The notes: generated from the letters alone by a model not told the origin. Shown: positions 1 to 59,279, numbered from the whole stretch's first letter. The stretch is DNA of 59,279 nucleotides, filler included, from Basidiobolus meristosporus CBS 931.73 (GCA_002104905.1; 4 parts of 4 records of this genome joined end to end with filler, not necessarily neighbours in it), one strand, 5' to 3'. Numbers and translations are program-made.

Positions 1-1204
1 ACAAGTCAAGCCGTAGGTACTACTATATCCCAATCTCATCAAGAATATTATCTTCAAGTCTGTTATGGATGTGATGAGTTGGCACATTGATGACAGCCAG
101 AAAGAGTTGGAAAGTACTGAGGACAAATATGCACATGGAGACACCTATACCTATGGCATTAAGAAGCTAAGCAGCCCCAATACATGGGTAATCAGTTAAG
201 TAATGCAAAGTAAGGTTGGGAGCAACAAGCAACTAATTTTTATCAGGAAAACTCCACCAAGAAATGCCAGATTTCTTGTGGTCACAAGCCAACCTCTACA
301 TTGTTCATTATGGAATTCACGTAAATAAAAGCCAGAGCACACCTATAAGGGGGACTAGAATCCAGCAGGGAGTAGAAATATGTTGGCTAAATACAAAGAT
401 GTTCTTTGCAGATATTCAGGAGGTATTCATGGCAGAAGTGGCAACAACCAAGCATATATTTGCAAGACATTTATGTTACCAGCAGTACAAGGTATATGGC
501 AGCTCTGCAAGTTTCACACTAAAAAGCCATAAAGTTGAGGTGATAGAAGTATGTCAATTGCAGCAGGTGTGCGCATTTGTAGAGGTTAGTAAGCAGGAGG
601 CCATAGTTTTTTTTGATTCAAACTACATGTGGAATACCCAAGGTAGCAGTGGGTAAGCAAATAAAGAAAGGTGATTCCACAGTGAAATATATGAAGTGCA
701 CAAGGGGAGGTAGAAAAATGAAATACCATTTGGTAAATTGGTACAGTGGCATTATACAGAACCAGCAGTAGGCCGTCATACTGCCAATATAATGCCATCA
801 GAGTCTTGCTGTGAGGCCCTCAAAATACCATCAAGTTTCTTGCCATATAAGGCAATTGGATGTCCTGGCCAACTGGATCCACTTAAAATAGTAATAGAGT
901 GCTGAAAGACTGCAACAATACCATGCAAACATTGTCACAGCACCAATGAAATATTGTCAAGTTTTTTTCCTTTATTTGGCTGTAAAATTTGCAAAAAACT
1001 GTCATGATCTTGTCATAAGAATGTTAGGAGGGTTGCTAATTCCAAGCTGCTGTTACTATGATGGTCTCTAAATGGAATCTTGACGGCTGACCTGGATTGA
1101 ATTCACCCATGGGACCAAATTACTTTTCATAGGGTACATTAGCATGATCTTGGCAAAGAAAGCATTAAAAACACAGTTACAAAGGCCTTACATACATGTG
1201 TGGA

Positions 1205-1907
1205 TGTTGTAAGAATTTGTAATTCTGCCTAAATATTCACCCAGCTTAGACACTTGGATCCTTACCTTCAAATCCTAGAAAATACTGACCAAAATCCTTG
1301 TTGGGATTCACTTGGAATATTGTCATCAGAATATCTGGTGCCCCAAACATGAGAATTCTCAAGGCTGTCATAACAGCCCCAAACCTTGCACACATGTTCT
1401 TGGGACCTTCTTATACATATTCTATGCATTTATTATGCCAAGTGTTGTAAGAGTCTTGGAGAAATTGGAAGTGATTGGGAGGACAAGTAGATTATGTGGT
1501 TTTCACTTAATGATTCATTGAATGTAAAAGTAGTATTTATACTTTTACCTGGTCTTGGCATTACAAACGCATAGAATAGGTTAAGAAAGGTCCCAAGAAC
1601 ATGTGTGCAAAGTTTGGGGCTCTTTGGACAACTTTGAGAATTTTCATGTTCTGGGTACCTGGTATTTTGGTGATAATATTCCAAGTAAATTCCGACAAGG
1701 AATTTGGTCAGTATTCTCTAGGATTTGAAGGTGATGATCTAAGTGACTAAGTTAGATGAATATTTAGGTGGAAATACAAATTTTTACAACACCAAGACCA
1801 TGTAAAAATATAAATACTACTTTTACATTCAATAAATTGTTAAGTGAAGACCACAAAATCTACTTGTTCTCCCAATCACTTCCAATATCTCCAAGACTCT
1901 TTCAACA
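1205..1907 (+). mobile_element. Ty1/copia solo LTR (348-bp family), split by a second LTR inserted at 1443
   Basis: Starts TGTTGTAAG at 1205 and ends CAACA at 1907. Colinear with the LTR at 28650-28997 that precedes the copia PBS/gag. Flanks GTGGA/ATGGA form a 5-bp TSD with one mismatch. Confidence 0.85.
1443..1791 (-). mobile_element. Ty1/copia solo LTR nested in opposite orientation inside another LTR
   Basis: 349 bp with TGTTGTAA...TTACAACA termini and a perfect 5-bp TSD CCAAG (1438-1442 and 1792-1796). Confidence 0.92.
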
Positions 1908-2339
1908 ATGGATAGCTTGGGACTTTTTGGATAACATCTTAAAGTCTCATCTTCAGGATACCTGATATTTGCTGAAATATTCCAAGCAAGTAACAGCAAG
2001 AAAGTTGGCCAGATCTGTGTAAGATACGTAAACAAAGATATGAGTGACTAAGTTGGGGGAACATCTAGCTGCAATAACAAAAGTTGCAATATTAAGTACA
2101 TAGGCTATAGTCAAAGTTTCTAAGCAAGTAGGGTATATTAGTGTATATAAAAGTTCCAGAACAGGGCCTGTCTAAGCACATTAACCTTTTGCCAGTATTA
2201 TGGGATAAATGAGTACTGTGGCAATACTGTGAGGAGTTTAGGAAGCAATGTGGAGAAATGGAGGAAATACATGTTATTCACTTGTAGATTTATTGATCAA
2301 AAGTACAGTAATTGTGCTGTTGCCAAAGTAAGAAAAACA

Positions 2340-2560
2340 AATGTATAGAGTTTGTTACAAAAGGTTTCAAGATTATGTGTGCAAAGTTCAGGGTCTTCTG
2401 GACAACTTTGAGAAAGGTCATAATCTGGGTACCTGATAATTTGGTGAAAGATATTGCAAGTTAATCTCAACAAGAAATTTGGTCAGGAAAGAACAATAAT
2501 CACAGAATAAGATCTATATGACTAGGCTAGCATTAATATTTAAGTGATCACTTAGTAATT
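2340..2560 (-). repeat. Degenerate copia LTR relic (boundaries approximate)
   Basis: Recognisable LTR blocks: ATGTGTGCAAAGTT, GGACAACTTTGAGAA, CTGGGTACCTGATA, GAAATTTGGTCAG. Confidence 0.5.
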
Positions 2561-2581
2561 ACAGCAAGTACTACCTTTGCA

Positions 2582-2929
2582 CGTTGTAAGTGTATTGGAG
2601 ATATTGGAAGTGATTGGGAGAACAAGTAGATTATGTGGTTTTCACTTCATGATTTACTGAATGTAAAAGCGGTATTGATACTTTTTTATGGTCTTGGCAA
2701 AATAAGCACGTAGCACACGTTTAGGAAGGTCCCAAGAGCACCTGCGCAAAGTGTGGGACTGTTTGGACAACTTCGAGATATTTCATGTTTGGGGCACTTG
2801 ATGTTCTGGTGAGAATAGTGCAAATACATCCCGACTAGGAATTTGGCCAACATTCTCCAAGAGTTGTAGACTATGATCAAAGTGACTAAGCTAGGTGAAT
2901 ATTTAGGTGTAATTACGAAGATTACAACA
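2582..2929 (-). mobile_element. Ty1/copia solo LTR
   Basis: 348 bp, same family, with a perfect TSD TTGCA at 2577-2581 and 2930-2934. Confidence 0.9.
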
Positions 2930-3653
2930 TTGCATTCATATCATTAGACAAAACCGGCAAGTTCTCCTGGTCCTTCCGGTCACTGCTAGTGTTCTTAAAC
3001 CTCCATCACATACTTGGTGCATACAAGTCTTGAAGCGATTGTAGAGGGGTAAATAGGGCTATCGCATACGATCAATAATTGGATGAGATCCAAAAAATTG
3101 ATTAGTTCTCCAGATCACTTCTAAAGTCTCCAGAATTCTTGCAGTAGACACAGAAGACTGCTTTCAAATAAGCCAAAACTCGGATCACTTTTAACATTGC
3201 AATTTGTTATTCACCAGGCCATGTTCCTGAGCACCACTGGGTATTGATTCCTTTGGCTGGGGTTAACATAGATAGATGTGGAATCATTTGAAACAGATTA
3301 GCTCGGAAAGTCCAGATCGAAACATCCACCAAATCCCAAATAACATGGATTTCACGATAGTGTTATCAAATGCCCAACAGAGTATCTGACACACCAAATC
3401 TAACAATCTACATCGTGTCAATTTCAGAGTCAAGGATGGGTCATTCCTGACATTCACCAACATTCGTTCAGCCATACATTGCCGAGCACGTACCAGAGCT
3501 ATTCTGATGTATTTACCCACTGGAGCATGGATACCCAACCGTCAATATTCTCTGTATTGGGCATAAAGTCTTGATTAATTCACGCGTTCAATAAAAATCT
3601 ACCAGTCGTGGCCCTCGTAGGGCAATTTGATGAATTGGTCTTATCCGGTAATA

Positions 3654-3921
3654 TCGGAAGTGTACCCGAAGCGTCCGCAGCGATTCTCACAAAGGTCTCT
3701 CTCACAGGCTAATGGATCCATACTATTGGACAGAATTCCTTGGCTACCAAACAGTTCTGCAAAGCCAGATTTATGGAGATACATCAAACCGCAACACTAA
3801 CCTGACTTGGCCGTGATTTTAATGCAGAATCTCAATTAATTCATGCTCAACCTAAATCTGCCTGTCCTGGCCCTCGCGTTGGAATATTTGAGTGGTTCGG
3901 CATTGTCGGAAGTGAATCCGA
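3654..3921. promoter_or_regulatory. Two TCGG-N8-CCGA inverted-triplet motifs upstream of the ABC transporter (3654-3669, 3906-3921)
   Basis: TCGGAAGTGTACCCGAAGC and TCGGAAGTGAATCCGAAGC, each preceded by TGGCCCTCG about 45 nt upstream. CGG-Nx-CCG is the canonical Zn2Cys6 site geometry. Confidence 0.4.
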
Positions 3922-4097
3922 AGCATGGCAATTGTTGAGTTCTGGATACTTTAATGCTCATGTGTTGTAGCATAAGTCCACTTCCAACCGGCCGGCTCCC
4001 AATGATTCGTGAAGCGATGTCGTTACTTCACAACTCTATATAACCACTGGCCCGGTATGATGACCTTGTTGAAAATTCTTTGAGCCTACTTGTTCAC

Positions 4098-7000
4098 ATG
4101 GACCTAAATCAAGGACCTGACTTGATAAAAGAGGGGCAAACCAAGGGCCGCCGCCCTTGCTTCGGTGAATCGGATGACGAAGATACTGCCAGAACAGCCG
4201 TCGACCCTTCGGATGATGATATCAATGTCAAGCGCAACACAGAGATGTTCCATGACCTAGAGCGGCGAATCTCTAGAATCTCATCGAAGCATTCGCAAGA
4301 GGCTTCTCGGCAACTCTCCAGACGCTCGACAAGACCAATCGACCCCGAAAAAGGTGCCCCACAGGGTGACGACTTCGACTTCAAAGACTATTTGGAGTCA
4401 GGTGTCCGTGCTGCTGATGCGAATGGTGTGCGCCGCCAGCACATGGGGATCACCTTTAGGAATCTCACCATTGTTGGTGAAGGCAGCGACGCCTCAGTTA
4501 TCTTGACCCTTCTTTCCCCTATACGCGCCGTTGGTAAAATGCTCAACCCCATGAGATGGTAAGTGTTTTTTTGGGGAATCCTTGCAATTCGGCCAGCAGC
4601 AGTGACACTTGTCTTCAACTTAGGTTCGGCAAAATTAGCAAGGTGACCCAATTCGATATTATCCATAACGTCACAGGATATTGTCCCGAAGGCGAGATGC
4701 TTCTGGTGTTAGGTAGGCCTGGCGCTGGTTGTTCCAGTCTGTTGCGTGTTCTTGCAAATTCGCGACAAGGGTTCCTGGATGTGGTTGGTGAAGTCAATTA
4801 TGGCGGCATTCCTGCGGAGAGATTCGGCAAATATCTTGGTGAGGCGATCTACTGTATGGAGGAGGACGCCCATTACCCTGAACTCACTGTAAAAGAGACG
4901 CTCGGGTTCGCTCTGAAGATGAAAACGCCGGCTCGCCGTGTACCAGGTATGAGCTCCAAAGAGTTCCAAGCCGACTTCATGAGCACTTTGCTTAAGATCT
5001 TTGGATTGAAGAAACAAGAGAACACGGTTGGTAGAGAGCTTGGGCTCACTATAGCACTTGAATCACATTGATTTCTAACTATTCTATTATCTAGCTTGTG
5101 GGCAATGCATGGGTGAGAGGCCTTTCTGGTGGCGAGCGGAAACGTATGACCATTTCTGAAGCGATGACCGCACGTAGCGCAATCACCACCTGGGATTGCC
5201 CAACAAGAGGCCTTGACGCAGCCAGTGCGCTGGACTATAACAAATCTCTTCGTATCCAATGCAACACGCTCAACAAAACCACCATTGCGACCCTCTACCA
5301 GGCCTCGGACAGCATCTACGACCTCTACGATAAAGTGATGTTGCTGTATCTCGGTCGGTGTATTTTCTTCGGTCCTAAAGAACGCGCCAAGAGCTATTTC
5401 ATGGAGATGGGATACAGTTGTGAGCCCAGGAAGAGTGTCCCCGACTTCTTGACCGGTATCACCAACCCTAACGAGCGTGTCGTTACCCCAGGATATGAAG
5501 GAAAAGTCCCGCGAAGCCCTGAGGAATTCGAGAAATATTTCCAACAATCCGAAGATTACAAAATCCTGCTTCAGAACATGGCTGACTACGAAGCCAAAAT
5601 CGAACGGGAACAGCCGGCCGCCGAATTCAAGGCCTATGTTCAGGAAATCAAACAAAAGGGAGTCTCGCCAAATAGCGTTTACTCAGCCAACTTCTACCAA
5701 CAAGTTGTCGCCCTTACCACTCGTCAGCTCCAAATTTTATGGGGTGACAAGCATGCCTTGTACGAGCGGTACTTTTCCGTCCTCATCCAAGCCCTTGTCT
5801 ATGGTTCCGTATTCTACATGATGGGCCTGAACTCTACAGGCGCTTTCCAAAGAGGTGGTGCTCTCTTGAGTTCTCTCCTTTTCAACGCCTTCTTGTCCCA
5901 AGCCGAATTGCCAAACGTTCTTGCCGGTCGCATGACTCTGCAGAAGCACAAGTCGTATGCCATGTACCATCCATCAGCATTTCATATCGCCCGGGTGGTT
6001 ACCGACATCCCTATCGTGTTCGTTCAATGTTTGATGTACTCGATTATTGCATATTTCATGTTTGGTCTGGACCTCGATGCCGGGAAGTTCTTTATTTTCC
6101 TACTGGTCAACATCCTAACAACCCTGGCTACGACGGATCTCTTCAGACTACTAGGAAATTGCAGCCCATCCATCTTTGTCGCATTCCAGCTTACCGGTAT
6201 CTGCTTGATTACTCTAATCACGTATTGTGGTTTCTCCATTCCGTATAGGAAGATGCATCCCTGGCTCTACTGGCTTTACTGGATCGATCCATACGCATAT
6301 GCCTTCAAAGCGTTGTTCGTGAACGAAATGCGTGGCCTTCAATTCCCCTGTATTGCTCCTGTTGGTTTGGCTCCTAGTGGGCCCAGCTATAACGACCCCG
6401 CCCATCAAGTATGCGTTTTAGCTGGAGCCAAGCCGGGACAGTTGTCCGTTACTGGTGGCGACTATCTTTATGCAACCTATGGATACAAGACTTCTCAGTT
6501 GGCGATTGATATCATCGCTGTGCTACTCTTCTGGCTCTTTTTCGTTGGATGTAATATGCTTGCCATGGAGAAGATTCACTGGGTGACTGGCGGTTTCGTC
6601 AAAAAGGTCTTCAAGCGAGGAAAGGCACCTAGCCATTCTGATGAGGAGGAGTTGAAGAGAGTGCGCGAAGCCCAGGAGGCGTATGACAGCATGGGTGATC
6701 ATTTCGCTGCTGAAGCTGGCATATTCACATGGGACAACGTTAACTACACCGTACCTACCAAAGGTGGCAGTCTTCAGCTCCTAAATCAGTGTGAAGGCTG
6801 GATCAAACCAGGCCAGATGACGGCTTTGATGGGATCTTCTGGGGCCGGCAAGACCACCCTGTTGGATGTTCTAGCTAAGAGAAAGACCATTGGCGTTGTA
6901 GAGGGTGATATTTTCTTGAACGGTAATCCCTTACAAGTGGACTTCGAACGTATTACTGGATATGTGGAACAGATGGACGTCCACAACCCTTTCGTAAGTG

Positions 7001-8664
7001 ATGGCTTTTATTTTGCGACACAAGCGAGTATTAATCAGCCTCTATTCCTACAGTTAACCGTACGTGAAGCGCTGCAGTTTTCAGCCAAGATGCGCCAACC
7101 TATGGATGTTCCCTTGGAAGAGAAGTACGAGTATGTCGAAACAGTTTTGAAGATGATGGAGATGCAGCATTTAGGCGACGCTCTGATTGGTATGCTTGAG
7201 GCAGGGCAGGGCATTTCAGTTGAAGAACGTAAGCGCTTAACCATCGGCATGGAGCTGGTCGCCAAACCAACCATTCTGTTCTTGGACGAGCCTACCTCCG
7301 GTCTGGACTCCCAATCCTCCTACAACATTATCAAGTTTATCCGTAAGCTTGCTGACTCAGGAATGGCCCTTGTGTGTACTATTCACCAGCCATCGTCCAT
7401 CCTCTTCGAGCATTTCGATCGGCTCCTGCTACTTGCCCGCGGTGGCAAGGTTGCGTATTTCGGAGATATTGGCGAAAATTCTGCTGTTATGAATGAATAC
7501 TTCGAACGCAACGGGGCACGTCGTTGCGAGCAATCAGAAAACCCTGCTGAATACATCCTAGAGGTGATCGGTGCCGGAATCACCGGTAAAGCTCTGAAGG
7601 AGTGGACTGAAGTGTGGAAGAGCAGTCCAGAAGCTCAAGAGGTCAAGAACGAGCTTCGGAGACTGAATGCGAACGCTTCCTCCAACGTCAAGGATCCCAA
7701 TGCGCGTGAGTTCGCAACAAATCTCCCCTACCAAATTTGGGAAGTGTACAAGCGTATCAACCTTGTCTGGTGGAGAGATCCATACTTTAACAACGGGCGA
7801 ATCGGCCAGGCATTCTTCATTGGCATTCTCAACGGCTTCACCTTCTGGAAGTTGTCCCCCACACCCAGTGATTTGCAACTGCGCACCTTGATCGTTTTCC
7901 AAATCCTGATTCTGGGTTTGACACTGATTTTCTCCATCCAGCCGCAGTTTATGGCCCAGCGGGATTTCTTCCGACGTGACTATGCCTCCAAGTACTACGG
8001 ATTCTTCGCATTTGCATTTGCCATGATTCTTGTGGAAGTTCCCTACATGTGTGTAGCCGGTGCATTTGGATTCTTGCCCCTATACTGGACGGCTGGTATC
8101 CAAACAACGGCGTTGGATGGGTTCTACCTCTATATTCTATTGATTATCTTCCTTCTCTTCTCGATCTCATTTGGTTTGGCCATTGCAGCAATGCTACAGA
8201 CCATGGCACAAGCATCCATTGTCACCCCAATTCCCAACACCTTCTTGTTCCTCTTCGCCGGTCTGCTCTCCCCACCGGCAGCCATGGTCTACTTCTGGAG
8301 AGTGTGGATGTACCCACTGGACCCTTACCATTATTTCCTGGAAGGGTTTATAGCCACCATCTTCAACAACATGAAGGTCAACTGCATACCACAGGATTAC
8401 GTGAGATATACTCCACCGGTCGGCCAAACATGCGGCTCATACAGTGCCGCTTGGTTGAATACCACGACGGGGTACTTGCGCAATCCATTGGCTACTGATG
8501 TTTGCGAGTACTGCCAATATTCCAGTGGAAGTGAGTTCCTGCTGAACTTTGAGTGGACCATCAGTCATCGATGGAGAAACTTCGGGATTCTTTGGGGCTA
8601 TTTCGTATTCAATGTTCTGGTGTTCATTCTGTTTGTATGGATCAATAGGAAGCCGAAGCGTTGA
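4098..8664 (+). CDS. Full-size PDR-type ABCG transporter (NBD-TMD-NBD-TMD); exons ~4098-4558, 4624-5026, 5095-6993, 7054-8664
   Basis: NBD1: GRPGAGCSS, LSGGERKR, WDCPTRGLD. NBD2: GSSGAGKTT, GYVEQMD, SVEERKRL, FLDEPTSGLD, CTIHQPS. Two TMD blocks. GT-AG introns restore the frame. Confidence 0.96.
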
Positions 8665-10918
8665 TACTGCTCTTATCTCCTACACATCTGATCAATATTC
8701 ATTTTATATGCGCATACAGCGAGATTTAACTTCTATCAAATACCCTATATATATATATACCATGGAAAGGACCATTTACACTATCGGATTAGACTTGAAT
8801 AATCAAGTGCCGTGCATCCAACCGCTATTGTACGGAAAGCCTAGCTGTTGCACTTGCCTGATCAAACAGCACATTATAACTCCTCATGCAAACAGGTGGA
8901 ATAAATTTTTCTAATCGAACCAGCCATCAAGTTGAGGAACTGACTCAGATACATATTGAAGGTATTGCCAAAAACACCAATCTTGAGGTCCGCAAGCCTC
9001 TTTGCACTCTAGTGCAGGTTCTTCGATGCTAACTCACTTGCGTGCTGAATATAGATCAATGAAAGCTTTTGAAGATCTAAATATTGTATTTGAAGTCAAT
9101 ATAACAAGTGGGCATCATGCTAGTCTCTTAATCTCCAAACCACTTCCAGAACTCACTGACGTCTTGCAACACAATCCATATATACTTCACCTAAGGATCC
9201 AAGCGACTCAGAAGGAGGCTTACATCAGATTTTCACAGGTAATTTACTTCGATTGAAACTTGACCATTTGATGTTTCCCCACAAATAGCAGACTATTGGG
9301 TTTACTCCATTGGTACTTTGGTTTCCGAATAATACCTATAATTCCTACAGTGCCTCTCATACACCAGCGACTAAGGTATTGCAGTATAGCGTATCCAGAA
9401 GGGCACAACTAAATTTCTAAATTTTGACTTTTAAGGGTTAATGTAGTTCGTAATTGTACGAAGTCACATCACTCGCCTACAAGAGGTGCAACATCGATTT
9501 ACTGATAATCATTGGCCTCAGTAGTAGAAATTACTGGCCTCCACCACAAACAAGCTCGAGATAACTCCAATTTTTGGCATATCAGTACATAACAAAAACG
9601 ACCACCAGGGCTGATTGATAAGCTAATTCAACCGACAAGCCCCTTTTCAATTCATGTAATCAACTAAATTGGTTACAAAAGATATAATGGAGCATATGGC
9701 ACGAAGTAAGATTACCGCGACGTGCTAAATGTTTTTTGGCACATATCAAGTTTGCACACTAAGCCCAGGATGAACACGTTGAGCTGGCCTCAGTAGAATA
9801 AACTTGAAAGTGGCGAGTCGATGGCTTCCACTCTGATGATCGACCCCAATGCATAGCTGAAATACCCGGGTGTTGCAGATATCTAGCATACGGCCATTGG
9901 CATCAATAGACGGCAAACTGTAGATTGAGTCAATTTATCTTGGTGCAACGTAAAGTGCTCAGCATTGTAGACAATCTATTCAACCCAAATGATCTCCATT
10001 CAGGTAAGCTATAGATGTTGTATGATTATCCTTTTTGAATCTCCACACACTCTTTGAGGGCATGACTAGGGCCAGGTAACGAATGAAGTCATACATCATG
10101 AAATGAATATTAGTATTAGAGGCTCCACTTGATCGTAAGATGCCATTGGCTCTTGGATGCATCACAACTGGATCAAGTGTGATATTGGGTCACAGGCCCT
10201 CAGTACTCTTGATTAGGCAGAGTTCGGATCAACTATTACGATCTAGCCTATCATGAATTGATTACTTGGATTATTCTTCCCGGGAAAAATATTTAATCGC
10301 CCCTGGTATATTCAGAGTTGATCCATGAGGGCAGAACCCACCCGGCAGCAACACAGCTCTCTGACCGGAGAGTTTGTAGTGCATCACTCTTGCTTGCTTC
10401 CAAAACCTGGAAATAGATCTCCTGCTGAAGTCGATGCGCTCACCAGGGACAGTTCATATTCCTCCCTTGCTTTCGACACTACTAGCCATTTCCTGAAATG
10501 TTAATCTAGCCGTATACTTGGAGTGCTCCGTAAGGAAATATTTCGTTGGAAATAGATCTGCACGGAGACAGCCATGGAAGCCGGAAACTACTAGGGTGGG
10601 TTGAAAACAGGACAGAGAACAGCCAATCATAAGGGCTTTCAAACGCGATTGGGCTATGTCTACTACTAGATTTGTAGCTTCGCATAATTTCCTATATCCG
10701 CTAGACCATATATGCTAGATACCCCGGCCCTCAGATTGTAAGCAAGGTAACAAGCATTGAAAAGCCGATGGGGAAGAGTGGGCATATCGCAGTGTGAGGT
10801 ACCAGCGTTCCGTATATAGTAGATATCCCTCGAAGGTCATCAGCTTGATATTTACCAGGATAGGTAGAGCGCTTGGATATAAATCACTTGGAATGTCTCT
10901 TGTTCCACTGTCACAAAC

Positions 10919-12151
10919 ATGCGGTTTTTCGTACTCTTGTTGTGGCTTTATTCGGTGGTGGCCGTTGATGTCAACCTAAGCTTTGAAGATTACGATGGAG
11001 CCATCGACATCAGGTCCATCTATTCCAGCCTGGAAGTCCCCGTAGGGTATGACCCTGATCACACCTACTGGTGCGTTGCTGCTTGGTGGGGAGGATACTT
11101 TGGCATTCAGCAAATCAACGGGTCGGTCAATTACATCACCTCAGTTTGGAACCAGGGCTCGAAGTCTGCCAGAGTTGATCTTGGGCTTCCCAGAGGCTTG
11201 CCTGCTGATTGCGAAGATGAGAATTATTGTATAGAAGGAGCGGTTGCCCATGACCTCGTGTACTCGGAGCCCTGGCAAACTGGGGTCAGGTATGAGTTCA
11301 TGGTTGATTGCGAAGTCGACGGAGAAAACGAGATTGTGTCAAGTTATATCCTCAAGAATGGCGCTTGGTTGTTGATTTCTCAATTTATACTCCCCGGCTT
11401 CAAGTATTCTCTCGGCAATTATGTCTACCAATTTCTGGAGAACCCGTGTTTTAATGGGTATGACTGGGAGATTAGAGCAGAAACAGCTCGCCATCAAAAG
11501 AGAGGACTCTACTACAACCAGCAAATTAGGCTAGTGGGTGCTGACCGGTGGCATCGGTGCTACCAGATTTATCCGGGGGGGAATCAACCGGGCGATAAAC
11601 CTCATGATGAATTCTATGAAGCCCTTCCCATGCCCGAAAACAATGGTGTTCAGCTTATTCTGGATGGAGGCAAGCCTGGAACTGAAATCCCTCATTCGTA
11701 TTCTCCACTGAATCTGAATACTTCGAACATGGAGCCACCAGTTCCTTTAAGATATGTCCCAAAGGGTAAGCATACCATGACTGTGGCCGAGACATACCTC
11801 ACCTATGTAGTAATCACCGAGTCGCCGGTAACGACAACCACCACGCACCAGAATTGGATTACCAACACGAATACCGCGAGAGAGGTCACCTCGACGAAGA
11901 CAGCACTCGTAACTACCACCAACACTGTCAAGGTCGATACTACCGAGACTCAGATGTACACCCTCACTCCAACTAGTGTTGTGACAGAGCTAAGCCGGGA
12001 GACTCAGGTAGTGACCGAGATACATACCGCAGTTATATCTGTTAAGCCACGCACCATTACGGATTTTAAGGTGGATGCGAGTACAGTCACCATATATGAG
12101 ACCGAGGAGTCCACTGTGTACGCTCCGGCAGTTACAATTTTCAAAGATTAG
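10919..12151 (+). CDS. Secreted protein with DUF3472-like domain and Thr/Val-rich C-terminal stalk (410 aa, intronless)
   Basis: Hydrophobic N-terminal signal (MRFFVLLLWLYSVVA). Motifs GGYFGIQ, TSVW, WQTGVRYEF, WLLISQF, QFLEN and YYNQ occur in the order I recall for bacterial DUF3472 proteins. Residues ~290-410 are Thr-rich. Confidence 0.65.
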   Translation: MRFFVLLLWLYSVVAVDVNLSFEDYDGAIDIRSIYSSLEVPVGYDPDHTYWCVAAWWGGYFGIQQINGSVNYITSVWNQGSKSARVDLGLPRGLPADCEDENYCIEGAVAHDLVYSEPWQTGVRYEFMVDCEVDGENEIVSSYILKNGAWLLISQFILPGFKYSLGNYVYQFLENPCFNGYDWEIRAETARHQKRGLYYNQQIRLVGADRWHRCYQIYPGGNQPGDKPHDEFYEALPMPENNGVQLILDGGKPGTEIPHSYSPLNLNTSNMEPPVPLRYVPKGKHTMTVAETYLTYVVITESPVTTTTTHQNWITNTNTAREVTSTKTALVTTTNTVKVDTTETQMYTLTPTSVVTELSRETQVVTEIHTAVISVKPRTITDFKVDASTVTIYETEESTVYAPAVTIFKD

Positions 12152-12933
12152 TAAATACGTCACTGTGGTGTAACATGGTACTTTGCCTAAATACTCTCTG
12201 GAAGTAAGAGAACGATGAAAATATTATATTACTTTCACAACACGTCAACCATGAAAGCCATGTACCGATTTGTTGGTAACTTCAGAGTTGGTGATGTTGG
12301 ATTTCCCCAATATGGGAACCTATCCCGTATTCGGCCACACGTGCTAGCTGTTCCCAGATCAGTATTTGAAAATCAGACATGGTAAAAATGACGGAACACC
12401 TGGATATACACTGTTGGCTATTTCGGATGTGATTAGCCTTTTTTGTTACTTTTACTTTTAGATAGATTAATATTAGGTGTTGGTTGCTCACCCATTACCA
12501 GGCCTTGATATACATTCGGTACAGCACTGCTGATTTTAATGCCCAGTGAACTGGTTACTCATATTTATCGCAATAAGCCTTTTGTACAAAATGTCTAAGC
12601 ATGTTAATGATCGGGGTGCTGGAATCCTGACCCCCAGTCATTGAAATCCTGGTAATTTTGAGTGCTTTAACTGGTTAGCAGTTGCTAAATACCTCATATT
12701 GCCCAATCTGCCTAATCTACAAGCATGGAAGTGTGCAGCCGTCACATTGTACAGGTCTGATGGTCAATCTGCAGAATAAAAACATATACACATCAGTGGC
12801 TCTTGGAGAACAGCATATTTGCTTATCAGCGTACTTGAACTGGCTATTTCAATGCTTTAATGTTTGGAATCGGTCTACATGTGGTAATCCTGTCAAATCT
12901 AAATGCAGGGGCCAGCTTCTTTTGTCTAAATTA

Positions 12934-13281
12934 TGTTGTAGAAATTCGTAATTTCACCTAAATATTCACCTAACTTGGTCACTTGGATCATTACCTACAA
13001 ATCTTAGAGAACACTGTCCAAATTTCTCGTCAGGATTTACTTGGAATATTTTTACCAAAATATCAGGTACACAGAAGTTGAGAATCAGATAGGTTGTCCA
13101 AACAGAAGCAAACTTTGCACACATGCTCTTGGGAACTTCTTAAACCTATTCATGTGTTTGCTATGCCAATATCATGTAAAAGTACATATACTACCTTAAC
13201 ACTCAATAAATCATTAAGGGAAATCCACATAATCTACTTGTCCTCCCAATCAATTCCAATATCTCCAAGACTCTTACAACC
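12934..13281 (+). mobile_element. Ty1/copia solo LTR (no TSD found)
   Basis: 348 bp, TGTTGTAG...CTCTTACAAC, colinear with the 28650-28997 LTR. Confidence 0.88.
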
Positions 13282-13390
13282 TATTCCACATTTTCACTTG
13301 GCATTCTTGGTAGTACCAGTCACTTTCCCTGTATTGTGGAAACCAAAAAAAAATAGAAATTCACCAGCTAATTTGAAAGATAGTAGATAT

Positions 13391-14080
13391 GGGTTAGGGG
13401 GGAGACAGTCACCAACAGGTGAAATCTTTATTTCAGTTGAAACAAATAAGCCAGCACTACTGTTGTATCTTTGATACAAGAGTTGTAGCTGAGGGGAATT
13501 GGCAGGTAAGTTAATAAGAAGTGATGCCAGTTCTTCAGTGCTCAAGACACTGTTCAGTGGGAAGGGGGGTAGCAAGAGAGGTAAGAATGACTTGTGAACA
13601 ACATTAATGAGGGGAATGTGATAAGAATTGATATTCATCATAAAGGGAGTGTGCTGCTGCAGATATTGCTGCCAAAGGTCTGTCAAGTACTTCAGGTAGG
13701 CCAGCTTGGGTTTTTCTGACTGCAGAATATAGTGAGCAAACTTCTTGACTTCAGGATCTCCAAGTATAGTTCTCCAGCAGGAGCCAGGTGTAGTGTGGTG
13801 TGTTCTCTTCCATGCCTTAATCAGTGGGTTGTTGCAGTGGTGAAGTCTGAGATATAATCTGGTTCTAAGGTAGAGAAGTCTGATCTTATAGGGCATAAAC
13901 CCAAAAGCAACAAGAATAGCATGTCTGTAGGGGCATTCAGGCAAATGAGACATCAAGGAGGTAATGCACCATACTGCAAACCTGTCAAGCTTAGTGCAGT
14001 TTTTAGAAGTAAGAGAGAGAAGTGGTAAGCCAAATTCCACAACAGGGAAGACAAACTGCTTGAGTAGAAGGAGGCAGCTG
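13391..14080 (-). mobile_element. Non-LTR retrotransposon (LINE) 3' fragment, strongly 5'-truncated copy
   Basis: Near-identical to the 3' 690 nt of the 14081-15710 copy. Ends in AATAAAGATTTCACCTGTTGGTGACTGTCTCCCCCCTAACCC on the minus strand. Confidence 0.9.
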
Positions 14081-15710
14081 GGGTTAGGGGGGAGATAGTC
14101 ACCAACAGGTGAAATCTTTATTTCAGTTGAAACAAAGAAGCCAGCGCTACTGTTGTAGCTTTGATACCAGAGTGTGTAGCTGAGGGGAATTTGTAGGTAA
14201 GTTAATAAGAAGTGATGATAGTTCTTCAGTGCTCAAGACACTGTTCAGTGGGAAGGGGGGTAGCAAGAGAGGTAAGAATGACTTGTGAACAACATTAATG
14301 AGGGGAATGTGATAAGGATTGATGTTCATCATAAAGGGAGTGTGCTGCTGCTGATATTGCTGCCAAAGGTCTGTCAAGTACTTCAGGTAGGCCAGCTTGG
14401 GTTTTTCTGACTGCAGAATATATTGAGCAAACTTCTTGACTTCAGGATCTCCAAGTATAGTTCTACAGCAGGAGCCAGGTGTTGTGTGGTGTGTTCTCTT
14501 CCAGGCCTTAATCAGTGGGTTGTTGCAGTTGTGAAGTCTGAGATATAATCTGGCTCTAAGGTAGAGAAGTCTGATCTTATAGGGCATAAACCCAAACGCA
14601 CCAAGAATAGCATGTCTGTAGGGGCATTCAGGCAAATGAGGCACCAAGGAGGTAATGCACCATACTGCAAACTTGTCAAGCTTAGTGCAGTCTCTAGAAG
14701 TAAGAGAGAGAAGTGGTAAGCCAAATTCGAGGACAGGGAAGACAAACTGCTTGAGTAGGAGGAGGCAGCTGGGAGCTGAAGTTGTAGGAGGAGTAACAGC
14801 CAGTAGCTTGTGGAGTGCCTGTCTTGCCAGGATAATTCTCTTCTTCAGGTGTGCTCCAGAGTCTAGTCCAGTGGGAAGGAAAGGAAAGCCAAGATATGTA
14901 GCAGAAACCTGAGCAGGTAGAGTGGAGTTCTCCAAGTTGATGGGAGAGCCCAAAGGTACTGTCTTTGCAATGGAAAGCTGGAGATTATTCTTCTGCAGAT
15001 ACTGGTGGATGGTCTGGGAGTCTTGTTGCACATTGGAGGAGGATATTCTGATGTCATCAGCAAAGAGAGTAACCAGGCAGTCAGCTGAGAGTCTTGGGAA
15101 ATCATTCAGGAAGATGGCAAACAGTATAGGACCAAGCACAGAGCCTTGAACCACTCCATTAGGAACTGAGAACACAGCTGATTGCTCACTTGGGTGCAGA
15201 ATTCTTGCTTGTGGATCCAGAAACAGAGACCTGACAAGGAGGGTGAGAGAGGTACTGGAGAAGCATTGCAACTTGGACCAAAGCAGATTTCTGTCAACTG
15301 AATCAAAGGCCTTAGTAATATCAAACAGAACAGAGGGATACTTGCACTGGAGAGAGTGATCTTGGCTAAGTATGACCGCATATTCCAAGGAGAGGCCAGG
15401 AACAAAGCCAAACTGTGCAGGATGAAGCTTGAGGGAGTCAGAGTAGAGCTCCTGAGCAAGCAGAAGCTCAAACACCTTTCTGCAGGTGGGCAGCAGAGAT
15501 ATAGGCCTGTAGGAGCTAGGATCCAGGTGCTTTCCTTTACCCTTGTACAGTGGCAGAACATTTGCAAAGGACCATTCCTCAGGAGTAGAAAGCTGGGCTG
15601 AGCATTGCTGAAACAGTGGAAGCAGAAGTGCAGACATGGCCTTGGTACTAGTCTTCAGAAGCTCATAGGAGATTGTGTCCACACCTGGAGCAGTAGAGTT
15701 GGGAAGCCTC
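14081..15710 (-). mobile_element. Non-LTR retrotransposon (LINE), 5'-truncated just upstream of the RT domain
   Basis: Carries the RT ORF below. Same 3' tail as the neighbouring copy. 5' end fused to TTAGGG repeats. Confidence 0.92.
14147..15682 (-). CDS. Non-LTR reverse transcriptase (511 aa open frame, N-terminus lost)
   Basis: TAPGVDTISYELLK, WSFANVLPLYKGKG, SYRPISLL, QFGF, FDITKAFDSV, GVVQGSVLGPILF, LFADD, YLG. No recognisable C-terminal REL endonuclease, CCHC knuckle or RNase H. Confidence 0.93.
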   Translation of the reverse strand: MDTISYELLKTSTKAMSALLLPLFQQCSAQLSTPEEWSFANVLPLYKGKGKHLDPSSYRPISLLPTCRKVFELLLAQELYSDSLKLHPAQFGFVPGLSLEYAVILSQDHSLQCKYPSVLFDITKAFDSVDRNLLWSKLQCFSSTSLTLLVRSLFLDPQARILHPSEQSAVFSVPNGVVQGSVLGPILFAIFLNDFPRLSADCLVTLFADDIRISSSNVQQDSQTIHQYLQKNNLQLSIAKTVPLGSPINLENSTLPAQVSATYLGFPFLPTGLDSGAHLKKRIILARQALHKLLAVTPPTTSAPSCLLLLKQFVFPVLEFGLPLLSLTSRDCTKLDKFAVWCITSLVPHLPECPYRHAILGAFGFMPYKIRLLYLRARLYLRLHNCNNPLIKAWKRTHHTTPGSCCRTILGDPEVKKFAQYILQSEKPKLAYLKYLTDLWQQYQQQHTPFMMNINPYHIPLINVVHKSFLPLLLPPFPLNSVLSTEELSSLLINLPTNSPQLHTLVSKLQQ

Positions 15711-15747
15711 TTAGGGTTAGGGTAGGGTTAGGGTAGGGTTAGGGGGG
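15711..15747 (+). repeat. Telomeric-repeat spacer (TTAGGG with TAGGG variants) between LINE and SINE-like unit
   Basis: TTAGGGTTAGGGTAGGGTTAGGGTAGGGTTAGGGGGG. Confidence 0.9.
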
Positions 15748-16265
15748 AGGAAAGTCACCAAGTGGTGAAATCTTTATTTACTTATGACAAGTATCTAAAG
15801 AAGCCAAGTTAATCTGAAGTAATTCCTAGAAAGCTAGGTCTGAGAGATATCTTCCTGGTAAGCCAGGTCTGAGAGGTGAGAGGCTGAGTGGTACTATATT
15901 TCCTAGTTAGCTAGGTCTGAGAGAGGTTTCCTGGAAAGCCAGGCCTGAGAAGTGAGAATCTGAATAAATCTGAGCTAAGTTATACTGGTTTGCGGTAGCT
16001 GAATTGTGGCCGGAATGGCCAGTAGACTGGGGGAACTGAGATGAATTTCTGGGCAATCACTGGCCAATTTACTAGGCAAATCTGGCCAATTAGCATTTCA
16101 AGGATTTCAGCCAATCAGAGCCTTTACTTTGCCCAATGGTTGATCAAGCCATCTCCCAATGAGGACACATCAATTTATTGATCAAATTTTGCTGGATCCA
16201 GGATTTGAACCCACAACCATGGGTATTGAAGGGTTAGGGATAACCACAAGGCTAAGTGTTCTTGG
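15741..16265 (-). mobile_element. tRNA-headed SINE-like non-coding element, copy 1
   Basis: Minus-strand head has A-box-like TAGCCTTGTGG and perfect B-box GGTTCAAATCC 43 nt downstream. The 3' ~45 nt match the LINE tail. The unit repeats with a 544-nt period. Confidence 0.75.
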
Positions 16266-16291
16266 TTAGGGTTAGGTTTAGGGTTAGGGGG
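16264..16291 (+). repeat. Telomeric-repeat spacer between the two SINE-like copies
   Basis: GGTTAGGGTTAGGTTTAGGGTTAGGGGG. Confidence 0.88.
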
Positions 16292-16785
16292 AGGAAAGTC
16301 ACCAAGTGGTGAGATCTTTATTTACTTATGACAAGTATCTAAAGAAGCCAAGTTAATCTGAAGTAATTCCTAGAAAGCTAGGTCTGAGAGATATCTTCCT
16401 GGTAAGCCAGGTCTGAGAGTTGAGAAGCTGAGTGGTACTATGTTTCCTAGTTAGCTAGGTCTGAGAGAGGTTTCCTGGAAAGCCAGGCCTGAGAAGTGAG
16501 AATCTGAATATATCTGAGCTAAGTTATACTGGTTTGCGGTAGCTGGATTGTGGCTGGAAAGGCCAGTAGACTGGGGGAACTGAGATGAATTTCTGGGCGA
16601 TCACTGGCCAAATTTACTAGGCAAATCTGGCCATTAGCATTTCAAGGATTTCAGCCAATCAGAGCCTTTACTTTGCCCGATGGTTGATCAAGCCATCTCC
16701 CAATGAGCACACATCAATTTATTGATCAAATTTTGCTGGATCCAGGATTTGAACCCACAACCATGGGTATGGAAGGGTTAGGGAT
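16286..16785 (-). mobile_element. tRNA-headed SINE-like element, copy 2, head interrupted by gypsy LTR
   Basis: Near-identical to 15741-16240. Sequence switches at GGGTTAGGGAT to TGTTGTATCC, the gypsy LTR end. Confidence 0.75.
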
Positions 16786-17482
16786 TGTTGTATCCAAGAG
16801 AAAGTGTAATAAAACTCTTGAATGGTTTAACTGAACCAAAGGGACAATTAAGTGCAGAATCTTAGAATTGTCAGAGAGTGGCGGAAATATTAGCAGAAAG
16901 ATTCTGGTCTAATATTGGTCTTGGATATAGCTGGGTTGGCTATAAAGGCAATGATATTTGTTTGCTAGGCAGGCTAGGCTTGGTGTTCTTTGGAGTGCTA
17001 GATATACTAGGCTTGGATAGAAACTAGAACGGAATTGTTGGATTCTTATTTTTGCTGAGACAGAATCTTAATTTCGTTGAGACACACACTAAACCAAAAG
17101 GTTCAGTAAACTTTATTTATACTTTTCTGATCAAGTTGAATTAGTCAGCGCCAAGGGACTGGATTGATTGAAATCAATTTGGGTGTTCATAGGTGCATAA
17201 GATAAATGAAAATTACATCATCAATCAACTGATGTCTTGGCAACTGCACAGTGGTTGGATATATCTCAGATGACTAATCACCTGGGAAGGCTTGGCAGAT
17301 AGGTTGATAACGTAATGACCATTTGAAAATAGATCAGGTGTGATAGCTAAAAATAGATTCTGAGGTGGGATAAAATAAACTGTAACTGGGATTTGTTATG
17401 TTTGGGTTAGGGAAAATCAGTTAGGGTACTAGATTTTCAAACGGAGTAAAATTGGCTAAGTTTTAAATGTTGATGCACAACA
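16786..17482 (-). mobile_element. 3' LTR of Ty3/gypsy chromovirus (~697 bp)
   Basis: Minus-strand TGTTGTGC...GGATACAACA termini, immediately preceded by a purine tract (GGAAGGAAGTGA) overlapping the pol stop codon. Confidence 0.85.
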
Positions 17483-19294
17483 TCACTTCCTTCCAGAAGA
17501 GGAGTTTTTTGATACCTTCTGGGTTCCTCTGCGGCTCCAATACTGATCAATAATGGCAACATCATCAAAGTTGGTGTAAGGTTCCCAGGTGTTGTGTTTG
17601 GCATCATAGCCTTTCCACTTGACTAAATAAAGGCAATTTGGTTCTTCTCCATCATGGTCCACAATAGCTTCAACTTCATAGGATTCCGAAGTTACTGGGT
17701 CTTGAGAAATAAGTTTGAGTGAAGAAGGTGGAAAGTTTTTGGGTAGCAGTGCTCCAGTGTTATCCTGAAGTACATAAGATCCTCCAGTAGTGCGTCTGAC
17801 AACCTTGAATGGTCCTTCATACTTGGGGTCAAGCTTAGATTGCCGGATTGGATCTAGTGTCATGACATATGACCCATCTGGGAAGCTGCTGTTCCTGTGT
17901 CTTGAGGCATACGTTGAAGTCATCTTTTGCTGAGAGGCCTTACTTCTGGCACTGATAGCAGGGTAGACAATGTTGGTAAGGTACTCAAGCCGGTTCTTTA
18001 GCTTATCTGTATTCAAACTTGCTAACTCTGTATTCTGGTAGTCTCCAAAGTGGTTGTATCTTCTTCCAAACATCAAGGAAAATGGTGTTGATCCATGTAG
18101 AGCGGCAATTTTGGTGTTGATAGCATACTGTACAGTTGGAACGTACTTGTCCCAATTCTTCTTGATACCTTTGATAGATTTCCTGATGATGTTCACTGAG
18201 GTCTGAACATGTCTTTCAGCCAGTCCATTAGCTTTGGGATGATATGGAGTGATCAGACAGTGATCAATGGCGCTATTCTGGCAAAGGGCTTTGATCACGT
18301 GATTCACAAATTCTGTTCCATTATCCGATTGAATGACCTTAGGGAATCCAAAAAGGCAGAAGAGCTTGAATAGTTCTTGTGCAATAGTGGCAGCATACTT
18401 GTCTGGGATAGCTTTGAGGAAGACAAAACGTGTGCAGACATCCACAATTACAAAGAGGTAGTGATTACCATCATCACTAGTGGTGAAAGGTCCAGCTAGA
18501 TCAATTGCAATATGATCCATAGGAAGGCTTGCATGGATGGGGCTCAAAGGGTGAAATCCATGGCGGCTGATATTGTAAAGTTGACATTCTCTGCATGACT
18601 TGACAAATTCTAAGCAGTCAACTTTGATATTTGGCCAGTGATATCCATCAGAGTGTAGCTTCTTCATAAGTGTGTCAGCTCCAAAGTGGCCAAGTAAATG
18701 ACTCCTCTGTATCAATGTTTTCCTTTGTTCTTCAGGTGGGATTTTCCAAGTTGCTGAATCCAGTTGAGGAATTATTTTGGAAGTTGTGGAGAGTTTACTG
18801 ATTACATCAGTAATCACATGTCCCTCCCAAGGTGAAGTTGGAAAAAGTCTTGACAGGTGGTCAGGAAGGATATTGAGAATTCCTGGGCGATGAATAACTG
18901 TATATTCATAATCAAGTAGAGTATCAAGCCAGTTGGTAAGCATTGGAGTCAGAGTTTTCTGAGTGTGGATATAGACAAGGGCTCGGTGGTCAGTGTACAA
19001 GGTAAAAGGATTACCCCATAGATACTGATGAAACTTCTTCAACGCAAAGACTATGGCAAGTAGCTCCTTCTTGGTAGCAGAGTAGTTTCTCTCAGCAGAT
19101 TGTAGGGACCTGGCTTGGAAAGAGATCCAGTGAGGCGGATTTTGGTCTTCATCTTGATAGAGGACTGCCCCTAACCCAACATTAGATGCATCCGTAGCAA
19201 CAATAAAGGGCTTAGTAAAGTCTGGGTAGGATAAGGTGGGTGCTTGTGGAAGCAGTTGGCAGAGTGACTCAAAGGCTTGGTCATGAGTCTTGTT
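17483..19294 (-). CDS. Ty3/gypsy pol C-terminal part: RNase H, integrase, chromodomain (open up to the assembly gap)
   Basis: RNase H: VATDASNVGLGAVL, ERNYSATKKELLAIV, LYTDHRAL. Integrase: HHCC zinc motif, IAIDLAGP, QSDNGTEF, YHPKANGLAER, YEGPFKV. Chromodomain: YEVEAIVDH...YLVKWKGY...TWEP. Confidence 0.96.
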   Translation of the reverse strand, partial: NKTHDQAFESLCQLLPQAPTLSYPDFTKPFIVATDASNVGLGAVLYQDEDQNPPHWISFQARSLQSAERNYSATKKELLAIVFALKKFHQYLWGNPFTLYTDHRALVYIHTQKTLTPMLTNWLDTLLDYEYTVIHRPGILNILPDHLSRLFPTSPWEGHVITDVISKLSTTSKIIPQLDSATWKIPPEEQRKTLIQRSHLLGHFGADTLMKKLHSDGYHWPNIKVDCLEFVKSCRECQLYNISRHGFHPLSPIHASLPMDHIAIDLAGPFTTSDDGNHYLFVIVDVCTRFVFLKAIPDKYAATIAQELFKLFCLFGFPKVIQSDNGTEFVNHVIKALCQNSAIDHCLITPYHPKANGLAERHVQTSVNIIRKSIKGIKKNWDKYVPTVQYAINTKIAALHGSTPFSLMFGRRYNHFGDYQNTELASLNTDKLKNRLEYLTNIVYPAISARSKASQQKMTSTYASRHRNSSFPDGSYVMTLDPIRQSKLDPKYEGPFKVVRRTTGGSYVLQDNTGALLPKNFPPSSLKLISQDPVTSESYEVEAIVDHDGEEPNCLYLVKWKGYDAKHNTWEPYTNFDDVAIIDQYWSRRGTQKVSKNSSSGRK

Positions 19295-19394
19295 NNNNNN
19301 NNNNNNNNNNNNNNNNNNNNNNNNNNNNNNNNNNNNNNTTAATTAATTAANNNNNNNNNNNNNNNNNNNNNNNNNNNNNNNNNNNNNNNNNNNN
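19295..19394. other. Assembly gap with artificial TTAATTAATTAA linker
   Basis: N run flanking a 12-mer that places stops in all six frames. Identical in all three gaps. Confidence 0.97.
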
Positions 19395-19836
19395 GCTTCC
19401 TGGGACCTTCCTTACTACATTCTCATTGTTAGCTTTGCCAAGTTCCTCTAACAGTACCTATTGTGTCCTTCCTGGAAACATACCTATCATTTGTTCTCTA
19501 AAGCCCACTAATAATCCAATACTCTATTTGAACTCAACAAACCTACAAATCAATGCCACCCATTTTTTGGCTCTGCAAATCACTTCTGATACTGCCCAAG
19601 ATTACAAATAGCATATGGTGTCTGATTTGTACATGGCAACCAATCAATATCCCAGAATAAGTTGGAATGTAAATACATTGTCATTGTTCATATCTCTAAC
19701 CCAGCTACATCTGTCACAACAAATATCTAAATTAGTAAGCTTGCAGCCAGTAATCTTGTCTTACACATGGCTAGAAAGCAGATCAGTGACTACAGTTTGC
19801 ATACAGCATTGTCCATCATTGCAACTATGATGTTTC

Positions 19837-20157
19837 TGTTGCAAGGGTTTTGGAGATATTGGAAGCAGTTGGGAGAACAAGTTGATTATGTGATTTTCAC
19901 TTTATGATTTATTGACTGAAAAATTCATATATCTATTTCTACACAGTCTTGGCAAAAAAAGCATAGAGTATGTGTACAAAGTCTGGGGGCACTCGGATAA
20001 CCTTGAGAATCCTCATTATCTGGGTACTTGACATTTTGGAAAAACATTTGTGTAAGCCCCAACAAAGAATTCATACCGGAGATACTAGGGCTTATAAGTT
20101 ATGATCCCAGTGACTAGGTTAAGTGAATATCTAGGTGTAATTACAGAACTTACCACA
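19837..20157 (-). mobile_element. Diverged copia solo LTR
   Basis: TGTTGCAAG...TTACCACA termini with colinear LTR blocks and an internal deletion. Confidence 0.7.
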
Positions 20158-20289
20158 GCATCAACTTACTGCAGTTTATACCTACATTACTCATAAGCCT
20201 TGAGATTCAATTTATTTTATTGCTAAATAATGGGTCATTTACCTGAGATCTAACTTGTAAAGTTATCCACGCAGTCCTTGAAGTCATCA

Positions 20290-20512
20290 AGACTTGCAGA
20301 ATAAACATGTGCAATATGCTTCAGAAGGTCCCAAGAGCACGTGCGCAAATTGTGGGGGCTTTTGGACAATGTATCAGATCCTCATATTCTGGGTACTTGA
20401 GATTTTGGTGAGTATAAACTAGATCACCTAGGTCATGGCTGAAGAAATCTGCTCTTTGTTGTGACTTACCAAGTCAATGGAATATTAAGATGTAAATACA
20501 AAATTTGCAACA
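20290..20512 (-). repeat. Partial degenerate copia LTR
   Basis: AAGGTCCCAAGAGCACGTGCGCAAA, TTCTGGGTACTTGAGATTTTGGTGA and AAATACAAAATTTGCAACA blocks. Confidence 0.55.
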
Positions 20513-21587
20513 ATTCCCACTCAATATATTAACCAGTGATATCATCCTTACTACAATAACTCCACGCAGAAACCAAAGTTTGAAGGTATCAGTGTGGAAT
20601 TGAGCTCTATTGCATTATGTTGTGAGGATTTTGGAAACATTACAAGTGATCGGGACATCTAGAAGATCAAGTAGGTAAACACATAGGAAATATCTCAAGG
20701 GCCAAGTGGATTTTCATGAAAAGTAGTACTCAAAGCTACATAAGACTCGGAAAAATATCTAGGAGTTTTGAAGGGGCATGGTGCTATAGCATTCATAAAG
20801 GGTCTTGTTGCAGTAGTCAAAAGAAAGTGCGGGTTTTCACCCAAAGACCTACTGAGTTGAAGCATTTATACTGATGGGCGAATTTCGTAAAGGGAAATAA
20901 ATAAACAAATGGTATATATGCTTTGGTATATATGGTTTGCGGAAGGTCTCAGGAAGTCGTGGGCAATATTCGAAAAATTTGGCAACTTCCAGTATTGCCA
21001 AGAATCAATAAGCCCAAGTTATTAAACATCAATCCCACAATCAAGGAAATACTAAAGTTGCACAATTGTAGTAATAGCGCTGCGGTTGAGGATTATCTAT
21101 GACCACAGGTTATATCTAGTTGAATGCTCAAGTAGACGGTGGGAGCGGCTGATGACATCTTTCCTAATAGTCAAGTACTTTCACCTAGATGATATTGAAA
21201 ACCGGCCAGGCATTCAATCATCATCTGGCATCAATGTTTCATCAGATATTACGAGGCTGTTTGGGCCCCAGATAGTGTTCGACACAATTGCTGCGAATGT
21301 TGCGCGGGTATCATGATTGATTGATGGGTAAATTCACCACCGTGGTAAGCCCATCGGAGCAGACCATATACGGTATTCACACGAGCCTCCCATCGAATTC
21401 TCTAACAATGGCTCTAGAATTTGGGGTAGGTTGCTACATCTCCTGTCAACTGACAGACGTAAAAAAGGCAATGTTAAGAAGGAAAAAAAAGGAGATATTG
21501 GTCACTCATACGTTGGGTCATATAGATTAAATCCCTTTAGAAGAATAGGCTGACTCACCTGGGCATGGCAATTCCCATACCCGAGAA

Positions 21588-21648
21588 GAAGGGGGCTATC
21601 TCCACAAATAATCTATACGAAGGGGGCTATCTCCACAAATAAACTATA
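21588..21648. repeat. 31-bp tandem duplication downstream of the LysM gene
   Basis: GAAGGGGGCTATCTCCACAAATAA(T/A)CTATA x2. Confidence 0.8.
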
Positions 21649-21752
21649 AAGTTTGTCGGGTGATTTGTACAAAATTGAGGATTTATTGTGCGAGTATAAT
21701 ACATGGCAATTGGCTATTATGATTAAGGAATAAAGTATGCGCGAACTGGGTT

Positions 21753-22577
21753 TCACACCACCGAAAGATGGATCTTTTCCTTGGGGCGGGCCGGTTGATG
21801 CTTTTTGTGGTGCTTGAGCTTTTTGGCGAACTTGACCAGCTTGTTGACGCCAAAAATCTCCTTCAACGACGGTAGGTCCTCCTGGGTGAACTCCGCCGAT
21901 GGAACTGTGGTCTCCTGTGGGTCATTTTGGCTGGCGGAGAAGAATTTCAACTCCGTTTCTGGGATGGAGATGATTTCTATGACAGGTGACTTGCGATTGG
22001 GTGGTTGAGTCTCGGCATTTCGTGATTGGCGTTTTGGCTTTGGGGATTCAAGCGTCTTGAGACGAAGGTAGACCTCTTGGTAATTGACCATGTCAAGTGG
22101 AATATACAGTGTTTGTCGAAGATGAAGATTATCCGACCACAGCTTATTTAGTCTCTTCAACTCGTCAGGATTGACCCCGTACAGCAGGGAGATCCCCGCC
22201 AGAGTTTCGGAGTCTTTGATCCGATGAACAATCACCTTCGTTTCCTGGGGCTCAAATGCCAACGACGAGGTGGAAGAGAAGTTGGAGGATAATGCATCTT
22301 CAATCTCCGAGGCTATATCGTCCTCAGTTTTCTCGCGCTTGATGGGGACGAATGGAAAAGGGGAGTTCAACAAAGGGTCGGTTACAGCCTCGGTTGTGTT
22401 TCTTCTGCGCAATGGGCCATGCTCAGTCTTGGTAGATTCGTAGATCGCCACTTTGAACGAGTCGAAGTTGAATGGCTGATGTTCACGTATGGTTGGCTCC
22501 ATGAACCCACGAAAATCGGCAAGATCTTCGAAGTTGTGTGGGGTTTGAGTTGCTGGAAAAGCCATGGCAGCGCACAT
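21753..22577 (-). CDS. Single-LysM-domain protein without signal peptide (LYSMD-like), 274 aa
   Basis: HRIKDSETLAGISLLYGVNPDELKRLNKLWSDNLHLRQTLYIP matches the LysM pattern. Intronless ORF. Confidence 0.85.
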   Translation of the reverse strand: MCAAMAFPATQTPHNFEDLADFRGFMEPTIREHQPFNFDSFKVAIYESTKTEHGPLRRRNTTEAVTDPLLNSPFPFVPIKREKTEDDIASEIEDALSSNFSSTSSLAFEPQETKVIVHRIKDSETLAGISLLYGVNPDELKRLNKLWSDNLHLRQTLYIPLDMVNYQEVYLRLKTLESPKPKRQSRNAETQPPNRKSPVIEIISIPETELKFFSASQNDPQETTVPSAEFTQEDLPSLKEIFGVNKLVKFAKKLKHHKKHQPARPKEKIHLSVV

Positions 22578-23891
22578 CTCGGGGAATCTGAGGAAGCTTA
22601 TGGTGCTCTGGATACAATTCTTGTAGGTGGCATCAACACGAAGTGGTGGGTTTTATAGCCTCTCGGTTCTGTAACAATTTTGGGCCGAGTATAATAGGCA
22701 ACCACCCTACCCTAAACAGGCCAATGAATCTAGTTTAATCGATTTTTGGCTTGTTCTAAAGACTTTTCTTTTTGCGATTGTTCCATATATATATATTGCT
22801 GTTCCTGATATACCCTCAGCATATAATAGCTTATTCTTCACGAGGATGGTGCTTTCTTAGAATCCATCCCAAGGACCACCAAAACTTGTTCGCGTTTGTA
22901 CCACCCCCGCTGAGCGATTCATCAAGTCTGGCCATGCGTTACCTTTACCGACTTCCAGCCGTTGATAGGCCCGGAGGCCATGTGACTGATGCTTTTGGGC
23001 ATTCCAATCTCTCGACTGCCAACGTGATCGATCGAATGGTCAGATTCTTAAATAGTTTACAATGGTGCTATTGCTATTACTATTGAATAGGTCGATGAAA
23101 ACCAGGACGTCATTTCATTCTAAAAATCGATCCTTTAATGGGGGAGATTCCCCAATGAGCTTCGGACCTCGTTTAACTATAAAAGCTTAAATTTAAGCAC
23201 AGAGGGACGAATGGGTACACTGGAAAGTGAGCCGAATAAATGAAAATCCATGTTATATACATGAAAATTACCCAGATTGTGCGTCGAAAAAAAAACGTTA
23301 GAATAATAGGTCATCAGCCATTGTGTAGGCGGGGATGCCGCTTACTGATTGGCCGGGGCGACCAAGGCGTGCTTTCTCAACATAGGCGTTTGACAGTGCT
23401 GACCAACGTCGGGTAATTTACCAGCGGCGTGTGCGATGTATCTCACTGACCACCTTGCATTTGCAGTGCAACATGGACCCTTTCTTCAACATGTTTGTAA
23501 TCCGTCGCTAGATCCGGTTTCAACTGTAACGCAGTTAAGGTTAAAATGCTGTAAAACACGAACTGATCCATCGACTAATTTCAAGTGAAAATCCGTCGGG
23601 CAGATTCCATCAATATCCTGCGCTACCTCCCCCTGTTTCTCAACAATGCATTTGGTATTATTGCCTAGCGCATGCATGATGAATACGCCCTGTTGTCCAC
23701 AGTTGTACGTCTGTGTCGTGACTAACGAGATTTGGATCAACTCCACCGATGGGGAAAAGGAGTGTCTTGCAGTCGACAAGAAAGCGGGATGACAAACTCA
23801 CAGATGAGCCCTCTTCTTTCGGAAATCATTCCACATGTATCACCAGAAACATGTTCTCTCTCCTATTTCCCCTGATACCTGCACCATATAA

Positions 23892-25259
23892 ATGGGCCTT
23901 GGTATCTGTCCACCGCCACCGAAAGCAACCTGCACCGAGAGCAACCTTCTCATGGAGACCACACCGTTACTCATAGTTCTATTAGGATGGATATCCATCC
24001 TGATCATCTCGATTTTGCTAATCTACTTGAATCGCAAAGCCCCAGCCATACACTACCGTGGGGTTGGCTTGCTCGTGGCCAGCATCATCGTAAACGGCTT
24101 CCTGGCATTCTATTACATCGCCCACGACCAGAAGCCTGATTGGTTTCCCTGCTTCCTAATGCTATGGATTCCGTCCCTTGGAATCCCCTTGTGGTTCCTT
24201 GTTAACGGCGCTCGCTTCTTCAAGCTTGCCATGCTGTACAAGATGAATCAGGCGAAGTTGGGGATCTCGTCGGGCTTCTCGGAGGAGGCCACCCAAGGGA
24301 TTGAGCTAGCCTCTTTCCATGATTACGCCGACAAGGGCTTCCAGAGCCGCTTCAAGAAATGGTACAGCCAGAACCAAAGTCGATTCTCCCTCAATTCCAT
24401 CATCTTCTTGATACTGGGGTTCATGCTTTTCCATTCCTTGATCACGGTGATGATCCACGTCATCTCCAAAGATGTGATCAACCAGCGGGTATGCGTCGTC
24501 GACTGGGAGATGATCCCCGTGGTGTCATTCCACGGGATTTATGTCCTGCTGCTGTTCCCAGGGCTGGTCTGGGTTGTATGGAGGGTAGAGGATGCTCATT
24601 GGATCAAGCGGGAGCTGATGTTGGTCCTGATAGTGGAGACTGTGAATTTCACGGGCCGTCTGGTGGCTGTGATAATCCGAATGGTAGGCTCGACGATTCC
24701 CATAGCACCAACCACCTGGTTCACCGTGGCTACCTTGGTGATAGTCCATAGTATCACCATCGTGTTCCCAGTGATTGATGGATGGCAAGAAACGCGCTCA
24801 CGCTCCCAGATCAACCAAGCCTCGTTCCAGATGATGCTGGACGACCCGTACATGTTCCAAAGTTTCAAACTCTTCAGTGTCAAGGATTTCAGCGTGGAGA
24901 ATGTTCTGTTCTACGAAGCATACAAGCGCCTGGGTCGCAACGTCAAGCTCAGACACAAAGATGCCAAGACCAGTCAGATCAGCGACAGCGTGCTGGTCGA
25001 CGAAATCCTCCAGATCTACACCACCTTCATCAAATCCAAGTCCTCCTTCGAGTTGAATGTCCCCGGTCGCTTGCGCAGGGAGCTGGATATCACCATCGAA
25101 GCGGGGCCACCATTCTCCATACAAGCGCTGGAGAAGATCAAAGAAGAGGTCTTCATCAACATGTACCATCACACCTACCCACGTTTTGTTCGGGAAACCA
25201 ATTCCTCCACAAAGCACTCCGACAGTGCCTCCGAGTCGGCCCTTGTGAGTAACCCATAA
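23892..25259 (+). CDS. 7TM-RGS protein (membrane domain plus C-terminal RGS box), 455 aa
   Basis: Seven hydrophobic segments by eye, then RGS motifs FKLFSVKDFSVENVLFYEAYK, IYTTFIKSKSSFELNVP and YPRF. Confidence 0.88.
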   Translation: MGLGICPPPPKATCTESNLLMETTPLLIVLLGWISILIISILLIYLNRKAPAIHYRGVGLLVASIIVNGFLAFYYIAHDQKPDWFPCFLMLWIPSLGIPLWFLVNGARFFKLAMLYKMNQAKLGISSGFSEEATQGIELASFHDYADKGFQSRFKKWYSQNQSRFSLNSIIFLILGFMLFHSLITVMIHVISKDVINQRVCVVDWEMIPVVSFHGIYVLLLFPGLVWVVWRVEDAHWIKRELMLVLIVETVNFTGRLVAVIIRMVGSTIPIAPTTWFTVATLVIVHSITIVFPVIDGWQETRSRSQINQASFQMMLDDPYMFQSFKLFSVKDFSVENVLFYEAYKRLGRNVKLRHKDAKTSQISDSVLVDEILQIYTTFIKSKSSFELNVPGRLRRELDITIEAGPPFSIQALEKIKEEVFINMYHHTYPRFVRETNSSTKHSDSASESALVSNP

Positions 25260-25499
25260 GTAACTAATCCTAATTCCAACCACCCACGGCCCTCCCCTGA
25301 TCCCAGTTGCGAGCGCAAGATTTGTATTTAATCCTCCACCTTCCCCCGCTACTTGTGTATCGTACTGTTGGGGACATCAACCACACTCTGTAATTCTGGT
25401 GCATATGATGCACGACGTCACAATACAAGTAATATTGCTTCGGCCATTCATATCCGCCCTTTGCTGCCCACTACTGGGCTTTATTTATCAGCAAGTGGC

Positions 25500-25860
25500 A
25501 AGTTTGGACTTGAACTGCTTCATGTATGCACTTGTCAAACAAGAGGCATCACACACTGCTAAGTTGCTCAGTACCTATTTGCTTTAAGATAACCAAGTTT
25601 GTCTTTAGCTGATGACCTTGTCAATATATCTGCAAACATTTCATTAGTAGGATAGTAAACTAACCTAATTAAGTTATCCTCTATAGTTTCCCAGATGAAA
25701 TGAAATCTAACATCTAGGTGCCTGGTTCTGTGCTTCCTTTGTAATCTCACAGGCTGCCACATACTCTGCCTCTCTGGTGGAAAGTGCTATGGTTGACTGC
25801 TTTCTTGAATTCCACAAAGTTTCTCCTTTATAGTAAAGATAGGTGTTTCCTGTGCTCTAT
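25500..25860 (-). mobile_element. Degenerate copia RNase H fragment
   Basis: RTRHLDVRFHFIWE...LVYYPTNEMFADILT, preceded by remnants of STIALSTREAEY-like sequence. Confidence 0.75.
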
Positions 25861-25939
25861 GCAAAATAATTGTGATGATCCTGCCAAAAGGCCATCACTA
25901 ATTCTAAATCCCATAACTCAGAGTTATTAATGCCATTAG

Positions 25940-26625
25940 TGTTGTAAAGATTTGTAATTCCACCTAAATATCTGCCTAACTTAGTCACCTACATCATTAC
26001 CTTCAAATCCTAGAAAATACTGACCAAAATCCTTGTTGGGATTTACTTGGAATATCTCACCAAAATATCAGGTACCCAGAACATGAAGATTCTTAAAGTT
26101 GTCCAAACAGCCCCACACTTTGCACACATGTTCTTGGGACCTTCTTTAACCTATTTGTTGTGTTTGTAATGCTAAGGCCATGTAAAAGTATAAATACTAC
26201 TGTTACATTCAATAAATCATTAAGTGAAAACCACATAATCTACTTGTCCTCCCAATCACTACCAATATCTCCAAGACTCTTACAACAGGTTATGAGCCCC
26301 AAGCTGTCACTCTCTGCAATGTTTACTACTGCTATTACTGGAATTTTTCCCTCTGCTGAAAAGTTGGATTGATCTAACTATCAAGTGAGGAAGGTGAAGA
26401 TGAAGATGCTGCTACAAGAAGGAGGCCTTGGGAATACTGTCATGGGAGAAGAATGCCCTGCTAAGAATGTGGAAGAGGAAGCCTTAAAGTACCAGAAGCA
26501 AGAACAAAGTGACTTTAACTGCATTTGCCTTAATGTTTAATAACAGAATTACCCTGATGGTGGGTAAGATGAAATCTGTGGGCATACCAACTACTAATGA
26601 AGATGTGATAGTTACCATCCTGAGC
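25940..26625 (+). mobile_element. Copia element A: 5' LTR (25940-26287), PBS and deleted gag start
   Basis: LTR ends TTACAACA followed by GGTTATGAGCCC (copia half-tRNA-iMet-type PBS). The gag fragment matches 29000-29490 with an internal deletion. Confidence 0.85.
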
Positions 26626-28649
26626 TGTTGTTAGAGTCTTAGAGATATTGGAAGTGATTGGGAGGACAAGTAGATTATGTGGTTTTCACTTGATTATTTA
26701 TTGAATGTAAAAGTAATATTTATACTTTTACATGGTCATGGCATTACAAATGCAACATATAGGTTAAGGAAGGTCCCAAGAGCATGTGTGCAAGGCTTTG
26801 GGCTGTTTGGACAACTTATCTAATTTTCATGTTCTGGGTAAATATTCTCAGTAAATCCCAACAAGGAACTTGCTTAATATTCTCTAGGATTTGAAGGTAA
26901 TGATATAATTGACTAAGTTAGGTGAATATATAGGTGGAATTACAAGTCCTTACAACACTCCCACTCAGCTAAATGTTCATACTGACTAGTCCTAATTTTG
27001 ATCTAAAATATTCAAACTTGTCTCTAGCTAATGGTTTGGTAAATATGTATTCAATCACTTGATCTAAGGGACGGTAAACTAAGCCAACTAAGTTATTCTC
27101 TATAGCTTCACATATAAAATGATGTCTAATGTCTATGTGCTTAGATCTACAATGAAAAGTTGGATTTCTACCCAATTGTATACATCCTTGATTATCTTGA
27201 AATAAAGTAATAGGTGTTTTTTGACATAGGCCTAAATCTGTAAAAAGCTTTTGTAACCACACTGCCTCTTTTGTAGCTTAACAGGCTGCCATACACTCTG
27301 CCTCTGTGGTAGAAAGTGCTACGGTTGGTTGCTTTCTTGAGTTCCATGAAATTGCTCCTTTACAGTAACAAAAGGTGTATCCTGTGGTAGATCTTCTGTC
27401 TTCCAAATTTTTTCCCCAATCAGCATCAGAGTATCCCACAATATCTTGTTCTGAATACTTCAAAGTGTATCTTAAGCAGATATCAGCAGCTCCTTTTAGG
27501 TATCTAAAAATATGCTTAACTGCTGCAATATGACCAGATCTATAGTTCTGATTATGTTGGCTGAAAACTCTCACCGGATATGAGATATCTGGACATGTTC
27601 CAAGCATGATATACATCAGTCTACCAAGCATAGATTGATAAGGAAAGTTAGGGCTTTTAGATGGCACCAAGCTCTGTTTATTTGGTGGAGTTTTGACCAT
27701 GTAAAGGTTTGTCTCTCATTGGGGTAGCTGCCAGTTTACAGTCTTCCATTTGATACTTCTTTAGTATATCATAAATATACTTGGATTGGCCAAGGGTGAT
27801 ATTTTGGGTACTTCTGTCTATGAAGAACTTAATCCCTAAGTAGTAACCAAGTTCTCCTAGATTGGACATCTTGAACTCCTTAGATAGGCTGGATTTAGTC
27901 TCTTCCAATGTTTCTAGGTTATTGGTGGCTATAATAAGATCATCCACATATAGAGCTAATAGAACTGGATTTGCTCTATCTGACTTAGAGTGTATACTAT
28001 AGTTAGTATTACTCCTTTTGAAACTCACAGATTCCAAATAAGAAGCAATCTTACAAATCCAGGCTCTTAGTGATTGTTTGGGACCTTATAGAGACTTTTT
28101 AAGTTTGCAGACCAAATGGGGGTTATCTTGGTCTGCAAACCCATCAGGCTGGTCCATATACACAACCTCATCAAGTTCTCCATTCAAAAATGCTGCTTAT
28201 ACGTCCATTTGATGAATACAAAACTTATATTTGGCTGCAATAGCCAATATTAATCAGATGGAATTAAACTTGGCTACCAGTGCAAAGGTCTCAGTATAGT
28301 CAAGTCCTTTTGTTTGTGAGTACCCTTTGGCCACAAGTCTTGCTTTGTATCTTTCAATTGTACCATCAGCCTTGTATTTTGTCTTGAAGAACCATCTGCA
28401 TCCCTTAATTTTGGTTGATTGGTTATTTGACAAAGTCACAAGTTTGATTTTCCATCAGGGCCTCTTTTATAGTCTGGGGCACATTGATGTGGATTGACTA
28501 GGTATAGGCTAAGTTTGTACCCTCATTAATATAGTAATTTGGGCTATTTCTTGTTCAATTTGATCACCAGGCATTTGATACTGGAATGATCACTTCTGGG
28601 ATATTCCTGGGCACAGATTCTGGCTGAACCACAATTGTAGAGTCCTCTG
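26626..28649 (-). mobile_element. Copia element B 3' half: RT/RNase H, PPT and 3' LTR (26957-26626), inserted in element A
   Basis: [64 protein letters not shown] abuts TGTTGTAAGG. Multiple frameshifts. Confidence 0.9.
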
Positions 28650-31600
28650 TGTAGTAAAAATTTGTATTTCCACCTAAATATTCACCTAACTTAGTCACTT
28701 AGGTCATTACCTTCAAATCCTAGAGAATACTGACCAAATCCCTTGTTGGGATTTACTTAGAATATTTTCACCAAAATACCAGGTACCAAGAACATGAAAT
28801 TCTCAAAGTTGTCAAACAGCCCCAAACTTTGCACACATGTTCTTGGGACCTTCCTTGACCTATTCTACATGTTTGTAATGCCAAGACCATGTAAAAGTAT
28901 AAATACTACTTTTACATTCAATAGATCATTAAGTGAAACCACATAATCTACTTGTTCTTCCAATCACTGCCAATATCTCCAAGACTCTTACAACAGGTTA
29001 TGCACCCAAGCTGTCACTCTCTGCAATGTCTACTACTGCTATTACTGGAATTTTTCCCTCTGCTGAAAAGTTGGATGGATCTAACTACCAGGTGTGAAAG
29101 GTGAAGATGAAGATGCTGCTACAAGAAAGAGGCCTGTGGGATATTGTCAAGGGAGAAGAATGCCCTCTTAAAAATGTGGGAGAGGAAGCCTTAAAGTACC
29201 AGTGAAAGAATAAAGTGCCTTTAACTGCATTTGCCTTAATGTCAAGGACAAATCGCTAATTCAATGCTCAAGAGCAAAACTGGCAAAGAATGCCTGGAAG
29301 GCATTAGAAGACACCTACCAATCATGTTCAGCTGCCAAGAAAATGTATCTGAGAAGAAAATTCTTTACTACAAAGATGCTGCCAGGAGAAGAAATGAAAA
29401 ATCTAATTAACAGAATTACCCTGCTGGTAGATGAGATGGAATCTGTAGGCGTACCAACTACTGATGAGGATGTGATAGTTACCATCCTGAATAGCCTGAC
29501 AGACAAGTTTCAGGGCCCTTGTATCATGACCCTAGAGTCCAGAACTGAAGATTTGACCTTAAATTACGTATATGGAAGGCTCCTGGATGAAGAATTAAGA
29601 AAATCAAGCGCCAATAAGAAGGAAGAAGAAAATGCTTTAATAAGCAATGATAACAACAAAGGAGGTACCCAAGACCCTACAAAGGCAACAGCAACCTATT
29701 TTGCAAATACTGCAAAAGGAAAGGACGCACATTAGACCGGTGTTTCAAAAAGAGAGATTATCAGTAAAAGAAGCCTGAATATGGAAATGCTGCAACAACT
29801 GAAGATAGATTATTCATATCTGCACTAAATATAACCAAAAACAAGGATTCTCAGACATGGTATATTGACTCTGGAGCTTCTCAACACTTTACACACCAAA
29901 AAGAACTTTTTATCCATATCAAGAAATTCCAATTCAGAAGGTTTTCATGGGTGACAATTGAAACTTGATGCAGTAGGAGAAGGAACTATCCAAGTAAACC
30001 TTAGAAGCAGTGAAGGAAGCCATACACTGACCTTTAAAGAAGTACTCTATGTACCAGAAATAGCCAAGAACCTACTCTCTGTAAGCAAGGCCACAGCAGA
30101 AGGACTCAGTTTCAGTTTTGACAATTCTGGATGTAGGATCACTGTTCAAAATGGTGCTCATATTACTTTGGGCATCAGAGATCAGAATCTATACAAGCTG
30201 ACTTATATTCCATCATATCTGGAAGCCAATATAAGTAACTTAAATGAAGAAACACCAATGCTTTGGCACAGGAGATTTGGGCACATCAATTTTGATTATT
30301 TGCGCAAAATGATCAAAGATCAGCTAATTTCTGGAGTGAAAATTGATCCCCAGCTAATTTGGAGCACTGTGAAGCCGCATATATGGGAAACAAGCCAGAC
30401 AACTGTTCAAGAGCTCTGGGTTAATCAAAACTAAGAAAAAATTAGATCTAATTTACTCAGATCTGTTGTGGACCTATGCAAAATTTATCCTTAGGCGGAT
30501 GAAGTATTAGATCACTTTTATTGATGATTATACAAGATACACATGGGTCTACTTCATGGAGAGAAAGGAAGAAGCTCTGTCTAAGTTCAGGGAGTTTAAA
30601 GCCATGGTGGAGAGAGAAACTGGTGAAAAATCAAGAAAATACACTCTGACAATGGTGGAGAATATACCTCAAAACTCTTCATCCACTTCTGCAAAATTCA
30701 TGGGATAAAGCAAGAGACTACTGTACCATACTCCCCACAGGAAAATGGAGTAGCAGAACGTGCTAACAGATCAATAATTGATCTGGCAAGATGTATGATC
30801 CATGATCAAAAATTATCCTTTGATTTATGGATGGAATCAGTTGCCACTGCTGTATACCTTAAAAATAGGAGTTATAACAGAATACTTTGTAATTCTACTC
30901 CATTTGAAGCATGGTATGGATACAGACCAAGTGCAGAACATCTAAGAATATTTGGGTGTACAGCTTATGCCAAAAAACTGGCCGGAAATCAGTCAAAATT
31001 TGAGCCAAAAAAGTGTAAAATGCATATTTTTGGACTACTGCAATCAAGAGTAAGGCATACAGACTCTACAATACCAAAGCAAAGAAGCTGATCAAGTCCA
31101 GGGATGTGTTGTTTGGATGAAAATTCAAAATTTTCACAAAAAATGACATCAGATGATGACAAAAATCTGATCTCAAGTCCACCAATTGTCAGGATTGAAT
31201 CAGAGCAAAACAATGAAAATTTTTTCACTCCAGAGGACTCTACAACCGTGGTTCAGCCAGAATCAGTGCCCAGGAATATCCCAGAAGTGATCATTCCAGT
31301 ATCAAATGCCCGGAGATCCAATTGGAACAATGAAATAGCCTAAATTACTATATCAATGAGGGTACAAACTTAGCCTATGCCTATTCAGTCCATGTTGATG
31401 AGCCCCAGACTGTAAAAGAGGCCCTAAATAGCCCTCAGACAAAGTTTTGGAGATCTGCAATGACTGAGGAATATCAGGCCCTGATGGAAAATCAAACTTG
31501 GGACTTAGTCAAATTACCAATCAACCAAAAATCAATTGGATGCAGATGGGTCTTCAAGACAAAATACAAGGCTGATGGTACAATTGAAGATACAAAGCAA

Positions 31601-32208
31601 GACTTGTAGCCAAAGATACTCTCAAACAAAAGGACTTGACTATACTAGAGACCTTTTGCACTGGTAGCCAAGTTTAATTCCATCAGATTAATATTGGCTA
31701 TTGCAGCCAAATATAAGTTTTTTATTCATCAAATGGATGTAAAAACTGCATATTTGAATGGAGAACTTGATGAGGACATGTGTATATGGACCAGCCTGAT
31801 GGGCTTGTTGACCAAGATAACCCCCATTTGGTCTGCAAGCTTAAAAAGTCACTATATGGTCTCAAACAATCACCAAGAGCCTGGAATTGCAAGATAGATT
31901 CTGATTTGGAATCTTTGAGTTTCAAAAGGAGTAATGCTGACTATAGTATATTCTATAAGCCAGATAGAGCAAATCCAGTTCTATTAGCTCTATATGTGGA
32001 TGATCTTATTATAGCCACCAGTAACCTAGAAACATTGGAAGAGACTAAATCCAGCCTATCTAAGGAGTTCAAGATGTCCGATCTAGGAGAACTTAGTTAC
32101 TACTTAGGGATTAAGTTCTCCATAGACAGAAGTACCCAGACTATTACCCTAAGCCAATCCAAGTATACTCAAGATATACTAAAGAAGTACAAAATGGAAG
32201 ACTGTAAA
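28650..32208 (+). mobile_element. Copia element C: 5' LTR (28650-28997), PBS, gag-PR-IN-RT (degenerate), runs into gap; inserted in element B
   Basis: GGTTATG PBS; gag RRKFFTTKM; zinc-knuckle remnant; PR WYIDSGAS; LWHRRFGH; IN SDNGGEY and PQENGVAER; RT QMDVKTAYLNGEL, KSLYGLKQSPRAW and LYVDD. The sequence left of 28650 is the reverse complement of 31232 onward. Confidence 0.93.
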
Positions 32209-32308
32209 NNNNNNNNNNNNNNNNNNNNNNNNNNNNNNNNNNNNNNNNNNNNTTAATTAATTAANNNNNNNNNNNNNNNNNNNNNNNNNNNNNNNNNNNN
32301 NNNNNNNN
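32209..32308. other. Assembly gap with artificial linker
   Basis: N run plus TTAATTAATTAA. Confidence 0.97.
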
Positions 32309-33404
32309 GCAGTCGAGGCTCTAGGGATCAAGGTGAAGGCCGGACTTTGTGCAAGCAGCAGAGGCAGAGGCCACACAGGGCGAGGTGGGTACAATGATGG
32401 TGGCGGGAATGGAGGACATAACGGGGGTGGTGGTAGCAACGGCGGTAAAGGAGGTCACACCGGAGATGATAGCTACGGAGGACGTAATGGTGGAGGAGGC
32501 AATGGAGGACACACCGGTGGCGGCGGCTACAATGGAGGTGGTGGTAAAGGGGGCGGCATGATAGATGGTAGCTACGGAGGGCATACCGGTGGGGAGGAAA
32601 AGGAGGACTCAATGGTGGTGGAAGTTACAACGGAGGCTCAGGCAGTGATAGTAAAGAAAATGGCTACAATGGTGGTGGTGGCAACGGAGGTGGTGGCAAC
32701 GGAGGCGGTAGCAACGGAGGCGGTGGAGGGGATCAAGCACTTGCAATGGAATTGTGGCAAAACTCCAGGCTCTTGGCATAAAGATTGATGCCAATATCTG
32801 TTTAGGCGGCGGTGGCAGCGGAGGTAATGAAGGTAATGGAGGAAACCCTCACCCTCCACTCAAAGGCGGAAACACTTGTCCAGGATTGGTTGCCGACTTG
32901 AAACTGCTTGGAATCCCTGTGAAAGCTGAGATCTGTCTAGGTGGTGGTGGAGGCGGTGGTGGAGGCGGTGGCAATGGCGGCTCTGCTGGTAACGGAGGTT
33001 CTGGCAACGGAGGCTGTGCAATTGGTGCCAATGTCGATGTTACCAGACTTATCGGAGTGGATGTTTGCGTTGGCGGTGGTGGCGGTGGTAGTGGTCACCA
33101 CGGCGGTGGAAATGAGGGTGGCAATGGAGGAAACAATGGCAATGGATCCCGCCCAACATGCCAGGACATCAGTGCCAAAGTCCGACTTCTCGGAATCAAG
33201 GTGGATGCCAACATCTGTCTCAGAGGCCCAAATGCTGGCCCTAGGGCTCCTGTGTTGTCAAATGCCCCAGGATGTCCCACACTGGTTGCGAATGCCAAGC
33301 TGCTGGGCATCGCTGATGTCAATGTGGAGCTTTGCTTGAAAGCTCGAGTAAACCTGGGAGTTGGTGGACGTAGCATTGCCAGGAGAGCAGCACTGGCACT
33401 CTAA
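32309..33404 (+). CDS. Gly-rich Cys-module protein, copy 1 (5' end in gap; two 1-nt deletions relative to copy 2, so pseudogene or consensus error)
   Basis: Near-identical to 34547-35480. It has 4 G instead of 5 at ~32591 and lacks an A at ~32730. It also carries an extra module GCAIGANVDVTRLIGVDVC. Confidence 0.75.
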
Positions 33405-34312
33405 CTACCCCACTATTACTGCTATCACAATTCCGACTATTCCTACTGCTCCAAACGGCGACTAATACGAATGTTCAGCACACCCCACGTCATTCACCCA
33501 CTCTTTCCAGATTTTGAGCGAGTATGCAGGATACAAATCACCGCACAGTCTAGTAATTTATGGATATTTAATCTGAATAAACTCATCCTCACTTTTCACC
33601 CACACGGTCAAGTGCAACAACCATGTCAAACTTCACAATGCGTAGTATGGTTGGATGGATGGTTGTTGATATGGTGGATATCGCGGTAAGAGCACCAGTA
33701 AGCCCAGTACTTGGAACTGGGCACTAAATCTATGGGCAGGCGCTCTACAACAGATGGAACAAGCGGCTAAGAGTGCGCTCAACATGCCAGAGTTAGTAAG
33801 AAGCCAGGGAGAATGGATCGGAGATAACCGCTGAATCCCACATGGAGAATATGATCGAAGACGCAATCCAGGCTAAACCTTGATAGATCCAGAAACACCC
33901 AAAGTGGGCGCGCATAATTCCAATCTGGCCTTAATCAGATCTTAATTGATGCAGTCAGCTAAATCTATCTACACCCAATGCATCCTCATTGATGAACAGG
34001 TTATCCGCTGCACTCCATACTCTCAGTACCTCTCAATCCCTCTGCTCATACACCTACTTGCGCCAAACCAAATATACCACCTTTAATTTGAGCATTTGTT
34101 TGCTCGCAAGAGTACTTAAAGCCTACTGTCCGCTCCCCAACACATCGTCATCAACAACAACAACATCATCCCCAACCCTATATATATCAAGCTTGACTAA
34201 GCCAAGCAAAGCTAAACCGAGTCACATCAAGCCAAGCCGTATCATAGCAAATCAAGTCAAGTCAAGTCAGGTCTAGCCTAGTCACTCGCTTGCTGTCAGA
34301 AAACCACTCAAA

Positions 34313-35488
34313 ATGAAGCTTCCATACGCCCTTCTCTCGCTCGCCATGGTCTCCCAGATTGCTGCTGTGCCTTACTATGGCTCGAGCGGGGGTGGCGGAT
34401 CTGACGGATACTGTGATGGACTGATTGTTCGATTGAACGCACTCGGAGCCAACATAAATGCAAAAGTGTGCACGGGCAAGTCAGCTCCCTCACGCTCCAG
34501 GTATGGACCAGTGGAGTCACTGGACTGTGATGGGTTGGTGGCGGCAGTCGAGGCTCTAGGGATCAAGGTGAAGGCCGGACTTTGTGCAAGCAGCGGAGGC
34601 GGAGGCCACACAGGGCGAGGTGGGTACAATGGTGGTGGCGGGAATGGAGGACATAACGGGGGTGGTGGTAGAAACGGCGGTAAAGAAGGTCACACCGGAG
34701 ATGATAGCTACGGAGGACGTAATGGTGGAGGAGGCAATGGAGGACACACCGGTGGCGGCGGCTACAATGGAGGTGGTGGTAAAGGGGGCGGCATGATAGA
34801 TGGTAGCTACGGAGGGCATACCGGTGGGGGAGGAAAAGGAGGACACAATGGTAGTGGAAGTTACAACGGAGGCTCAGGCAGCGATAGTAAAGAAAATGGC
34901 TACAATGGTGGTGGTGGCAACGGAGGTGGCGGTAACGGAGGTGGTGGCAACGGAGGTGGTGGCAATGGAGGCGGTGGAGGGAGATCAAGCACTTGCAATG
35001 GAATTGTAGCAAAACTCCAGGCTCTTGGCATAGAGATAGATACCAATATATGTTTAGGCGGTGGTGTCAGCGGAGGTAATGGAGGAAACCCTCACCCTCC
35101 ACTCAAAGGCGGAAACACTTGTCCAGGATTGGTTGCCGACTTGAAACTGCTTGGAATCCCTGTGAAAGCTGAGATCTGTCTTGGTCGTGGCGGAGGTAGT
35201 CACAACGGCGGTGGAAATGGAGGAAACAATGGCAATGGGTCCCGCCCAACATGCCAGGACATCAGTGCCAAAGTCCGACTTCTCGGAATCAAGGTGGATG
35301 CCAACATCTGTCTCAGAGGCCCAAATGCTGGCCCTAGGGCTCCTGTGTTGTCGAATGCCCCAGGATGTCCCACACTGGTTGCGAATGCCAAGCTACTAGG
35401 TATTGCTGATGTGAGTGTAGAGCTTTGCTTGAAAGCTCGAGTAAACCTGGGAGTTGGTGGACGTAGCATTGCCCGGAGAGGACTATAA
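34313..35488 (+). CDS. Secreted Gly-rich protein with six C-x18/19-C hydrophobic modules, copy 2 (391 aa, intronless)
   Basis: Signal peptide MKLPYALLSLAMVSQIAA. Modules such as CPGLVADLKLLGIPVKAEIC are separated by GGN/GGH/GGY linkers. TATATA at ~34178. Confidence 0.88.
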   Translation: MKLPYALLSLAMVSQIAAVPYYGSSGGGGSDGYCDGLIVRLNALGANINAKVCTGKSAPSRSRYGPVESLDCDGLVAAVEALGIKVKAGLCASSGGGGHTGRGGYNGGGGNGGHNGGGGRNGGKEGHTGDDSYGGRNGGGGNGGHTGGGGYNGGGGKGGGMIDGSYGGHTGGGGKGGHNGSGSYNGGSGSDSKENGYNGGGGNGGGGNGGGGNGGGGNGGGGGRSSTCNGIVAKLQALGIEIDTNICLGGGVSGGNGGNPHPPLKGGNTCPGLVADLKLLGIPVKAEICLGRGGGSHNGGGNGGNNGNGSRPTCQDISAKVRLLGIKVDANICLRGPNAGPRAPVLSNAPGCPTLVANAKLLGIADVSVELCLKARVNLGVGGRSIARRGL

Positions 35489-35687
35489 TAATGTTACACC
35501 CATCACAATATTCGTGTGATGTGGTACCCTATGAGAAGCAAATTAATAAAGTGAACATAACTTAAGATATCTAAAATCAAAACTTTAATCATGCAATATC
35601 GGCATTATACTAGCTGAGATGACTAATTGTATAGCATATGTCCAAGAGAACCAAATATGAGCACCTGTAAACACACACGTGGGTAAC

Positions 35688-37361
35688 TTAAACTTGACCA
35701 CGTGCAACCTGAACCAAAAGAAATACATTCAATAATACAATAATTATAGCCACGATCCAGGTGACTATTTTCATCGGAGTAGATATGGTGAAATCTACAT
35801 TCAATTTGACAGGCGCCTCATTCTCGAGAGATACCTCATCGTCGCTGTCATTTTTGATTTCTTCGCAACTCACTGACTCCATTCTTATATCGGTCTGCTG
35901 AGGTGGCAACTGCATGACCGTTTTACTGCTGGTGAACAACACCAACGGTATCACTGCGAACGGTAATTGCAGACTCAGGATTACCTGGGAGGCAATCAGT
36001 ACTTCGTTCAGCCCTTTGGATCCAGCTACTATAGCTACAACCATTGCTGGAACGATCGCAAATGCTCTAGTAATTAGTCTTCTCAACCATGGACGCATGG
36101 TAAGACCGAGAAAACCCTCCATGACAATCTGGCCGGCCATGGTGGCTGTAATGGTGGAGCTCTGGCCAGCTAATAACAATGCTAAGGCGAAACTGGTTCC
36201 AGCTATAGGCCCCAAATAATCGGACAGAAGCTTGTGTGCATCAAACAGATCAGCCACTTCAACTTGGGTCGAGTTATTCTCGCGGTAATGAAAAGCAGCT
36301 GCAGCCACAATTAGAATTGCTGAGTTGACAAAGAGTGCAAATGTTAGGGCGAAGACACAATCGATCACGGAAAAGCTCAACGCGCTCTTGACCGACAAAA
36401 CGAGGTCTTCTTGGGTTCTCTCGTTTTTCTTGTCGGAATTTGGTGATCTAAGCTTCACGATATGGGAGTGCAGGTACAGGTTGTGCGGCATCACGGTCGC
36501 TCCAACAATTCCGATCGCGACATAAAGTACCTCGGAATTGGTGAATAGCGGAGCAGATGGGAGATAGCCCACCATTACCTGTCCAAAGTCTGGCTTGACA
36601 TAAACCAGCTGGATAACAAAGCAGGCACCAACACCGCCGACCAACAAGATGATGAAGCATTCGAAGAAACGATTCGCCATCGCAGAATCATTACGGTTGG
36701 CGAGAAGGATGAGGAAGACATCCAGAGTGGTGATGAGGACACCGTAAGGCAATGGGATCTTGAATAGGATCTCGAGCGCGATAGCCGATCCGATTACCTC
36801 GGCCAGATCACACGCCACAATGGCAATTTCACACAGCACGTACAGCGCGAGATTTACCGGTCTCGAATAGCACTTCCGGCACATTTGTGCAAGATCTGGA
36901 GGGGAGCCGATTCAGAAAAAATGACCCTTTGGCCGAAAGCAAAGTGAGAATGATATCTTACCGCACCCGGTGACTACGCCTAACCGAATGCACAGCGACT
37001 GTAACAGTACGGCCATAACATTGGACAGAAGAATGACGAATAACAGAGTGTAGCCGAATTGAGAACCACCTATAAGTTGGAGCAATTTAGGCCGAATACC
37101 TTTGAAGTTGAGGGTGTTTACATTGAATAAGAGCAACTTACCAGAGAGATCGGTAGCCCAATTACCGGGATCCATATATCCAACCGCCACCACTAATTGC
37201 CTAAAGTTAGTCGAAGGATAAAGAGGGGAGACAGAGGAGAGCTTCATACTATATCCGGGGCCTATAAACGAGAACAACTTCTTCAAGAAAATCTTGGCTT
37301 TTTGAAGATACCCGACGCACTTGGGCTGTTGTGAGCACGGTAATAAATCACTCTTATTCAT
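35688..37361 (-). CDS. NRAMP/SMF-family divalent metal transporter (3 introns near the 5' end)
   Basis: [79 protein letters not shown]. Confidence 0.96.
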
Positions 37362-37800
37362 GACGATAGAACGGAAAGTAGGATAAGCGTGGCAGAGGGG
37401 ATAATGGGTGTGCTGGGAGCTGTGATGACTAGATGAAATAAGGAATTATATACCACGCAATGTCTCAGTTGAACTGAGATGATCGTCCCCAAAACGGCCG
37501 TCTGTTCGACCAATAATTCCAGGAAAAGGAGGACCGAGCTATTAATTTAGATGAATTCATCCGGTTTAAGTAGACGCCCTTAGTTACCCCATTCAACCTA
37601 AATTTAAGTTGTCTTCCACTGCACACCCATGAGATTGGCAGTCACTAAACACGAACTAGGCAATCAAGACCGAAAGCCATGCTAAACCCAGAGATAGCCA
37701 TGAGAGTAAATGTAACATGGATGTTGGATTTCAGTGGAGCAACAGCTAGTTAGTGACTCAGTTTGTTTCATCCCCTAGATTATCGGTTAATCTTGTTCAG

Positions 37801-37816
37801 CCCTAACCCTAACCCT
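37801..37816. repeat. Interstitial telomeric repeat / telo-box in the NRAMP-GalE divergent intergenic region
   Basis: CCCTAACCCTAACCCT. Confidence 0.7.
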
Positions 37817-38506
37817 TAAGGTGTTCGGAAGCAATAGGGATAATCCGGAAAGCCAACCATTGTCATATGCCAATTACCATTTGACAAATGCAAATATTGA
37901 AAGAAAACAAGCTACTAGACGAGGGCCTACAATGCCAGGTCAATCAAAATGGTTTGCAGGAGGCTACATGGTTCGCTCTCTTGACATCAATATTTGGTAT
38001 GCACCTAGCTGTGTATACTGCGCTTTGTGGTTTAGACAGGTTGTTGCGTGAATAAATCAAACAGTGCACACAGCAGTGTATTTAGTACTCAGCATTGACT
38101 CTCCAAGAAATTCATTTATTGGCAATTTCTTTATTTCATCTACATTGGCGGTCTCTTATTGGCGATCGGCCTAGAATGGGCTCTCATTCAGATATACGGG
38201 TACTCGGAGTATCTGCGTACACAATAGTCGTACTGATACTGGAATCGGTGGAGATATTGTAGTCGAGTTTCTATATGTAGAGTGTGCAACATTATGCAGT
38301 TGTTCTGTAGCCAGTCATCTTGAAGTCAACCTTGGAATTCTTTGCCTAACCCTATATACCAATACGTGCCTAGTATCGATCTCGTATATAAGTTGGATGG
38401 GCTATGGACAGGTTGGACTTCGACCTAAATATTTCCTTTAGAGACGCTAGTAACTTTCCTAAATAGAGAAGGCTGTCGACCTCGTATTTCTAGCTACTAC
38501 CTTTAG

Positions 38507-39809
<1,303 letters not shown>

Positions 39810-40743
39810 ATCCAATCATATAGCATACAGATAGTTTTCTTTAATTCTTTCTTCAATCACCAGCATTGAGCCGACAATTTTCCGGGGGTATTGTGTGTTG
39901 TGTGTTGTGTATGTACTATTTATAATATCTAGACCTTGCTTCAATCAAGCATTAGATGGTTGATGCGTTTGGTTCACACCATCGAGTTAAGATGATTGCC
40001 TTTTTAATCCTACTTCTCTTATTTACTTTAATCCCACTTGTTCGAATCTTCGTTTAATAAACCCAAGTGTTTGCAATGAATCTCCCATTCGCCCAACCAA
40101 TCAAGCCTTGGGGCTTGATTTGTCATGGCCAGCGCAGTTAAATAAACTTCGATTAATAATACGGCCCTGATTTGGTGCAGGTTGGGAGCCATGTGGATTG
40201 ATTGGCCCAATATCCTGCTATTATCAGGTGAAGCTGCCATGGTCAATTGTCCATTCCCATGCTGCTCCCTCTCCACCTATATGTTTAGAAGATGCTTTGA
40301 TAGCGGGTCTAGAAATGGACTGATATCGAGAACCAAATGCCATTGTTCCAGGAAAAGAAGTGCAATGACCCAAAATAGGGAATTTCAGTGGTTGGTCTTT
40401 CCAGGGCGGCTCATCGCAAATGGTTAACCAGATCCTATCATCGATTCCCATTTTTGGCGAATCGACCGCACGAAAAAGGCGAGTCGAGCTAGACCGGTCA
40501 GTAGGCCTAGAATGGACCTCTTCTAGTTGGGTGAATTTGGAAATATCCACCCATCCTAATGATATGGAGTAGAGCGGGATTGTATAGAGTTGGGCGAATC
40601 ATCCATCGTTCCGCTGAGTGGATGCGGGACTGCTCGTTCCCAAATGTCGTATCCACCAGGTATAAATAACACCAGATGGCTTACATACACGTACATCCCA
40701 TTCATTCACATCCCTTTATTGATAGTTCATTAATCCACACCAG

Positions 40744-42312
40744 ATGAACTCAGGTCCTCTAGATATACCCAAGCCGCAGGGAGGTGCCTCTCTTGTGGTT
40801 GCCTGGAGATGCCAAAAGCGCCAGATTCTGGTGGTCGGCAACAATGCAATTGCAGCAAGCCGGGTGTATTCCGCTTTGGATGCTGACGCCGAGGTTACCC
40901 TTATTTCCCCCAAAGTCGGAATGTGCCACGAGTTACTGGTGCGCATTGAGCGCTCCGAGATAGCCTGGTGCGATAGAGAATTCCAGGAATCCGACCTAGC
41001 AGGCAAAGAGATGGTTTTGGTCACGTTGGAAGATCGTGATCGTTGTGAGGAGATCGCTAGTTTGGCCAAAAAGAATCGAATCCCAATCAACGTGGCCGAT
41101 ATGAACGACCTTTGCGATTTCTGGTTCATGTCGACCTATCGCGATCAATCTCTGCAGTTAGCCGTCTCGACAAACGCTCAAGCACCAAAGCTTGCTAATC
41201 GTTTGAGAAGACACTTGGTGAGCTCATTGCCAGACGGTGTAGGGGACGCTGTTCAAAGGGTTGGCCTGTTACGTAAAAAGATTGCCAAGTCCGATCCCTC
41301 CATCTTATCGAGATCGAGACGTATGCGTTGGTTGGCGCAGCTTTGCGAATACTGGCCATTGGAGCGTTTGTCACAATTGTCCGAGCAAGAGATCGAAGAA
41401 CTACTTGAAAGCTACAAAGCCGATGAGGGCTACAAGAGCGGAAGCAATGATGATGCTGACTGCTTAGAGGAGAGCGATGATGTGCTTCGCCACCACTCTA
41501 TTCCAGCCAGCAAAGTTGTCAAAAAGGGCCGTATCAGACTGGTTGGCTCCGGACCAGGAAATCCCGAACTTTTAACGCGTGCCGCATACGATGCTATTAC
41601 CACGGCCGATGTGGTTCTAGCTGACAAAATCGTCTCGGAAGATATCATCCGGCTGATTCCCAGTGAGGTGAAGATCGCACGTAAATTCCCGGGAAATGCT
41701 GATAAGGCCCAGGAGGAGATGAACATGAACGCGGTGGAGCTTCTCAAACAGGGGAAGAACGTTGTCCGTCTTAAGTGCGGAGATCCTTTCCTTTTCGGAC
41801 GCGGTGGCGAGGAGGTGCTGTTCTTCCGAAAATACGGATTCGAGGCCGAGGTTATACCTGGTATCTCCAGTTGCATGGCTGCTCCGCTCTTTGGCGGGAT
41901 TCCAGTGACCCATCGTGGAACTGCCAACCAATTCATGGTAGCTACCGGAACCGGGAAAAACTGCACTCTTCCTGACATCCCACCTTACTCGTCCAACCGA
42001 ACCACCGTCTTCTTGATGGCTATCCACCGTTTACCAATGATTGTCCAAGATCTCATCAAGCATGGGTATCCCGCAGACTGCCCTGTGGCGATCATTGAGA
42101 GAGCCAGTTGCCCGGATCAGAGAGTGCTTCGAGGCACCATCAGTACCATCTGCGAAATTATAGAGCGCGTAGGCACTACACCACCAGGTACTCTAGTGGT
42201 TGGCCAAGCCGTCAATGCCCTGGCCAAAAATCCTGATGAAATTATTACTCAGCAGAACCCTACCTATCCCCTTCTTGGGCTTCACGAGCCAGAGTCGGTT
42301 GGATGCAACTAG
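40744..42312 (+). CDS. MET1: Siroheme synthase (N-terminal dehydrogenase/ferrochelatase fused to uroporphyrinogen-III C-methyltransferase), 522 aa
   Basis: LVVGNNAIA, INVAD..DLCDF, AVSTN; GSGPGNPELLT, RLKCGDPFLFGRGGEE, PGISS. Confidence 0.93.
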   Translation: MNSGPLDIPKPQGGASLVVAWRCQKRQILVVGNNAIAASRVYSALDADAEVTLISPKVGMCHELLVRIERSEIAWCDREFQESDLAGKEMVLVTLEDRDRCEEIASLAKKNRIPINVADMNDLCDFWFMSTYRDQSLQLAVSTNAQAPKLANRLRRHLVSSLPDGVGDAVQRVGLLRKKIAKSDPSILSRSRRMRWLAQLCEYWPLERLSQLSEQEIEELLESYKADEGYKSGSNDDADCLEESDDVLRHHSIPASKVVKKGRIRLVGSGPGNPELLTRAAYDAITTADVVLADKIVSEDIIRLIPSEVKIARKFPGNADKAQEEMNMNAVELLKQGKNVVRLKCGDPFLFGRGGEEVLFFRKYGFEAEVIPGISSCMAAPLFGGIPVTHRGTANQFMVATGTGKNCTLPDIPPYSSNRTTVFLMAIHRLPMIVQDLIKHGYPADCPVAIIERASCPDQRVLRGTISTICEIIERVGTTPPGTLVVGQAVNALAKNPDEIITQQNPTYPLLGLHEPESVGCN

Positions 42313-42534
42313 ACCTACCCAAACCAAATAGACCTCCATTGTACATATAGAGCTATGATTGTAAAGTAAAATAAATCCAAATTTAATCGTGGTTTATGCC
42401 AAGTAATTAATGCAACGAGGGTGTTTGTATGATGGCCCGATTCACGTGATCAGGTGGGTTCTCGTATATTCGATCATGACATACCAAGGCAGCTTGAAAT
42501 AACACTCTACACTAATTTGACCAGCATAACGCTA

Positions 42535-43967
42535 ATGGCTCAAAGTGCGAACTCAAAAGGGACCGATAAGGTCATCCTCAAGCTTCAAAAATCGGTGGAA
42601 GAGGGCAATTACTATGAAGCCCATCAGATGTATCGCACAGTGTGCAACCGGTATGTCCATTGTTCAGCTTGATCGCCTTACTGACGTACGATCTATCGGT
42701 CGAGACGAAGGCATTTTTGCCCCTTCAATCTGGCACTAAAATTTTGCAGTTATGTAAAGCAGTCGAAATTTGACAAGGCCATCGAACTTCTCACCTCTGG
42801 CGCCTCCACACTGCTCAAGCATGGCCAGAGTGGTAGTGGCACCGACCTTATCCTGTACCTACTGGAGGTGTACAAGTTGAACCAGGTCCAAGTGTCTGAC
42901 GAAACTAAAGGTAGCCTAGTGACGTCCTGACCGATTTAGTCCTCGTTCGCCACTGACTTCTTGGAAATACTCTAGCACGTCTCATCGAGCTACTACAGCA
43001 GGTTCCCTCATCTGAGCCCGGTAGAAAATCCTTATACTCGGCCGCCATAAAGTAACCACTCTCGCACAATTCCTTTGCTGCTGTTCCACCGCCGCCTCAA
43101 CTAACTTCGAATGCATTTCAGCTGGTCAGCTAAATTCGGAGACAACCCTAACGGTTCACCAGGCCTTTATCATGCCATTGGTGCCATATTAGCTAAAGGT
43201 GAGATATGGTGGGATTTTTCGAACGAGTGAGGCAGTATTGATGATGATCCATTTCTATCAGAGGGAAGTTTACAGCAAGCAGAAAGTTATCTACTCCACG
43301 GCACCGAAGAGAGCGCCAAGCTTCTGGCCGAAATCCTCGTTCAATGGAATGAGCAGGAAGAATTCAAGAGCAGCGGTAGCTCTGTGGTCAGGGAGTGGTT
43401 CAGTAAGTACATCACCAAGTTGGAAGCTGTTCGCCTAAAATCCCACTCCCCACTTACGAAGTTTGTTCCTAGGTACTTGTATTTGCAAAATTTCCGCGAC
43501 GCCAAGATTTACCTCGAGGAGTTTACCCGAAAGCTCTTGGAGAAGCGTCCGGATCTCAAAGGAGAAACGGTTCCTTTCCTCCCCCGGCCGGACAGCCAAC
43601 CTATCGATGTTCTCACTTACAAACTTCCGTTGATCAACTTCGCCCAGTTCCTACTCCTGGCCGCACAACGGGAGTCCACCGAGGTTTTCTTCGCTTTGAG
43701 AAACCAGTACGGAGGTGAACTAAGCAGGGTCGATAAGGGCTATGACCAGGTAAGCGTTCACTGCAAACTGACCCCCCCCCCTATTGATGCCGAATCACTT
43801 ATCACCCTCTCGGCAGATCTTGGAGAAAGCTGGGAGAGATGTATTTCGGAATCCAGCAGAGAAGACCAAACAACATCCTCCAGGACCTTATGAGTAGCCT
43901 GTTCGCCGCACCCACCAACACCCCCACTATCGGCCATTCCTCTGGACCGCAGGCCGATTTGGACTGA
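42535..43967 (+). CDS. GET4: Golgi-to-ER traffic protein 4 (multi-exon; one apparent extra A in the last exon)
   Basis: KLQKSVEEGNYYEAHQMYRTV; LINFAQFLLLAAQR; C-terminus LGEMYFGI..NILQDLMSSLF..QADLD. Confidence 0.9.
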
Positions 43968-44247
43968 TCGGAGGAGGTCGGCATCACTTTTAATACAATC
44001 CTCCACCCGAATAAAGTCGATCCAGTCCGATCCAATATACCAAGTGTCCTTTATATTGAAAAGATGTTGAGTAGGTGATGGGAGGGTGGGTGGTAGATGT
44101 TGACCAAAAATCCAAAAAATCACTAAATGGAGGTGTGCCACCAGCAATAAGCAACTGTTGCCCAATCCAAGATTCTAGGTGGGATGTTGATGGATAGTCC
44201 TGCTGATATCAAGAGTCATTTATCAATGAATGGGGAGTGGCAGAGGG

Positions 44248-44347
44248 NNNNNNNNNNNNNNNNNNNNNNNNNNNNNNNNNNNNNNNNNNNNTTAATTAAT
44301 TAANNNNNNNNNNNNNNNNNNNNNNNNNNNNNNNNNNNNNNNNNNNN
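44248..44347. other. Assembly gap with artificial linker
   Basis: N run plus TTAATTAATTAA. Confidence 0.97.
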
Positions 44348-44436
44348 GGGACGCGGTCGGTGGGGACGAGGCCGCTGGGGACGTGGGAGATGGGCCGTGG
44401 CAGATGGGGACGGGTAGATGGGGAAGAAGATGGTAA
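44348..44436 (+). CDS. 3' end of an Arg/Trp/Gly-repeat precursor (member 0), remainder in gap
   Basis: GGA CGC GGT CGG TGG GGA CGA GGC CGC TGG...TGG GGA AGA AGA TGG TAA. Two missing Gs in G-runs at the contig edge. Confidence 0.7.
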
Positions 44437-44999
44437 ATCCTAGGTGGCTCCCACCACATCCTCAATACCGAAGCAACAGCAAGACTTCTAGTTCATGTAT
44501 TGATATTATTAGGCAGTGCTCATTGCAGCCAATTATCATGCAATAAATCAAATTTAGGCGTGACTGTTCCTCTCGATGATTCGTAACGATCATTTCAGGA
44601 ATTATGACCTGTCAATGCTTTCTGTATCGCAGAATGGGTTAGCAATAATCTCCAGTGTATAAACATGTCAATTCGCTTCATTCATTTGGTAAGGTGATAC
44701 AGTATCATAATAGTGTTTGTTATCTATGTTGGTAATCGCGTGTCTGACATCTATTCCATGGAATATTAGATCATTTTAAAAAATATCGACCTGTGTTGGT
44801 GGCCTTTTAAGTCGCGAATGATTTTGTGGTTTCTGAATTTGATGTGGCTTACGAGGTTAGATTTGAAAGAACGATATAATAAGGTGATGCTAGCATTTAG
44901 TTCTCAATGAGCTTATTTTGGTGCTAGAATTTGCTCATGAAAGCACCACATCTGTTCTCCCAAGAAGCAGATCTGAATTTTTTCAAGAGAAACGGAAAT

Positions 45000-45551
45000 A
45001 TGCAAACCTTCAATTCTCTGCCCCCTATTGATGGCAACTCTGGCTTATGGAGACCACTTGAAATTTATCAAGCCTTCCGCTAGTAATAATGCGGCCATTG
45101 CCTCCGTGTCCAACCACGGATTCAACCCATTCCACAACACTGGCCATGGCGTCCTCATTCCTAACTACCTGATCAATAGGGAGATTGAACTCGCACCAGA
45201 AGAAGTCCGCCTGCGTCGCTTGAATATTGGTGCATTGATTGATCGCTTACTCTCACTGGGTTCCCAAATGAGTCCGAGCTCAAGGGTGCAAGATTCATTA
45301 GCTTCGAGCCAACCGGTATATTTGCCACAGGCGAGACTGGCATGAAATATGGCACTACCAGTGATGAGGCAGTTGAAGATAACCCCGATATTACCGCTGA
45401 TGATGAGGATGAGGATGAAGATGCCACTGACCCAGAGGAGGCCGAGCTATGGGGCAGGTTTGGTGGCTGTGGACGTTGGAGACGAGGAAGATGGGGCCGT
45501 GGCAGGTGGGGTCGCGGCCGCTGGGGACGTCGTAGATGGGGAAGATGGTAG
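45000..45551 (+). pseudogene. Arg/Trp/Gly-repeat precursor member 1 (disrupted)
   Basis: Homologous throughout to members 2, 3 and 5. An extra C in the signal region and a 10-nt deletion (AAGACCTTGG) at ~45259 break the frame. Tail reads EEAELWGRFGGCGRWRRGRW...WGRW. Confidence 0.75.
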
Positions 45552-46245
45552 ACTGCAGTGTGCCTCATTCTTTGCTCTAGTGGTGGATAAGGCCTAGAAT
45601 GATATGTGAAATGTAACGTTGGTAACAACTACTTTCATAAAGCCTACGACTATAAAGAAAACAATAAAATTCTCTATTCCACAATATCTTGGTTACATTA
45701 TACAGCTTTTGATGAGGTCTTAAATATCTAAACAGATTCCACTTTATATTCAATCCAAAGAACATGTTGATTACTGTATATAAATATAACGGTCACGCAA
45801 TAGCAACAGTAATTAATGAGGATGAACAGCTTGAAATCGAGAGATCAACTGTGGTAATACAGTATGTGAAATTCTCGTGTCATCATCTGCATTCGCAATA
45901 CAAAAATAAACGGGTTGCTAACGAGGGCGAGAGTAAAACGATTGAAGGACTTGGTAGTATCTAATTAAAATTGGATGGCAGATAACGGTGGTGTGAAGTA
46001 TTCAAATAACTAACGATGGATCGAACTCTATTCCAAATGAGAATACTCGCTATGTTTCCTATTTGCTGCACCATACATCGCGAAGTATAGAGCTGTAAAT
46101 GGGCGAAGAGCAAAATAGAGATATATTAAAGTGAACGAAATGAACTCGAGTCTAAATAAGTAACTAGATGGCGATAAAAAACATTAAATCCGCATCCGAA
46201 AAATCGTTATTCGACAACAACGCCTAATTACCCAATCGCAAAATA

Positions 46246-46815
46246 ATGATGTTTCTCAAGTCTTCCGTTTTCTCCTCGTTCCTAATGGTCACTTTAGCTT
46301 ACGGGGACCGTTCAATATTCTTCAAGCCAGCGACCAGCAACAATGCGGCCATTGCCTCCGTGTCCAACCACGAATTCAACCCATTCCACAACACTGGCCA
46401 TGGCATCCTCATTCCAAACTACCTGATAAATCGAGAGGTTGAGCTCGCACCAGAAGAAATCCGTCGACGCCACCTGAATATTGGTGCATTGATTGATCGC
46501 TTACTTTCGCTGAAGACCTTGGGGTTCGCAAACGAGTTTGAGTTCAAGGGTGCGAGATTCATTGACTTGGAGCCAGCCCATGAGTTTTTCACCAAGAACA
46601 CCGACATGAAGTATGGCACTACAAGTGATGAAGCAGTGAACGACAACTCTGACATGACTTCTGACAATGTGGATGAAGATGACGAGGACACCAACCCAGA
46701 GGAAGCTGAGCTATGGGGAAGATTTGGTGGTCGTAGACGTTGGGGACGTGGCAGATGGGGTCGCGGAAGGTGGGGACGCGGTCGCTGGGGACGTGGTAGA
46801 TGGGGAAGATGGTAG
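46246..46815 (+). CDS. Secreted cationic-peptide precursor member 2 (189 aa; tail WGRFGGRRR(WGRGR)4WGRW)
   Basis: Intact intronless ORF with signal peptide ending LAYG, conserved pro-domain, acidic spacer and 33-aa tail containing 13 Arg and 7 Trp. Confidence 0.9.
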   Translation: MMFLKSSVFSSFLMVTLAYGDRSIFFKPATSNNAAIASVSNHEFNPFHNTGHGILIPNYLINREVELAPEEIRRRHLNIGALIDRLLSLKTLGFANEFEFKGARFIDLEPAHEFFTKNTDMKYGTTSDEAVNDNSDMTSDNVDEDDEDTNPEEAELWGRFGGRRRWGRGRWGRGRWGRGRWGRGRWGRW

Positions 46816-47446
46816 ACTGCAATGTGCTTCGTTCTTTGCCCCAATGGTGGAAACAATTTCTTGGATGGCAGCTAAAGAACGCCTGTGTTATATTTTCAAG
46901 CAAAGATTGATCCAGTTGTACTAAATAAAGACTACTCATCAACGCAACAGTACAATCATTGTTATTTGAAGATTTCAATAAATGTTCTTGATATAAAAGA
47001 CACCCCAATGGTAACTCGATATACAATATTCAACATAAGACCTTTCTCCTTATGAGTACCTTAAATGCTATAGTAATATATATGTGACTACAAAGCCTAT
47101 CCGTGAAACTACAAAAAATTTACTCTCCCGGTTGTACTCCAAGATTTACCAGCAGCTCAACGTTTGCTTGCGACATTTAAATGACTGAGATATCAATGCA
47201 CTTACCTGATTACTCGTTTGTCTACTCAATCTTGGTATTCAATCTATTTCTTACTTCCTGTGCTTACTTTCCCTACGCCTTGAATACGATGAGTATAATA
47301 AGGCATATATGAGTTGAGAGAGCTGACTGATAACGAGTCTAACTAATCAAATCAGTCAGAATAAAAGCACACCAAAGAGTCTCTAAAAATTCAAATTTGA
47401 GCTCTCGAAAGCAAGTGCAAGTACCTCAACTGACAAGTTACCAAGA

Positions 47447-48013
47447 ATGTTTCCTAATATTTCTATTGCCTGCACAATACTGATGGCCACCCTGGCCTAT
47501 GGCGACCATTTCAAGTTCTTCAAGCCAGCGACCAGCAACAATGCGGCTATTGCCTCCGTGTCCAACCACGGATTCAACCCATTCCACAACACTGGCCATG
47601 GCGTCCTCATTCCTAACTACCTGATCAATAGGGAGATTGAACTCGCACCAGAAGAAGTCCGCCTGCGTCGCTTGAATATTGGTGCATTGATTGATCGCTT
47701 ACTCTCGCTGAAGACCTTGGGGTTCCCGGATGAATTTGAGTTCAAGGGGGTAAGATTCATTGACTTGGAGCCAGCCCATGAGTTTGTCACCAAGAACACC
47801 GACATGAAGTATGGCACTACAAGTGACGAGGCAGTGAATGACAACTCCGACATTACTTCAGATAATGAGGATGAAGATGACGAGGACACCAACCCAGAGG
47901 AAGCTGAGCTATGGGGAAGATTTGGCGGTCGTAGACGTTGGGGGCGTGGCAGATGGGGTCGCGGAAGGTGGGGACGCGGTCGCTGGGGACGTGGTAGATG
48001 GGGGAGATGGTAG
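47447..48013 (+). CDS. Secreted cationic-peptide precursor member 3 (188 aa; same tail as member 2)
   Basis: Intact ORF with TATAATAA at 47294. Confidence 0.9.
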   Translation: MFPNISIACTILMATLAYGDHFKFFKPATSNNAAIASVSNHGFNPFHNTGHGVLIPNYLINREIELAPEEVRLRRLNIGALIDRLLSLKTLGFPDEFEFKGVRFIDLEPAHEFVTKNTDMKYGTTSDEAVNDNSDITSDNEDEDDEDTNPEEAELWGRFGGRRRWGRGRWGRGRWGRGRWGRGRWGRW

Positions 48014-48163
48014 ACTACAATGTGCCGCATTCTTAGCTCCAATGGTGGAAACACTTCGTGGGATAGCAGCCAAAGAACATTTATGCTCTATTTTCAAGTA
48101 AAGATTGTACCGGTCACACTAAATAAAGACATCCCAATTACGCAATAGTACAATCACTGTTAT

Positions 48164-48470
48164 TTGAATACTTTGGCATATGCTATCGGCATGGCTAGCT
48201 ATAAAAATGCACACCAATGCTTAGAACACCGCAAGCCAATGCAGATACAAGATCAGAGCGAAATGGGGATTCTACAGCAATTGAGGAGGAGGAGGCCGAT
48301 TCTGGGGCAAAGTGCTTACAAAATTCCGCCAAGATTGACCGTGGCCACAAGTATCGTAGTGTCAGAGGGTATAAACGTGGGCATGGACATAAACACGGGA
48401 ACAGGACATAGGTAGAGACGCAGACATGAACACAAATGCGGGCAACGGCAGGAGTATGAGTATGAGTATA
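48164..48470 (+). pseudogene. Possible decayed divergent member with acidic patch and His/Arg/Gly/Tyr-rich tail
   Basis: TLAYA resembles the family signal end TLAYG. Then, frameshifted, EEEEAD followed by RGHKYRSVRGYKRGHGHKHG. Confidence 0.3.
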
Positions 48471-48676
48471 AGTATGAGCTCAGTCAATAATGATAAATCA
48501 CCTCCCTTATCATGAGTGAAAGTAAAGCTGAATTTATCAACGACCTTCAATTGCCCCACCGGTAAGTACAGCAAATGCAAATGTCGATTTTCACTCTACA
48601 ATAAACTGCATTCAGCTGTGACCACTCCATTTGTTTAAAAAGATTGGGAGAAAACAGAATGGAATTGTTGCGAATT

Positions 48677-48796
48677 GGCTAAATTTCTGGGTGCTGTTTC
48701 AAAATGCGTCACCGTATGCAACATTGACCAATATAATACAGCGTTCCTCAACACAACTCTAAGATATTGACCAACTTTCAAATCCAAAGAGTGCTA
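48677..48796 (+). promoter_or_regulatory. Conserved non-coding block upstream of member 5 (paralogue of 50644-50742)
   Basis: GGCTAAATTTCTG...TGTTTCAAAATG..TCACCGTAT...CTAAGA.ATTGA...CCAA.GAGTGCTA shared with the second block. Confidence 0.65.
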
Positions 48797-49577
48797 TAAT
48801 TATTTTCATTAGTAAACAATATTTGCCGGTGTAAACAAGGTAGCTATAGATATTCACGTAGAGATTGTGAAACCACTGGCGAATTCTGCAATAATGGTAT
48901 TAACATCGCCAACAAAATTTGTTTCCAAACTCCAAGTGATTATTTGTTGAGACAGAATGGAATATATTTTTCGATTCATATCAATGTTGCAAATTCATTT
49001 CATCGAAATGGAATGCTCAAAATACCACAGCACTGTGGCAAGGGTCTATGTGCGATATGTCGACTCCAATTTATGATTGTTTGAATTGGAGTTATGAGAT
49101 ATAGGATTAGCCAATTCCTCAAATATGAGATGAAAAATAGATACAATATACTACTATGTGCATCCTTACAAAGACCGAGTTACCGTAATACAAAAGACTT
49201 TTCAACAAGCTTTACAAATATTGATATTGCTTGATGGGGCGCATAGTATGTGGCCAAAACATTATCCGCACGTCCGATGAATAAGGATCCAAACGGGATC
49301 ATCATTACTGGGAAAGCATAGCCGACATTCAAATAATTGCAAACCCCCTCTACATACCAGAGCTCCTACTGTACTACTCGGCTTAGAGATATAATTCCTG
49401 TCGTTTTAGCAAACGAGAAAGTTAAATAAACAATAAGTGAGGTAGGTCGAAGTATAATAAACTAAGAGTGTAAAAGCCAACTACCAATGAGTCTAAATAA
49501 GCGATTCGTTTGAGATAAAAGCGCACAAAGTAACCTCCAGAAAGTCAGTAGTAAACAGCTCCAACAAATAACCAAAG

Positions 49578-50147
49578 ATGTTTCCTAAACTCTCCTTTGT
49601 CTGCTCGCTCTTGATGGCCACCCTGACACATGGTGACCATACGAAGTTCTTCAAGCCAGCCGCCAGCAACAATGCGGCTATTGCTTCCGTGTCCAACCAC
49701 GAATTCAACCCATTCCATAACACTGGCCATGGCGTCCTCATTCCTAACTACCTGATCAATAGGGAGATTGAACTCGCACCAGAAGAAGTCCGCCTGCGTC
49801 GCTTGAATATTGGTGCATTGATTGATCGCTTACTCTCGCTGAAGACCTTGGGGTTCCCGGATGAGTCCGAGCTCAAGGGTGCAAGATTCATTAGCTTCGA
49901 GCCAACCGGTATATTTGCCACAGGCGAGACTGGCATGAAATATGGCACTACCAGTGATGAGGCAGTTGAAGATAACCCCGATATTACCGCTGATGATGAG
50001 GATGGGGATGAAGATGCCACTGACCCAGAGGAGGCCGAGCTATGGAGAAGATTTGGTGGCCGTGGACGTTGGGGACGAGGCAGATGGGGTCGCGGACGGT
50101 GGGGACGTGGTAGAAGGGGCAGATGGGGAAGATGGGGTAGATGGTAG
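49578..50147 (+). CDS. Secreted cationic-peptide precursor member 5 (189 aa; 34-aa Arg/Trp/Gly tail)
   Basis: Intact ORF with TATAATAA at 49453. Tail WRRFGGRGRWGRGRWGRGRWGRGRRGRWGRWGRW. Confidence 0.9.
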   Translation: MFPKLSFVCSLLMATLTHGDHTKFFKPAASNNAAIASVSNHEFNPFHNTGHGVLIPNYLINREIELAPEEVRLRRLNIGALIDRLLSLKTLGFPDESELKGARFISFEPTGIFATGETGMKYGTTSDEAVEDNPDITADDEDGDEDATDPEEAELWRRFGGRGRWGRGRWGRGRWGRGRRGRWGRWGRW

Positions 50148-50643
50148 GTTTTGGTAAAGAGGCACTGCTGCGAACTTGGCCAATATAAAAGTAGGGCTGA
50201 CAAAGGAGCATTATAGTTCCCTATAAACAGTATCGATGTATTCTATGGCCGAATTCGTTCCATACCTTCTGAATAAATGTGCTTGCCGCAAATATAGGCA
50301 GTGTAACAATCATATTTCATGGATTTTCCATTTCTCAGTAGCAGATATGGGCGTACGCATCATTTTGGCAATGACAAGGTAGCTCAACTTCCAACTGGTG
50401 ATGAAGAAGCTTGATTGAAAGTTAAGCAATATGTTGAGTCTCCTGTCAACAGCAATGAAGCTACAGGTGATAACACTGGTAGTACTAGATAACCTTCAAT
50501 ATACTGTGTTCTGCTCCACTTGTAAGAAGGGATGGATGTGATAGGCTCTGGCGGGCTTGACAGGAGAGCAATTCAAACGTATATCAAGCGTCAGCCATAT
50601 CGTCACGAAGCGGTCAGATGAAAGAGTGACTATGTTTCTAAAT

Positions 50644-50742
50644 GGCTCAATTTCTGAATGTTGTTTCAAAATGTATCACCGTATACAGCGTTGATCAATA
50701 AGATTCTAAGAGATTGAAAAGTTTCCAAACCCAAGGAGTGCT
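50644..50742 (+). promoter_or_regulatory. Conserved non-coding block upstream of member 6
   Basis: Aligns by eye with 48677-48796. Confidence 0.65.
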
Positions 50743-51157
50743 AAGGTTACTATTACCGTATAGGGTACAAAACAAAGACCCTTGGTTGTGACAATGGGAT
50801 TACTCCACCTCTTGTTTCTTATACGACCCACTTCGAAAGCAAAATAAACAACAGTGTGAGGATCCATACTACACCATCGATCTCCTTCAGAGTGCGATAA
50901 AGCACTGAACAACGGAGCGACAGTGTTGGTCAAGCATACATTTTCAATCGCCAATGGGCATTATTGATGACATAGTTGATATTTTCGGTTATTTCACACG
51001 AGTGCTCATTGCAGTATGGAGCACGGTACTTTATTCAATCTACAAAAGTCTATTTTACAGAAGAGAGGCTAGATAGATTGATGGAGTTGAAAGAAACAAC
51101 TATAAAAGAGCAAGCCACTTACACTCTGGCTAATCAGTAAATCAGTTCTCTTCGAAT

Positions 51158-51712
51158 ATGCTTCATAAATTCACCATCGTTTGCGCTCTCTTAATGGCCA
51201 CCATGGCTTATGGCGACCACCTTCAACCTGTTAACCCAGCTGTTGGGAGTAGCGTGGTTAGTGCCGTGGCATCATCCCGTACGGACTCTAGCCCATTTCT
51301 CTACAAAGGGAGATATTTCGAGCTAGATAACATGCTCGAAATCACGCCTGAGGAAGCCCAATTGCGCCGCCTGAAAATGAAAAAAATCCAGAAAAGTAAG
51401 CGCATCGTCAAACACAAGAAAAAGAAGTACAAAGGCATCACCCGCTTTGCTCGCCCGGATGAGCCGATGACTGAGGACATTGGGCCTGAAATGGGTGTCT
51501 TCAACGACGAGGCTGCTGATGACGATGCTGACAACGACGACAATGCAGAGGAGACCGAACTCTGGCGCAGATTTGGCCGATTTGGAAGATTTGGTCACTT
51601 TCGCCCATACAGAAGATTTGGCCATTTCCGCAGATATGGTCGATTCAGAAGATTTGGGCCTTTCCGAAGATTTGGACCCTTTAGACGTTACGGTAGATTT
51701 TATCGCTGGTAA
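51158..51712 (+). CDS. Divergent secreted cationic-peptide precursor member 6 (184 aa; 49-aa Arg/Phe/Gly tail of RR(F/Y)G(H/R/P)F hexamers)
   Basis: Same architecture: LMATMAYGDH signal end, PEE..LRRL, acidic spacer, EETELWRRF, terminal RW. TATAAAA at 51101. Confidence 0.88.
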   Translation: MLHKFTIVCALLMATMAYGDHLQPVNPAVGSSVVSAVASSRTDSSPFLYKGRYFELDNMLEITPEEAQLRRLKMKKIQKSKRIVKHKKKKYKGITRFARPDEPMTEDIGPEMGVFNDEAADDDADNDDNAEETELWRRFGRFGRFGHFRPYRRFGHFRRYGRFRRFGPFRRFGPFRRYGRFYRW

Positions 51713-51987
51713 CTGAGATTGTTGGTGAATGTATGGAGGTTTCGACGAATGGCACTGGCCTTTGCCCAAGATTCTTCCAATAAATGATATCAAATATTCA
51801 TGCATCACTATTGACTGATTCTTATATGAATGCCCGCTGCTGAGGTGGGTTAGTGGGATGTCCTTGGCTGTACCGCTCGCACTATGCTGTCCCCAACTGG
51901 GTGCAATGGGTTTCATATTATGTACTAGAAGACACATTTCGTCTGCAACAAGCATAGATCTGGCAACAGATAGTTTATAAAAGCGCG

Positions 51988-54319
51988 TTATGAAATTAAT
52001 CGAGTTGAGGTCAGAGCAAATGTATACAATGGAATGATGAGGTTATCATTTTGCAACGAAACAGCTTCTAGCAGGCCTAACAAACCATGTTTCAGTATCC
52101 ACCAACACATAAGGATTCATTCGAAAGCACTAACCTGTCACACAGATCACGGTGAAATATCTCCACGTCTATAGCAAGAAATTGACTTAGAATCACGACT
52201 CCAGTATCTCTCGATGACAAGAACATGGTCCACTCACCTCCCACATCGAAAGAGCTGCGGATCCGCTCAGCACGCCGATTACCAACGACCCAGCAAGCAT
52301 CGATGCAATAAAAGCGGCGGTCCCTTCAACAGTTTTTGAGGTCCCAGGCCAGTGGGTCTTACCGAAGCGCTTTCCCACTATGGAGGCCTTGATGCTCAGT
52401 TAGCGAAAACCATTTACCATCAACGAACAACAATGAAGTGTATACCATGGCATCGCCCAAGCCTAGAGTAAAGATACCAGAGAGATTGGCCACCGCGAAA
52501 TGGCTATGACGTCCAAAATATTTTAGAACGCTACCGAATTCAAAGACTCTCTCGGCCGCTTACCCATTGAGCCAGATAGGAACAGCACACCCTAGCAGTA
52601 GATACATGTGGGATAGAATCACCGGTCCTGAATCACGATGATCCAGAAAAGTCACCAGGAACCCATGCAAAGTTCGACCAAACGGTGGGATGGTGAAAGA
52701 CCTCAAATACTCAACATATATGATGCCGCATAAAGCAACGGTGAATGCCAGATGCATGAATGATTTCTTGAGGGCAAATATCGATCAGCAAAGGCGATAG
52801 AAGAATAGCAGCATGGGACGTACCTCGTATATATAGCCAGGTACAAACATCAAAATCGCCAGTCCATGAAAGTATTTCCGCTTCAAATTGAGTCCAGCAG
52901 AAGTGGTGGTGCTATAAGTGAATTGGGCAATAAACGCCAACGCTATCGCAAGGATCGAAACCCAGTAAAGGCAGAGCCCAAGGTGACTCCACTTCGAGAA
53001 GAGGAACGAGAGAACCCTGATCACATGCAAGGGTGAGGACTACATTTTCCCACACCGTAGAGACCAATTATCTTACCAAAATATGGCGTTCTGGCCCAGG
53101 GCTAGAGAAATCCAGGGTACGATTGCTGCTAGAACCACAGCCACAGTGCCGAGGTAGAAAACGACTGAACTGATTAACACTTGCCAGTCTCTGGCTTCAT
53201 CCTCAGGTATATTACTATTCTTGCGCAAAATATATAAGCATGGCGATAAGACCAGGCCCAGAAAAGTCATCCCTAGCAGTAGCCCCTGTAGCCATATGTA
53301 GAAAGGATCCCGCTCGGCGTTCACAAAATCAGGAAGATACCAAAGGTCGAACTAGAAATATGAAAGCCGGGTGAATAAGCCTGGCTTCAACGCTGGCCAG
53401 TTTCAGGAGACAAGATGTACCTTTTTGACAGCCATGTGTAGCGCATCCAAAAATATCAAGGACATGCCTTGAGATACTACAGCCATCTCTCCAAAAGTAA
53501 AGCTTCTACGTAAAACGCTAGTAATCAAATACATCGACGCCTGGTAAGCACAAATAGAGATAAAAATATGCATTGTGGAGAATGCTAAAACATTACTGGT
53601 TTAGTCTCTAAGTCAAACACTTCAATGACGCACTTGGATCCCTACCTCGCAAGTGGGGGAATATTTCCTTGGCACAAAATGCTGTAGCTAGCAACCCGGA
53701 AGAGAGAACCCCAAAACTCAGATTCTTCTGGTGAATGAACCCTGTAAGGCTATGTACCAAAACTGTATAGCCAAAAACAATGCTCAATTCCAAGAGTGCG
53801 ATGTGATATTCTGCATTAAAGAAAACTTGGTCATTCCCACGTCAAAATACACAAACAAAAGCGAAAATCCACCTAAAGAAGTGCTTGAACGGTGTCCAGC
53901 TGAGTGCATGTCCAAAATCTTTGCAACCAATACAAAAGGCACTAATAGGCAGCCATACAAAAATCCATCGTCAGCTCGAGGACTAGTGAGGGGCAGGAAC
54001 GGATCTGTTAGCGGTTTAAATAGACACATTTAGGACGGAAGCACATACCGATACCACGTGCTCTGCGTCCTCCACAGCTTTAGTTGGCCCAACTCAGCTA
54101 CCTGAGTGACTGACCAAGCCAATATTGATAGCAATGCTAATGCTGATATATTGAACTCAGAACTTAATACATTAGACCGACAAGAATTTTGGGTTAGAGA
54201 CACTCACCAATACATAAGTCTATGGTTAGGAACTGATATGCTTTACATAGCACGTAAAGCACAGAGACAATGATTATGAAATGTTCAGCAGGCAAAGAAC
54301 TGAAACCTTTCCGATCCAT
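51988..54319 (-). CDS. SEC59: Dolichol kinase (multi-exon; 5' exon boundaries approximate)
   Basis: KRKYFHGLA, RDSGPVILSHMYLLLGCA.PIWL, LGLGDAM, GKRFGKTHWPGTSKTVEGT, LLEAVSLQNDNLIIPLY. Confidence 0.9.
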
Positions 54320-54889
54320 TCTGTTCGACTTTGGTGAGCAGCTTTTCACGGAGGATTGTCAGAATTATATGAGGTGCTGCTCATGAGAGAGAGAGCTATT
54401 TTTAGGATTGTGCAAAATCGAGTATTCTAATAAATTCATATTTTAGTCATATTGCTTGGATGACATGACATTTTCTCGGCTTATCACATGTTCTTCAGCT
54501 TTTCCTAGCCCAGAACGTCAGTAAGGTTCAGCCAAACATCAGATTGGTGAATTCTGAGCAGAAACACCAGGAATTGTATTGGTTCAGCATTCTATAAAGT
54601 ACACATATAGTTAAGGCCGCAAACCGGTCGAAGGATAGAGTTGGTTTCTATATAGATGGTTCCTGTACAGATGTTCACAGCCATGACTGCTTCCAACTTA
54701 TTGGTTACTGTCGTCATTAGCACATGGCTGCGATTAAGGGATTATCTCGGAAATGATCACTTGAAAATTGTTACCCAGCGTCACCCCTCCTTTTGCATAT
54801 ACCCCCGCCGTCTTTTTATATTTTGTAGCTTGATAGGGAAGCTTCTCATCTTGTTCGTTCAGTGCCACACTTAGTAGTCCTTGTTAAAA

Positions 54890-55764
54890 ATGAATCCTGA
54901 ATAGTAAGTATTCTACTCTCCTGTGTTGCCGCAATATGATCCCGGAAGCTTATTGTTTATGTGGATTGTTTCCATAGCGATTATCTGTTTAAGCTCTTAC
55001 TTATTGGCGACTCTGGTGTTGGTAAATCCTGCCTTTTGCTTCGTTTTGCGGATGACACCTATACAGAGAGCTACATCAGCACTATTGGTGTAGACTTCGT
55101 AAGTATTTCTTTCGCACACCCCTTACCTCACTATCGCCAGCAATATTGACCCCTTGACTATAGAAAATCCGCACAATCGAACTGGAGGGCAAAACTATCA
55201 AACTTCAGATCGTAAGTGAGGCTTCTCAGTAGCTCAGTGGATACCAAGGCTAATACGGCGTCTTATCATTTAGTGGGACACTGCTGGACAAGAGCGTTTC
55301 CGCACAATCACCTCTTCCTACTATCGTGGAGCACATGGAATCATCGTTGTTTACGACGTTACCGATCAGGATACCTTCAGCAATGTAAAGCAATGGCTAC
55401 AGGAAATCGATCGCTACGCCTCAGAAGGAGTCAACAAGCTCCTTGTTGGCAACAAGAGCGACTTGACTTCCAAGAAGGTGGTTGATTACACAGCCGCTGA
55501 GGTGAGTCGTTTAGCGTTAGACGCCACTATGCCCGTACTCTAACCAAACGGTCTTGACATCAGGAATTCGCCAACACAACCAACATCCCATTCTTGGAGA
55601 CCTCCGCCAAGGACTCCACCAACGTCGAGCAAGCTTTCTTGACCATGGCCAAGCAGATCAAGGATCGTATGGGTACCAACACTATGGCCCCAGCTAATAA
55701 GCAGAACATCAAGATCAGCCAAGGCAGTTCAGTTCCTGCACAATCCAGCGGTGGTTGTTGCTAA
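54890..55764 (+). CDS. YPT1: Rab1/Ypt1 small GTPase (4 introns)
   Basis: MNPEY|[68 protein letters not shown]-terminal GGCC. Confidence 0.97.
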
Positions 55765-56647
55765 TTTAGTGTATGTCTACCAATCCCCTTCCAATCACGT
55801 ATCTCTTGTAAATCCTGAAACCGAACATCTCCAACTTAATTTGTCACCCAAGTGTCGAAGTTTAACAGTGATTTATTTGCATCCTTTTGGACAAGTGCCA
55901 CCCCAATTCCCTCTTGGAAACCAAACAAATGATAAAGTTAGTTGAACGTTGTGTTCATGGCGTTTACCTGGTTGTTGATATGTTCTATGGATTTGGGTGA
56001 CGTAACCCTGATATGTTGCAATGGATGATGATGACTCCGTGTGATAATATCGGAATCCAAGAAATGCGCCAACGTCGGTCGAATCGGACGAACGCACATG
56101 CTGGATGTGAAGTGAATATCTCCTCGTTTTGCCCTAATTTATGCCAGATTTTTCCAGTCACAAGAGATCAACAATTTGCATAGACTCAATCACTTATACA
56201 TTGAGATATCTCCCTCATCTCTGTTTAGTTGACTATTTTCCGACCTGGAAGATAATTCTTGCTTTCTGTCCCTTCCCACCACAGATCCTTGCTACACATT
56301 GTTTCTCATCAAAGAGGTATGTTTATGGACTTTCTTGTAGCTTTGAGCGATAGGTGCAAACAAAGCCCCTGTTTTGTGGGTGAAGTGATCAGCTGGGTTC
56401 TAGATCTCGTGAATACCTGTTTGTGTTGCCATTCTCCATTTGTGTCTCAACCACCGTTCTGTTAGGAATCCAAAGGAGGGCCGTTCTACGTTAACCACAT
56501 TCACTTGAATCCAAGGACATTGACTTCAAAAAGGTTCCAACAGGTCTGTAATTCCATTTCTTCTTCACCCGGCAGGATTTCAATAGTAACCGTGACCCAC
56601 TCTTGGACAGGACACCTATTATTTACACTAACGTATACATCGATTGA

Positions 56648-59169
56648 TTGACGTACCTTTTGAAAGTACGTCAACAACTGTATTTCGATTTTACACTGGA
56701 CTCGTGGCTTGAAGAGAGCAGCAGGAGGTCCCACGGCAGTAATACTCAAGGTAATCCGGATACTTCAGAACCAAACGAGGTTGCTTCCACACCTCCTGAG
56801 AATCCCAATCCTGTTGAAGAAACAACAACCAGTGTAGAGGCGAATACGACGAATCGGACCACAAATCTGCTTTCCATCCAACCGTTTACTGAGGAAAGCG
56901 TCAATATTTCGAGCCCCGAAAGCAATCCCCACTTTCACCATTGCCACCCCGCAAACGCATTAAATTACCAAACACCATTCTCAAAGACTCACAAACGGGG
57001 ATGAGAACCAAACAGACCGGTATGAATGGATTAAACGGACATTCCAATAATATTAGAAATCATGATAATAGTAATAATAGCGAGACTACAGAGGAGGTAA
57101 ATACAAAAGAGAGGAGATCGTGAGAATAGCTATCCAGGCACTTCAAGATTTAGGATACGGGTCAGTCTCCCTTCCGTTAATTGTACAATTCCCAACTGTG
57201 CACCTTGACTAAACATGCTTCTTCTTGACAGTCGAACTGCCCAGCTGCTAGAAGAGGAGTCAGGATTTAATCTAGAAAACCCTCAGTCACTCAGTTCCGT
57301 AAAGGTGTGCATGGATGGGGATTGGGCAATGGTGGAAAGTTGATACCGGTGCTGGAACTCGATCAGAAGAAGGACGTGCAGAAGGTCCAGTTTTTAGTAA
57401 AGCAACAGAAATTCCTGGAGTTGCTGGAAGCCAGAGATGTTGCGCAGGCTTTATCGGTTTTGAGGAACGAATTGCACCGTTAAGCTACGATACTGCGAGA
57501 CTGCACAAGCTATCAAGCTTCTTGATGTGCGCAGATGCAAACGATCTAAGAAAGCAATCCTTGTGTCTGGTGCTAATCGAGAGTCTAGAGAGCTGTTGCT
57601 CGTCCAATTACAAAGTTAGTGGGCTGTTTGTAGATTCAGATATCGATATGGGATCGGGATTTATTGAACTTTACTTTGCCTTTACCACAGACTATATCTC
57701 GTCGTCAGTGATGATCCCAAGCCATCGACTAAGGTCATTGTTTGATCAAGCAGTTGCTTACCAGCGCTCAAATTGTCTTTATCACGATTCTGCGGATACG
57801 TTCGTGACACTTTACGCGACCATCAATGTGACAGGTACTCCATCCTAGAAACGATTGCTTGGAATTGAGATGCTGACTTCCCTTGTTCAGAACCCAGTTC
57901 CTGGGTCACCAAGCATGTCTTCGAGGGGCATCTTGACGAAGTTTGGTAGTGACGTTTTCGCATGACGGGAAATACATCGCATCAGCATCCAAGGACAAAA
58001 CGACCATCATCTGGAGCGTTGAGGTTTAGGGTTTCTAGTTAATTAGCTGGTTTTGCTGTGCGTGTATTAATCGAAGCCATTATATAGCGAAAATGCGCAG
58101 TCCATGTCTTGGAAGGCCATGAAGAGCGGGTGTGCTATCTAGCTTGGTCACCTGATGATACCCATGCTGTTGTCGTGCTACAACGATGGCCAAGTAACTC
58201 TGTGGAATACTAAGGTAAGCCTGGTTTGCCGCCATCATTGGTCGCTTACTATGCCCTAACCAATGTCATATAGACGGGTAAATGCATACGCTCATTCGAG
58301 GGCCACACCGAAGTTGCCGCATGTGAATGGCTGCCAGGCAATGAACATTTCGTTACTGGCAGTTGCGATAAAAACATGTTTCTTTGGGTATGCTTGCACT
58401 CTCGCTATCTCTTCAACACCGGATATTCACGGGTTCTTCAATAGGATATCCACGGACACATATTGCATATTAATGGATTGGAGATCGAATCAACGGTTTA
58501 GCCATCAGCAATGATGGAACACGGATGGTAACCATCTGCCATGACAAAAAGATCCATATTTTATGACATGGAAACCAGATCAGAGATTGAGTAAGTATAG
58601 AGAACCTCACGCTTGCCTAGTAGACTGCTAATAGCACCTTAGTTTCATCACGGAAGACGGTGACATGACAACTGTGAGGCTTTCTGATGATGGAAGATAT
58701 GTGATAGTAAATCTGGGAACTATCCAGGAAATTCATCTCTGGGACATTGTGGAGAAGAAACTGGTCCGGCAGTTTGTTGGATTCAAGCAAGGTCGATTCA
58801 TCATTAGATCGTGTATGGGAGGCCATGGGCAGACATACATTGCGAGTGGAAGTGAAGGTTCGTTTGTGTCGATAATCAACTCGAATAATTGAACGATGGT
58901 AACCCCATTACCGTCAGATGGTAGTATTTATGTTTGGCACAGGGACCATGGCGCTCTCATTGAGACCCTAGTTGGACATTCAGCCACTGTTAACTGTGTG
59001 CACTGGAATCCTGCAAACCCGTACATGTTTGCCTCCGCTAGTGATGACCATACAATTAGATTGTAAGCAATGATCTCCTCTTGCTTCTTTGTTTTATTTA
59101 ACTAACGATCCATGCTGTAGATGGGGTACTAGTGATAAGAATGAAACCAAAGGGAAGTCTCGTTCATGA
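56648..59169 (+). CDS. WDR26: LisH-CTLH-WD40 protein of the WDR26/GID7 family; many 1-nt indels (probable consensus errors); start approximate
   Basis: [113 protein letters not shown]. Confidence 0.8.
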
Positions 59170-59279
59170 GTCAAAAGAATGAATTCGTCCCACACGACTC
59201 TCGTATTCACCTTTCTCAAACATTATCAGCAATGAATTCAGCCCCGTAATCCTCTTTTGTATAGTAAACTTTCGTCTTC

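Follow-up and report, generated by a model that had tools for sequence, protein, structure and literature searches.

Tandem Basidiobolus genes encode predicted secreted proteins with charge-matched acidic spacers and Arg/aromatic repeat tails

An array of more than 20 unannotated genes in the gut-dwelling fungus Basidiobolus meristosporus CBS 931.73 encodes small, unstructured proteins that are predicted to be secreted and in which an acidic spacer precedes a cationic tail rich in arginine, glycine and aromatic residues. Judged from sequence, these proteins are best explained as charge-masked precursors of cationic peptides, a reading we hold tentatively, at somewhat less than even confidence. 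The window is the whole stretch of 59,279 nucleotides that was analysed, and the piece of it described here is an entire 14.9-kb scaffold. A preceding sequence-only reading had reported a tandem family at this place; both the family and its gene architecture were confirmed, and the overall interpretation given there was partly supported.

The scaffold carries four intact family genes, one disrupted gene and one that is cut and frameshifted, all intronless and on the plus strand; these six co-oriented genes, proposed earlier, were recovered by ORF listing and alignment. The following features were assigned:

44348-44436, plus strand: 3' end of a type B gene, cut by the scaffold edge, with a frameshift in the (GRGRW) repeat and a stop at 44434-44436
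~45004-45551, plus strand: disrupted type A copy (pseudogene), in pieces 45028-45345 and 45342-45551
46249-46815, plus strand: intact type A gene, 188 aa from the second Met (189 aa from 46246)
47447-48013, plus strand: intact type A gene, 188 aa, the representative member
47447-47503, plus strand: signal-peptide-like segment of the representative, aa 1-19, MFPNISIACTILMATLAYG, predicted cut before D-H
47648-47671, plus strand: its first motif P-E-E-V-R-L-R-R, aa 68-75, a candidate dibasic processing site
47825-47911, plus strand: its acidic spacer, aa 127-155, 15 D/E and no K/R, ending in the second motif P-E-E-A-E-L
47912-48010, plus strand: its cationic tail, aa 156-188, WGRFGGRRR(WGRGR)4WGRW, with 13 R, 7 W and 12 G
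49578-50147, plus strand: intact divergent type A gene, 189 aa, junction ELWRRF (dibasic present), 14 R in the tail
51158-51712, plus strand: intact type C (RF) gene, 184 aa, the last gene of the array
51970-54300 (approximate), minus strand: flanking dolichol kinase gene (SEC59/DOLK, PF28421) with introns, coordinates transferred from the 99.4%-identical contig
54875-55750 (approximate), plus strand: flanking Rab/Ypt-type small GTPase gene

The fragment at 44348-44436 reads (GRGRW)3 in frame 1 and ...GRWGRRW-stop in frame 3, and gave a 95% alignment to the type B tail at record position ~48.3 kb of contig MCFE01000402.1. The 45004-45551 copy has no ATG in the signal-peptide frame and an internal frameshift or deletion after ...DRLLSL, with its tail ELWGRFGGCGRWRRGRW...RRRWGRW remaining readable. 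A larger array extends beyond the scaffold, which represents its 3' end: an 81-kb contig carries a 99.4%-identical copy of the scaffold and holds 22 family genes, 14 of them intact, between DnaJ/UCH and dolichol kinase. On this contig the counterpart of the disrupted copy (L002:12448-12981) likewise lacks an ATG and a signal peptide. The 46249-46815 gene of the scaffold holds the breakpoint of a two-unit copy-number difference from the contig. Of the flanks named before, SEC59/dolichol kinase stood, but GET4 lies outside the piece and the real 5' flank is DnaJ/UCH. The 22 copies, a syntenic family in Basidiobolus ranarum and a coding frame under purifying selection place the family far beyond chance.

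As had been claimed, all intact members in the window share one architecture in the alignment, consisting of a signal-peptide-like N-terminus, the motif PEE(V/I/A)x(L/R)R(R/H), an Asp/Glu spacer, the junction EE(A/T)ELW(G/R)RF and a repeat tail ending in RW-stop. ER signal peptides were called by a sequence rule (hydrophobic core, small residues at -3/-1), by which the family proteins are probably secreted. Every member of both species has such a core (10-aa Kyte-Doolittle maximum 1.7-2.8) followed by A-x-G or A-x-S at -3/-1, usually with one K/R near the N-terminus; in the intact window members the maximum is 2.0-2.6 and A-Y-G stands ahead of D-H. A second module was recognised upstream, in which an acidic run and PEE-x-x-L-R-R lead into a cationic middle segment that is Lys/His-rich in type B, Lys-rich in type C (+9 in the 51158-51712 gene) and helix-prone in type A. 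In the representative, the first motif is flanked by an acidic run and the helix-prone segment LNIGALIDRLLSLKTLGF, and its P68, E70 and R74 are nearly invariant in both species.

In module 1, RR follows P-E-E-x-x-L in most members. At the module 2 junction it follows P-E-E-x-E-L-(W/Y) in type C, in the 49578 gene and in all B. ranarum members, and G-R is found instead, with no dibasic site at the ELW-GR boundary, in most type A and all type B copies; the sole RR of type B lies two residues from the C-terminus. The RW tails comprise 33-38 residues with strict WGRGR periodicity and ~36% Gly, and in the representative an exact peptide repeat is encoded by a 15-bp DNA period that is ~78% self-identical. 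The type C tail reads WRR-FGRFGRFGHFRPYRR-(F/Y)G(H/R/P)FRR x4-YGRFYRW, with RR every 6 residues and an 18-bp DNA period. The much larger array, the upstream module and this KEP-like RR periodicity of the RF tail had been absent from the sequence-only reading. An AF2 model of the representative contained no confident fold (mean pLDDT 48, pTM 0.16), with helices in the signal peptide and at residues 78-89, and a fold search was therefore unjustified.

Spacers contain no K/R, and the RW and RF tails contain no D/E. The spacer/tail net charges were -15/+13, -16/+14, -16/+18, -12/+12, -13/+14, -8/+6, -11/+10 and -9/+12, and across seven related lineages of the two species, with heuristic spacer boundaries, the negative charge of the spacer tracked the positive charge of the tail (r = 0.71-0.85, permutation p 0.03-0.004). 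The match between spacer acidity and tail Arg content noted previously extends to a co-variation of charge, and the D/E versus R counts given for four members (14 vs 13, 15 vs 13, 16 vs 14 and 16 vs 18) were identical on recounting. The mature protein as a whole is not always neutral: its charge reaches +14 in type C and lies between +8 and +11 in some type B copies. Within the precursor the tail is the most strongly constrained part, with omega of 0-0.17 at dS 0.1-0.97 compared with 0.16-0.43 for the pro-region, and within each type the tails are invariant, not diversifying.

In B. ranarum the family is present at the same syntenic locus with a shared dolichol kinase flank, and its tails differ from those of B. 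meristosporus, being of the RGF type with a Cys/Asp end or of the RY/D type, some of them rich in Tyr/Asp and only moderately cationic. Its members end in ...CGDC, ...RSY or ...YYWY and have the junction PEETEL(Y)RR, so that the RW-stop and ELW described as invariant hold within B. meristosporus but not beyond it. The expansions at this locus are lineage-specific and the tails turn over rapidly. The positional ortholog of the 51158-51712 gene (L006:976-1347) consists of signal peptide, spacer and tail only, whereas P0009 has just a signal peptide, a pro-region, LLR and a Lys-rich peptide of charge +10, with no acidic spacer or tail; these single-module members indicate that the modules are separable. 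When 1.84 billion representative proteins were searched with a profile, all matches came from Basidiobolus; Pfam gave nothing beyond noise, its best match having E = 0.012 and a score far short of the gathering score, and the ESM Atlas returned no usable match. These results support a genus-restricted family with predicted signal peptides and no known family assignment, as had been suggested. A literature search found no paper on the family or with the tail strings, no RNA run was listed for a 5.9-kb query, and no transcript-derived contig carrying family proteins was found.

We propose that the genes encode small disordered secretory pro-proteins of one or two 'mask plus payload' modules. In module 1, behind the signal peptide, a short acidic run ending in P-E-E-x-x-L-R-R precedes the cationic or amphipathic middle segment; in module 2, the Asp/Glu spacer is long, closes with P-E-E-(A/T)-E-L and precedes an Arg/Gly/aromatic tail of (WGRGR)n, (FGxFRR)n, (RGRF)n or RY-rich type. 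The acidic stretch would neutralise the tail within the secretory pathway, conferring self-protection and solubility, and a protease specific for basic residues, kexin-like or other, might cut the precursor at or near P-E-E-x-x-L-(W/Y)-R-R, extracellularly or late in the secretory route. The freed cationic Arg/aromatic peptides would attach to anionic surfaces, and their most likely targets would be the membranes or walls of microbes competing in the herptile gut, dung and soil. The array probably expands and contracts through unequal crossing-over, and the high copy number of near-identical genes suggests a high product demand.

The masked-precursor reading is favoured by an architecture and signal-peptide features found in every member of two species, by the strong constraint on the tails with their exact repeat over diverged DNA, and by separable modules with RR after a conserved P-E-E-x-x-L. 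The spacer/tail charge tracking has parallels in the rule of net-charge balance known for precursors of defensins and frog AMPs (PMC7073735) and in acidic pro-peptide inhibition (PMC6057973), the lineage-specific expansion and fast tail turnover resemble the C. elegans nlp-29 AMP cluster (PMC2453101), and the lack of a predicted fold is expected of a precursor. Membrane-active AMPs are known both among Arg/Trp-rich peptides (PMC6017362) and among Gly/Phe/Arg repeats such as armadillidin (PMC5031766). Other observations weaken the reading: the missing dibasic site at most type A and all type B junctions and the surplus charge of type C and some type B copies speak against simple release, and tails that are invariant within a type are atypical for arms-race AMPs. 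The many Asp/Tyr residues and the Cys/Asp-rich end of B. ranarum tails fit a purely membrane-lytic role poorly, and trypsin-like proteases of the gut would be expected to degrade Arg-rich tails very readily.

A serious rival, albeit one we consider unlikely, is that the secreted proteins stay uncleaved and function as diblock polyampholytes, whose adjacent acidic and Arg/aromatic/Gly blocks would drive self- or complex coacervation through Arg-aromatic cation-pi 'stickers'. The resulting extracellular material could be the capilliconidial adhesive, a coat on spores or hyphae, a matrix or a wall layer held by the cationic tail. Phase separation by an Arg/Tyr grammar and adhesives formed from coacervates are established, and the family resembles disordered 'sticker' regions and coacervate-forming secreted adhesive proteins in its blocky opposite charges, its Arg/aromatic/Gly composition and its predicted disorder throughout. 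Charge-balanced blocks, the conservation across types of composition (Arg, W/F/Y, Gly) but not of sequence, the junctions of most type A and of type B copies that have no cleavage site, the many near-identical copies, suggestive of bulk production, and the Tyr-rich and Cys-rich B. ranarum ends, which could cross-link, all agree with this view. On the other hand, the conserved P-E-E-x-x-L-R-R motifs resemble processing sites, single-module members such as P0009 exist, and the net charge of type C and some type B proteins is far off zero. Known 'sticker' systems are intracellular RGG proteins or animal adhesives, unlike the Basidiobolus family, and we know of no secreted fungal example of an Arg/aromatic coacervate protein and of no fungal adhesive of this kind. 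That the array is non-functional, either decaying repeats or an annotation or assembly artefact, is highly improbable: disruptions affect 8 of the 22 family genes of the 81-kb contig and 2 of the 6 in the window, gene models for array members are inconsistent (NCBI model K493DRAFT_364753 spans the breaks of the 45004-45551 copy by introns) and the RNA query was empty, but omega is well below 1 in pro-region and tail at substantial dS, diverged codons encode exact peptide repeats, and start, stop and motifs are kept at a syntenic locus in two independently assembled species.

It is quite unlikely that the tails are instead chopped by Kex2 at each RR and trimmed, in the manner of KEPs, to many very short peptides, with type C yielding for example (F/Y)G(H/R/P)F and B. 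ranarum P0004 yielding HDYDRY, which would be signals, pheromone-like factors or modified-peptide precursors and not long AMPs. KEPs (ustiloxin-type, alpha-factor-like pheromones, Rep1, Ece1/candidalysin) are also secreted fungal precursors with dibasic motifs and payload repeats, and B. meristosporus is the fungus reported to be richest in them (n = 43; PMC7329392). In proteins with predicted signal peptides, RR-bounded units occur in type C (five (F/Y)GxFRR units), in RY tails of B. ranarum (HDYDRYRR x3-4 in P0004) and in L006. However, KEPs are defined by a signal peptide and at least three tandem repeats of at least 8 aa between KR/KK/RK/RR sites (PMC7329392), whereas the RW tails of types A and B, to which most copies by far belong, hold 0-2 dibasic sites, with RR occurring once or not at all, and the inter-RR units are 4-6 aa long (6 aa in type C and 8 aa in B. 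ranarum with RR included). The family further differs from KEPs in having no spacers between units and in its acidic mask, and the Basidiobolus-specific KEP type S-3, compared by its description (Tyr/Asp-rich), could not be linked to the array locus. Among the called genes around the arrays of both species, the only Pfam labels were DnaJ, UCH, Pmp3, DOLK, Rab and WD40, with no DUF3328/UstYa, tyrosinase or other oxidase gene in, adjoining or near them as would mark an ustiloxin-type RiPP (dikaritin). Doubtful, too, and slightly more so, is a role as host- or prey-directed effectors, in which the Arg/Trp tail would be a cell-penetrating or cytolytic module against animal cells, not microbes, whether in insects that carry the fungus, in the gut of herptiles or during opportunistic infection. 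Repeats of Arg and Trp are a classic type of cell-penetrating sequence, and the family evolves fast and is confined to one genus. Basidiobolus is animal-associated and an opportunistic pathogen (PMC9391592). The tail, however, has no attached cargo domain, the objections of cleavage and protease lability are the same, and the sequence level does not separate animal from microbial targets.

If the proteins are charge-masked precursors, their nearest parallels in design are animal AMP precursors (mammalian alpha-defensins, frog skin peptides, cathelicidin-type), which share the order of signal peptide, acidic pro-piece and cationic payload, the offset of payload charge by the pro-piece (PMC7073735, PMC6057973), and tandem multigene families in which leader and pro motifs are conserved and payloads vary between lineages. 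The Basidiobolus family has no sequence or fold relationship to them and differs in its fungal origin, its low-complexity Arg/Gly/aromatic repeat without Cys, its junction often without KR/RR and its two modules per precursor. The tails share Arg and Trp, high cationicity and the lack of regular secondary structure with the membrane-active Arg/Trp-rich AMPs, such as indolicidin, tritrpticin, lactoferricin-derived and synthetic RW peptides (PMC6017362), which in contrast have 6-13 residues and no repeats, are in many cases rich in Pro, and originate from precursors of the cathelin or another type. [quoted passage not shown] Compared with these, the Basidiobolus proteins have a much higher Arg density, a long acidic spacer and a conserved pro-region, and no homology. 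Taken together, the pairing of an acidic stretch with a charge-matched Arg/aromatic tail would represent a design like that of animal AMP precursors and previously undescribed in fungi.

On the Basidiobolus meristosporus CBS 931.73 scaffold at 44348-59279 (14,932 bp as a whole, GC 35-52%), whose best database matches are 'hypothetical proteins' of the strain itself, ORF listing and direct reading yielded six co-oriented, intron-free family genes:

44348-44436, tail fragment of a family gene, cut at the scaffold end and with a frameshift within the repeat
approximately 45004-45551, disrupted family gene, with the signal-peptide start out of frame and an internal frameshift
46249-46815, intact family gene (ORF listing, alignment)
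47447-48013, intact family gene (ORF listing, alignment)
49578-50147, intact family gene (ORF listing, alignment)
51158-51712, intact family gene (ORF listing, alignment)

Alignment of the window members revealed a common plan, in which a signal-peptide-like N-terminus is followed by a pro-region with PEE(V/I/A)x(L/R)R(R/H). A spacer of Asp and Glu comes next and leads through the junction EE(A/T)ELW(G/R)RF into an Arg/Gly/aromatic tail with a terminal RW-stop. The sequence-only reading had described a tandem, intronless gene set with such a shared plan, and this was confirmed; its counts of acidic spacer residues against tail arginines (14/13, 15/13, 16/14 and 16/18) were reproduced. The observation is correct, and understated. 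As to the flanks it had named, SEC59, the dolichol kinase gene (DOLK), was found 3' of the array, with a Rab GTPase gene and then one resembling WDR26 beyond it, while GET4 is absent from the scaffold 44348-59279; flank identities were carried over via a 99.4% alignment to an 81-kb contig. The intergenic regions at 48.0-49.6 and 50.1-51.2 kb were searched for family remnants and none were found.

On the minus strand, opposite the family genes, ORFs of 135-210 aa rich in PHLPRPQRPRP... were observed (45173-45628, 46419-46856, 47617-48054, 49748-50203 and 51323-51955). The antisense ORFs, 120-210 aa in all, were rejected as genes: they share no conserved start, the plus frame is under purifying selection, and the GGN/CGN/TGG repeat together with the GAN run of the acidic stretch most likely gives rise to them.

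The 81-kb contig, MCFE01000402.1, was reached through P0003, a paralog obtained by homology search, and a 37-kb stretch of it was examined; the window turned out to hold only the end of a larger array. Window positions 46318-58019 match it at 99.4% (11.7 kb) and positions 44359-46974 at 95% (the first 2.6 kb), and the window scaffold lacks about 2.3 kb, or two repeat units, found on the contig, with the breakpoint within the gene at 46249-46815. The match and the missing units indicate that the scaffold is an allelic or duplicated copy whose copy number was changed by unequal crossing-over; either a haplotig or a recent segmental duplicate, it nearly repeats the 3' part of the contig's array. 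The contig itself harbors 22 head-to-tail family genes bounded by DnaJ/UCH and DOLK, 14 of them intact, 3 with the tail in a shifted frame and 5 otherwise broken. The types are as follows:

Type A, 188-189 aa, with LNIGALIDRLLSLKTLGF as the middle segment and the tail WGRFGG...(WGRGR)n...GRW
Type B, 193-218 aa, with a middle block rich in Lys and His that varies in length (KKHHKK...) and the tail (WGRGR)n...GRRW
Type C, 184 aa, one copy adjoining DOLK, Lys-rich middle block, RF/RY tail

An exact-protein look-up with the type C protein of the window returned no record. In type B copies (L001:10001-20168 and L002:11152-11856, on two pieces of this contig) a further in-frame ATG precedes the Met of the signal peptide by 31 codons (MHKNSAFAVSKIILELSKVAVNHSSNTCHSKM...), and the public gene models of these copies begin there; if this ATG is used, the signal peptide turns into an internal hydrophobic segment. 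Public models were unreliable across the arrays (L001-L003, the B. ranarum contig L006 and window 44360-45551). Several merge two or three family genes, with predicted proteins 314-579 aa long of which some are faintly labelled 'Phosphodiest', and K493DRAFT_364753, K493DRAFT_357305 and B. ranarum K7432_009108 have introns placed across frameshifts. At the K7432_009108 locus, the plain ORF L006:976-1347 encodes a complete 123-aa member.

Family members of B. ranarum occupy the same locus, after DnaJ-Pmp3-UCH on contig L004 and before DOLK-Rab-WDR26 on L006, and five tandem copies lie on a third contig, L005. The signal peptide, the acidic spacer and the core G-x-(L/F)-I-P-x-(Y/F)-(L/M)-(L/I)-(N/D)-x-(E/D)-(I/V)-x-L-T-P-E-E-x-Q-L-R-R are kept in both species, and the cross-species comparison showed a conserved junction, P-E-E-T-E-L-(Y)-R-R. 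The tails are wholly different from those of B. meristosporus: B. ranarum has (RGG/RGRF)n tails with the C-terminal end GWGSGWNDDCGGDDCGDC, RY/D repeats (HDYDRYRR), and an RF/RY tail in the DOLK-proximal gene, the positional ortholog of type C. In the RGF-type members at L005:509-6451, the conserved end GWGSGWNDDCGGDDCGDC is rich in Asp, contains three or four Cys and recalls a small metal-binding or cross-linking cap; B. meristosporus lacks it. In the pro-region tree, types A (100/99) and B (99/99) each formed a clade of B. meristosporus copies only, and the RGF type (97/98) one of B. ranarum copies only, with deep nodes unresolved. The 5' flank reads DnaJ(+), Pmp3(-), UCH(+), then array in B. 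ranarum (L004:3571-3777) and UCH(-), DnaJ(-), then array in B. meristosporus (L001:1-3223), and this difference in order and orientation marks the array start as a local rearrangement point.

Two B. ranarum members carry a single module: P0009 (106 aa) ends with a Lys-rich segment of charge +10, lacking spacer and tail alike, and L006:976-1347 consists of signal peptide, spacer and tail without the first motif and the middle segment. These cases show the precursor to be modular. As read from the sequences, module 1 is composed of an acidic run, P-E-E-x-x-L-R-R and a cationic or amphipathic segment; in module 2 the acidic spacer is long and is followed by P-E-E-x-E-L-(W/Y)-(G/R)-R and the Arg/aromatic tail. 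The idea of an amphipathic-helix antimicrobial peptide (AMP) in every module 1 was dropped, as the middle segment reached p <= 0.01 for helical amphipathicity only in type C and a single copy of B. ranarum, and was not significant in type A, type B and P0009.

To delimit the spacer, it was extended back from the junction while the net charge of a 12-residue window stayed at or below -2.

Net charge of spacer and tail
Type A: -15/+13, -16/+14
Type B: -20 to -22 / +13 to +15; with a narrow 27-aa spacer -15/+15
Type C: -16/+18
B. ranarum RGF: -12/+12, -12/+14, -13/+14, -8/+6
L006 (B. ranarum): -11/+10
P0004 (B. ranarum): -9/+12

Across seven lineages, spacer and tail charge correlated with r = 0.71-0.85 (permutation p 0.03-0.004), in a sample of few, related lineages and with heuristic spacer boundaries. 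In type C (+14) and in long copies of type B (+8 to +11), the cationic middle block leaves the mature protein as a whole well away from neutrality. The spacer/tail relation is that reported between pro-piece and payload in the precursors of defensins and frog AMPs (PMC7073735), and cationic AMPs are inhibited by acidic pro-peptides (PMC6057973).

Pairwise Nei-Gojobori estimates gave omega values of 0.16-0.43 in the pro-region against 0-0.17 in the tail, with dS ranging over 0.1-0.97. Tandem Repeats Finder showed the 15-bp tail period to be about 78% self-identical in DNA, and the peptide repeat is exact. The low omega and the diverged DNA under an exact peptide repeat demonstrate selection on the protein, strongest on the tail; non-function of the family is very improbable. 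AlphaFold2, run on a 21-sequence, two-species alignment, reached a mean pLDDT of 48 and a pTM of 0.16, with the signal-peptide helix, a short hairpin and a helix at 78-89 as the only elements. On this model disorder is the best description of the proteins, and a pLDDT of 48 was too poor to warrant a fold search.

A Pfam scan of the four intact proteins yielded only noise. A pro-region profile, with tails left out, was scored against 1.84 billion cluster representatives and gave nine matches, all from Basidiobolus (B. meristosporus, B. ranarum); these results uphold the earlier proposal of a lineage-specific family. Scanning metagenome contigs with the profile gave 527 pattern matches, none of which was confirmed, and an ESM Atlas feature search gave no usable match. 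A search for RNA runs with a 5.9-kb query listed none. Word-indexed homology searches with the whole protein and with spacer plus tail returned, beyond the organism's own paralogs, only P0012 (E = 0.007), which was rejected as chance, being three RGRW units within an unrelated protein; the search seeded with spacer plus tail found no (GRGRW)n proteins outside Basidiobolus. [quoted passage not shown]

The two conserved motifs are alike, and each ends in RR, a kexin-type site, in most members. The tail junction of types A and B, the majority of copies, is G-R, and therefore release of the RW-tail by a canonical convertase is unsupported by sequence; the sole tail RR of type B lies two residues from the C-terminal end. 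Release of this tail would require a monobasic or other protease, or alternatively the protein may act uncleaved. In type C, RR recurs at six-residue intervals, giving five (F/Y)GxFRR units, and in B. ranarum RY tails at eight-residue intervals. B. meristosporus CBS 931.73 is reported to have the most KEPs of any fungus, 43, among them the Basidiobolus-only, Tyr/Asp-rich type S-3 with 7 genes (PMC7329392); the S-3 repeat composition, as published, recalls the RY/D tail of P0004. Despite their regular RR, the type C and B. ranarum RY tails fall short of the KEP definition of at least three repeats of at least 8 aa between dibasic sites (PMC7329392), and no DUF3328-type gene was found near the arrays. 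That the products are KEP-like small peptides is improbable.

The best reading, held tentatively at a little under an even chance, is that of genus-specific, secreted, disordered and charge-masked precursors, in which the Arg/aromatic tail would be the functional part; the second, Lys/His-rich segment of types B and C may also be functional. The masked-precursor idea of the sequence-only reading is plausible in this form, being partly supported by tail constraint, charge co-variation, modularity and cross-species synteny. The missing site at the RW-tail junction fits equally well or better with its main rival, an uncleaved diblock polyampholyte that forms extracellular material, as do the many identical copies and the conservation of composition (Arg, any aromatic, Gly) rather than sequence; we consider this rival unlikely, yet the most serious one. 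For the masked precursors, anionic microbial surfaces would most likely be the targets, and animal-directed effectors are a distinctly improbable alternative, slightly more so than KEP-like peptides. Trp/Arg-rich AMPs (PMC6017362), the Gly/Phe/Arg repeats of the armadillidin type (PMC5031766) and the nlp-29 AMP cluster, which is arranged in tandem and is divergent despite its synteny (PMC2453101), resemble the Basidiobolus family in design, not by homology.

Known ribosomal antimicrobials of fungi are, to our knowledge, Cys-stabilised (defensin-like, AFP/PAF) or heavily modified RiPPs, and the (RW)n motif has hitherto been studied mostly in synthetic peptides. [quoted passage not shown] A fuller version, which we regard as possible but doubtful, is a de novo, genus-specific and highly amplified family of Arg/aromatic peptides, linear and host-defence-like, whose acidic mask co-evolves with them. 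No other AMP family from a fungus would be at once ribosomal, Cys-free, linear and cationic, so that this one would be the first, with natural (WGRGR)n peptides as payload and a two-module precursor yielding a Lys/His-rich and an Arg/Trp-rich peptide from one gene; the fungus would use it to influence or withstand the bacterial communities in amphibian and reptile guts. If uncleaved, the protein would be a natural secreted diblock polyampholyte relevant to bio-adhesion and to phase separation outside the cell. In both cases, 20-odd 'hypothetical', partly mis-modelled genes gain a testable function, and the family offers a clean case for charge co-evolution of two disordered segments.
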